Shown here: positions 1 to 5,044 of the stretch, in pieces
Layout of the letters: the number at the start of each line of letters is the position of its first letter
How positions within the stretch are numbered: position 1 is the stretch's first letter
Source: Escherichia coli
GTDB lineage: Bacteria > Pseudomonadota > Gammaproteobacteria > Enterobacterales > Enterobacteriaceae
Assembly: GCF_003334315.1 (NCBI RefSeq)
Contig: NZ_QOWR01000098.1
Length of the DNA stretch: 5,044 nucleotides
Reading direction: 5' to 3' (one strand)
Notes under the pieces: model-generated
What the model saw: the letters and a program-made list of their open reading frames with translations, nothing else
Told to the model about the DNA's origin: nothing
The model's database searches: none
Program-made: the position numbers and the translations under genes

Positions 1-650
<650 letters not shown>

Positions 651-694
651 TTACTCACAAATTGCCGGAAGTGATCCGGTATGAATATTGCGAG

Positions 695-1120
695 TCAATG
701 CACAGCCACAATATTTCCTGCAGGGCCACCACGATTCATCTGGTTGAAACCAGCGATCGCCACTGCGACAAAATCATCAGCGTCTCTCACCAGTCGTTCC
801 CGCGTCTCCACTAGTTCCCGAAAATAGGCTGAGCTATGGCTGCGCATTCGGGCCACCAGCAGAGGTGGCATTGCTTTTTCGATAGCTGGTAACAACGCCT
901 GAATTTTTTCAACTGCATCAGGGGTGTCTTTCTCTACCCAGCGGAAAATTTTCTGGGTATTGCGAGCCAGGGCTTCCGGATGGCTGTCGTCATACAGTTC
1001 TGGGAACGTCATACCCAGTTCAAAATAAGCCCTGGTTATTTCAGCTGCCGGAACTTTTTCACCGTCCGGATGCGCCCAGGCATTCATCGCCATGCGGATG
1101 TGTTCATGCTTGATTTTCAT
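695..1120 (-). CDS. ydaT: YdaT-like protein (CII-type regulator of Rac-like prophages)
   Basis: 141-aa minus-strand ORF beginning MKIKHEHI, with ATG at 1120-1118 preceded by AGGAG at 8-nt spacing. It overlaps the 3' end of the upstream ydaS-like gene by 17 bp, the arrangement expected for the ydaS-ydaT pair. Identity rests on remembered sequence similarity and synteny. Confidence 0.7.
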   Translation of the reverse strand: MKIKHEHIRMAMNAWAHPDGEKVPAAEITRAYFELGMTFPELYDDSHPEALARNTQKIFRWVEKDTPDAVEKIQALLPAIEKAMPPLLVARMRSHSSAYFRELVETRERLVRDADDFVAVAIAGFNQMNRGGPAGNIVAVH

Positions 1121-1385
1121 GAATCAAGCTCCTAGAAAGTGGTTGTGTTAACATTTTGGTATCTTCCAGCTCGGGCCAAATATTCATCCAATCAAAAGGC
1201 CTTAGTTGCTGACGTGTAACTTCACCATTACTGGCTCGCTCAATAAGGACACATAACGATGCCCCTAACACTTGACCTTTACTCAATGCCTTTCTTAGAT
1301 AACCGATGCTGGTACCACACTCGCATGCAAACATACGCTGTTCATCTGACGAAAGAGAATTGAGAAATATTCTTAATTCTTCCAT
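1104..1385 (-). CDS. ydaS: Cro/CI-type HTH DNA-binding protein, YdaS-like
   Basis: 93-aa minus-strand ORF with ATG at 1385-1383 preceded by TAAGGAGTAGCT (AGGAG about 7 nt upstream). It is divergent from the repressor gene across a 100-bp operator region and is followed by overlapping ydaT. The length differs from my recollection of K-12 YdaS (about 98 aa), so this may be an allelic variant. Confidence 0.6.
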   Translation of the reverse strand: MEELRIFLNSLSSDEQRMFACECGTSIGYLRKALSKGQVLGASLCVLIERASNGEVTRQQLRPFDWMNIWPELEDTKMLTQPLSRSLIHENQA

Positions 1386-1415
1386 AGCTACTCCTTAGTA
1401 AACACAGCAAAGAAC

Positions 1416-1490
1416 ACCCATAGGTAAACAAAAGTCAATACCCACAGGTTGTTTACCTTGCAGTAATCGCATCTATTATTTACCTATGGA
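1416..1490. promoter_or_regulatory. Divergent control region between ydaS and racR with three operator-like sites sharing the core AGGTAAA / CCATAGGTAAA
   Basis: Site A is ccataggtaaacaa at 1418-1432. Site B is its reverse complement ttgtttacct at 1449-1458. Site C is tttacctatgg at 1479-1489 (reverse complement ccataggtaaa), overlapping the racR ATG. On the minus strand a -35-like TTGACT (plus 1433-1438) faces ydaS, and a TATTAT -10-like hexamer at 1474-1479 faces racR. Confidence 0.55.
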
Positions 1491-1905
1491 CAAATATGAA
1501 TTTAGACGACAGCAACTCATCAAAATTCGTGATGAGAAATGCGATGGTAAAGCGGTTAACGTGGCCAGAAAGATCGGGCGCGAGCCTTCTTATGTATCAA
1601 GAATGTTGTACCCAGAGGGGAAAAAGGGAAAAAAACGGATCGCTGATGATATGGTGGAGATTATCGAAGAGTCCTTTGGGTTACCCCGGGGATGGATGGA
1701 TGGTATCGTTTCATCATCAACGAACACAGCCTCCAGTTATGAAACAAGGGTTCTAACGCCACGACAACGTATTTTTTTAGATCTCTTAGACGAACTGCCA
1801 GAAAGTGAAGCGGATAACTTATTAAAAACTCTTGAAGAGAAAAAACAGTATTACAATATGATCTACGAAGAAATCCGTAAAAAGAAAGCACAAAACGCAT
1901 CATAG
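1486..1905 (+). CDS. racR: Prophage repressor, RacR-like HTH protein
   Basis: 139-aa ORF divergent from ydaS, in the position of the immunity repressor. There is no in-frame upstream start (in-frame TAA at 1399-1401) and no Shine-Dalgarno before ATG 1486. Operator-like sites flank the gene on both sides. The length differs from my recollection of K-12 RacR (158 aa), so I call it RacR-like. Confidence 0.6.
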   Translation: MDKYEFRRQQLIKIRDEKCDGKAVNVARKIGREPSYVSRMLYPEGKKGKKRIADDMVEIIEESFGLPRGWMDGIVSSSTNTASSYETRVLTPRQRIFLDLLDELPESEADNLLKTLEEKKQYYNMIYEEIRKKKAQNAS

Positions 1906-1950
1906 CTCACCAAACAACTAGTCACCAGTTAAGACACCGCAAAAAGTTAC

Positions 1951-1981
1951 CCATGGGTATTTACTTTTTAAATACCTATGG
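1951..1981. promoter_or_regulatory. Imperfect palindrome ccatgggtattta / taaatacctatgg downstream of racR; operator-like and related to the sites upstream of racR
   Basis: Half-sites at 1951-1963 and 1969-1981 are inverted copies (12 of 13 match) and share CCATrGGTA with sites A and C. The overlapping hexamers TTTACT (1960-1965) and TATCCT (1983-1988) could form a rightward promoter towards ydaG/ydaF. Confidence 0.45.
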
Positions 1982-2159
1982 GTATCCTTCTTTTCATACC
2001 AACCCACCCCGCCCCACAGAATGCAGGGCAATACTTCGAGTTACCAGGCAGTGGTCAGGGGTTAAGTAGCCAGCCCGAGGCGTAAGAACATGACGGCGGG
2101 ATTCAAATTTTGCAGTGCAGCAGTTAGTTCCGCCACCCGGCGTTAAGGGGAGAGATAAG

Positions 2160-2294
2160 ATGGTGCATTACGAAGTAGTTCAGTATTTGATGGATTGTTG
2201 CGGTATCACTTACAACCAGGCTGTGCAGGCTTTACGCAGCAACGACTGGGATCTCTGGCAGGCAGAAGTCGCTATACGTAGCAACAAGATGTGA
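2160..2294 (+). CDS. ydaG: Small Rac-prophage protein, YdaG-like (44 aa), function unknown
   Basis: ATG at 2160 is preceded by AAGGGGAGAG. The translation is MVHYEVVQYLMDCCGITYNQAVQALRSNDWDLWQAEVAIRSNKM with TGA at 2292-2294. It is absent from the ORF track because of its size. Length and position match my recollection of ydaG between racR and ydaF. Confidence 0.55.
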   Translation: MVHYEVVQYLMDCCGITYNQAVQALRSNDWDLWQAEVAIRSNKM

Positions 2295-2304
2295 GATTCG
2301 CAAA

Positions 2305-2460
2305 ATGCAAAAAATCGACCTCGGCAACAACGAATCCCTGGTGTGCGGCGTGTTCCCCAACCAGGATGGAACGTTCACTGCCATGACGTATACCAAAAGC
2401 AAAACATTTAAAACCGAAACTGGTGCGCGCCGATGGTTGGAGAAGCACACAGTAAGCTAA
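2305..2460 (+). CDS. ydaF: Small Rac-prophage protein, YdaF-like (51 aa), function unknown
   Basis: ATG at 2305 with a weak Shine-Dalgarno. The translation is MQKIDLGNNESLVCGVFPNQDGTFTAMTYTKSKTFKTETGARRWLEKHTVS with TAA at 2458-2460. Its 3' end overlaps the convergent sieB stop by 4 bp. Confidence 0.55.
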   Translation: MQKIDLGNNESLVCGVFPNQDGTFTAMTYTKSKTFKTETGARRWLEKHTVS

Positions 2461-2945
2461 CGATTAAAACGTCTACTCCTGCTGTTCCAGAATAACTTCA
2501 TAAAATGGGAGTATTTTTCGGTGACGAGATAATAAGAACAGTTTGCGCTATCACTCTGATGTTGAATGATGCCCTTCCGTTCTAATTTTTTCATAACCGG
2601 GTTACGGCAAGGAGAAGTGATAATAAGATTTCCTGTTTTAAGGAAATCTTTAAATACAGCGATTTCTTTCTCAGATAAACGAAGCAATACTCGTTGCTCT
2701 GGTAGTAATGAATAATGCTTTTGAATATGTGCTCGCAATCTTGAGAAGGAAATGGCGACCACGAAAGAAAAGGCAAAAACGATAATCTGAAAGAGCCAAG
2801 GCATTTCAGTATAAGCATTGAATGCGACAGTAAACTCTTTCGGTATCAGCCAGAGAGTGAGACCAAAAATGATAATCGTATACATAAGTCTTTCGAGTGG
2901 CTCGTTAGCAAAAAGTTTCAACAATGGAGTAAATACATCCAACAT
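2457..2945 (-). CDS. sieB: Superinfection exclusion protein SieB (162 aa, membrane protein)
   Basis: This is the C-terminal 162 codons of track ORF 2457..3371, starting at ATG 2945-2943 (MLDVFTPLLKLFANEPLERLMYTIIIFGLTLWLIPKEF...), with GAGAG about 8 nt upstream. The hydrophobic N-terminal half is consistent with a membrane protein. The upstream 142 codons of the track ORF are antisense to recE and are rejected. Confidence 0.8.
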   Translation of the reverse strand: MLDVFTPLLKLFANEPLERLMYTIIIFGLTLWLIPKEFTVAFNAYTEMPWLFQIIVFAFSFVVAISFSRLRAHIQKHYSLLPEQRVLLRLSEKEIAVFKDFLKTGNLIITSPCRNPVMKKLERKGIIQHQSDSANCSYYLVTEKYSHFMKLFWNSRSRRFNR

Positions 2946-3093
2946 ATCAATAACTCTCAACTGTAAGGGTATTGAAATGTTAACACAAGCTCTCGCTGTA
3001 GGGGTATAGCCGAGACCACCGAAGCCCGGAGGTGGTGAAATAAAACCGGGCACAACACGAAGGCGCATTTCCGATATCCATAAAGAGTCGGTC

Positions 3094-4188
3094 TTGTCTG
3101 TTAAATTTAAATGGTGGAGTGCGCCTCCGGTTGTAAATAACGACATTGCTGTGTGTAGTCCTGGCGGCATCAGTTTTTTTCTTGAAGTTCGGCTGATGTC
3201 CGCCCTTTTTAAAGTGAATTTTGTGATGCGGTGGGTTGAAGCTAAGGAAAATGATCCGGAGGAAATGGAAGGCGCTGAACATCCGCACAATGAGAATGCT
3301 GGCAGCGATCCGCATCGCGATTGCAGTGATGAAACTGGCGAAGTCGCAGATCCCGTAATCGTAGAAGACATAGAGCCAGGTATTTATTACGGAATTTCGA
3401 ATGAGAATTACCACGCGGGTCCCGGTATCAGTAAGTCTCAGCTCGATGACATTGCTGATACTCCGGCACTATATTTGTGGCGTAAAAATGCCCCCGTGGA
3501 CACCACAAAGACAAAAACGCTCGATTTAGGAACTGCTTTCCACTGCCGGGTACTTGAACCGGAAGAATTCAGTAACCGCTTTATCGTAGCACCTGAATTT
3601 AACCGCCGTACAAACGCCGGAAAAGAAGAAGAGAAAGCGTTTCTGATGGAATGCGCAAGCACAGGAAAAACGGTTATCACTGCGGAAGAAGGCCGGAAAA
3701 TTGAACTCATGTATCAAAGCGTTATGGCTTTGCCGCTGGGGCAATGGCTTGTTGAAAGCGCCGGACACGCTGAATCATCAATTTACTGGGAAGATCCTGA
3801 AACAGGAATTTTGTGTCGGTGCCGTCCGGACAAAATTATCCCTGAATTTCACTGGATCATGGACGTGAAAACTACGGCGGATATTCAACGATTCAAAACC
3901 GCTTATTACGACTACCGCTATCACGTTCAGGATGCATTCTACAGTGACGGTTATGAAGCACAGTTTGGAGTGCAGCCAACTTTCGTTTTTCTGGTTGCCA
4001 GCACAACTATTGAATGCGGACGTTATCCGGTTGAAATTTTCATGATGGGCGAAGAAGCAAAACTGGCAGGTCAACAGGAATATCACCGCAATCTGCGAAC
4101 CCTGTCTGACTGCCTGAATACCGATGAATGGCCAGCTATTAAGACATTATCACTGCCCCGCTGGGCTAAGGAATATGCAAATGACTAA
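3094..4188 (+). CDS. recE: Exodeoxyribonuclease VIII (RecE), N-terminally truncated: only the C-terminal exonuclease-domain portion is present
   Basis: The translation contains [35 protein letters not shown] ... [10 protein letters not shown], which I recognise as the C-terminal region of Rac RecE. The stop at 4186-4188 overlaps the recT start, as in the native recET operon. The reading frame is open from 3010. The track start at 3094 is TTG; the first in-frame ATGs are at 3196 and 3226 and neither has a good Shine-Dalgarno, so the true start, if any, is uncertain. Confidence 0.8.
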
Positions 4189-4867
4189 GCAACCACCAAT
4201 CGCAAAAGCCGATCTGCAAAAAACCCAGGGAAACCGTGCACCAGCAGCAGTTAAAAATAGCGACGTGATTAGTTTTATTAACCAGCCATCAATGAAAGAG
4301 CAACTGGCAGCAGCTCTTCCACGCCATATGACGGCTGAACGTATGATCCGTATCGCCACCACAGAAATTCGTAAAGTTCCGGCGTTAGGAAACTGTGACA
4401 CTATGAGTTTTGTCAGTGCGATCGTACAGTGTTCACAGCTCGGACTTGAGCCAGGTAGCGCCCTCGGTCATGCATATTTACTGCCTTTTGGTAATAAAAA
4501 CGAAAAGAGCGGTAAAAAGAACGTTCAGCTAATCATTGGCTATCGCGGCATGATTGATCTGGCTCGCCGTTCTGGTCAAATCGCCAGCCTGTCAGCCCGT
4601 GTTGTCCGTGAAGGTGACGAGTTTAGCTTCGAATTTGGCCTTGATGAAAAGTTAATACACCGCCCGGGAGAAAACGAAGATGCCCCGGTTACCCACGTCT
4701 ATGCTGTCGCAAGACTGAAAGACGGAGGTACTCAGTTTGAAGTTATGACGCGCAAACAGATTGAGCTGGTGCGCAGCCTGAGTAAAGCTGGTAATAACGG
4801 GCCGTGGGTAACTCACTGGGAAGAAATGGCAAAGAAAACGGGTGATGATGCCAACTTACTGATTTAG
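4181..4867 (+). pseudogene. recT: recT (RecT single-strand annealing recombinase) interrupted by IS1 after codon 220
   Basis: ATG at 4181 is preceded by AAGGAA. The translation [35 protein letters not shown] ... THWEEMAKKT matches RecT as I remember it. From 4841 the frame runs into the IS1 terminal sequence, adding GDDANLLI before a stop at 4865-4867. The track ORF start at 4124 is a spurious upstream extension. Confidence 0.85.
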
Positions 4868-5044
4868 TGTATGATGGTGTTTTTGAGGTGCTCCAGTGGC
4901 TTCTGTTTCTATCAGCTGTCCCTCCTGTTCAGCTACTGACGGGGTGGTGCGTAACGGCAAAAGCACCGCCGGACATCAGCGCTATCTCTGCTCTCACTGC
5001 CGTAAAACATGGCAACTGCAGTTCACTTACACCGCTTCTCAACC
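4841..5044 (+). mobile_element. IS1 insertion sequence, left end (IRL plus the first ~200 bp); continues past the window edge
   Basis: ggtgatgatgccaacttactgatttagtgtatgatggtgtttttgaggtgctccagtggcttctgtttctatcagctgtccc... matches the IS1 left terminal inverted repeat and the insA leader as I remember them, with one mismatch in the IR (GAT where I recall GCT). The exact junction is ambiguous by about 1 bp. Confidence 0.9.
4896..5044 (+). CDS. insA: IS1 InsA (transposition regulator / N-terminal transposase part), 5' partial
   Basis: GTG at 4896 is preceded by GAGGTG. The translation is [49 protein letters not shown], the InsA zinc-finger-like N-terminus. It is truncated by the window end. Confidence 0.85.

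Follow-up and report, generated by a model that had tools for sequence, protein, structure and literature searches.

The gene pair and its divergent repressor

The window, a stretch of 5,044 nucleotides of Escherichia coli DNA, carries two overlapping genes on its minus strand: ydaT (695..1120), which encodes a CII-like activator of 141 residues, and a gene for a Cro-like helix-turn-helix protein of 93 residues (1104..1385). Both start with ATG and are intact in the list of open reading frames. As the first-pass annotation of this DNA had stated, the two genes share 17 bp (1104-1120), with the stop codon of the Cro-like gene at 1104-1106 and the ydaT start at 1120-1118, and each is preceded on the minus strand by an AGGAG ribosome-binding site. 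That of the Cro-like gene (1391..1395, minus strand) belongs to an AAGGAG at 1396-1391, 5 nt from the ATG at 1385, and that of ydaT (1129..1133, minus strand) falls within the 3' end of the Cro-like reading frame, 8 nt from the ATG at 1120. Both the open reading frame list and the annotation of E. coli strain H7 place the Cro-like gene first in a rightward operon, divergent from a plus-strand gene (1486..1905) for an intact protein of 139 residues, the putative immunity repressor, functionally CI-like and of the PaaR2/DicA type. From 695 to 1485 the window is 100% identical to strain H7, whose annotation names the pair "toxin YdaT family protein" and "transcriptional regulator." The order replication gene, ydaT, Cro-like gene, divergent repressor is common to the annotations of strain H7 and O157:H7 Z1626, both of which also show the 17-bp overlap. 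A search of the whole window against Rfam at its gathering thresholds gave no match.

The YdaT protein is identical to PDB 3C4R at 140 of 141 residues. In a three-way alignment with the CP-933P and K-12 proteins it has 84% identity to YdaT of CP-933P (8BT1, E 5e-80), and its identity to K-12 YdaT is 33-35%. By sequence it is a member of the YdaT family, with matches to PHROG 163, "CII-like transcriptional activator" (E 9e-46), and to Pfam YdaT_toxin (PF06254, E 9.7e-10, with only model positions 1-52 of 92 covered), in addition to the two PDB entries. YdaT binds DNA as a helix-turn-helix tetramer, and its operator has been defined (PMC9986795). Its near-identity to the solved tetramer 3C4R predicts for the window protein the POU-like helix-turn-helix, the long C-terminal tetramerisation helix and the arginine of the recognition helix. 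Recognition-helix residues R60 and W61 are invariant across the three-way alignment, and H56, with which the K-12 protein binds DNA, has no counterpart in the window protein, where the alignment has a gap.

The product of 1104-1385 is, judged from its sequence, a Cro-like protein, probably a divergent member of the YdaS family (COG4197) that differs from the K-12 allele. Over 78 residues it is 36% identical to CP-933P YdaS, which is deposited as "antirepressor protein Cro" (PDB 8C7K/8CO2) and is matched at E 1e-10, and it matches PHROG 35 (E 1e-22) and part of Pfam YdaS_toxin (PF15943, model positions 30-62 of 65, E 1.1e-5). With K-12 YdaS it shares only a local match of 28 residues, and it is not similar to DicC (E 0.05). 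The PGAP name for the protein is merely "transcriptional regulator," and NCBIfam gave no usable family for either it or YdaT.

The repressor has no detectable similarity to K-12 RacR (best BLASTP E-value 2.3) and no Pfam family match, its DNA-binding domain included; it matches PHROG 5736, "transcriptional regulator" (E 4e-70). Characterized repressors resemble it only weakly. It is 23% identical to PaaR2 over 90 residues (E 9e-9), and its C-terminal 46 residues are 33% identical to DicA (E 1e-7), to which its N-terminal DNA-binding part is not similar. The NCBIfam DicA model matches this C-terminal part with 23.9 bits against a cut-off of 101, and the protein is therefore not a DicA equivalog. 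On these alignments the repressor is a distant PaaR2/DicA-type protein that is unrelated to RacR and RacR-like only by position and presumed role. As no peptidase family matched it, RecA-driven induction would not be expected.

The first-pass annotation had given the three genes their K-12 names. Of this, the arrangement stands, a Cro-like/CII-like pair between a divergent repressor and a replication gene, but the genes are not the K-12 ydaS, ydaT, and racR alleles. The K-12 alignment it had proposed as a check was run and, with 33% identity for YdaT, the short local match for YdaS and none for RacR, was uninformative on intactness, which we judged by comparison with strain H7, O157 Z1626, CP-933P, and the PDB entries. 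All three regulator reading frames are full length, in agreement with the earlier statement that the pair and its repressor are intact in an otherwise decaying prophage.

Operators and candidate promoters around the repressor gene

Five operator-like sites, at 1415, 1439, 1481, 1948, and 1973, flank the repressor gene on both sides. They were found by a scan for sites with at most two mismatches to TACCYATRGGTA, for which 0.29 sites were expected, and a count of five was reached in 0 of 200 shuffles. The palindrome CACCCATAGGTA (OR1-like, 1415..1426) overlaps the -10 element and spacer of a candidate PR, TACCCACAGGTT (OR2-like, 1439..1450) adjoins the PR -35 element with its centre ~41.5 bp upstream of the start predicted for PRM, and TACCTATGGACA (OR3-like, 1481..1492) is centred on the start codon of the repressor. 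Beyond the repressor gene is an OL-like pair of perfect operators, TACCCATGGGTA (1948-1959) and TACCTATGGGTA (1973-1984), and the scan tool flags a hairpin in this segment (1948..1984). By its sequence layout, with a divergent repressor and cro gene, repeated operators between them and a second set beyond the repressor, the locus is a lambdoid immunity region. The TACCYATRGGTA sites would be bound by the 139-residue repressor and probably by the Cro-like protein too.

The candidate PR for the pair (1411..1438, minus strand) consists of a -35 TTGACT (1438-1433), a 16-nt spacer and a -10 TGTTCT (1416-1411). A consensus promoter scan of the window reported no PR on the minus strand, and the promoter is visible only through relatives, which read TTGACT-16-TATTCT, a match that the same scan did report in one of them (L115). 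At -11 (window base 1415) the window has a G that is rare: 74 IMG/VR contigs have A there and one has G, and the fetched loci have A in 75 cases and G in three; the exact 50-mer of the window, with the -11 G, is present in 20 of 822 E. coli genomes. The scan reported no PR in O157 Z1626 either, as that copy reads TTGGCT at -35. The candidate -10 in the window is poor (3/6), so that the true promoter could lie elsewhere. The suggestion that the pair is directly under repressor control is thus plausible from the operator layout, but the rare PR -11 G makes strong derepressed expression doubtful.

On the plus strand, a candidate PRM, TTTACC-16-TATTAT (1452..1479), is the only consensus promoter match between 600 and 2200, and the same match is found in the relatives. 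Its predicted start is the A of the repressor ATG (1486), there is no Shine-Dalgarno sequence before this codon, and the repressor mRNA is accordingly predicted to be leaderless, as are the PaaR2 and lambda cI mRNAs (PMC8630535). A candidate PL-like promoter, TTTACT-17-TATCCT (1960..1988, plus strand), lies between and over the OL sites with a putative start at ~1995; it scores 8/12, which is below the threshold of the scan tool. The promoters and transcript starts given here for the window are predictions based on consensus sequences, and the effect ascribed to the -11 G is a presumed one.

The Cro-like/ydaT junction

The junction of the two genes contains a YdaT-box (OM operator), TTGATTTTCATGAATCAA (1110..1127), which matches TTGATT-N6-AATCAA exactly and holds the ydaT ATG (1120-1118) within its 6-bp spacer. 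This box has been footprinted both in CP-933P (PMC9986795) and in K-12 Rac (PMC11879457), and the YdaT proteins of the two prophages cross-activate (PMC9986795, PMC11879457). An island of 30 bp around it (1097-1126) is 97% identical to K-12, and in the mRNA the box is predicted to form an 8-bp hairpin with the AUG in its loop (-9.6 kcal/mol, z -2.9). The length of the gene overlap varies within the family: where the identical CP-933P YdaT follows other Cro-like genes, the two frames share a 4-bp ATGA, and the K-12 counterparts do not overlap, being separated by a gap of 22 bp. The overlap had earlier been taken mainly as a device for coupled expression; what it contains instead is an experimentally defined YdaT operator and the joint of exchangeable modules.

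On the strand opposite to the pair we identified a predicted extended -10 element, TGtTAACAT (1146..1154, plus strand), of a putative YdaT-dependent PRE-type promoter, whose predicted start at ~1161 places the centre of the YdaT-box at ~ -42.5. These positions fit a CII/PRE-type promoter that would read toward the repressor gene, antisense through the Cro-like gene. A TAnnnT lies 21 or 22 nt past the box on the opposite strand in 16 of 16 upstream classes, equivalent to nine of nine independent families, against a background rate of 0.013 per position and a maximum of six of nine families in 5000 shuffles. TGn precedes the -10-like element in four of the nine independent Cro-module families, and the sequence between the element and the box is not conserved across at least nine unrelated Cro modules. 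K-12 Rac also has a -10-like element, TATGAT, at 21 nt from its YdaT-box. The fixed distance in all nine families lends indirect support to the idea that YdaT would activate a reverse promoter feeding the repressor gene in the window. A reading of the sense-strand counterpart, the fixed AnnnTA, as the stop codon of the upstream gene was ruled out by visual inspection of the sequences of K-12, CP-933P, and the window.

In the K-12 study, YdaT-dependent activation was assigned to PracR4, ~190 bp from the box (PMC11879457), and in the CP-933P structure paper the box covers or lies downstream of the PRE start (PMC9986795). Neither paper agrees with the -42 geometry proposed here. The wording of PMC9986795 has the promoter upstream of the box and the start within it, an arrangement that was rejected for the CP-933P reporter, as the YdaT-activated fragment has just 18 nt of insert upstream of the box, an extent that we derived from the primer sequences in Table S3 of PMC8630535. 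We lean, by a little, toward a joint proposal of two parts, namely that the PRE is a proximal promoter of the class-II type, often with an extended -10, located 21-22 nt from the box (in K-12 too), and that the PR of this lineage was silenced by the A-to-G change at -11.

With good confidence, we interpret 695-1385 as the rightward early regulator pair, Cro-like protein plus CII-like YdaT, of a lambdoid prophage immunity region. A PR-type promoter at ~1438-1411 would transcribe both genes together, and the TACCYATRGGTA-type operators that overlap it would be occupied by the divergent repressor, probably also by the Cro-like protein. A YdaT tetramer would bind TTGATT-N6-AATCAA at 1110-1127, making the gene junction a control element, and from ~ -42 would switch on the weak opposite-strand promoter at 1146-1154. 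The resulting PRE-type transcript would run antisense to the Cro-like gene before it crosses the repressor gene in the sense direction, so that YdaT at this promoter would be the counterpart of lambda CII at PRE, establishing repression. For binding of YdaT to its box, activation of the reverse promoter by YdaT and binding of the intergenic region by repressor and Cro, we draw on analogy with homologues in the literature.

The layout is lambda-like in several respects: three operator-like sites lie between the divergent promoters and two on its far side from them, past the repressor gene, the centre of one operator is at ~ -41.5 relative to the start predicted for PRM, the mRNA of the repressor appears to lack a leader, and an activator site covers the -35 region of the predicted antisense promoter at the cro/cII junction. 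Closer in kind is CP-933P (Sp12) of O157:H7 (PMC8630535, PMC9986795), which has the same order of divergent repressor, Cro-like YdaS, YdaT, and replication gene, a ~100 bp intergenic region with multiple operators, the same perfect YdaT-box where ydaT starts and, again, a repressor start that looks leaderless. Unlike CP-933P, the window lacks a paaA2-parE2 toxin-antitoxin pair after the repressor gene, its operators are of the TACCYATRGGTA type rather than GTTTAGTAA-type repeats, its Cro-ydaT overlap is 17 bp rather than 4 bp, and its backbone is that of Rac (recET, sieB) rather than of the dicB type. K-12 Rac (PMC5700373, PMC5700377, PMC11879457) shares with the window the prophage backbone, the gene order and a near-identical YdaT-box at the ydaT start, but differs in its unrelated repressor and the 22-bp gap, and toxicity and repressor essentiality are features of K-12. 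Compared with the DicA/DicC system of Qin, the C-terminus of the repressor is like DicA, whereas its N-terminus and the Cro-like protein are not like their Qin counterparts.

A heteroimmune cassette in a decaying Rac prophage

Upstream of the YdaT-box the sequence is unrelated among the 16 classes, while the box and ydaT are common to all of them. The same cassette as in the window is found in O157 Z1626 within a dicB-type prophage, from which the window differs by one residue in the Cro-like protein, one in the repressor and 20 in YdaT. On the other side, 99% identity to K-12 Rac resumes at 1995, at the predicted PL-like start. By these alignments the repressor gene, Cro-like gene and operators form an exchangeable cassette whose joint with ydaT falls precisely on the box and whose joint with the Rac backbone falls at ~1995. 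Its repressor is unrelated to RacR, its Cro-like protein is distant from K-12 YdaS and its YdaT is 33% identical to that of K-12; by sequence, therefore, the window holds a heteroimmune cassette in a Rac backbone, of another immunity type than K-12 Rac.

The backbone is 99.4% (1995-3233) and 99.9% (3234-4841) identical to K-12 Rac, and the decay reported by the first-pass annotation was confirmed: recE is truncated by a deletion of 2,641 bp (relative to K-12 Rac) at 3233/3234, and recT is interrupted by an IS1 that begins at ~4841. The deletion removes kilR, a known Rac division inhibitor, through the 5' part of recE. An IS2 inserted in the neighboring replication gene brings the disrupted genes to four, with kilR, recE, and recT. 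The deletion junction occurs in 0 of 5,426 complete genomes, from which we take the decay to be recent, and the cassette itself is present in ~820 of the 5,426 E. coli genomes.

The pair was once called a toxin-antitoxin module and later read as Cro-like and CII-like regulators, a history that the first-pass annotation gave correctly (PMC5700377, PMC5700373, PMC5917428, PMC8630535). Its further suggestion of a toxic, addiction-like module was carried over from K-12, where racR is essential and expression of YdaS/YdaT is toxic (PMC5700377, PMC5700373), and where YdaT causes filamentation via the host rcsA promoter (PMC11879457), so that the window allele may have a host effect as well. Applied here, this reading holds that the repressor is essential, that the derepressed pair would block division and kill, and that selection keeps the trio intact. 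In keeping with it, the YdaT-box is common to both systems, K-12 and CP-933P YdaT cross-activate (PMC11879457), and the three regulator frames are intact beside four disrupted neighbors, ydaT having a dN/dS of 0.11 against the O157 Z1626 allele. That ratio, however, would be expected from the history of ydaT in active phages, and the components themselves are not those of K-12: the repressor shows no relation to RacR and the Cro-like protein hardly any to K-12 YdaS, H56 is replaced by an alignment gap, and YdaT, at 33% identity to the K-12 protein, is 84% identical to CP-933P YdaT, its closest tested homologue, which showed no toxicity (PMC8630535). The rare -11 G of the likely PR would also blunt derepression, and kilR is deleted. 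We consider such a module improbable in the window.

It is still less probable, and in our view quite unlikely, that the locus is wholly inert, with its frames intact only for lack of time, its switch unexpressed or non-functional, and no selection upon it. The -11 G in the likely PR, the IS2, the kilR-recE deletion and the IS1, together with the recent decay indicated by the deletion junction, agree with this idea; against it, the repressor, PRM, five operators, YdaT-box and both ribosome-binding sites are unbroken, the cassette is widespread, and CP-933P shows that switches of this sort can remain active when a prophage is defective (PMC8630535). The names YdaS_toxin, YdaT_toxin (Pfam) and "toxin YdaT family protein" (PGAP) imply a classical type II toxin-antitoxin system in which YdaT would be the toxin and YdaS the antitoxin, and the small size and overlap of the genes might recall one. 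We regard this as very improbable, as YdaT is a tetrameric DNA-binding protein with its own operator (PMC9986795), tests of the homologous CP-933P pair showed that it does not form a toxin-antitoxin system (PMC8630535), and the same YdaT is paired with at least nine upstream genes that are unrelated to one another, among them a P22-type Cro accompanied by a CI/S24 repressor, which is incompatible with a co-evolving couple.

Returning to the lambdoid early regulator pair, the switch in this copy is most likely quiet and for the most part harmless, a remnant and not a toxin ready to act. The K-12 names (racR, ydaS) and the "toxin" labels should not pass to the cassette of the window. This is a known and well-understood type of prophage switch, the YdaT allele of the window already has a crystal structure, and the significance beyond annotation is small. 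The gene overlap serves as a regulatory site, combining an operator with a predicted antisense promoter, and as a recombination joint between exchangeable modules. The fixed position of the -10-like element, if true, would be a simple, testable alternative to the model in which K-12 YdaT acts by "activation from a distance." The change at -11 of PR, if true, would represent the taming of a prophage through a point mutation in a promoter rather than through gene loss, and this rare change offers a testable example of how the early operon of a defective prophage may be quietened.

The regulator pair and its relatives

Both open reading frames of the pair are full length. Read on the minus strand, the Cro-like gene occupies 1104-1385 (93 aa, ATG at 1385) and ydaT 695-1120 (141 aa, ATG at 1120), with 17 bp (1104-1120) in common. 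Each has a Shine-Dalgarno sequence, AAGGAG at 1396-1391, 5 nt ahead of the Cro-like ATG, and AGGAG at 1133-1129, 8 nt ahead of the ydaT ATG. Over 695-1485 the window matches E. coli strain H7 at 100% identity; the products there are annotated as "transcriptional regulator" (WP_000391949.1) and "toxin YdaT family protein" (WP_000693836.1). The first-pass annotation was thus correct as to the overlap, the AGGAG sites and the intactness of the pair.

Its naming of the genes as K-12 ydaS/ydaT held in part. The downstream product is identical to PDB 3C4R at 140 of 141 residues, has 84% alignment identity to the characterised YdaT of the O157:H7 prophage CP-933P (PDB 8BT1; E 5e-80), and matches both Pfam YdaT_toxin (E 9.7e-10) and PHROG 163, "CII-like transcriptional activator" (E 9e-46). 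The upstream product shares 36% identity with CP-933P YdaS, whose structure was deposited under "antirepressor protein Cro" (8C7K/8CO2), and has a partial match to Pfam YdaS_toxin (E 1.1e-5). We accordingly assign the upstream product to the Cro-like helix-turn-helix proteins and the downstream product to the YdaT family; the Cro-like/CII-like reading stands. Alignment to the K-12 proteins themselves, however, gave only 33% identity for YdaT and nothing more than a 28-residue local match for YdaS. The presumed repressor, encoded divergently at 1486-1905 on the plus strand (139 aa), had no similarity to K-12 RacR (best E 2.3) and matched no Pfam family; it was assigned to PHROG 5736, aligned with CP-933P PaaR2 (23% over 90 aa, E 9e-9), and its C-terminal 46 aa were 33% identical to DicA. 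From these comparisons, "ydaS" is a loose family name only, and "racR" wrongly implies homology to the K-12 gene.

The gene overlap as operator and mosaic joint

In the overlap region, positions 1110-1127 read TTGATTTTCATGAATCAA and match exactly the inverted repeat TTGATT-N6-AATCAA that was footprinted with CP-933P YdaT as OM (PMC9986795) and, in K-12 Rac, as the YdaT-box, with the ydaT ATG in its spacer; the CP-933P and K-12 YdaT proteins cross-activate (PMC11879457). When the junctions of the window, H7, K-12, O157 Z1626, CP-933P and one P22-Cro-type module were aligned, similarity began abruptly at the box. K-12 shares just a 30-bp island (window 1097-1126, 97% identical to 9679-9708 of the K-12 Rac locus L002). 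This island spans the YdaT-box and the opening codons (MKIKHEHI), between flanking genes that are either unrelated or share 33% identity. The 188 loci with the box fall into 16 classes by upstream sequence, and an identical CP-933P YdaT sits behind both a PaaR2/YdaS module and a CI-S24/P22-Cro module, with a 4-bp overlap in each case; the K-12 junction has a 22-bp gap and no overlap. The overlap region thus reads as both operator and mosaic joint. Because upstream classes and overlap lengths vary, the 17 bp are a by-product of whichever Cro-like frame meets the box, and the overlap as such (17 bp here, 4 bp elsewhere, a gap in K-12) is not a conserved coupling device. Translational coupling of the pair may nonetheless occur. 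In the predicted mRNA fold (minus strand, 1095-1150) the box pairs into an 8-bp hairpin whose 6-nt loop holds the ydaT AUG (-9.6 kcal/mol, z -2.9; equalled in 0 of 200 shuffles) and the ydaT Shine-Dalgarno immediately 5' of the stem; the Cro-like frame traverses the entire hairpin and stops right after it, and ribosomes completing that frame would melt the structure.

In all 16 classes a TAnnnT begins 21 or 22 nt past the box, on the strand opposite the pair. These classes fall into nine families with <45% identity between families over the 60 nt past the box; the background frequency of TAnnnT across these sequences is 0.013 per position, and at most six of the nine families had a common offset pair in 5000 shuffles. 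A preceding TGn, as in an extended -10, is present in four of the nine. In the window, the predicted extended -10, offset from the box, is TGtTAACAT (1146-1154, plus strand), which would place a plus-strand start near 1161 and the box centre at approximately -42.5, where class II activators usually sit. In CP-933P, the primers of a reporter switched on by YdaT leave 18 nt ahead of the box and 84 nt beyond; with only 18 nt upstream, the reporter promoter must lie at or past the box, and TACAAT occurs 22 nt past it. A transcript from ~1161 would run antisense across the Cro-like gene and then enter the repressor gene in sense orientation, following the course of that from lambda PRE. The K-12 study credits PracR4, a software-predicted promoter ~190 bp away (PMC11879457), but its constructs also included a proximal TATGAT, and the K-12 data therefore cannot separate the two. 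We infer a proximal YdaT-dependent promoter, at odds with the PracR4 assignment.

Operators and promoters of the cassette

The palindrome TACCYATRGGTA occurs, with up to two mismatches, at five sites (1415, 1439, 1481, 1948 and 1973), where 0.29 would be expected and none of 200 shuffles reached five. The only consensus promoter match within 600-2200 is a candidate PRM (TTTACC-16-TATTAT, 1452-1479, plus strand), from which transcription is predicted to begin at the A of the repressor's own ATG (1486). As no Shine-Dalgarno precedes this ATG, the repressor mRNA is probably leaderless, as established for PaaR2 and lambda cI (PMC8630535). Of the operator-like sites, 1481-1492 is centred on the predicted PRM start, 1439-1450 has its centre 41.5 bp upstream of it, and 1415-1426 overlaps the candidate PR; two perfect sites (1948-1984), beyond the repressor gene, bracket a candidate PL (TTTACT-17-TATCCT, 1960-1988) with a predicted start at ~1995, where K-12 homology resumes. 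The predicted layout is lambda-like, the pairing of proteins with individual sites being presumptive. The 1948-1984 sites also fold into a hairpin with a 16-bp stem and a T-rich run behind it, present in relatives and flagged as terminator-like by the scan; they may serve in addition as a terminator for the repressor gene.

The candidate promoter of the pair itself, PR, reads TTGACT-16-TATTCT on the minus strand of relatives and was detected by promoter scan in one of them, L115. The same scan found nothing on the window's minus strand; the corresponding -10 there is TGTTCT (1416-1411), with G at the -11 position (base 1415) in place of A. Two bases of the sigma-70 -10 element are the most critical, and the A at -11 is one of them; its replacement by G probably results in weak expression of the pair after derepression, and the G may be a promoter-down change for this operon. 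The allele is rare (G in one IMG/VR contig and A in 74; G in 3/79 fetched loci), and the window's exact 50-mer was present in 20 of the 822 E. coli genomes that carry the cassette, so that G carriers number at most 20. The Z1626 copy (L003 4684-4800, minus strand) keeps the -10 TATTCT and has TTGGCT, not TTGACT, at -35; separate lineages may be weakening the same promoter differently, an impression from two cases.

A cassette in a decaying Rac prophage

Homology to K-12 Rac begins at 1995 (99.4% over 1995-3233, 99.9% over 3234-4841) and covers ydaG, ydaF and sieB, then, after a 2,641-bp deletion at 3233/3234 relative to K-12 (loss of kilR, ydaE, racC and ~548 recE codons), the 3' part of recE and recT. 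This junction was absent from all 5,426 complete E. coli genomes. The C-terminal part of RecE that is left (~318 aa) has an in-frame ATG at 3226, 8 nt short of the junction, and the deletion may resemble the sbcA type that activates recE. The stretch matching the K-12 small RNA kilS (L002 7406-7503; window 3113-3210, plus strand), just upstream of the deletion, seems to be kept while its neighbour kilR is gone; Rfam at gathering thresholds gave no match anywhere in the window. An IS1 end (4838-5044, 99% identical to an IS1A copy of H7) enters recT at ~4841 (~codon 220), and the recT frame continues into IS1 to a stop at 4867, so the truncated recE and IS1-interrupted recT described initially are confirmed. 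An IS2 (IS3 family) end at 1 to ~77 (possibly 94) interrupts the replisome-organiser gene beside ydaT (18-629, minus strand, 203 aa vs 356 aa in H7); no complete E. coli genome covered at least 80% of a 140-bp query spanning this joint. The same immunity cassette lies in a dicB-type prophage of O157:H7 Z1626 (one residue different in the Cro-like protein, one in the repressor, 20 in YdaT). Together with the K-12 identity from 1995 and the deletion and IS damage, this identifies a heteroimmune cassette within an otherwise decaying Rac backbone.

The first-pass annotation viewed the pair as a toxic, addiction-like module. This would follow K-12, in which racR is essential, YdaS and YdaT are toxic (PMC5700373, PMC5700377), and YdaT toxicity acts via rcsA (PMC11879457). 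The window YdaT, however, is far nearer to that of CP-933P than to that of K-12, the K-12 binding residue H56 aligns to a gap, kilR is deleted and PR looks weakened; on these grounds the addiction reading is not supported and is held to be unlikely. The closest characterised YdaT, that of CP-933P at 84%, is non-toxic, and the CP-933P pair does not constitute a toxin-antitoxin system (PMC8630535). The dN/dS of ydaT, 0.11, mirrors the history of the gene in phages and does not demonstrate selection in this host. We conclude that the pair is a real, intact Cro-like/CII-like pair in an immunity cassette of lambda type that belongs with PaaR2/YdaS/YdaT; the operator specificity of the cassette is new and uncharacterised. 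The system is ordinary in kind, and offers two small testable points: the fixed proximal -10 at the YdaT-box and, in PR, the rare base at -11.

Follow-up and report, generated by a model that had tools for sequence, protein, structure and literature searches.

Operators placed on both sides of a repressor gene – at OR and at OL – are the textbook architecture of lambdoid immunity. Such arrangements have been shown or proposed previously for lambda, Qin (DicA), and CP-933P (PaaR2), and on the OR side only for the Rac prophage of Escherichia coli K-12. Here, we consider a 5,044-nucleotide stretch of E. coli DNA (contig NZ_QOWR01000098.1; the whole stretch is referred to as the window) that is part of a Rac-type prophage, and in which short repeats lie on both sides of a repressor gene whose 139-residue product is annotated as 'hypothetical'. 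The locus raises the question of whether these repeats are the operators of that repressor and, if so, to which family of immunity systems they belong. An initial annotation, made from the sequence alone, described them as five related half-palindromes flanking a RacR-like repressor gene in a lambda-like arrangement. Our comparison of this locus with others in phages and bacterial genomes indicates that the repeats are very probably the operator sites of the repressor, arranged as in lambda.

Organization of the window and its immunity module

Positions 1100-2470 of the window are 100% identical to strain H7. At the left end lie minus-strand genes for a replisome organizer (18-629), for the CII analogue YdaT (695..1120; PHROG 163, 'CII-like activator'), and for a cro-like protein (1104..1385; PHROG 35), the last of which is annotated as ydaS or 'transcriptional regulator'. 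The repressor gene is a plus-strand open reading frame (1486..1905; PHROG 5736, 'transcriptional regulator', E 4e-70). It is followed by the conserved 5′ leader of the leftward operon (1995..2159, plus strand), which precedes ydaG (2160-2294) and ydaF (2305-2460), and then by sieB (2457-2945, minus strand), the 3′ part of recE, recT, and the end of an IS1 element at the right. Neither the regulatory region nor the leader matches an Rfam family, the sole near match being a sub-threshold DicF match at 3150-3205, and PADLOC detected nothing.

Homology with K-12 Rac starts at position 1995 and none is found to the left of it, including the repressor gene and both clusters of sites. On this alignment, the region left of 1995 is an immunity module different from that of K-12 Rac. 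The alignments with K-12 Rac and with six other immunity types start where transcription from the promoter PL is predicted to start (see below), at the place where an immunity module would be expected to end. The leader (1995-2159) lies downstream of the post-repressor promoter in at least seven immunity types. It shows no sign of being a structured RNA, with a folding z-score of -0.23 and no compensatory pairs among seven sequences; a put-like RNA was considered and rejected, as there is no HK022-type phage among the DNA matches of the leader and the folding and covariation results are null, and so was a conserved leader peptide, as frame and stop vary among the variants. Among 5426 complete E. 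coli genomes, 821 (about 15%) contain this immunity type's intergenic region.

A repressor with the DNA-binding domain of phage mEp043 cI

The 139-residue repressor has an N-terminal helix-turn-helix domain (approximately residues 1-75), a disordered linker (residues 76-87), and two C-terminal helices. A Pfam search with this protein gave no match, either to a helix-turn-helix family or to Peptidase_S24, and a sequence search of the PDB returned noise only. Its AlphaFold (AF2) model (pLDDT 80.7) places helices at residues 23-30 and 34-41, and the closest PDB structure is that of phage SPC32H Rep (5d50_A; rmsd 1.6 Å, 72 alignment columns), with C-proteins, HigA, and lambda repressor among the other matches (Foldseek probabilities 0.97-1.0). 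The model supports a predicted helix-turn-helix fold of the XRE/CI type in the N-terminus, with Foldseek E-values that are weak (no better than 2e-3).

In sequence comparison, residues 1 to about 75 show 65-80% identity (65-79% over 80 residues) to the N-terminal domains of a group that includes phage mEp043 cI. The same DNA-binding domain is present in CI repressors of 220-240 residues with a Peptidase_S24 domain (PF00717) from Salmonella, Yersinia, Pantoea, Klebsiella, and Edwardsiella, and in short proteins of 136-139 residues from Serratia and Yersinia. The predicted recognition helix region (REPSYVSRMLY), which includes the second helix of the helix-turn-helix in the AlphaFold model, is nearly invariant and is common to seven of the eight other loci compared. 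Residues 86-136 resemble the DicA C-terminus (profile positions 81-131, E 2.8e-5), and the C-terminus is also about 75% identical to that of the CI of phage Tritos. Membership in the DicA family (NCBIfam NF007257) was considered and rejected, because the whole repressor scores 23.9 bits against a cut-off of 101.

The description of the repressor as RacR-like was not borne out, as BLASTP against K-12 RacR finds no similarity (best E-value 2.3, over seven residues); by its sequence, the protein is a member of the mEp043-cI DNA-binding-domain group and unrelated to K-12 RacR. Since it has no S24 domain, induction is probably by an antirepressor and not by RecA-stimulated cleavage. Control by an antirepressor has been described for DicA (PMC8630535, PMC10448788).

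Palindromic repeats on both sides of the repressor gene

The repeated unit is a 14-bp palindrome, wTACC-YRYR-GGTAw. Sequences matching CCATAGGTA with at most one mismatch occur six times in the window where 0.63 are expected, and those matching TACC-N4-GGTA with at most one mismatch seven times (0.97 expected), counts that were reached in none of 200 shuffles in either case; five of these seven fall in two regulatory stretches. Perfect TACC-N4-GGTA sequences are present twice (0.04 expected), and these are the pair downstream of the repressor gene. The window was also scanned with a weight matrix made solely from loci of other taxa, and its five best matches are OL2, OL1, OR1, OR2, and an additional site designated site d; in shuffled windows, matches reaching 8 bits average 0.66. 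The literature that could be searched contained no account of this motif or of the mEp043 operators.

Three sites are located between the cro-like gene and the repressor gene, at -71, -47, and -32 from the repressor ATG. OR1 (CACCCATAGGTA, 1415..1426; 12.9 bits at 1414-1427) overlaps the -10 of the predicted promoter PR, and is the correct extent of a real site that had been placed at 1418-1432. OR2 (TACCCACAGGTT, 1439..1450; 11.3 bits at 1438-1451) adjoins the PR -35; it has a right arm that is degenerate in all loci, and was missed in the initial annotation. OR3 (TACCTTGCAGTA, 1454..1465; 5.7 bits) overlaps the PRM -35, and was touched by a proposed site at 1449-1458 that holds only its left arm and a 3-nt spacer. 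Site d (TACCTATGGACA, 1481..1492; 9.6 bits at 1480-1493) spans the repressor ATG and the predicted +1, where a site at 1479-1489 had been noted; its left half is perfect, its right half is poor (GACA), and it forms an 11-nt exact inverted repeat with 1419-1429. It is invariant in 24 of 24 E. coli alleles and absent from the other taxa, a feature of the E. coli lineage only. Site d is possibly a fourth operator or a half-site.

Downstream of the repressor gene, OL2 (TACCCATGGGTA, 1948..1959; 20.1 bits at 1947-1960) is a perfect palindrome just upstream of the -35 of the predicted promoter PL, and OL1 (TACCTATGGGTA, 1973..1984; 19.3 bits at 1972-1985) overlaps the PL -10. The pair begins 43 bp beyond the repressor stop. 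It had been described as an inverted pair, and it is real, but it consists of two tandem palindromes 25 bp apart that can be read as a direct as well as an inverted repeat. The repeats are real and non-random, but their units are full palindromes of 12-14 bp and not half-palindromes.

Predicted promoters

The sole sigma-70-like match in the promoter scan is the predicted PRM (1452..1479, plus strand), with TTTACC, a 16-nt spacer, and TATTAT. The repressor ATG is 6 nt past this -10 and there is no Shine-Dalgarno sequence, which implies a leaderless repressor mRNA; seven other loci have the same spacing, also without a Shine-Dalgarno sequence, and leaderless messages are known for cI and paaR2 (PMC8630535). 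OR2 is centred at about -41.5 relative to the predicted start of PRM, which corresponds to the place (approximately -42) where lambda CI sits to activate PRM.

The predicted PL (1960..1988, plus strand) has TTTACT (1960-1965), a 17-nt spacer, and TATCCT (1983-1988), with a start near 1995. It aligns column by column with TTGACA-17-TATAGT of K-12 Rac and with the promoters of five phages of other specificities, and the block conserved among the K-12 Rac and five-phage promoters starts at the predicted PL start, at about 1995. The TTTACT -35 is also present in the Salmonella and Yersinia loci. In K-12, loss of RacR raises expression of ydaG, ydaF, kilR, and racC 40-70-fold (PMC6765115), which fits a repressed promoter at the PL position, and in CP-933P the promoter PL933P is repressed by PaaR2 and YdaS (PMC8630535).

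The cI-cro side mirrors this pair on the other strand, in the order OR2, TTGACT, 6 nt, and OR1 over the -10. The predicted PR of the cro-like gene (1411..1438, minus strand) has a -35 of TTGACT (1438-1433), a 16-nt spacer, and a -10 of TGTTCT (1416-1411), and is predicted from this geometry, which is common to PL and the other loci. Both PL and PR are weak by consensus and uncalled in the promoter scan, with PL matching the consensus at 8 of 12 positions – below the scan threshold – and the scan calling nothing on the PR strand.

The motif follows the DNA-binding domain

The comparison set comprises nine loci, from other taxa and phages, whose repressors have the same DNA-binding domain. Relative to the repressor ATG, their copies of the motif are at -72/-73, -47/-48, and -32/-33, with the OR1 position (-71 to -73) filled in all nine. 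A second pair of sites, 25-26 bp apart, is located 113-1918 bp beyond the repressor stop, past any accessory genes. Right after the first site of the pair there is in each locus a -35-like hexamer (TTTACT, TAGACA, TTGATT, TTGACC, or TTGACA), and in most of the loci, the window among them, the second site shares its final two bases with the start of the -10 (GGTA/TATT; GGTA/TCCT in the window). From genus to genus this layout is kept even though the flanking genes and the intervening DNA differ.

The association also holds in reverse, in that a search of viral contigs using only the operator-pair DNA pattern yielded 79 loci, 54 of which encode a relative of the domain. Natural domain swaps are similarly informative: where the same DNA-binding domain is joined to an S24 C-terminus the operators are the same, and in Tritos, where the same C-terminus is joined to a different DNA-binding domain, the motif is different. 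The wTACC-type motif is absent from the corresponding places in K-12 Rac and Tritos.

RacR operators have the consensus WTAGGC-N3-GCCTAW, and three intergenic operators have been footprinted, with O3 over the racR ATG (PMC9638921). Matches to this motif in K-12 Rac number three in the racR-ydaS region and two after racR, the latter flanking TTGACA-17-TATAGT; the window has none at up to two mismatches, versus these five in K-12 Rac. Judged from sequence, the motif tracks the DNA-binding domain, and the architecture is common to non-homologous repressors on the Rac backbone. The proposal of lambda-like operators in the divergent region and at the leftward promoter thus appears sound, fitting all of the comparative evidence, including the same layout of three plus two sites in K-12 Rac. 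What these comparisons establish is how the motif reads and how its copies are laid out, that it is inherited along with the DNA-binding domain, and that the promoters are homologous in position.

The cro-like protein and YdaT

The cro-like protein (93 residues) shows 47-70% identity to Cro proteins from every locus with the same repressor domain, and 29% identity to K-12 YdaS. The motif and the Cro homologue vary together just as closely as the motif and the repressor domain, and by analogy with lambda, Qin, and CP-933P, where the same operators serve both CI-type and Cro-type proteins (PMC8630535, PMC10448788), the repressor and the cro-like protein probably both bind the sites. This co-inheritance, seen in all loci examined, together with the lack of a Pfam helix-turn-helix match in the repressor, could be taken to mean that the sites are read mainly or only by the Cro-like YdaS or another factor, and that the 139-residue protein acts elsewhere or is inactive. 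We consider this improbable, given that a Klebsiella remnant retains the repressor and the sites without a cro gene, that the recognition-helix region is nearly invariant among repressors otherwise 65-80% identical, and that sharing of operators is the precedent noted above. Nor is YdaT a good candidate for such a factor, as its recognition sequence differs and sits elsewhere: a perfect YdaT-box, TTGATT-N6-AATCAA (as defined in PMC11879457 and PMC9986795), is located at 1110-1127, over the ydaT ATG.

The initial annotation had also extrapolated from toxicity and essentiality in K-12 to describe the operators as the key safety switch of the element. The ydaT product is 33% identical to K-12 YdaT, and with this divergence and that of YdaS, the K-12 toxicity and essentiality data (PMC5700373, PMC5700377) are not simply transferable; YdaS and YdaT have been argued to be analogues of Cro and CII, and the K-12 data are disputed (PMC5917428, PMC8630535). 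The argument is further weakened by an A-to-G change at -11 of PR, by which that promoter is possibly crippled (see below), and for this element the safety-switch reading is not supported.

The downstream pair as operator and terminator

The pair at 1948-1984 could also be nothing other than the intrinsic terminator of the repressor gene, with its likeness to the upstream sites being incidental. As RNA (1948..1994, plus strand), the OL2-OL1 sequence folds into a hairpin with 16 bp in the stem and 5 nt in the loop, after which comes the U-rich TCCTTCTTTT (UCCUUCUUUU); the scan reports it as terminator-like, the folding energy is -22.9 kcal/mol (z-score -6.0), and no other terminator is present between the repressor stop at 1905 and 1948. 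However, each arm of the hairpin is itself palindromic, which a hairpin does not need, both arms resemble the sites upstream of the gene, and nothing else in the window scores as high as these two with the weight matrix from other taxa. The pair moreover recurs in nine other loci, up to 1.9 kb from the repressor and mostly without a T-run, with the -35 and -10 in register, and mEp043 has a separate GC-rich terminator approximately 50 bp upstream of its pair. A terminator and nothing more is thus very improbable. A dual role for the pair – operator as DNA and terminator as RNA – is a more reasonable proposal, plausible in this lineage because there is no other terminator from the stop to 1948, and we advance it tentatively, as the less likely case.

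It is scarcely credible that the repeats are chance matches or a duplication relic without present function, for although OR3 and site d are weak matches and two arms are mutated in this copy, the shuffles never reached the observed counts and the layout persists across genera as the intervening DNA and flanking genes change.

Variation within E. coli and the state of this copy

We examined variation in 80 loci from E. coli viral contigs whose DNA-binding domains are identical, a sample that is informative on polymorphism and not on divergence. Intergenic variation is concentrated in the central four bases of the operators, where 9 of 16 columns vary, compared with 3 of 32 arm columns and 8 of 65 columns elsewhere among the E. 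coli alleles; within E. coli, the arms show no measurable excess of conservation over the DNA around them.

Two arms in this copy depart from the common pattern. The OR1 left arm is CACC, a T-to-C change from the TACC of all other loci compared; among the E. coli viral contigs, 1 locus of 79 has this allele. Read on the opposite strand, the same change converts the majority PR -10, TATTCT, to TGTTCT (A-to-G at the critical -11 position), so that the rightward promoter may already be disabled in this copy. In OR3, for which TACCTTGCGGTA is the majority allele in E. coli, AGTA replaces GGTA, as it does in some 14 of the 79 loci; the G of GGTA that is A here is a base invariant in other taxa, and the OR3 score is at background level. 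With the arm mutations in OR1 and OR3, and OR3 at background, the switch may be partly decayed in this copy.

Relationship to other immunity systems

As in lambda, three operators separate divergent repressor and cro genes, and a further set is found at the leftward promoter past the repressor gene; operators overlap the -10 and flank the -35, one site is at about -42 from PRM, OR2 is intrinsically weak, and the repressor mRNA is leaderless (predicted here). The lambda operator is 17 bp, whereas the palindrome here spans 14 bp, with arms of 4 bp on either side of a variable YRYR centre. Other differences from lambda are that OR2 and OR3 are 15 bp apart centre to centre, that there are only two clear OL sites, that the repressor has no S24 autocleavage domain, that OL is 43 bp past the repressor stop with no rex-like genes between, and that there is no N gene or nut site, with the conserved leader in their place.

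The closest counterparts are mEp043 and the group with S24-type CI repressors, which share the DNA-binding domain, the Cro protein, the motif, the -72/-47/-32 layout, and the geometry of the OL pair. The repressors of the mEp043 group have a Peptidase_S24 C-terminus, in contrast to the short, helical, DicA-like C-terminus here, and mEp043 has a lambda-type cII, N, and nutL where this locus has ydaT and the Rac leader. With K-12 Rac the window shares the prophage backbone, the gene positions, the layout of three plus two sites, the 25-bp pair flanking the -35, and the leader, but the repressors have no sequence similarity, the RacR operator is absent here, and the identity to YdaS is only 29%.

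PaaR2 of CP-933P and DicA of Qin are likewise short CI analogues without RecA cleavage, with OR- and OL-like operators, promoters of the PL933P or dicBp type, and the same YdaT-box TTGATT-N6-AATCAA (PMC8630535, PMC10448788). The PaaR2 repeats have the consensus GTTTAGTAA, in contrast to TACC-N4-GGTA here, and in CP-933P a paaA2-parE2 operon follows paaR2, where the window has ydaG and no toxin-antitoxin genes. Assignment of this locus to the PaaR2 type was rejected on these features, in a comparison that covered operator repeats and downstream genes.

A model for the switch and its implications

We consider it highly likely that this is a Rac-type immunity region of mEp043 specificity in which the repressor binds the OR and OL palindromes as a lambda-like switch, and we infer from the features above how binding, the order of occupancy, activation of PRM, and induction may proceed. 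Dimers of the 139-residue repressor would bind the 14-bp palindromes through the N-terminal helix-turn-helix, and occupancy of OR1 and OR2 would turn off the cro-like gene, ydaT, and the replication genes. At about -41.5, OR2 would be positioned for activation of PRM by the repressor, and binding at either OR3 (over the PRM -35) or site d (over the ATG) could give negative autoregulation of the leaderless repressor mRNA. OL2 and OL1, bracketing the PL -35 and overlapping its -10, would control PL, with a transcript from about 1995 that would proceed through the leader to ydaG, ydaF, the DicF-like RNA, and recET. The cro-like protein probably competes for the same sites, and induction would probably proceed via an antirepressor.

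The textbook view of lambdoid immunity is unchanged by these findings, and as the OR/OL switch itself was already known, what is new is the operator specificity. A 'hypothetical' protein gains a predicted function and a predicted DNA target, a natural domain-swap series ties the operator motif to the DNA-binding domain, and, as a by-product, a leftward operator pair and promoter are predicted for K-12 Rac. Prophages designated 'Rac' combine one backbone with at least several unrelated immunity modules, and results obtained with K-12 RacR are thus not transferable by position alone.

A more speculative proposal, which we think somewhat unlikely, is that an operator specificity common to SOS-cleavable S24-type CI proteins of active phages such as mEp043 and to a short uncleavable repressor with a DicA-like tail provides immunity that is SOS-proof and holds co-resident prophages in check. 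If this is true, a cryptic Rac-type element would confer SOS-proof immunity to incoming phages of the mEp043 group, and co-resident SOS-inducible prophages of the same specificity could be kept from induction. The hypervariable YRYR centres would then possibly reflect an arms race over fine specificity.

Variation within the operators

Two operator arms of the window copy hold minority alleles, one in OR1 at position 1415 (T-to-C, a change that is also A-to-G at -11 in the predicted -10 element of PR, the promoter of the cro-like gene) and one in OR3 at position 1462, where A replaces the G that all other taxa have. Comparison across 80 E. coli viral-contig loci encoding an identical DNA-binding domain (L012-L091) places the concentration of intergenic polymorphism within the four central operator bases (window 1419-1422, 1443-1446 and 1458-1461), where nine of 16 columns are variable versus approximately 10% elsewhere (Fisher p ~5e-4 to 9e-4). 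Gene conversion between sites, relaxed constraint, and diversifying selection are all possible sources of this variation.

A perfect YdaT-box (TTGATT-N6-AATCAA) is present at 1110-1127, with the ydaT start codon inside its spacer. The YdaT site of CP-933P has the same form, and the box in K-12 Rac differs from that of the window by one base (PMC11879457, PMC9986795).

The promoter and leader downstream of the repressor gene

The published RacR operator consensus (WTAGGC-N3-GCCTAW) has two matches, 25 bp apart, downstream of racR in the K-12 Rac locus (L002, 2953-2992). They bracket a promoter-like sequence (TTGACA-17-TATAGT) directly upstream of a conserved leader, and from this arrangement the pair looks like an OL/PL for K-12 Rac; the papers on RacR operators that were consulted make no mention of it. 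The leader itself is approximately 160 nt long (1995-2159 in the window) and strongly conserved in sequence, and it recurs after the promoter that lies beyond the repressor gene in no fewer than seven different immunity types (those of K-12 Rac, Tritos, Evi, 640R1, 606R7, Actinobacillus phage pPE4, and the window), with the predicted transcription start coinciding with the point at which conservation begins. Searches of 1995-2159 for an Rfam family, compensatory pairs, a significant fold, and a conserved peptide identified none; the leader may, for example, serve as a signal for antitermination or processing.

A DicF-like small RNA is predicted on the + strand at 3150-3205, between sieB and recE, scoring 39.1 bits against Rfam RF00039, short of the family's gathering score (48). 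An annotated DicF occupies the corresponding position in phage Tritos.

A 3.4 kb segment absent relative to strain H7, and a recE fusion

Relative to E. coli strain H7, 3.4 kb is missing from the window at 3233/3234, comprising kilR::IS1, ydaE, racC, and recE codons 1 to approximately 549. What remains of recE, its C-terminal nuclease portion, is fused to a reading frame lying upstream (ORF 3094-4188). The leftward promoter is also placed far nearer to recET, and the configuration is reminiscent of sbcA-type rearrangements. Among the matches listed, those to complete E. coli genomes fall into two to four separate pieces spanning 7.4 to 9.1 kb, and thus none of these genomes appears to carry the 3233/3234 joint. 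At the window ends, positions 1-77 have no match to strain H7, and an IS1 end (4838-5044) interrupts recT approximately 150 nt short of its stop.

Relationship to the phage Tritos repressor

The phage Tritos CI (L005, 3420-3836) and the window repressor (1486-1905) are both 139 residues long and are approximately 75% identical over their last 50 residues, whereas the HTH region and operator motif of Tritos CI are unlike those of the window repressor. Judged from these sequences, the pair exemplifies naturally swapped DNA-binding domains joined to one common C-terminal module.

Follow-up and report, generated by a model that had tools for sequence, protein, structure and literature searches.

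The DNA analysed here, a stretch of 5,044 bp that we refer to as the window, comes from a Rac-type lambdoid cryptic prophage of E. coli, of which it forms the immunity and early region. Its genes were assigned from a list of open reading frames and from the RefSeq annotation of one 100%-identical chromosome, that of strain H7 (NZ_CP010171.1; Table 1). Gene order around positions 1486-1905 places a 139-codon ORF at the site that racR occupies in K-12. RefSeq calls the identical ORF, annotating its product as a 'hypothetical protein'. The 951 bp around the start of this gene are 100% identical to several complete E. coli chromosomes, and the intergenic region plus the gene (1386-1905) was found in 822 of 5426 complete E. 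coli genomes (~15%); with one exception, these carriers have an intact cassette of ≥95% identity. Some copies reside in Qin/dicB-type prophages instead of Rac, and the sampled matches include the O157:H7 carriers Z887 and Z1813; ST131 strain 2822 is a carrier as well. The window shows signs of prophage decay, namely an IS1 element in recT, a truncated recE, and mutations in OR3 and in the -10 element of PR, and this decay was therefore counted against confident statements about repressor expression levels. A scan of the whole window against Rfam gave no match at the gathering thresholds.

Table 1. Genes and predicted regulatory features of the window.
Feature	Position	Strand	Description and source
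ydaU-type replication-organiser gene fragment	18-629	-	ORF list, RefSeq annotation of H7
ydaT (CII analogue)	695-1120	-	phrog_163, CII-like activator
ydaS-like gene (Cro analogue)	1104-1385	-	ORF list, RefSeq, phrog; strong Shine-Dalgarno sequence TAAGGAG
YdaT recognition repeat, TTGATTttcatgAATCAA	1110-1127		ydaS/ydaT junction; 0 mismatches to TTGATT-N6-AATCAA
Putative PR analogue, ydaS-ydaT	1411-1438	-	-35 TTGACT (1438-1433), 16 bp, -10 TGTTCT (1416-1411)
Candidate OR1 analogue, CACCcataGGTA	1415-1426	+	centre -65.5; overlaps -10 of PR analogue
Candidate OR2 analogue, TACCcacaGGTT	1439-1450	+	centre -41.5, the position of PRM activation by lambda CI
Putative -35 of PRM analogue, TTTACC	1452-1457	+	16-bp spacer; embedded in OR3
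Candidate OR3 analogue, TACCttgcAGTA	1454-1465	+	1 mismatch; centre -26.5; over PRM -35 and spacer
Putative -10 of PRM analogue, TATTAT	1474-1479	+	ends 6 nt before ATG; promoter scan
'Site C', TACCTATGGACA	1481-1492	+	2-mismatch match to TACC-N4-GGTA, over the start codon
Predicted +1 (A of AUG)	1486	+	promoter geometry and identity to lambda PRM
Repressor gene, cI/racR position, 139 aa	1486-1905	+	ORF; RefSeq CDS WP_000362155.1
Candidate OL analogue	1948-1984	+	perfect operators TACCCATGGGTA (1948-1959) and TACCTATGGGTA (1973-1984)
PL-like promoter	1960-1988	+	TTTACT (1960-1965), 17 bp, TATCCT (1983-1988); reads into ydaG-ydaF
ydaG	2160-2294		ORF list, RefSeq annotation of H7
ydaF	2305-2460		ORF list, RefSeq annotation of H7
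sieB	ends at 2457	-	ORF list, RefSeq annotation of H7
Truncated recE; recT with IS1 insertion	IS1 near 4850

The domain plan of the encoded protein comprises an Xre/CI-type helix-turn-helix (HTH) domain (approximately residues 1-75), a linker, and a helical C-terminal domain, and the entire protein matches phrog_5736 ('transcriptional regulator'; E = 4e-70). Residues 1-75 are common to many S24/LexA (PF00717) repressors of 220-240 aa, at 50-80% identity, and the annotated cI of the functional coliphage mEp043 is 65% identical over residues 1-86. Alignment shows that the S24 domain of these relatives is replaced in the window's protein by about 50 helical residues, and the C-terminus is 33% identical to DicA residues 84-129 (E = 1e-7). 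An AlphaFold2 model (pLDDT 84.8) has a four-helix N-domain, a disordered linker at residues 77-85 and two C-terminal helices; its best Foldseek matches are weak (E ≥ 1e-3) but consistently phage repressors or Xre-type HTH proteins, among them SPC32H Rep, C-proteins, HigA and the TP901-1 CI N-terminal domain. A Pfam scan with the repressor found nothing even at E ≤ 10, and hence no S24 peptidase domain, and a sequence search of the PDB returned only noise (E ≥ 0.08). The DNA-binding domain, which begins MDKYE, has neither a Pfam model nor a solved structure.

These domain comparisons identify the gene as encoding a non-cleavable repressor in the CI position, with a CI-type HTH and a DicA-like helical tail. 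Given that it has no S24 autocleavage domain, RecA-mediated induction is not expected. The protein falls in the functional class of lambdoid CI-type immunity repressors, with an HTH fold, a divergent ydaS-like gene 100 bp away, and both an intergenic and a PL-type set of operator sequences; operator binding is predicted from the sequence and the structural model. Two other assignments were considered and discarded. Membership of the DicA family (NCBIfam NF007257) fails at 23.9 bits against a cut-off of 101, with only residues 86-136 matching, and BLASTP against K-12 RacR (b1356) gave E = 2.3, with fragments of 7 residues only. The description of the gene as 'racR-like' in the earlier note is thus apt for its position but not for its protein.

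The start codon of the gene is well fixed. An in-frame TAA lies upstream at 1399-1401, and none of the 28 in-frame codons that follow it (1402-1485) is ATG, GTG or TTG, in agreement with the earlier note, which had seen no alternative start upstream. A scan for homologues, taking one genome per species, gave 22 loci encoding the same N-domain, with a match from residue 1 in 20 of them; ATG is the start codon at all 20 loci that have an MDKYE-type N-terminus. Residues M1, K3, Y4, E5, R7, R8 and L11 are invariant, codons 2, 4 and 5 vary synonymously, and in six loci in-frame stops are found just 3-12 nt upstream of the ATG. Because the residues are invariant while their codons change, and because upstream stops are so near, Met1 is the real N-terminus, and on this comparative evidence the protein begins at ATG 1486.

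The earlier note had proposed that transcription of this gene begins at or next to its start codon, as for lambda cI transcribed from PRM, and had pointed to the absence of a Shine-Dalgarno (SD) sequence and to a TATTAT hexamer as the -10 element. Both observations stand. Predicted pairing with the anti-SD sequence over the 25 nt before ATG 1486 is 0 kcal/mol, compared with -8.6, -6.5 and -8.3 kcal/mol for the neighbouring ydaS-like gene, ydaT and ydaG, and the hexamer lies where it had been placed. In a consensus scan of both strands from 1000 to 2200, the only sigma-70-like match is TTTACC-16-TATTAT, which also has the top plus-strand promoter score in the intergenic region under a heuristic matrix of compiled sigma-70 frequencies. 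The sequences offered before as the -35, GTTTAC and TTGTTT, occupy the same region as TTTACC, read at a spacing of 17 or 19 bp. The predicted +1, A1486, is 7 nt past the last base of the -10 and is preceded by a pyrimidine, T1485.

Genes without an SD sequence are not rare, and shuffled sequences are expected to give 2.2 ± 2.0 promoter matches where one was observed. Since the lone promoter match and the missing SD sequence are both within chance, the case rests on the position of the promoter and on comparison with relatives. The -35 hexamer TTTACC, which agrees with the consensus at 4 of 6 positions, is kept across homologues, but it is an operator half-site too, so its conservation alone does not prove promoter function.

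For the comparison with relatives, loci more than 85% identical over the upstream 60 nt were removed, leaving 17 loci that are not completely independent in phylogenetic terms. Enterobacterales, Aeromonas and Betaproteobacteria are represented, the taxa being Yersinia, Arsenophonus, Edwardsiella, Klebsiella, Brenneria, Pantoea, Atlantibacter, Izhakiella, Aeromonas, Ferrovum and Hydrogenophilaceae. A hexamer was scored as -10-like if it had A at position 2, T at position 6 and at least 4 of 6 matches to the consensus. Such a hexamer ends exactly 6-7 nt before the homologous ATG in 15 of the 17 non-redundant loci, whereas shuffles place one there in 1.1 ± 1.0 loci (never more than 6 in 5000 shuffles); at any other adjacent pair of offsets in these sequences, such a hexamer has a background probability of 0.035. 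The two exceptions (L010 and L021) carry hexamers at the same offset, TAGACA and TAATCT, that are just below the threshold, and two of the loci counted (L016 and L020) pass only by virtue of the G-initial hexamers GAAAAT and GATACT. The 6-7 nt separating the hexamer from the ATG show no conservation. We used this count of offsets in place of an ungapped, ATG-anchored profile of information content, which is blurred by the difference between the 6-nt and the 7-nt offset. Alignment of the upstream sequences at the ATG reveals a common layout, caATACC-N4-GGTTAT, TTTACC-N4-GGTAA, 6-8 nt, TAnnnT, 6-7 nt, ATG, and the functional phages mEp043 and CharmingMan share the identical layout with an ATG start.

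Within E. coli, a scan of viral contigs for diversity yielded 80 near-identical E. coli copies, useful for population variation only. The 79 copies other than the window fall into 23 intergenic haplotypes whose differences are concentrated in the centres of the operators, and the segment 1470-1488 and the -35 at 1452-1457 are invariant in all 79. More distant homologues are informative in another way. A homologue in a Mannheimia phage and one in a Pasteurellaceae MAG keep TTTACC-16-TAnnnT with ~30 nt between promoter and ATG, and their leaders contain strong SD sequences (GAGGAGG and AGGGGA); the homologue in Xanthomonas phage Rb1 likewise has a ~30-nt leader with the SD AGAGGA. These contrasts indicate that, in the MDKYE family, a leader goes with an SD sequence, and the lack of a leader with the lack of a selected SD sequence. 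As a pattern among sequences, this is what the leaderless reading predicts.

The promoter is embedded in a set of candidate operators with the consensus TACC-N4-GGTA, three of them intergenic and two, both perfect, at 1948-1984, a layout that is kept in homologues. OR3, which would cover the -35 and the spacer of the PRM analogue, is likely, by analogy with lambda, to be the site of negative autoregulation; it carries the change G1462A, found in this window and in a minority of copies. Activation of the repressor promoter from OR2 is inferred from the same analogy. The left half-site of OR1 is damaged in the window by T1415C, and this change also alters the -10 of the PR analogue, for which most copies have TATTCT and other genera TAAACT or TAATAT. 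T is present at 1415 in 78 of 79 E. coli copies, T1415C being rare (1/79), and the promoter score on the heuristic matrix drops from 12.6 to 6.0. The window thus carries a putative down-mutation in the PR -10, at the critical second base of the hexamer. Downstream of the repressor gene, the two perfect operators flank and overlap the PL-like promoter; once transcribed, they would fold into a 16-pair hairpin with a T-rich run behind it, at which the repressor transcript may terminate.

The earlier note had also placed an operator, 'site C', over the start codon and had suggested autoregulation on that ground. Sites with at most 2 mismatches to TACC-N4-GGTA number 25 in the window, against 14.2 expected, and 'site C' is a match at chance level; its left half is unconserved in homologues and its right half coincides with codons 2-3. 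We conclude from these comparisons that it is probably no real operator. Autoregulation is still likely, more plausibly through OR3 and OR2 than through 'site C'.

The arrangement closely resembles that of lambda. The lambda PRM likewise has a -10, 6 nt and the ATG (TAGATT-taacgt-ATG in lambda, TATTAT-ttacct-ATG in the window), and OR2 is centred at -42 in lambda and at -41.5 in the window, OR1 at -66 and -65.5; the centre of OR3 differs (-19 and -26.5, respectively). Both loci have a divergent cro-type gene, a tripartite OR, a gene for a CII-type activator downstream of cro, and a second pair of operators with a PL-type promoter beyond the repressor gene. The components themselves are different: the DNA-binding domain and the operator are unrelated to those of lambda, the repressor is without S24 autocleavage, and the CII analogue is YdaT, a POU-type protein.

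Other repressors were compared with the window's as well. The racR gene of K-12 also sits between ydaS-ydaT and ydaG-ydaF-sieB in a Rac-type prophage, encodes the repressor of ydaS-ydaT, and has a -10 (GAATAT) that ends 6 nt before the ATG; dRNA-seq and primer extension identified its mRNA as leaderless (PMC4681348, PMC9638921). Its protein nevertheless has no detectable similarity to the one described here, its operators are different, and the YdaS and YdaT proteins of K-12 are only distant relatives of those in the window. PaaR2 of CP-933P (E. coli O157:H7) faces ydaS-ydaT across 97 bp, compared with 100 bp for the window's repressor, and the two loci share an identical YdaT site (TTGATT-N6-AATCAA) at the ydaS/ydaT junction and closely related YdaT proteins. 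That the paaR2 mRNA is leaderless was established by 5´ RACE together with N-terminal sequencing and mass spectrometry, and analogues of PRM, PR, PL and PRE have been characterised in CP-933P (PMC8630535). PaaR2 differs in that it starts MQKKE, has the operator consensus GTTTAGTAA and is followed by the toxin-antitoxin genes paaA2-parE2, whereas the window's repressor gene is monocistronic and followed by the OL/PL analogue. The cI region of mEp043 has the same layout as the window (ATACC-N4-GGTTAT, TTTACC-N4-GGTAA, TAGAAT, 6 nt, ATG), and its CI (228 aa) has a C-terminal S24/LexA-type peptidase where the window's protein has a short helical domain. DicA of Qin is also non-cleavable and similar in size, with the resemblance noted above over the C-terminal ~46 residues, and is translated from a leaderless mRNA (PMC4681348), but the N-terminal DNA-binding domains of the two proteins are unrelated in sequence.

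A leaderless start is thus the established norm for a repressor gene in this position, given racR, dicA, ymfK, paaR2 and the cI gene of the telomere phage PY54, the mRNA of which is leaderless as well (PMC4488713). In the dRNA-seq study of E. coli K-12 by Romero et al., no more than five mRNAs proved leaderless, three of them encoding the prophage regulators dicA, racR and ymfK (PMC4681348). For racR, primer extension and mutagenesis of the -10 showed that the leaderless promoter, PracR3, is the strongest of the racR promoters and is essential for promoter strength (PMC9638921). Literature searches returned no transcription start site data for this allele or for mEp043 cI, only precedents for analogous repressors.

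A second, leadered transcript of the repressor gene is probable. The YdaT of the window is, from end to end, near-identical to PDB 3c4r (E = 4e-92); it is also a close relative of the YdaT of CP-933P (8bt1, E = 5e-80), which activates PRE933P, a promoter directed towards the repressor gene; the YdaT motif and PRE933P have been described (PMC9986795, PMC8630535). By analogy, the YdaT site in the window probably belongs to a PRE analogue that reads on the plus strand towards the repressor gene, and TTGATT-17-TAGAAA can be put forward, speculatively, as the promoter itself. A perfect site and a related YdaT lead us to expect a long-leader establishment transcript beside the leaderless one, with a predicted 5´ end near 1140-1150 on the plus strand, and such a YdaT-dependent, PRE-like transcript probably exists, as judged from CP-933P. 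The earlier note had treated a 5´ end far upstream, antisense to ydaS, as contradicting a leaderless mRNA; an end of that kind would be expected anyway from the YdaT-activated PRE analogue and is compatible with leaderless mRNA. On a PRE-type transcript, AUG 1486 would lack an SD sequence. The window differs here from lambda and from K-12 racR, since each of these has an SD-like element just upstream of its -10: GGTGA in lambda, usable by PRE transcripts, and AGGAG in K-12 racR. In view of the two leadered promoters that racR of K-12 has besides (PMC9638921), and of the likely PRE analogue in the window, the leaderless mRNA may not always be the sole or the dominant species.

Could the repressor be made mainly or only from leadered transcripts, begun upstream at a YdaT-activated PRE analogue within antisense ydaS/ydaT or at minor promoters like those of K-12 racR? 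TATTAT would then be part of an A/U-rich element through which S1-dependent initiation takes place at an internal AUG. The perfect YdaT site, the close relation of the window's YdaT to the activator of PRE933P and the leadered promoters of K-12 racR speak for this possibility, as does the sequence of the 20 nt before ATG 1486, which is A/U-rich and unstructured. An initiation element of this sort sits poorly with a TAnnnT that is locked at 6-7 nt from the ATG in 15 of 17 loci while the neighbouring bases drift, with relatives in which a leader is accompanied by a strong SD sequence, and with K-12 racR, where the leaderless promoter is the strongest and is essential for promoter strength. We therefore consider this explanation unlikely, if the most credible of the rivals; leaderless and PRE transcripts probably occur side by side, and the PRE transcript is unlikely to be the sole source of repressor.

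A decaying element might also contain a -10-like hexamer that has no function, upstream of a gene with little or no expression. The single promoter-like match in 1.2 kb falls short of the 2.2 expected by chance, and the prophage is degraded, as the IS1 in recT, the truncated recE and the mutated PR -10 attest. Yet the cassette is preserved in nearly all carrier genomes, the segment from promoter to start is invariant in 79 copies, and the arrangement is kept across bacterial orders and in functional phages, so we regard coincidence as very improbable. Still less probable is a mis-assigned start, in which a conventional ribosome-binding site would direct translation from a Met further downstream or from ATG 1496 in the +1 frame. 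Some database entries (P0015 and P0018) do begin MNLDDSNSS from ATG 1496, in that other frame, and the UMNK88 annotation is 54 nt longer. But the 1496 frame ends after 86 codons, the extension in UMNK88 results from a single change, A1433T, that creates an ATG, and the next Met in frame, at codon 40, falls within the HTH domain and has no SD sequence. The family-wide invariance of residues among positions 1-11, with its synonymous codon changes, likewise speaks for ATG 1486.

We therefore favour the reading in which the repressor mRNA starts at A1486, or within one nucleotide of it, and is leaderless and of the PRM type. The promoter geometry, the 15 of 17 homologues and the precedents make this view of the start, already offered in the earlier note, well supported, and we hold it with good though not complete confidence. 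In this model, during the maintenance state, the gene would be transcribed from the PRM-type sigma-70 promoter TTTACC-16-TATTAT, and RNA polymerase would start at A1486 or an adjacent nucleotide, giving an mRNA with neither a 5´ UTR nor an SD sequence. Leaderless translation in E. coli depends strongly on a 5´-terminal AUG. Any transcript beginning at 1486 carries no upstream sequence, and so no SD sequence; since it begins with AUG, its translation would have to use the leaderless route, in which, as has been described for lambda cI, the ribosome binds the 5´-terminal AUG. When the first 60 nt of the putative mRNA are folded, the first 26 nt stay unpaired and a downstream hairpin is not significant (z = -1.6), which fits leaderless initiation without being informative about it.

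Repressor dimers would then bind the TACC-N4-GGTA operators. Occupancy of OR1 would cover the -10 of the divergent PR analogue and thereby repress ydaS-ydaT, OR2 at -41.5 would be in the class-II activator position used by lambda CI, and at high repressor levels occupancy of OR3, over the -35 and spacer of PRM, would shut the promoter. The two perfect operators at 1948-1984 would control the PL analogue.

Few mRNAs of E. coli are leaderless, and repressors of prophages and other mobile elements account for several of those that are known. Leaderless prophage repressors are already well documented, and the gene described here is very probably a new example, conserved and phylogenetically broad, that links lysogeny repressors with leaderless translation and leaves the current understanding of either unchanged. 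Recognizing it as a CI-position repressor with a leaderless start fixes the annotation of its start codon, where gene callers at times lengthen the ORF or change its frame, and predicts the set of operators that controls the potentially toxic ydaS-ydaT genes. Further by-products are a functional annotation for a common 'hypothetical protein', a map of its operators, and the contrast between leaderless and SD-led homologues.

Some wider readings can be proposed. The MDKYE domain may define a widespread lineage of CI repressors, in which, to go by the sequences compared, Enterobacterales, Aeromonas and some Betaproteobacteria keep the maintenance promoter at a fixed distance from the start codon, and T1415C may represent a domestication event that silences the toxic ydaS-ydaT operon. 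The joint reading, an MDKYE lineage of CI repressors with a start-locked promoter, a toggle between leaderless and SD-led forms, and domestication by T1415C, is tentative, and we would lean slightly against it as a whole. If it is true, orthologous switches have repeatedly toggled between leaderless and SD-led expression of the same regulatory gene, as in Pasteurellaceae and Xanthomonas, and this natural toggle could be used to ask what leaderless translation adds to a lysogeny switch.

Elements resembling a Shine-Dalgarno (SD) sequence were found at about -18 to -12, immediately 5´ of or overlapping the -10, in several family members (L004, L006, L009 and L020), and at the same position in K-12 racR (L002) and lambda (L117), with the sequences AAGGA, GAGGG, GGAGG, GGTGA or AGGAG. 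The repressor gene of the window differs from lambda and K-12 racR in having no such element there. Given its location, an SD-like element near the -10 would be carried by read-through (PRE-type) transcripts only.

Start calls for the repressor gene are frequently wrong among gene callers (loci L030 and L036; database proteins P0015, P0018, P0041 and P0059), probably because the SD is missing. The annotated gene of UMNK88 (L030) is 54 nt longer, via an ATG arising from A1433T, the called start in phage CharmingMan (L036) is an ATG that overlaps the -10, and some database entries start at the +1-frame ATG 1496, giving a protein that begins MNLDDSNSS.

The cassette in the window is unlike nearly every other E. 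coli copy, with differences at positions 1415, 1421 and 1462. Position 1415 is C in the window but T in 78 of the 79 other copies; this C disrupts an OR1 half-site and changes the PR-analogue -10 on the minus strand from TATTCT to TGTTCT. At 1462, A replaces the G present in 63 of the 79, disrupting the OR3 half-site GGTAA. The window's variant may be a sign of domestication, with the potentially toxic ydaS-ydaT operon silenced by mutation. Prophage decay is also evident: recT is disrupted near 4850 by an IS1 end (~4850-5044), whereas IS1 is inserted in kilR in strain H7; only a C-terminal fragment of recE remains (region 3094-4188); and kilR, ydaE and racC are absent from the sieB-recE interval.

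Predicted control elements flanking the repressor gene
Feature	Window position	Sequence	Strand or direction	Remark
YdaT recognition repeat	1110-1127	TTGATTttcatgAATCAA		Perfect match; spans ydaT start codon
Candidate PRE-like promoter	Start ~1145	TTGATT-17-TAGAAA	+	Start predicted
OL analogue	1948-1984	TACCCATGGGTA and TACCTATGGGTA		Two perfect palindromic predicted operators
PL-like promoter	Within 1948-1988	TTTACT-17-TATCCT	Towards ydaG-ydaF	Bracketed by the OL operators, with overlap

The YdaT repeat of CP-933P PRE933P likewise lies across the ydaT start codon. As RNA, the two OL operators would fold together into a hairpin of 16 pairs, after which comes TCCTTCTTTT, so the OL analogue may double as a terminator of the repressor transcript.

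Neither a Pfam model nor a solved structure exists for the MDKYE-type DNA-binding domain of the repressor (1486-1905). Protein alignments A1 and A2 show it fused to an S24 peptidase domain in mEp043 cI and many enterobacterial prophages, and to a short DicA-like helical domain in the window's repressor. Domains have thus been shuffled among repressors of the inducible and the non-inducible kind.

Orthologous repressor genes in Mannheimia phage vB_MhS_587AP2 (L034), a Pasteurellaceae MAG (L023) and Xanthomonas phage Rb1 (L033) have a leader of ~30 nt from the promoter region to the ATG, with a strong SD inside it, and both Pasteurellaceae loci (L034 and L023) retain the TTTACC-16-TAnnnT promoter. 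This comparison of loci suggests that leaderless and SD-led translation have been switched during evolution inside one repressor family.

Follow-up and report, generated by a model that had tools for sequence, protein, structure and literature searches.

The 254-bp spacer between the end of the repressor ORF and ydaG (1906-2159) corresponds to OL/PL of a lambdoid prophage of the Rac/Qin type, and its transcribed part is a conserved, structured leader RNA of about 155 nt. We hold this anatomy with high confidence. The promoter and operators are of the ordinary lambdoid kind. As for the leader, it has a well-supported structure, was found neither in Rfam nor in the accessible literature, and holds the position of the nut and put sites without being related to either. 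It probably decides the expression of the prophage's toxic early-left operon. By analogy with known systems, we tentatively propose that it acts in cis to make PL transcription resistant to termination, a function that we regard as plausible but short of probable.

The immunity region and its early-left promoter

The window is the whole stretch of E. coli DNA that was analysed, 5,044 nucleotides in length, and all positions refer to it. By its gene order it belongs to a Rac-type lambdoid prophage and covers the immunity and early-left region, with the following genes.

18-629, minus strand: ydaU
695-1120, minus strand: ydaT
1104-1385, minus strand: ydaS
1486-1905, plus strand: repressor gene, RacR-type allele, 139 aa, reading towards the spacer (ORF matching PHROG 5736, transcriptional regulator, E = 4e-70)
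2160-2294, plus strand: ydaG (start codon 2160-2162)
2305-2460, plus strand: ydaF
after ydaF in the gene order, minus strand: sieB
3150-3212, plus strand: DicF-like sRNA gene with a stem and U-tract terminator (predicted fold), in the same operon and upstream of the recE-type and recT genes
after the DicF-like gene: a short recE-type gene, then recT interrupted by an IS1 end

The repressor allele of the window differs from K-12 RacR, and the repressor slot of homologous loci holds RacR, DicA-like, or CI-like alleles. Over the spacer feature, E. coli strain CP53 is 100% identical to the window. Two overlapping sites make up the 5' part of the spacer.

1943-1989: OL, two 12-bp palindromic operators within a larger inverted repeat, identified by motif counts (arms 1943-1963 and 1969-1989, 86% complementary)
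1960-1988, plus strand: PL promoter, -35 TTTACT at 1960-1965, 17-bp spacer, -10 TATCCT at 1983-1988 (8 of 12 consensus matches)

Operator 1 is TACCCATGGGTA (1948-1959) and operator 2 is TACCTATGGGTA (1973-1984). The same 12-bp motif occurs three times in the gap between racR and ydaS (1415, 1439, and 1481), making five sites in the window. Its eight strand matches compare with 0.33 expected, and none of 200 shuffles reached eight. The operator-like palindrome noticed in the preliminary description is borne out by the two operators and by the repetition of their motif between racR and ydaS. The repressor is predicted to bind at these OL sites. The region 1943-1989 also scored as terminator-like, with a hairpin and a T-run, for read-through from racR.

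Both hexamers of the PL promoter are overlapped by the operators, and transcription is predicted to start at about 1995-1996, the counterpart in K-12 being the A of GCATACC. A simple promoter scan missed this promoter, since its eight consensus matches fall under the scan threshold. We then surveyed 106 distinct upstream flanks of homologous elements, scoring in each the 55 nt nearest the element for its best sigma-70 promoter. At least 9 of 12 consensus matches were found in 69 of the 106 flanks and in 0 of 106 control windows. Among the 91 flanks whose best promoter has at least 8 matches, 81 place the end of the -10 hexamer 36-40 nt from the conserved loop of the downstream RNA, and the window promoter lies at the same distance from the element as its homologs. 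The hexamers themselves come in more than 20 versions, for example TTGACA-17-TATAGT in K-12 Rac and TTGACT-17-TACCTT. The leftward early promoter that had been suspected here is thus supported by a sigma-70 promoter kept at a fixed distance and overlapped by operators. As in lambdoid OL/PL regions, the spacer has repeated operators in common with the OR region and an overlapping sigma-70 promoter downstream of the repressor gene.

A conserved leader RNA and its fold

Positions 1996-2154 are conserved at 76-100% identity with abrupt edges, and the flanks are unalignable between copies. Lack of conservation relative to the flanking genes had been named as grounds against a functional element; the flanks proved less conserved than the spacer. 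Of 5,426 complete E. coli genomes, 3,697 carry a near-full copy, in 6,121 places and up to six per genome, many of the copies being 88-100% identical. K-12 Rac carries a copy as well. About a dozen sequenced phages, including Evi and Tritos, and more than 120 viral contigs have the element. It is also present in species-representative genomes of Pectobacterium, Prodigiosinella (two copies), Serratia, Superficieibacter, Winslowiella, and Arsenophonus. Every annotated case has the same order: a repressor gene of any allele, the element, variable small genes, and then kil and recE. The element is kept regardless of the repressor allele and of the first gene, and the operators, which lie outside it, differ among immunity types whereas the element itself does not. 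It is composed of the parts below.

1996-2150, plus strand: conserved structured leader RNA, about 155 nt (conservation boundaries, genome counts, covariation, no Rfam match)
2001-2005, plus strand: 5' strand of P0, AACCC, pairing with 2098-2102 (GGGAU), 4 of 5 pairs formed in the window copy (cognate duplex test)
2006-2062, plus strand: long irregular hairpin (covariation; same fold in 13 divergent versions)
2006-2010 with 2058-2062, plus strand: P1
2014-2017 with 2051-2054, plus strand: P1b
2018-2021, plus strand: A-rich 5' bulge, AGAA
2022-2028 with 2044-2050, plus strand: P2
2029-2043, plus strand: conserved hairpin loop, CAAUAC-NNN-GAGUUA
2063-2097, plus strand: invariant 35-nt core, UAAGUAGCCAGCCCGAGGCGUAAGAACAUGACGGC, near-invariant in all long-family copies
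2069-2071 (GCC) with 2079-2081 (GGC), plus strand: putative core mini-hairpin
2090-2092, plus strand: invariant AUG within the core
2098-2116, plus strand: variable arm, differing in length and sequence by type
2117-2123, plus strand: GCAGCAG box (GCAGYAG across types), in a region ending at 2126, kept in both subfamilies
2127-2150, plus strand: GUUC followed by an H-type pseudoknot (covariation)
2131-2134 with 2139-2142, plus strand: pseudoknot stem S1
2135, plus strand: pseudoknot loop L1, A
2136-2138 with 2147-2149, plus strand: pseudoknot stem S2
2143-2146, plus strand: pseudoknot loop L3, UUAA
2147-2162, plus strand: ydaG ribosome-binding site, GGGGAGAG, and start codon, read from the sequence and overlapping the 3' arm of S2

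The long hairpin is the best documented part. Thirteen divergent versions, each folded singly, adopt the same irregular hairpin despite different stem sequences. When 54 distinct 5' domains were aligned, almost without gaps, both partners were seen to change in 16 of the 20 pairs. Compensatory cells number 100, compared with 24.8 ± 4.0 after shuffling (0 of 500 shuffles reaching the observed value) and with 10-23 when the partner strand is slid by 1-3 columns; shared descent and recombination among the sequences make the shuffle control overstate significance, and more trust can be placed in the slid controls and in the cognate-partner test used for P0. The pseudoknot has 93% of its cells paired, versus 33-49% when slid, and five of its eight pairs are compensatory. 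S1 occurs as CGCC/GGCG, CGGC/GCCG, and CACC/GGUG, and S2 as CCC/GGG, GCC/GGC, and GCCG/CGGC. For P0, cognate strands form duplexes of -7.5 kcal/mol and non-cognate strands -5.8 kcal/mol (15 types; 53 of 20,000 permutations), with pairs such as AACCC/GGGUU, AACAAC/GUUGUU, GCAGCAAC/GUUGCUG, AAGCA/UGCUU, and CACCCC/GGGGUG. The covariation analysis across homologous prophages that had been suggested at the outset therefore supports the hairpin, the P0 closing helix, and the 3' pseudoknot. The core is invariant, which makes covariation impossible there, and its mini-hairpin is a putative fold. The RNA guessed at in the preliminary description is indeed structured, as covariation and the 13 independent folds show, but it is complex and, at about 155 nt, not short.

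Other measures are less telling. The single-sequence fold of the window is no more stable than shuffles (z = -0.04). Pairing statistics hardly separate the strands (81.4% vs 79.9%) and a G-U strand test is marginal; since pairing leaves the strand unfixed, the orientation is taken from the promoter and the ribosome-binding site. The RNAalifold consensus, computed on the raw MAFFT alignment, is weak because of register shifts. A GAAC/GUUC helix that it proposed was rejected: both strands are invariant in the long family, and the short subfamily has GAAG or GAAA opposite an unchanged GUUC. A UUGYUG/CAGYAG hairpin within the variable arm of types B-E was likewise set aside, as the short subfamily and the cognate-partner test favour P0, although the two pairings may compete. 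The variable arm of the P. polonicum copy is enlarged by an insertion of about 120 nt. The start codon follows the pseudoknot by 7-17 nt in nearly all junction types and by 47 nt in the Serratia copy.

The element is modular. A short subfamily, represented by phage mEp237 and by 93 viral contigs, retains P0, AAGUAGCC, the mini-hairpin, CAUACGAA, a GCAG-N-AGG box, and the pseudoknot, and has neither the large hairpin nor the AUG. In K-12 Qin only the pseudoknot and Shine-Dalgarno (SD) segment are left before ydfA, and Qin's own promoter replaces the rest. This segment is the one part retained in both K-12 Qin and the Chris1/mEp237-type phages. An Arsenophonus prophage has the 5' domain and core and carries, in place of the usual 3' half, a boxA (CGCUCUUUAACA) and a possible boxB.

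Relation to known leader RNAs

Rfam 15 covariance models gave no match to the plus strand of 1995-2160, even at E values up to 10. A full-text literature search with the core sequence returned only unrelated primers, and no leader RNA appears in the dicBF regulation study (PMC10448788) or in the studies of RacR (PMC6765115, PMC11014345). The element was then compared with RNAs of similar position or architecture. Both putL in HK022 and nutL in lambda lie just downstream of the early-left promoter (PMC9378689). The put RNAs of HK022 and HK639, RNA-only processive antiterminators that work independently of protein through the beta-prime zinc-binding domain of RNA polymerase, are the closest in kind: they directly follow the early-left promoter of lambdoid phages without a recognisable N, and are folded nascent RNAs with irregular stems, conserved independently of the downstream genes. 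They are built differently, a put site being two stem-loops in about 70 nt, whereas the element spans about 155 nt with P0, the long hairpin, the core, the variable arm, and the pseudoknot. Homology was also rejected by alignment to the annotated HK639 putL (GenBank) and the HK022 putL region: the Smith-Waterman score is 18 against 15 ± 2 for shuffles (62-72 of 500 equal it), and HK639 against HK022 scores 55. An nhmmer profile search of HK022 and HK639 DNA found no element match. No second, putR-like copy was found on the PR side, with one match per locus in 138 loci and one in the Evi genome.

Lambda nutL, which works with N, occupies the same place in the early-left leader of a CI/Cro-type immunity region. 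No boxA (CGCUCUUUA-like) was found within 1995-2160 with up to two mismatches, and no boxB-type hairpin was recognised in the leader; boxA-like sequence occurs nearby in 4 of 139 loci. The products of ydaG and ydaF, and the first gene products of Evi, Pectobacterium, and Superficieibacter, match only PHROGs of unknown function and none that is N-like, although N proteins are diverse and a very remote analogue could escape this comparison. The Evi genome annotation contains Q and no N. The analogy to lambda PL drawn in the preliminary description hence holds for position and fails for the nut site and an N-like protein.

Three further systems resemble the element in part. EAR of the Bacillus eps operons was reportedly described by Irnov and Winkler in 2010 as a complex cis-acting RNA, more than 100 nt long, which helps transcription through distal terminators with no dedicated protein. 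It is likewise a multi-helix RNA in a long operon, but differs in organism and sequence and lies between genes instead of at the 5' end. Pseudoknot operators, such as those of the T4 gene 32, rpsO, and alpha-operon leaders, share a compact H-type pseudoknot near or over the SD. These three are bound by a protein encoded downstream. The genes downstream of the element vary, in contrast, and its pseudoknot is merely the 3' end of a larger RNA; because downstream genes differ between types, a single cognate downstream protein is disfavoured. The Qin dicBF leader (dicBp to ydfA) heads a homologous operon (ydfA/ydaF family, DicF, kil/dicB) with a repressor-controlled promoter just upstream. It has the identical pseudoknot and SD segment and is without P0, hairpin, and core. 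With known riboswitches the element shares a multi-helix junction, covarying helices, and invariant junction nucleotides. Two groups of phage-encoded RNAs were dismissed as counterparts: the anti-sRNAs AgvB and AsxR are located at the PR' moron site (PMC4104026), and the Pas sRNAs are absent from K-12 (bioRxiv 2026.05.13.724894).

Candidate functions of the leader

In the proposed mechanism, loss of the repressor would allow transcription from PL, and the first 155 nt or so would fold. The folded leader would then act in cis on the transcription complex producing it. RNA polymerase would thereby resist Rho as well as the DicF intrinsic terminator about 1 kb downstream, and would get as far as kil/dicB, recE/recT, and xis/int with no need of an N protein from the phage. 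Such an action would resemble that of HK022 put or Bacillus EAR, with the leader a member of neither family. As the element is conserved independently of phage proteins, its partner should belong to the transcription or translation machinery or be some other component of the host: no protein family occurs in all the genera with the element, and YdaF (111 of 138 loci) and YdaT (108 of 138), which co-occur with it, are common in the E. coli types, YdaF being missing in other genera.

A terminator to be overcome is at hand. The DicF-like gene of the window scores 39.1 bits with the Rfam DicF model (E = 4e-6), under the gathering score of 48. Such a gene lies on the same strand downstream of the leader in 97 of 110 loci (88%), at a median of 987 nt, and with its terminator sits between the leader and kil/dicB and recE/recT, so that there is something to antiterminate. 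Canonical intrinsic terminators on the operon strand were found in 16 of 99 loci, a count that shows only the rarity of canonical ones, because the scan was too strict and missed the DicF terminator itself; the case for antitermination accordingly rests on Rho and on the DicF terminator. Silencing of this prophage region by Rho is the reason why inhibition of Rho, NusG, or NusA kills K-12. Rho stops PRM transcripts at the trac terminator within racR and thereby keeps kilR silent (PMC4150792). Loss of RacR raises ydaG, ydaF, kilR, ydaE, racC, and ydaC 40-70-fold (PMC6765115). In K-12 Qin, which lacks the 5' parts of the element, the main transcript goes no further than the DicF terminator, with minor read-through (PMC10448788). 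The Arsenophonus prophage, with its boxA replacement, can be read as an exchange with a known antitermination module and was counted in favour of antitermination. Together, the put/nut-like position, this exchange, the DicF terminator, and Rho silencing that nonetheless gives way to 40-70-fold induction would make termination resistance the best single explanation. It is weakened by the presence of one copy per phage with no PR-side twin, unlike put, by Qin and mEp237-type phages managing with truncated versions, and by the single-sequence fold being no more stable than shuffles. The coexistence of the Arsenophonus 5' domain with a nut-like site also suggests that this domain may serve a role other than antitermination.

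The strongest rival shifts the action to translation: the pseudoknot, possibly with a short leader ORF, would govern how ribosomes load at the first cistron, and Rho polarity through it. Nearly all types have the start codon 7-17 nt past the pseudoknot, its 3' arm in the window is part of the SD, and pseudoknot and SD survive in Qin and the Chris1/mEp237-type phages; this adjacency is unexplained by an RNA that modifies RNA polymerase and points to translation. If the leader and first gene went untranslated, the transcript would lie open to Rho, much as where a riboswitch controls Rho termination, in a region that Rho polices (PMC4150792), and the state of the entire operon would follow. A GAGG precedes the invariant AUG, and the frame from AUG 2090 in the window type stops at a UAA that belongs to the pseudoknot and lies 12 nt upstream of the ydaG AUG. 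We nevertheless judge this reading somewhat unlikely, as the first genes differ and are tiny, so that an invariant 155-nt RNA seems excessive for any one of them. Moreover, types B, C, and E close the leader ORF from AUG 2090 after 4-7 codons, the mEp237 type has no such AUG, the SD lies outside the pseudoknot in most types, and the Serratia start codon is 47 nt off. Compatible with either an antitermination or a translational output is an input model, in which the P0-hairpin-core junction would be an aptamer-like domain for a small molecule or conserved host factor and the downstream part its expression platform, so that early-left genes would respond to the physiology of the host. Covarying helices with junction strands invariant over several genera are typical of riboswitch aptamers. 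Competing pairings are available to the P0 3' strand with the GCAGYAG box in types B-E and to S1 CCGCC with an upstream GGCGG in the window type, and Qin expression driven by dicBp responds to stress (PMC10448788). Yet the alternative pairings are inconsistent across types, no Rfam riboswitch class matched, and the gene context suggests no ligand, because the downstream genes are unrelated to metabolism; a sensor is therefore unlikely. Less likely again is a stabiliser or processing element, as a substrate of RNase III or RNase E that would set the half-life of the polycistronic mRNA, or a trans-acting sponge or sRNA, for instance a stable 5' fragment whose invariant core would pair with a host RNA. 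The irregular helix of about 19 bp does resemble RNase III substrates, both enzymes shape the Qin dicBF transcript, where loss of RNase III removes the ydfA-containing species (PMC10448788), and the 35-nt invariant single-stranded stretch could be a seed. But Qin, where the RNase III effect is seen, has no hairpin, no terminator or defined 3' end was found within the element, no target was identified, and the invariance extends far beyond a typical seed.

Coding was the other option raised for the spacer, which had been described as about 250 bp free of convincing ORFs. Its length and the 14- and 18-codon frames (ATG 2021 and ATG 2090) are as described, but three longer frames had been overlooked, namely ATG frames of 38 codons (1953-2069) and 35 codons (1978-2085) and a 59-codon GTG frame that runs into ydaG. 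None of these three is conserved as protein, and the 35- and 38-codon frames begin upstream of the predicted transcript start. ATG 2021 is T/C polymorphic among copies. A micro-protein would best suit AUG 2090, which does not vary within the long family, follows a GAGG at a distance of 9 nt, and starts Met-Thr-Ala in all copies; gene callers and PHROG 751 also extend YdaF-like proteins across the element. Past these three residues, however, the products are unrelated in sequence and run from 4 to more than 45 codons, and the AUG is missing from the mEp237-type subfamily. Synonymous positions of the core are as invariant as the others, and the helices covary. The micro-protein option is thus not supported, and that it accounts for the conservation is very improbable. 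We give least credence of all to a DNA-level site (an extended operator, or one for recombination or replication) or a recently spread, functionless repeat. Spread by prophage mosaicism, the 88-100% identity of many copies, and the near-equal pairing of the two strands would suit it; compensatory changes in four helices across genera, the fixed register to promoter and ribosome-binding site, and operators that vary by immunity type outside an element that does not vary all disfavour it.

Returning to termination resistance and to the sensor model, it is possible, though doubtful, that the leader represents a new class of phage regulatory RNA: a second system by which lambdoid phages achieve processive antitermination with RNA alone, structurally unrelated to put, or a switch that senses a ligand or host factor. 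Among the genes of Rac/Qin-type prophages are some that kill the host or reshape it (kilR, dicB, DicF), together with the RecET recombination system. If the proposal is right, such an RNA would gate kil/dicB, DicF, and recET in the Rac/Qin-type prophages of about two-thirds of E. coli genomes, including K-12. A conserved RNA heading the toxic early-left operon would be a missing layer in its off/on control and would help explain how lambdoid phages without N pass terminators. The element would be categorically new should it prove a sensor. Its function is conjectural, but a complex RNA that two-thirds of E. coli genomes carry unannotated would surprise specialists in RNA and in phages alike, and the K-12 Rac copy puts the question within reach of standard genetics.

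Defining the element is also a gain for annotation. RefSeq E. coli genomes have no annotation over it, and phage records mis-call it as ORFs. Gene callers run ORFs across the element in these records, giving ydfA-like genes a spurious N-terminal extension, and some records name it a "hypothetical protein" or "head-DNA stabilization protein D".

Leader copies and the annotations that cross them

Two copies of the leader, the conserved structured untranslated RNA lying between the racR-type repressor gene and ydaG, depart from the usual form in their 3′ half.
Locus L166, ~6705-6885: Arsenophonus triatominarum leader copy, with the 5′ hairpin and the core retained
Locus L158, ~8750-9030: Pectobacterium polonicum leader copy, with a ~120-nt insertion in the variable arm

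In the Arsenophonus copy, the variable arm and the pseudoknot give way to a boxA (CGCTCTTTAACA) and what may be a boxB hairpin. This copy is a natural hybrid, in which the leader is joined to a nut-like site. A perfect rrn-type boxA (TGCTCTTTAACAA) is also found on the operon strand in three E. coli viral contigs (L020, L021, and L056), where it is located ~240 nt past the leader and ~390 nt beyond the point at which the element starts. The insertion in the Pectobacterium copy forms a long extra stem, and every conserved part of the leader is retained. The first ORFs following the leader in this locus and in three others from Pectobacterium and Prodigiosinella (L168, L169, and L130) are small and basic, e.g., MINQQQLRRAQRLAGKAVRQRSSKKW. 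When one such ORF was searched against PHROGs, the sole match was a weak one to the Kil family (E = 0.004).

Coding sequences have been annotated across the leader in the phage records ON470580, ON470583, and OV696610 and in PHROG 751, and are labeled either “head-DNA stabilization protein D” or “Uncharacterized protein.” Models of the YdaF/YdfA family carry an N-terminal extension of ~19 residues, which originates from an in-frame AUG of the leader. Both the leader-spanning coding sequences and this extension are probably annotation artefacts.

The DicF-like gene and the recombination genes

Three features of the window lie further downstream.
3150-3212, + strand: DicF-like sRNA gene, with a stem plus U-tract terminator
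3226-4188, + strand: recE-type exonuclease ORF, ~320 aa
~4848-5044: IS1 (IS1B family) end, at the right end of the window

The DicF-like gene is positioned between sieB and the recE-type gene, the ORF of which starts immediately 3′ of the DicF-like terminator. The sRNA gene reaches 39.1 bits with the Rfam DicF model, short of the gathering score (48), and its seed region at the 5′ end is not the same as that of K-12 DicF. Downstream of the leader, 97 of 110 loci carry a DicF-like gene. The recE-type ORF is far smaller than the 826-aa RecE of Evi, a phage with a leader copy, and the K-12 recE gene (~2.6 kb). As its alignment with Evi RecE is limited to a 42-aa acidic linker, it is either a short or a domain-swapped version of the exonuclease. 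The IS1 end breaks recT at its 3′ end, and at least 5,000 plasmids carry this IS1 end with 100% identity.

Palindrome and direct repeats

Two further elements lie in the window.
1948-1994: operator palindrome followed by TCCTTCTTTT, scored as intrinsic-terminator-like, with a 16-bp stem
150-245 and 455-500: clusters of short direct repeats in the replication gene ydaU

Aside from its role as OL, the operator palindrome together with TCCTTCTTTT could terminate racR transcripts. The ydaU repeat units, recognised by eye in the sequence, are TATCTGTATCTT plus several CGTGAC/GTGACA. They look like the iterons of an origin within an initiator gene, and lambda O likewise has the origin inside the initiator gene.

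What the first reader, a model, noticed from the sequence alone, without database searches (positions are those of the whole stretch)
2160..2945. Convergent 4-bp overlap of ydaF and sieB stops, and a possible internal Esc-like start within sieB
ydaF ends at 2460 and the convergent sieB ends at 2457, so the two genes share stop-codon bases and have no room for terminators; transcription from either side must read into the other gene, giving a built-in antisense relationship. In lambda and P22, sieB contains an in-frame internal start that produces Esc, an inhibitor of the exclusion function. This sieB has an in-frame ATG at codon 21 (MYTIIIFGL...) that could serve similarly. The functions of the two tiny upstream proteins (ydaG-like 44 aa, ydaF-like 51 aa) are unknown.
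Basis: partly seen in the sequence, partly recalled or inferred. Interest (0 to 1): 0.4.

Follow-up and report, generated by a model that had tools for sequence, protein, structure and literature searches.

The report
Rac prophage sieB exclusion module
This is the well-known ydaG-ydaF / sieB corner of the E. coli Rac prophage; by homology it carries the same gene-within-a-gene (Esc-like) start and antisense-RNA region as phage P22's sieB system, so it is a further member of a known kind and not a new mechanism.

Summary
ydaF (2305-2460, +) and sieB (2457-2945, -) overlap by 4 nt, their stop codons share 2 nt, and sieB has an in-frame ATG at codon 21 (2885-2883). Window 1995-3233 is 99.4% identical to K-12 Rac, where the same genes and overlap are annotated.

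sieB lies tail-to-tail against the first early-left gene (N-like protein or YdaF) in about 40 distinct lambdoid contexts. The exact overlap is not conserved: the gap runs from -40 to +94 nt, mostly -4 to +28.

All 62 distinct SieB-family proteins examined have a Met at the Rac Met21 column or two residues later, where the annotated P22 Esc start (codon 25) aligns. The Rac internal ATG has only a weak Shine-Dalgarno match, as does the annotated P22 Esc start.

The antisense element known in P22 (sas) sits at the 5' end of sieB, not at the stop overlap. Window 2941-3062 (+) is homologous to it, with twin CTGTA(A/G)GGGT boxes and two interleaved covarying helices that match no Rfam family.

No expression data could be obtained. 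Use of codon 21 and an antisense switch in Rac remain inferences. Verdict: new member of a known kind, modest interest.

The parts
1948..1984 (.). Operator-like palindromes TACCCATGGGTA (1948-1959) and TACCTATGGGTA (1973-1984). They bracket a weak early-left (pL-like) promoter candidate: TTTACT 1960-1965, 17 nt, TATCCT 1983-1988, + strand.
   Evidence: Related half-sites recur between the divergent repressor-like and cro-like genes at about 1410-1490. The promoter is inferred and falls below the scan threshold. Homology to K-12 Rac starts at 1995.
2160..2294 (+). ydaG: 44-aa protein, first gene of the early-left operon. Function unknown, with a weak UBA-like match.
   Evidence: identical to K-12 YdaG. 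Pfam UBA_4, E = 4.5e-5. phrog_14709, unknown function.
2305..2460 (+). ydaF: 51-aa DUF1391 protein. It sits where lambda has N and P22 has gene 24.
   Evidence: Pfam DUF1391, E = 2.1e-28. phrog_751, unknown function. Position relative to sieB.
2457..2460 (.). 4-nt convergent overlap of ydaF (stop TAA 2458-2460) and sieB (stop TAG 2459-2457).
2457..2945 (-). sieB: 162-aa superinfection exclusion B family protein.
   Evidence: Pfam SieB PF14163, E = 4.6e-31, with the match starting at residue 21. phrog_6399 SieB, 2.4e-69. 26% identity to lambda SieB, E = 2e-13. AlphaFold model, pLDDT 84: long helices at 15-33 and 51-78 that I read as transmembrane, plus a helix/beta-hairpin C-terminal domain.
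2457..2885 (-). Candidate Esc-like ORF: in-frame ATG at codon 21 (2885-2883) through the sieB stop; 142 aa, equal to the Pfam-defined core.
   Evidence: Weak Shine-Dalgarno match (-2.2 kcal/mol, 42nd percentile within the gene). The ATG lies in a predicted unpaired AU-rich stretch of the mRNA, but the fold is not better than shuffles.
2946..3008 (-). Predicted sieB promoter and 5' UTR, assigned by homology to the mapped P22 promoter: extended -10-like TGtTAACAT (2985-2977), predicted transcript start near 2970, 5' UTR of about 25 nt.
   Evidence: P22 promoter and RNA start are annotated in BK000583. Conservation of the region across loci. The consensus scan did not pick it up, so the assignment is by homology only.
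2961..3005 (.). Twin conserved boxes: CTGTAAGGGT (2961-2970) and CTGTAGGGGT (2996-3005) on the + strand, which read (T)ACCC(C/T)TACAG on the sieB strand.
   Evidence: Nearly invariant across loci whose SieB proteins share only 24-35% identity. Also found in front of non-SieB cargo genes.
2941..3062 (+). Region homologous to the P22 antisense RNA sas. It is complementary to the sieB start codon, Shine-Dalgarno region, 5' UTR and promoter, and continues into a structured region.
   Evidence: The P22 sas sequence in Table 2 of PMC13397905 aligns with the Rac, lambda and other loci.
3015..3051 (+). Two interleaved helices with H-type pseudoknot topology: A, ACCACC 3015-3020 with GGTGGT 3031-3036; B, GCCCGG 3024-3029 with CCGGGC 3046-3051. 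The loop between A's 3' arm and B's 3' arm is A-rich.
   Evidence: Covariation in 26 distinct sequences: 7 of 15 pairs change on both sides, and G-U pairs form only on the + strand (hand-fitted alignment). Helix B was recovered independently by RNAalifold on a MAFFT alignment. No Rfam family matches.
3116..3210 (+). KilS small RNA, which is also the sub-threshold DicF-like Rfam hit at 3150-3205.
   Evidence: 95 of 98 nt identical to K-12 kilS b4833. Rfam DicF, 39.1 bits against a gathering score of 48, E = 4.3e-6. Northern-verified in PMC8175672.

Best explanation
The region is the start of the early-left operon of a Rac-type lambdoid prophage, with the sieB exclusion gene inserted in the opposite direction.

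Shown by sequence and homology:
- ydaG and ydaF are the first two early-left genes.
- sieB sits tail-to-tail against ydaF, as it sits against N in lambda and gene 24 in P22, and by homology has its own promoter.
- Any early-left transcript that continues must be antisense to all of sieB, its ribosome-binding site and its promoter.
- sieB keeps the family-wide Met at the edge of the first long helix (read here as transmembrane); the annotated P22 Esc start aligns two residues downstream of it.
- The DNA upstream of sieB is homologous to the P22 sas antisense RNA, including twin conserved boxes and two covarying interleaved helices on the early-left strand.

Inferred mechanism:
- While the prophage repressor keeps the early-left promoter off, sieB mRNA is translated from codon 1 to give SieB, an abortive-infection membrane protein. 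Some translation probably starts at codon 21 as well.
- When early-left transcription is on, from an induced or incoming related phage, antisense RNA pairs over the SieB start region. This blocks SieB synthesis but leaves the codon-21 start, 60 nt downstream, free.
- The N-terminally truncated Esc-like protein then neutralises SieB.

The 4-nt stop overlap is a by-product of tight packing and not the control point.
For: - Gene identities and overlap.
- Conserved tail-to-tail placement next to N-like or YdaF genes in about 40 distinct contexts.
- P22 annotation of sieB 29758-30336, esc 29830-30336, and the sieB promoter and RNA start.
- Lambda Esc is listed as encoded in frame within sieB: PMC3224144.
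- A Met at the Rac Met21 column or at +2 occurs in 62 of 62 distinct SieB proteins, with the either/or/both pattern expected of a start codon.
- The 20 residues before it are conserved as protein (F12, N14, E15, P16, E18, R19 invariant), so codon 1 is also used.
- Several lineages carry a stronger Shine-Dalgarno match before the internal Met than before codon 1.
- The Pfam SieB core begins exactly at residue 21.
- The sas sequence of P22 (PMC13397905) aligns to window 2941-3062.
- Helix covariation, with G-U pairs allowed only on the + strand.
- The P22 SieB/Esc/sas mechanism as described in PMC12197685, PMC10002423 and PMC12888859.
Against: - There is no direct evidence of transcription or translation for the Rac copy. 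The retapamulin start-site paper does not mention sieB in its text and its tables are not held.
- The Rac internal ATG has a weak Shine-Dalgarno match (-2.2 kcal/mol, 42nd percentile).
- No + strand promoter-like site was found that could make a discrete sas-like RNA.
- NusG-dependent (Rho cofactor) silencing of kilR in K-12 Rac (PMC5793797) suggests early-left transcripts may often stop before or within antisense sieB.
- Rac is a defective prophage, so an Esc function may no longer be under selection.
- The helix alignment was fitted by hand, and 3 cassette copies do not fit it.
- The original Ranade and Poteete papers could not be read.
Confidence: 0.6

Rival explanations
1. Incidental packing with no regulation. 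The overlap and the antisense arrangement are by-products of genome compaction in a decaying prophage. Rho stops early-left transcripts in the untranslated antisense stretch, Met21 is just a membrane-proximal residue, and only full-length SieB is made.
For: - The exact overlap is not conserved: the gap runs from -40 to +94 nt.
- The Shine-Dalgarno match at codon 21 is weak.
- NusG-dependent silencing of downstream kilR is known in K-12 Rac.
- The sieB 5' mRNA fold is no better than shuffles.
Against: - A Met at one of two adjacent columns in 62 of 62 proteins sharing as little as 24% identity, with a shift to +2 in the P22 lineage, is hard to explain as a structural residue.
- The non-coding DNA upstream of sieB is more conserved than the protein and carries covarying helices on the antisense strand.
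- P22 shows that the arrangement is functional.
Confidence: 0.25
2. Convergent transcription acts by polymerase collision or promoter occlusion (transcriptional interference) and not through base-pairing of an antisense RNA. Early-left transcription would simply shut off the sieB promoter, and sieB transcription would dampen ydaG-ydaF.
For: - There is no terminator between the convergent genes.
- The early-left strand runs straight across the predicted sieB promoter at 2977-3008.
Against: - Interference alone does not explain covarying RNA helices whose G-U pairs form on one strand only.
- It does not explain the discrete sas RNA seen in P22.
- It does not explain the conserved internal Met. 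The two mechanisms are not mutually exclusive.
Confidence: 0.1
3. Codon 21 is the only real start, and the annotated 20-residue N-terminal extension is an annotation artefact.
For: - The Pfam SieB model begins at residue 21.
- Some database entries start there (P0024, P0028).
- Truncated variants exist (L143, L152).
Against: - Residues 1-20 are conserved at the protein level across distant homologues: F12, N14, E15, P16, E18 and R19 are invariant in A3 (alignment).
- P22 annotates both products.
- The conserved promoter and 5' UTR sit directly in front of codon 1.
Confidence: 0.05

Closest known systems
Phage P22 sieB / esc / sas system (Ranade and Poteete 1993; annotated in BK000583)
   Same: - Same protein family.
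- Same placement antisense to the early-left operon, directly after its first gene.
- In-frame Met at the edge of the first predicted membrane helix (P22 codon 25 against Rac codon 21, 2 columns apart).
- Homologous promoter, 5' UTR and upstream region, including the twin boxes and both helices that lie inside the P22 sas RNA.
   Different: - Only 18% protein identity.
- The convergent partner is YdaF (DUF1391) and not an arginine-rich antiterminator.
- 4-nt overlap instead of a 20-nt gap.
- Rac-type helices are ACCACC/GGTGGT and GCCCGG/CCGGGC, against AACCAC/GTGGTT and GCCTG/CAGGC in P22.
- Nothing has been shown experimentally for Rac.
Phage lambda sieB (git), convergent with N
   Same: - 26% identity, with FSNEPLERTMY matching Rac FANEPLERLMY.
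- The sieB stop abuts the N stop with a 0-nt gap.
- The upstream region is the same as in P22.
- Esc is listed as encoded in frame.
   Different: Lambda has a strong GGAGAG Shine-Dalgarno sequence before its internal Mets (-6.4 kcal/mol), whereas Rac has GAAAGA (-2.2).
E. coli K-12 Rac prophage annotation (sieB b1353, ydaF b4527, ydaG b1355, kilS b4833)
   Same: Window 1995-3233 is 99.4% identical. It has the same genes, the same 4-nt overlap and the same KilS RNA.
   Different: - The window has a different immunity region to the left of 1995.
- It has a 2.64-kb deletion after 3233 that removes kilR, ydaE, racC and the first approximately 560 codons of recE.
- recT is cut by IS1.
- K-12 annotates no esc-like product.
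Qin prophage dicB operon (ydfA, ydfB, ydfC, dicF, dicB)
   Same: Small DUF1391-type and YdaG/YdfB-type proteins open the early-left operon, and a DicF-like small RNA precedes the cell-division inhibitor gene. Annotations of related phages are and the DicF-like hit. The Qin gene order is from my own knowledge.
   Different: As far as I recall, Qin has no sieB gene at this position. This was not checked here.
Lambda holin S105 / antiholin S107 (dual-start gene)
   Same: Works alike: two products from one reading frame that differ only at the N terminus, one antagonising the other (listed in PMC3224144).
   Different: The protein is unrelated, the two starts are 2 codons apart, and the choice is set by an mRNA stem-loop and not by an antisense RNA (own knowledge).

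Membership tests
SieB superinfection exclusion protein family (Pfam PF14163, phrog_6399) | Significant match to the family profile | tested here: met
   Pfam SieB, E = 4.6e-31, residues 21-160. phrog_6399, E = 2.4e-69. BLASTP to lambda SieB, E = 2e-13.
SieB superinfection exclusion protein family (Pfam PF14163, phrog_6399) | Located antisense within the early-left operon of a lambdoid (pro)phage, next to its first gene | tested here: met
SieB superinfection exclusion protein family (Pfam PF14163, phrog_6399) | Abortive exclusion of superinfecting phages | not testable with these tools
   This needs plaque or one-step growth assays. PADLOC has no model matching SieB.
sieB/esc dual-product gene (P22 type) | In-frame initiation codon at the start of the first predicted membrane helix, aligned with the P22 Esc start | tested here: met
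   Rac Met21 aligns 2 columns from P22 Met25 and in the same column as lambda Met25. 62 of 62 family members have a Met at one of the two columns.
sieB/esc dual-product gene (P22 type) | Ribosome-binding signal in front of the internal start | tested here: inconclusive
   Rac scores -2.2 kcal/mol (42nd percentile of positions in the gene). The annotated P22 Esc start scores +0.6 (84th percentile). Lambda and four other lineages score -5.6 to -6.4. A Shine-Dalgarno match is therefore not a reliable criterion in this family.
sieB/esc dual-product gene (P22 type) | A second, shorter protein is actually made and inhibits SieB | not testable with these tools
   No ribosome-profiling table or proteomic data for sieB could be reached.
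sas antisense RNA (P22) | Sequence homologous to sas on the strand opposite sieB, covering the SieB start region | tested here: met
   The P22 sas sequence (PMC13397905) aligns with window 2941-3062.
sas antisense RNA (P22) | Conserved secondary structure on the antisense strand | tested here: met
   Two helices with compensatory changes: 7 of 15 pairs change on both sides, 0 of 500 shuffles reach the covariation score, and slid controls collapse. The alignment is hand-fitted. Helix B was also found by RNAalifold.
sas antisense RNA (P22) | A discrete small transcript is produced | not testable with these tools
   No promoter-like site on the + strand within 2860-2945. The RNA could instead be processed from the early-left transcript. 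A Northern blot or RACE is needed.
DicF RNA (Rfam RF00039) | Score at or above the Rfam gathering threshold | tested here: not met
   39.1 bits against 48. The locus is the separately named KilS RNA of K-12.

The most novel reading that the evidence does not exclude
The roughly 110-nt block upstream of sieB consists of twin CUGUAGGGGU boxes plus two interleaved covarying helices with H-type pseudoknot geometry: 3-nt loop 1, 1-nt junction, A-rich 9-nt loop 3. It may be a conserved, portable RNA module of lambdoid early-left transcripts. It would accompany whatever 'moron' gene sits at this position (SieB, phrog_1244 or phrog_3983 proteins) and define the 3' part of a sas-type antisense RNA, for example as a processing or stabilising end structure or a termination signal. 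It is absent from Rfam, and I could not establish whether the structure has been described before.
Probability: 0.4. Interest if true: 0.55.

Novelty: new member of a known kind. Interest (0 to 1): 0.3.

Why it matters
If the Rac copy works like P22's, then E. coli K-12 and more than a thousand other sequenced E. coli strains would carry a ready-made model of an abortive-infection gene with three features. It makes its own inhibitor from an internal start codon. It is switched by an antisense RNA. And it sits in a genetically tractable, non-inducible prophage.

This would allow the long-unresolved mechanism of SieB to be studied in K-12. [quoted passage not shown]

The strongly conserved non-coding block upstream of sieB also offers a concrete, testable RNA structure for a regulator that is still missing from RNA family databases.

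The stop-codon overlap that drew attention is ordinary.

Tried and rejected
- Reading the original Ranade and Poteete papers: not held. Details of P22 come from the BK000583 annotation and later papers.
- Looking for sieB in retapamulin start-site profiling: no mention in the text and no supplement held. Two other papers I tried were not held.
- tblastn of Rac SieB against phage genomes found only Rac-like phages. The word-indexed and exhaustive protein searches gave few distant homologues.
- The alignment-seeded locus search returned only near-identical Rac copies. Diversity came instead from exact-protein look-ups and a DNA pattern built on the twin boxes.
- A promoter-like hit inside sieB on the - strand (2896-2869) was rejected. 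It would start transcripts downstream of codon 21, and the scan found fewer sites than in shuffles (2 against 4.0).
- Composition of the + strand across antisense sieB shows no obvious C-rich, G-poor Rho-loading stretch, so this is uninformative.
- Folding of the sieB 5' mRNA and of the helix region alone gave no significant z-scores (0.35 and -1.5). Nested folding cannot represent interleaved helices.
- MAFFT alignments misplace helix A by one column, so a hand-fitted alignment was used and is flagged as such.
- PADLOC gave no hit for SieB, YdaF or YdaG.
- The fold search of the SieB model gave only weak winged-helix (MarR/CodY-like) matches, with none at E <= 0.001. I do not rely on it.

Full report
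**What is in the window**

The window is a Rac-type lambdoid prophage of E. coli or a close relative.
- Positions 1995-3233 are 99.4% identical to K-12 Rac, and 3234-3474 are 100% identical to an internal part of K-12 recE.
- More than 1,200 complete E. coli genomes carry the 1900-3300 segment almost intact.
- From left to right: replication and ydaT/cro-like genes on the - strand; a 139-aa repressor-like gene (1486-1905, +; phrog_5736); operator-like palindromes at 1948-1984; ydaG (2160-2294, +); ydaF (2305-2460, +); sieB (2945-2457, -); the KilS small RNA (3116-3210, +); a truncated recE; and recT interrupted by IS1.

**Checking the observation**

- The ydaF stop TAA is at 2458-2460, and the sieB stop TAG occupies 2459-2457 on the - strand. 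The ORFs overlap by 4 nt and the stop codons share 2 nt.
- NCBI annotation of strain H7 and of K-12 shows the same arrangement.
- sieB has an in-frame ATG at codon 21 (2885-2883).
- A simple scan finds no intrinsic-terminator-like hairpin between or near the two genes.

**Is the overlap itself meaningful?**

I collected SieB loci in two ways: by exact-protein look-ups of distant homologues, and by scanning viral contigs for a DNA pattern that lies upstream of sieB.
- In about 40 distinct contexts, the nearest convergent ORF ends -40 to +94 nt from the sieB stop, mostly -4 to +28.
- The partner is an arginine-rich N-like antiterminator (lambda N, gap 0; P22 gene 24, gap 20) or YdaF (Rac types: -4, -11, +1).
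- Close tail-to-tail placement of sieB against the first early-left gene is therefore a conserved design. The 4-nt overlap is only one lineage's version of it.

It follows that early-left transcription, if it continues, must be antisense to sieB.

Rho-dependent termination remains possible. NusG, the Rho cofactor, is known to keep the downstream kilR low in K-12 Rac (PMC5793797).

**The internal start**

- P22 is annotated with sieB at 29758-30336 and esc at 29830-30336, so Esc begins at codon 25. Lambda Esc is likewise listed as encoded in frame within sieB (PMC3224144).
- In protein alignments, Rac Met21 aligns with lambda Met25, and P22 Met25 aligns with lambda Met27.
- Among 62 distinct SieB-family proteins, some sharing only about a quarter of their residues, every one has a Met at the Rac column, at the P22 column two residues later, or at both. 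Other internal Mets are not conserved. This either/or/both pattern is what a conserved start codon would produce and is unusual for a structural residue.
- The 20 residues before it (F-x-N-E-P-L-E-R) are also conserved as protein. Codon 1 is therefore used too, which argues against a simple misannotation.
- The Pfam SieB model starts exactly at residue 21.

The Shine-Dalgarno evidence is mixed:

| Lineage | Anti-SD pairing before the internal Met | Within-gene percentile |
|---|---|---|
| Lambda and four other lineages | -5.6 to -6.4 kcal/mol, stronger than before codon 1 | 2nd-11th |
| Rac | -2.2 kcal/mol | 42nd |
| P22 (annotated Esc start) | +0.6 kcal/mol | 84th |

A weak match therefore does not exclude use of the site, but it gives no positive support for Rac.

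I could find no ribosome-profiling or proteomic data for sieB.

**Where the antisense control sits**

- A 2026 paper gives the sequence of the P22 sas RNA as seen by RNA-seq (PMC13397905). It is the reverse complement of the sieB start codon, Shine-Dalgarno region, 5' UTR, promoter and about 60 nt further upstream. It does not reach the Esc start.
- The same block is conserved upstream of every SieB homologue I retrieved that had enough upstream sequence, except L089, and it is better conserved than the protein.
- In the window it is 2941-3062 on the + strand. It contains two copies of CTGTA(A/G)GGGT (2961-2970 and 2996-3005). On the sieB strand there is an extended -10-like TGtTAACAT in the position of the mapped P22 sieB promoter.
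- Next come two interleaved helices: A, 3015-3020 with 3031-3036; and B, 3024-3029 with 3046-3051.

In 26 distinct sequences, selected with a pattern that does not include the helices, both helices show compensatory changes:
- A-U to U-A, C-G to G-C, and U-A to C-G or G-C.
- 7 of 15 pairs change on both sides.
- 0 of 500 shuffles reach the covariation score, and sliding the partners collapses the signal.
- All four G-U variants pair only on the + strand, so the structure belongs to the early-left/sas RNA and not to sieB mRNA.

Caveats:
- The alignment was fitted by hand, because MAFFT shifts helix A by one column.
- Non-pairing flanks were masked.
- Three cassette copies do not fit (L159, L164, L139).
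- RNAalifold on an ordinary MAFFT alignment recovers helix B on its own.
- The order and loop lengths fit an H-type pseudoknot, but two alternative hairpins are not excluded.
- Rfam has no family matching this block, either in the window or in P22.

**Most likely mechanism**

By homology, Rac carries a complete sieB/esc/sas-type module.
- With the repressor on, sieB mRNA gives SieB.
- When early-left transcription runs, antisense RNA over the SieB start region blocks SieB while codon 21 stays available. The shorter protein would antagonise SieB, as described for P22.

The architecture, the homology, the conserved Met and the conserved antisense-strand structure are shown. Actual use of codon 21, the existence and origin of a Rac antisense RNA, and any exclusion phenotype are inferred.

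**Other proteins**

- YdaF is DUF1391.
- YdaG gives only a weak UBA-like match.
- The SieB model (pLDDT 84) has a poorly defined N-terminal 20 residues, two long helices at 15-33 and 51-78 that I read as transmembrane, and a C-terminal helix/beta-hairpin domain with only weak winged-helix matches.

**Verdict**

The finding is a correct description of a known, annotated gene arrangement. Its most interesting element, the Esc-like start, is well supported by comparative evidence but unproven for Rac. The regulatory antisense element lies at the other end of sieB from the overlap.

This is a new member of a known kind, with modest interest. The conserved structured block upstream of sieB is the part most worth following up.

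Noticed in passing
window 3116-3210 (+): A DicF-like Rfam hit below threshold (3150-3205; 39.1 bits against 48) turns out to be the KilS small RNA annotated in K-12 (b4833). It is 95 of 98 nt identical and lies in the kilR 5' UTR, although kilR itself is deleted in this window.
   Followed up: yes
window 3233/3234: A 2.64-kb deletion relative to K-12 removes kilR, ydaE, racC and about the first 560 codons of recE. It leaves an ATG at 3226 fused in frame to the RecE C-terminal exonuclease domain (residues 561-877 of the NCBIfam model). This resembles the laboratory deletions that activate recE (own knowledge). The junction is present in none of 5,426 complete E. coli genomes.
   Followed up: partly
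window about 4849-5044: recT is interrupted near its 3' end by an IS1 terminal sequence. Only 2 complete E. coli genomes cover at least 80% of the query spanning this recT/IS1 region.
   Followed up: partly
window 1-1995: The immunity region is not the K-12 one. It has a 139-aa repressor-like protein (phrog_5736), a cro-like gene and TACCCATGGGTA-type operators. Homology to K-12 Rac begins at 1995, just after the early-left promoter candidate, which is a typical mosaic boundary.
   Followed up: partly
loci L104, L136, L137, L157, L163, L167 and others (viral contigs): The same twin-box and helix cassette that precedes sieB also precedes unrelated genes of 164-189 aa (phrog_1244, phrog_3983; unknown function, no meaningful PADLOC match). 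The cassette behaves as a portable expression module for different cargo at this position.
   Followed up: partly
window 2802-2804 (-): SieB differs from K-12 by I48M, which creates an extra in-frame ATG at codon 48 between the two predicted membrane helices.
   Followed up: no
loci L143 and L152: Some Rac-type sieB copies have the first approximately 15 codons replaced (LLMSHIERLMY...). This leaves little more than the Esc-like part of the gene.
   Followed up: no
window 2160-2294 (+): YdaG gives a weak match to UBA-like domains (Pfam UBA_4, E = 4.5e-5). This is unusual for a 44-aa phage early protein.
   Followed up: no

Follow-up and report, generated by a model that had tools for sequence, protein, structure and literature searches.

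The locus examined here raises the question of how a C-terminal portion of recE came to lie beside sieB in a Rac-type prophage, and whether what is left of that gene is a dead remnant or an expressed nuclease fragment. The window—that is, the whole stretch of DNA analyzed, of 5,044 bp—is byte-identical to the entire contig QOWR01000098.1 of the Escherichia coli draft assembly GCA_003334315.1, and carries the early region of a cryptic prophage of Rac type, oriented opposite to the K-12 map. From its left end through sieB, the window contains the following features:

1-77: terminal segment of IS100 (IS21 family), with the contig end inside the element
78-623, minus strand: 5' part of a phage replisome-organiser (ydaU-like) gene, cut by IS100, 99.9% identical to CP53
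695-1905: immunity region of a non-K-12 type, with names taken from the CP53 annotation
695-1120, minus strand: YdaT-family gene of the immunity region
1104-1385, minus strand: Cro/YdaS-like regulator of the immunity region
1486-1905, plus strand: gene at the repressor position of the immunity region
2160-2294, plus strand: ydaG-like gene, matching K-12 and CP53
2305-2460, plus strand: ydaF, matching K-12 and CP53
2457-2945, minus strand: sieB (superinfection exclusion B), intact, 162 aa, Pfam PF14163, recognized in the list of open reading frames, in the BLAST against K-12 and by gene calling

At the left end, window 1-84 matches the DNA beside the istA start of IS100 in E. coli TB354 (L004 6001-6082, 97.6%), and homology to the uninterrupted CP53 prophage starts at 78; the exact end of IS100 probably falls between 77 and 84. 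The adjoining positions 78-623 correspond to CP53 L003 4179-4724, inside an annotated 356-aa gene at 3654-4724, and within that replisome-organiser gene a direct repeat of 47 bp, imperfect at 85% identity, is present at 184-229 and 454-499, in CP53 and TB354 as well. A BLAST against the MG1655 Rac prophage returned no K-12 Rac homology to the left of 1995, near which position a mosaic boundary is apparent: the right side is 99.4-99.9% identical to K-12 Rac, and the immunity and replication genes on the left are 100% identical to the prophages of many natural E. coli.

The remainder of the window, from the sieB start to the right end of the contig, is made up of these elements:

2946-3233: native sieB-kilR intergenic DNA, 288 bp, ending 153 bp before the kilR ATG
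3113-3210, plus strand: kilS small RNA (5' leader of the kilR operon, ended early by premature termination), placed by mapping of K-12 b4833
3233-3234: deletion junction, blunt, 0 bp of microhomology, 2,641 bp missing
3196-4188, plus strand: fusion reading frame of 13 residues plus RecE V550-D866, with a second ATG at 3226 and the ATG of recE codon 560 at 3265
3234-4188, plus strand: recE remnant (codons 550-866 and stop, preceded by the third base of codon 549), 99.94% identical to K-12 recE
4181-4867, plus strand: recT cut by IS1, encoding residues 1-220 plus GDDANLLI (228-aa product RCQ21649.1)
4841-5044, plus strand: left end of IS1 with the insA start, 99.5% identical to IS1 copies, Pfam Zn_ribbon_InsA, with the contig ending inside the element

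When aligned with the K-12 MG1655 Rac prophage by BLAST, this part of the window resolved into two collinear blocks that place the breakpoint exactly at 3233|3234. The left block (window 1995-3233, MG1655 Rac L001 10621-9383; 99.4% identity) covers K-12 ydaG through sieB plus kilS, and the right block (window 3234-4841, L001 6741-5134; 99.94%) extends from the third base of recE codon 549 into recT; so that, with respect to K-12, the window lacks 2,641 bp comprising 152 bp of the kilR leader, kilR, ydaE, racC, and recE nt 1-1646 (codons 1-549). The junction itself reads ...GATGCGGTG|GGTTGAAGC..., and the deletion allele is marked by the sequence AATTTTGTGATGCGGTGGGTTGAAGCTAAGGAAAATG. Synteny from sieB to recT and near-identity with K-12 Rac are thus both found across the two blocks, with kilR, ydaE, racC and a full-length recE all absent from the window: the locus is a deletion derivative of a Rac-type kilR-recET early operon.

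These results, along with those from the sister contigs described below, bear out the proposal of an earlier note, made from the letters of the window, that kilR, ydaE, racC and the 5' part of recE had been deleted and the C-terminal exonuclease domain left beside sieB. The sieB start at 2945, the recE frame open from 3010 (the TAG occupying 3007-3009) and the ATGs at 3196 and 3226 were all found as that note had given them, and the alignment with K-12 Rac located the breakpoint, which the note had regarded as not placeable by eye, and revealed no microhomology there. As to the extent of the loss, the note was right that DNA is missing, the measured 2,641 bp replacing its figure of roughly 2 kb; while the 150 bp that it had seen between sieB and the recE frame reach as far as the earliest start codon in that frame (TTG 3094), the native intergenic DNA actually continuing for 288 bp up to the junction.

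A look-up of the unusual 228-residue RecT::IS1 product gave two sister draft contigs, MTYF01000106.1 (L006) and SAHT01000088.1 (L007). In both, 3,211-3,233 nt of the left arm and 1,726-1,811 nt of the right arm show 100% identity to the window, which identity goes beyond chance resemblance, and both contain the same IS100 and recT::IS1 junctions; yet the 2,641 bp are still present in them, where kilR, ydaE and racC are intact and RecE has 866 aa. The nearest complete genome, CP53—99.94% identical over window 78-3233 and 99.88% over 3234-4841—likewise possesses kilR, ydaE, racC and a recE of 866 codons in the space that separates the two blocks, and the 2,641-bp segment is identical among L006, L007 and CP53. 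Since the sisters share both IS insertions and nevertheless retain the segment, the deletion is strain-specific and the latest of the lesions: the IS100 and IS1 insertions came first and the deletion after, with zero substitutions since. At recE codon 545 (L009 position 30), just upstream of the right breakpoint, the sister lineage has GCT (Ala) and K-12 has GAT (Asp), which difference indicates that the parent of the deletion was the local lineage and not K-12.

The same contigs bear on the possibility that no deletion took place and that this lineage naturally carries a short, nuclease-only recE beside sieB. Such an arrangement would be conceivable inasmuch as the lengths of RecE-family proteins vary, some consisting of the nuclease domain alone (PMC11611040); but sisters that are 100% identical in both arms carry the 2,641 bp, as do CP53, TB354 and K-12, and in no complete genome does sieB adjoin a short recE. 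The sole compact sieB-to-recE layouts among complete E. coli are those of the B lineage, which layouts still include kilR, ydaE and racC. We accordingly regard this possibility as negligible.

The junction proved to be singular in the collections that we searched. No genome among the 5,426 complete ones of E. coli spanned it, the best coverage of 2900-3300 stopping at 3233; no phage or plasmid record spanning it was found; the junction 37-mer had no match in species-representative genomes or in viral contigs; and none of the five possible products of the fusion reading frame was on record in exact protein look-ups, so that no second assembly confirming the junction was obtained. Many BLAST matches did start or end at query positions 334/335, as a natural mosaic boundary at the junction might cause; we rejected that idea, as a discontinuous query forces the alignment to stop there. 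Lesions in the 5' part of recE are, for their part, common in natural E. coli: several contigs have a split or interrupted recE, and many contigs in which the upstream part is frameshifted or interrupted have a called reading frame of 307 aa that starts at recE codon 560.

With the junction being present in a single short-read draft contig bounded by repeats at both ends, and with no independent record of it found (the contig that contains it is listed for two samples, which are not necessarily independent), one may ask if the kilR-recE region is in reality complete in the strain, the contig being a chimera of assembly or library preparation. Near the breakpoints, however, the longest repeat common to the joined sequences does not exceed 6 nt, and at the junction they have none in common; in the lack of a shared k-mer an assembler has no path from one arm to the other unless reads span the junction. 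In addition, both arms are otherwise base-perfect relative to the sisters, and we consider such an artefact very improbable.

We then considered how the 2,641 bp might have been lost. The bases that flank each parental breakpoint differ from those of the product, hence the value of zero microhomology; the closest shared 6-mer, GCTAAG, lies 6-7 nt inside each breakpoint and is not the crossover point. A slipped-strand or microhomology-mediated deletion would call for a short direct repeat at both endpoints, of which the junction keeps one copy, and no such repeat is present (0 bp shared). Nor do the data agree with an IS-mediated adjacent deletion, for both sides of the junction are native prophage DNA, with the IS100 end 3.1 kb and the IS1 end 1.6 kb away. 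Neither inverted repeats nor Chi sites were found near either breakpoint, the sole Chi in L007 being located about 2.4 kb away, and no significant DNA hairpin was found at the breakpoints, where the folds were no better than those of shuffled sequence. A blunt junction lacking both microhomology and an IS end suggests illegitimate end-joining, and we infer a homology-independent illegitimate recombination, either by end-joining after a double-strand break or by a topoisomerase-type event. A deliberately engineered deletion was also thought of and judged unlikely, in view of the lack of a scar, of endpoints that fall off the gene boundaries, and of a non-K-12 prophage with natural IS insertions.

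The other gene of the recombination module had been damaged earlier. IS1 entered recT after codon 220, producing a protein that ends in …AKKT-GDDANLLI and is devoid of the 49 C-terminal residues (221-269); and because the recT::IS1 allele is found in the sister assemblies along with a full-length recE, this lesion predates the deletion. The function of RecT has presumably been lost, and the RecET recombination pathway would not be activatable here, the module appearing to have been broken twice, with recT first.

As for recE, residues 550-866 correspond to the complete PD-(D/E)XK exonuclease domain, residues 4-265 (262 residues) of PDB 3H4R being aligned with one substitution. The fusion reading frame matches in Pfam PF12684 alone (E = 7e-29); the N-terminal Exonuc_VIII region PF06630 is absent from it and present in the 866-aa product of the sister contigs. 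The minimal functional nuclease domain of RecE has been defined as 564-866 (PMC11611040), 14 codons after the start of the retained recE.

Upstream of the remnant, the intergenic DNA (2946-3233) is 100% identical to that of CP53 and differs from K-12 by 1 nt in a G-run, which run, at window 3113-3115 and hence at the mapped 5' end of kilS, is one base shorter than in K-12 and the same in CP53. The small RNA kilS derives from the 5' UTR of kilR, and a promoter of its own has been inferred by the authors for K-12 (PMC8175672). On mapping that report and the K-12 annotation onto the window, the kilS/kilR transcription start falls at approximately 3113, preceded by a putative extended -10 element, TGTTAAATT, at 3099-3107; a consensus scan of 2850-3400 gave no plus-strand promoter-like site and no terminator, the loop of the kilS terminator exceeding the 8-nt limit of the tool. 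RNA folding did indicate that the intrinsic terminator of kilS is intact, with a strong hairpin at 3163-3210 followed by a CUUUUU U-tract. The junction lies 23 nt past this terminator and the recE remnant 121 nt downstream from the transcription start; and, as the terminator precedes the junction, only read-through transcripts could enter the remnant.

The 3' half of kilS together with the terminator stem-loop (3150-3205, plus strand) resembles the Rfam DicF family RF00039, with a score of 39.1 bits (E = 2e-7 on a 251-nt stretch, 4e-6 on the whole window) that falls below the gathering score of 48, while the single-stranded 5' part of kilS differs from DicF. On the basis of that resemblance, kilS looks like a relative of DicF positioned upstream of another cell-division inhibitor gene.

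The conditions for translation were assessed from the pairing of each possible start with the anti-Shine-Dalgarno sequence:

ATG 3196: -1.7 kcal/mol, inside the terminator stem
ATG 3226: -1.8 kcal/mol, essentially none
ATG 3265 (recE codon 560): -9.5 kcal/mol (GGAGG), with a spacing of only 1-2 nt
Native kilR, ydaE, racC, recE and recT starts: -6 to -9 kcal/mol, no problem

A Shine-Dalgarno sequence or ribosome-binding site was thus found for neither of the fusion ATGs, at 3196 and 3226. With transcripts arriving by read-through only, with these ATGs devoid of a ribosome-binding site and with the C-terminus of RecT lost, a useful expression of the recE remnant seems unlikely, and the fragment is in all likelihood a pseudogene, either silent or hardly expressed. 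The NCBI annotation of the contig calls no protein at the remnant. On the minus strand, a 304-codon reading frame (2457-3371) passes from the antisense strand of recE over the junction and on into sieB; an exact look-up of its product gave no recorded protein with an identical sequence, and it is by accident that this frame prolongs the 162-aa sieB upstream. For annotation purposes, positions 3234-4188 would best be marked as a recE pseudogene remnant, and the frame 2457-3371 should not be taken for an extended sieB.

The above considerations are also those on which an activation of the sbcA type must be judged, to which type of rearrangement the earlier note had likened the locus. According to such an explanation, a nuclease-only RecE (550-866) would be placed under the kilS/kilR promoter and, by read-through, yield an active stand-alone 5'-3' double-stranded DNA exonuclease. 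The promoter and the transcription start are indeed kept, the DNA at which Rho ordinarily shuts the operon down may have gone with the deletion, and the fusion is in frame with the ATGs at 3196 and 3226, so that, given read-through of the terminator, a working nuclease could in principle arise. Laboratory deletions that fused the C-terminal part of recE to racC, reportedly described by Chu, Templin and Clark in J Bacteriol in 1989, are said to have restored exonuclease VIII and would provide a precedent. Nevertheless, an intrinsic terminator stands between the promoter and the reading frame, the first of the two ATGs is buried in the stem of that terminator, neither of them has a Shine-Dalgarno sequence, and the ATG 3265 has a spacing of 1-2 nt; moreover, recT is interrupted by IS1 at 4841, so that RecET recombination would not ensue, and, this lesion being older than the deletion, selection on the recombination module would already have gone. 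The likeness to sbcA-type rearrangements is accordingly weak, with recE joined to an untranslated leader past a retained terminator, and we deem an activation of this kind improbable; so that, between the two outcomes that the earlier note had kept in balance, the dead remnant turns out to be much the likelier. If the fragment were expressed after all, it would constitute a natural test of a stand-alone role for the RecE nuclease domain.

The deletion might have been selected for what it removed instead of for what it left. KilR is toxic and is expressed when OxyS represses NusG (PMC5793797), and it inhibits both division and elongation (PMC12482147). As KilR acts against FtsZ and MreB and is made if Rho/NusG silencing fails, its loss could have conferred an advantage, with racC and the N-terminal region of recE being lost as passengers; and the left breakpoint does spare kilS and sieB, all of the kilR leader being taken along with the gene. 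A fitness benefit from the loss of kilR is therefore plausible. That positive selection of this sort was what established the deletion is nonetheless doubtful, for the deletion is found in one strain only, without recurrence, the sister strains have an intact kilR, and the missing segment reaches far past that gene.

With these elements one could even conceive of a domesticated, stand-alone RecE exonuclease, produced through read-through from a constitutive kilS/kilR promoter, freed from the Rho-silencing region, and with KilR and RacC discarded; which notion we would consider far-fetched. According to one report (bioRxiv 10.1101/2020.06.22.160242), a retron toxin is blocked by RacC and that retron is triggered by RecE; in the strain of the window, the retron blocker racC is gone and the nuclease domain of the trigger RecE is kept. 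If such an exonuclease did exist, it would alter the interplay of the strain with restriction or retron defences.

Taken together, the evidence argues for a stepwise decay of a cryptic prophage. A Rac-type prophage had already been disabled by the insertion of IS100 into its replication gene and of IS1 into recT; one strain then lost 2,641 bp, probably through illegitimate, homology-independent end-joining; and the leftover recE codons 550-866 now sit past the intact kilS terminator, most likely silent or barely expressed. The loss itself may have been neutral, or else favoured through the removal of KilR, the toxic, Rho-silenced inhibitor of cell division. To this reading—a strain-specific end-joining deletion with the recE remnant as a probable pseudogene, whether neutral or kilR-purging—we assign a probability of roughly 0.8. 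The locus thereby offers a clean and datable case of cryptic-prophage erosion, where the exact ancestral sequence is known from the 100%-identical sisters and the order of the lesions can be read: two IS insertions, and then a blunt, homology-independent deletion of 2.6 kb.

The known system closest to the window is the K-12 Rac prophage, which has the same gene order, a nucleotide identity of 99.4-99.9% from ydaG to recT codon 220, and an essentially identical sieB, kilS and recE nuclease domain. The window, in contrast, is without the 2,641 bp, carries an IS1 insertion in recT and an IS100 insertion in the replication gene, and to the left of 1995 contains another type of immunity region.

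A comparison with laboratory-made alleles is also in order. Chu, Templin and Clark reportedly obtained, in 1989, recE N-terminal deletions that suppress recE939 by a racC'-'recE fusion or by a fusion within recE; those deletions resemble the window in that most of the N-terminal part of recE is gone and the nuclease part is in frame with upstream sequence. In the laboratory fusions that part was reportedly joined to a translated 5' part of racC or recE with a ribosome-binding site, along with an active promoter and an intact recT; whereas in the window recE follows an untranslated leader beyond a terminator, racC has been lost and recT is interrupted.

In the E. coli B lineage (BL21, REL606 and relatives) the N-terminal part of recE has likewise been lost in nature, a PD-(D/E)XK remnant persisting there beside the intact recT of that lineage. 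The B-lineage deletion is, however, internal to recE, with kilR, ydaE, racC and the first 91 codons being kept and with a right breakpoint equivalent to window 3357; it has become fixed throughout that lineage, whereas the deletion in the window has other endpoints and occurs in one strain. In BL21(DE3) (L002 4831-5930), the recE deletion is out of frame and results in a 91-aa N-terminal reading frame plus a PD-(D/E)XK pseudogene.

Finally, the truncated forms of RecE used for recombineering or sold as an enzyme (588/602-866; 564-866; 3H4R) are all contained within the retained residues 550-866; those constructs, however, have engineered promoters and ribosome-binding sites and an intact RecT, and the window has no such signals. 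The endpoints of the present deletion are new, and the kind of allele is one already known, both from the laboratory recE N-terminal deletions and from the B-lineage deletion; so that nature yields the same kind of nuclease-domain-only recE allele as that made in the laboratory.

Follow-up and report, generated by a model that had tools for sequence, protein, structure and literature searches.

An IS1 left end joined to recT of a Rac prophage in Escherichia coli: a probable recT pseudogene of a small lineage

The stretch of DNA analysed here (the window) comprises 5,044 bp and corresponds to the complete draft contig QOWR01000098.1 of the E. coli assembly GCA_003334315.1. It carries part of a Rac prophage and shares with the Rac recET region of E. 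coli K-12 the overlapping stop and start codons of recE and recT and the location downstream of sieB. At its right-hand end, the contig runs 204 nt into an IS1 element and stops there. The features of interest are, from left to right:

3233/3234, no strand: deletion junction private to this genome; 2,641 bp are gone (kilR, ydaE, racC and recE codons 1-549)
3234-4188, plus strand: recE remnant, residues 550-866; matches BL12 L002 8798-9752
4181-4840, plus strand: recT codons 1-220 of the Rac prophage, an intact frame ending in ...WEEMAKKT
4841-4867, plus strand: read-through of the recT frame into IS1, GDDANLLI (8 foreign codons) followed by TAG
4841-5044, plus strand: left end of IS1, of which 204 nt are present before the contig ends; left inverted repeat (IRL) at 4841-4863
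4848-4875, plus strand: promoter-like site inside the IRL, upstream of insA, ATGCCA-16-TATGAT, called by a consensus scan only
4896-5044, plus strand: 5' part of insA with GTG start and zinc-ribbon domain (PF03811, NF050000, NF033558), cut by the contig end

In the list of open reading frames, the recT frame is open from 4124 to 4867. Its ATG start codon at 4181 overlaps the recE stop codon as ATGA, and the TAG at 4865-4867 closes the frame. Across the junction it reads ...GAA GAA ATG GCA AAG AAA ACG / GGT GAT GAT GCC AAC TTA CTG ATT TAG, the slash marking the border between recT and IS1. One base at this border is ambiguous, as the next base of recT and the first base of IS1 are both G. The predicted product consists of 228 residues, namely RecT 1-220 followed by GDDANLLI. 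Codons 1-220 encode exactly the protein sequence of the 269-residue RecT of BL12, with a single synonymous base difference at 4225, and residues 1-220 are also identical to those of the common Rac allele of RecT, the protein known from the Rac prophage of E. coli K-12 (269 residues; PRK09846, PF03837). Compared with the K-12 protein, the window RecT is devoid of residues 221-269, that is, half of helix alpha3 and the C-terminal tail, and carries the eight IS1-encoded residues instead. The 49 lost residues are AIRRLFKYLPVS...NSEE (in full, AIRRLFKYLPVSIEIQRAVSMDEKEPLTIDPADSSVLTGEYSVIDNSEE), replaced by GDDANLLI and the stop codon. An earlier note on this DNA had described recT as intact for 220 codons up to WEEMAKKT, had attributed eight foreign codons and a stop to the IS1 left inverted repeat beginning at 4841, and had put the loss at about 49 C-terminal residues; our reading of the frame, the translation and the comparison with BL12 agree with it on all of these points.

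The comparison with an uninterrupted recT that the same note had proposed is provided by BL12. Together with its relatives, BL12 represents the empty site, ...AAGAAAACG/GCTATTCGT, and its RecT protein is identical up to codon 220. The BL12 Rac prophage is 100% identical to window positions 78-3233 and shows one synonymous difference over 3234-4841. Apart from the 2,641-bp deletion, the window is thus collinear with BL12 Rac from 78 to 4841, at 99.9-100% identity. The gene order of this Rac region, sieB, kilR, ydaE, racC, recE, recT, ralR, rcbA, xisR and intR beside ttcA, is covered by the contig as far as recT codon 220. Positions 1-77 of the window have no match in the otherwise near-identical Rac prophages of BL12-type complete genomes. 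The long contigs (the window and the sister contigs L003 and L004) all end within approximately 70 nt of each other there, inside a ydaU-like replisome-organiser gene, and this edge looks like a mosaic or repeat boundary common to other lambdoid prophages.

In profile searches, residues 1-220 covered positions 1-219 of the 275 positions of the NCBIfam RecT equivalog PRK09846, with 386 bits against a cutoff of 296, and profile positions 220-275 were absent from the window recT. The truncated product has been deposited in GenBank as E. coli RecT (RCQ21649.1 and TFA74615.1). Since it bears the plain RecT name, annotation-based counts of 'recombinase-positive' strains would overcount.

The DNA following codon 220 belongs to IS1, as the earlier note had recognised. 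The IRL GGTGATGaTGCCAACTTACTGAT at 4841-4863 matches the IS1 terminal repeat GGTGATGCTGCCAACTTACTGAT in 22 of 23 bases, the mismatch being at nt 8. Over its 204 nt, the element is identical to the IS1 of sister contig L003 (204/204) and matches the IS1A copy of L008 in 203/204 positions; the one difference is a C-to-A exchange at IS1 nt 8 (window 4848). The insA GTG at 4896 lies about 56 nt from the left end of IS1, and 4896-5043 matched the N-terminus of the IS1 transposase in NCBIfam (NF050000, 42.8 bits against a cutoff of 28). Sister contig L003 contains 663 nt of IS1, with a complete 91-residue InsA, the TTTAAAAAAC motif and a match to the DDE domain PF03400. In IS1, a -1 frameshift at the A6C motif gives access to the insB' DDE transposase. 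Identity to IS1B and IS1A copies over IS1 nt 1-663 is approximately 98.3-99.4%. Thus, the window matches IS1 (IS1A/IS1B, 768 bp) in IRL, insA start and zinc ribbon, and in L003 the match continues through the remainder of insA into the beginning of the DDE part, whereas the exchange of C for A at nt 8 of the IRL is private to the element described here.

Several further observations concern this element. The nt 8 exchange was present in every contig with the recT junction and in none of five other IS1 copies compared. Nucleotide 8 (window 4848) is the first base of the -35-like hexamer returned by the promoter scan, and the promoter-like site at 4848-4875 matches the position of the insA promoter of IS1 and may correspond to it. 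An Rfam scan of the whole window gave no RNA family above threshold. At the very end of L003 (8123-8126), the sequence reads ...GGCACGG/ACAC instead of the ...GGCACGG/CTGG of IS1. This deviation of 4 nt may mark a second junction within the IS1 copy or may simply reflect faulty assembly at the contig end.

A contig that ends in an IS element cannot tell an insertion from an IS-bounded deletion. Assembly from short reads merges the numerous copies of IS1, which is why the window breaks off within the element. We inspected complete genomes that have an IS1 directly at recT or at the genes beside it:

2018-05-2CC: clean IS1 insertion approximately 75 bp downstream of recT; 9-bp target duplication GACAATGTT
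NDM1 (NZ_CP083888.1): recT cut after nt 662, IS1, then intR without its N-terminus; no target duplication
ET220 class (NZ_CP100981.1 and relatives): recT cut at nt 627-630, IS1, truncated intR; no target duplication
B19695: rcbA'::IS1::'intR; no target duplication
GPEC1446: ydaU'::IS1::'recT from nt 642 (mirror image); no target duplication

All three other independent IS1 junctions inside recT (NDM1, ET220 class and GPEC1446) border deletions, two extending to intR and one to ydaU. B19695 provides a fourth junction of the deletion type, in rcbA, and the one clean insertion encountered, that of 2018-05-2CC, does not interrupt recT. The recT'::IS1::'intR alleles of NDM1 and ET220 have IS1 in the same orientation as the window; its left end is joined to recT only 2 bp from the window site in NDM1 and about 30 bp from it in ET220. 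Their junction bases differ from those of the window, however, and their far side is a deletion into intR. The IS1 of NDM1 is a clearly different variant, with 57 differences in 667 nt. Owing to the different junction bases, and in NDM1 also to the different IS1 variant, both events are regarded as independent of that in the window.

The comparators favour an IS1-bounded deletion or rearrangement, in which DNA other than recT, such as an intR truncated at its 5' end, would come after IS1, and the recT 3' end, ralR, rcbA and xisR would be lost. This architecture is known from NDM1, the ET220 class, B19695 and GPEC1446, in each case without a target duplication. Reif and Saedler are said to have characterised IS1 in 1975 as a classical generator of adjacent deletions. 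The comparators are nevertheless other and probably older events, and they amount to a sample of three or four. On balance, we give the deletion an even chance of being the correct reading, perhaps slightly better than that.

A simple insertion, to which we assign somewhat less than an even chance, would place the 768-bp IS1 in recT, flanked by a 9-bp duplication (AAGAAAACG) and followed by the recT 3' remnant, ralR, rcbA, xisR and intR. If this is what happened, and we hold that to be a serious possibility short of evens, the right junction would be composed of the IS1 right end, AAGAAAACG and GCTATTCGTCGC..., that is, ...GTTGGAGTCATTACC/AAGAAAACGGCTATTCG. Simple insertion is the primary product of IS1, and 2018-05-2CC offers a clean example with the duplication GACAATGTT. 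Moreover, the flanks are near-identical to those of the intact relative (one synonymous difference), pointing to a recent event with little time for a secondary deletion. Against this stand the other recT-internal IS1 junctions of complete genomes, three out of three of which are without duplication and border deletions, and the fact that every contig with the junction ends in IS1. Nor did the complete genomes and metagenome contigs searched contain the predicted right junction: a chimeric query of IS1 right end, AAGAAAACG and recT gave just two full-coverage matches in complete genomes, both of them other events, and the scan of metagenome contigs gave no match. A search for open reading frames across the hypothetical right junction returned none with a usable start codon or length. 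The earlier note had itself named, as the outcome that would contradict it, that this is not a simple insertion; judged by the comparators, that outcome appears no less likely than a simple insertion.

The comparison also bears on how often IS elements invade this region. A Rac-type recT is present in 1,749 of 5,426 complete E. coli genomes, and in several IS-rich lineages among the complete genomes IS1 or IS3 truncates recE or recT. The 5' end of recE is truncated by an inverted IS1B in ET220 (L009 377-1144) and by IS3 in 2018-05-2CC (L008 982-2144). Because such truncations of recE by IS1B or IS3 occur in other IS-rich lineages, IS erosion of the Rac recET region is recurrent. A 36-bp stretch of recT accommodates four independent junctions with IS1, which has the same orientation in each; they lie at nt 627-630 (ET220 class), 642 (GPEC1446), 660 (the lineage of the window) and 662 (NDM1). 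The cluster, recT nt 627-662, corresponds to window 4807-4842 (L009 4208, L011 6201, L001 6244), and two of its junctions, separated by just 2 bp, were formed by clearly distinct variants of IS1. Breakpoint records, which are few and do not represent independent events, came from 11 complete genomes in recT nt 560-700 and from 4 in an equal-sized control interval, nt 300-440. We consider it unlikely, though worth stating, that recT nt 627-662 is a regional IS1 hot spot and that IS1-driven loss of the arm from recT to intR is a recurrent way to disable recombination and to lock Rac in the chromosome.

Whichever event created the junction, the 228-residue product has to be judged against what is known of RecT proteins. 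The copy of the PDB that we searched contained no solved structure of E. coli RecT itself. The only solved relative is LiRecT, a RecT from a Listeria innocua prophage (7UB2), which is a distant homologue (E = 1.8e-14). The pairwise alignment sets WEEMAKKT/AIRRLFKYLP of E. coli RecT against YDAMAKKT VLRNMLSKWGI of LiRecT, whose numbering was corrected for a 3-residue offset of the deposited chain. In this alignment, the break comes directly after K219 and T220, which pair with LiRecT K206 and T207, and the lost residues R223, R224, K227, Y228 and P230 pair with LiRecT R210, N211, K215, W216 and I218. In LiRecT, K206, R210, N211 and K215 of helix alpha3 provide the contacts holding the inner DNA strand, and W216 and I218 are subunit-interface residues (PMC9772228). 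The LiRecT double mutants R210A/K215A, K206A/R210A, K206A/K215A and K215A/W216A have lost DNA binding (PMC9772228). Past the core, the C-terminal region is believed to serve as the docking site for SSB and the partner exonuclease (PMC9772228, PMC11611040).

The Pfam RecT domain (PF03837) of full-length RecT comprises residues 53-244. Because this domain runs to residue 244 and the alignment puts the break in alpha3, the cut is predicted to lie inside helix alpha3 of the conserved RecT core and not behind it. The window RecT lacks the complete core fold including alpha3 as well as the C-terminal region, and the window recT is, as far as its sequence allows classification, a pseudogene of the RecT/Red-beta family rather than a functional member. 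With the second half of alpha3, its inner-strand contacts and the interface residues absent, the truncated product should neither bind nor anneal DNA properly. Nor should it work with RecE, because the C-terminal tail, thought to be the partner-binding part, is missing as well. A loss of RecT function is thus a well-supported prediction, and the assessment in the earlier note that the RecET module is probably inactive gains, as far as RecT is concerned, well-founded backing from the structural homology to LiRecT and the published mutants.

The closest parallel is Red-beta 1-177. Like the window RecT, it is an annealase without the C-terminal partner-binding region, and it cannot support recombination (PMC5052646). 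Red-beta 1-177, however, has its DNA-binding core in full and remains able to anneal, whereas in the window RecT alpha3 itself is cut. This difference speaks against the idea that the truncated RecT has been kept for a useful activity, such as binding of single-stranded DNA or a dominant-negative or regulatory role. Residues 1-220 are unchanged, the overlapping stop and start codons of recE and recT are intact, and Red-beta without its C-terminal domain anneals while giving no recombination (PMC5052646). Yet the cut inside a core helix sets the window RecT apart from Red-beta(1-177), and the flanks are near-identical to those of intact relatives, so that the lesion looks recent and conservation says nothing on selection. 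We therefore regard a retained activity as very improbable.

The same recT::IS1 junction, including the base at nt 8, was recovered in approximately 11 contigs by exact look-up of the 228-residue product. All of them are shorter than 10 kb and end inside IS1. They derive from the NCBI assemblies GCA_003334315.1, GCA_004380855.1 and GCA_004172665.1 and from Logan assemblies of at least two runs. Among 5,426 complete E. coli genomes the left junction did not occur, and a scan for its pattern gave no match in metagenome contigs or viral contigs. It is hardly conceivable that the join is a chimeric artefact of a short-read draft contig ending in a repeat, with recT intact in the cell, given that three NCBI assemblies and Logan assemblies of at least two runs arrived independently at the identical junction and that the junction copy is marked by its private base at IS1 nt 8, thanks to which Logan contig L007 reaches 38 nt into IS1. 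Because the same junction and nt 8 base were assembled in approximately 11 contigs, the join is not a chimera; it is real and clonally inherited in a small E. coli lineage. Contig L006 extends into IS1 by 26 nt. With k assumed to be 31, the length of L007 would fit an assembly in which the nt 8 base is unique to the junction copy.

The sister contigs also disclose the order of events. The segment missing at 3233/3234 corresponds to BL12 L002 6157-8797 and extends from the sieB-kilR spacer to recE codon 549. The junction is blunt, without microhomology. It was found in 0 of 5,426 complete genomes and is absent from sister contigs L003, L004 and L006. On either side of it, L003 and L004 match the window at 100% identity; they keep the 2,641 bp and with them a recE of 866 codons, and carry the same recT::IS1. 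Since the recT lesion is thus combined with an intact 866-residue RecE in these contigs, the IS1 event came first, and the deletion is later and private. The lesions in recE and recT are separate events.

The recE remnant aligns with positions 561-877 of the 877 positions of the NCBIfam exoVIII profile, holds the whole RecE nuclease domain (564-866) and is in frame with an upstream open reading frame that has ATG codons at 3196 and 3226. Because the nuclease domain is kept, the deletion is not clearly inactivating for recE. It is not clearly a hit on recombination either, because kilR, ydaE and racC go too, and the killing gene kilR is an equally plausible target of selection for the deletion. 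The earlier note had seen independent inactivating hits on recE and recT. Their independence is borne out by the intact recE of L003 and L004; that the hit on recE was inactivating is not clear, as residues 550-866 are kept. The remnant is similar to the truncated RecE employed in recombineering and to the recE gene-fusion suppressors of K-12. A 300-nt query across the deletion junction (3084-3383) matched 4,355 of 5,426 genomes, at up to 14 places per genome, compared with approximately 1,750 genomes with a Rac recT. The repeated part of this query may be the 150 bp left of the junction (3084-3233, the sieB-kilR spacer).

Taken together, we propose that the left end of an IS1 of the IS1A/IS1B type became joined to the Rac recT right after codon 220, that recT would thereby have become a pseudogene yielding a 228-residue product, and that a later 2.6-kb deletion would have eliminated, in this genome, the segment reaching from kilR into the 5' part of recE. 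The whole would amount to a cryptic prophage decaying neutrally in a strain rich in IS1. We hold this explanation as a whole, that is, an IS1-joined recT pseudogene as a clonal lesion that preceded the 2.6-kb deletion and most likely reflects neutral decay, with high confidence. Activity of the recET pathway in K-12 depends on activating sbcA mutations (PMC9504249). Because of this requirement, neutral decay is the most likely meaning, and the 'inactivation' of the recET module may be without phenotype, as the module is normally inactive in K-12.

The event is of an already known, ordinary kind, namely IS1 pseudogenisation of a cryptic-prophage gene. If the IS1 end borders a deletion into intR, Rac would no longer be able to excise in the lineage of the window. 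If the hot spot were true, IS1-rich E. coli lineages would repeatedly disable recombination and fix Rac in the chromosome. The biological weight of the finding itself is small: it adds another pseudogene made by an IS element, and the operon concerned depends on activating mutations for its function in K-12.
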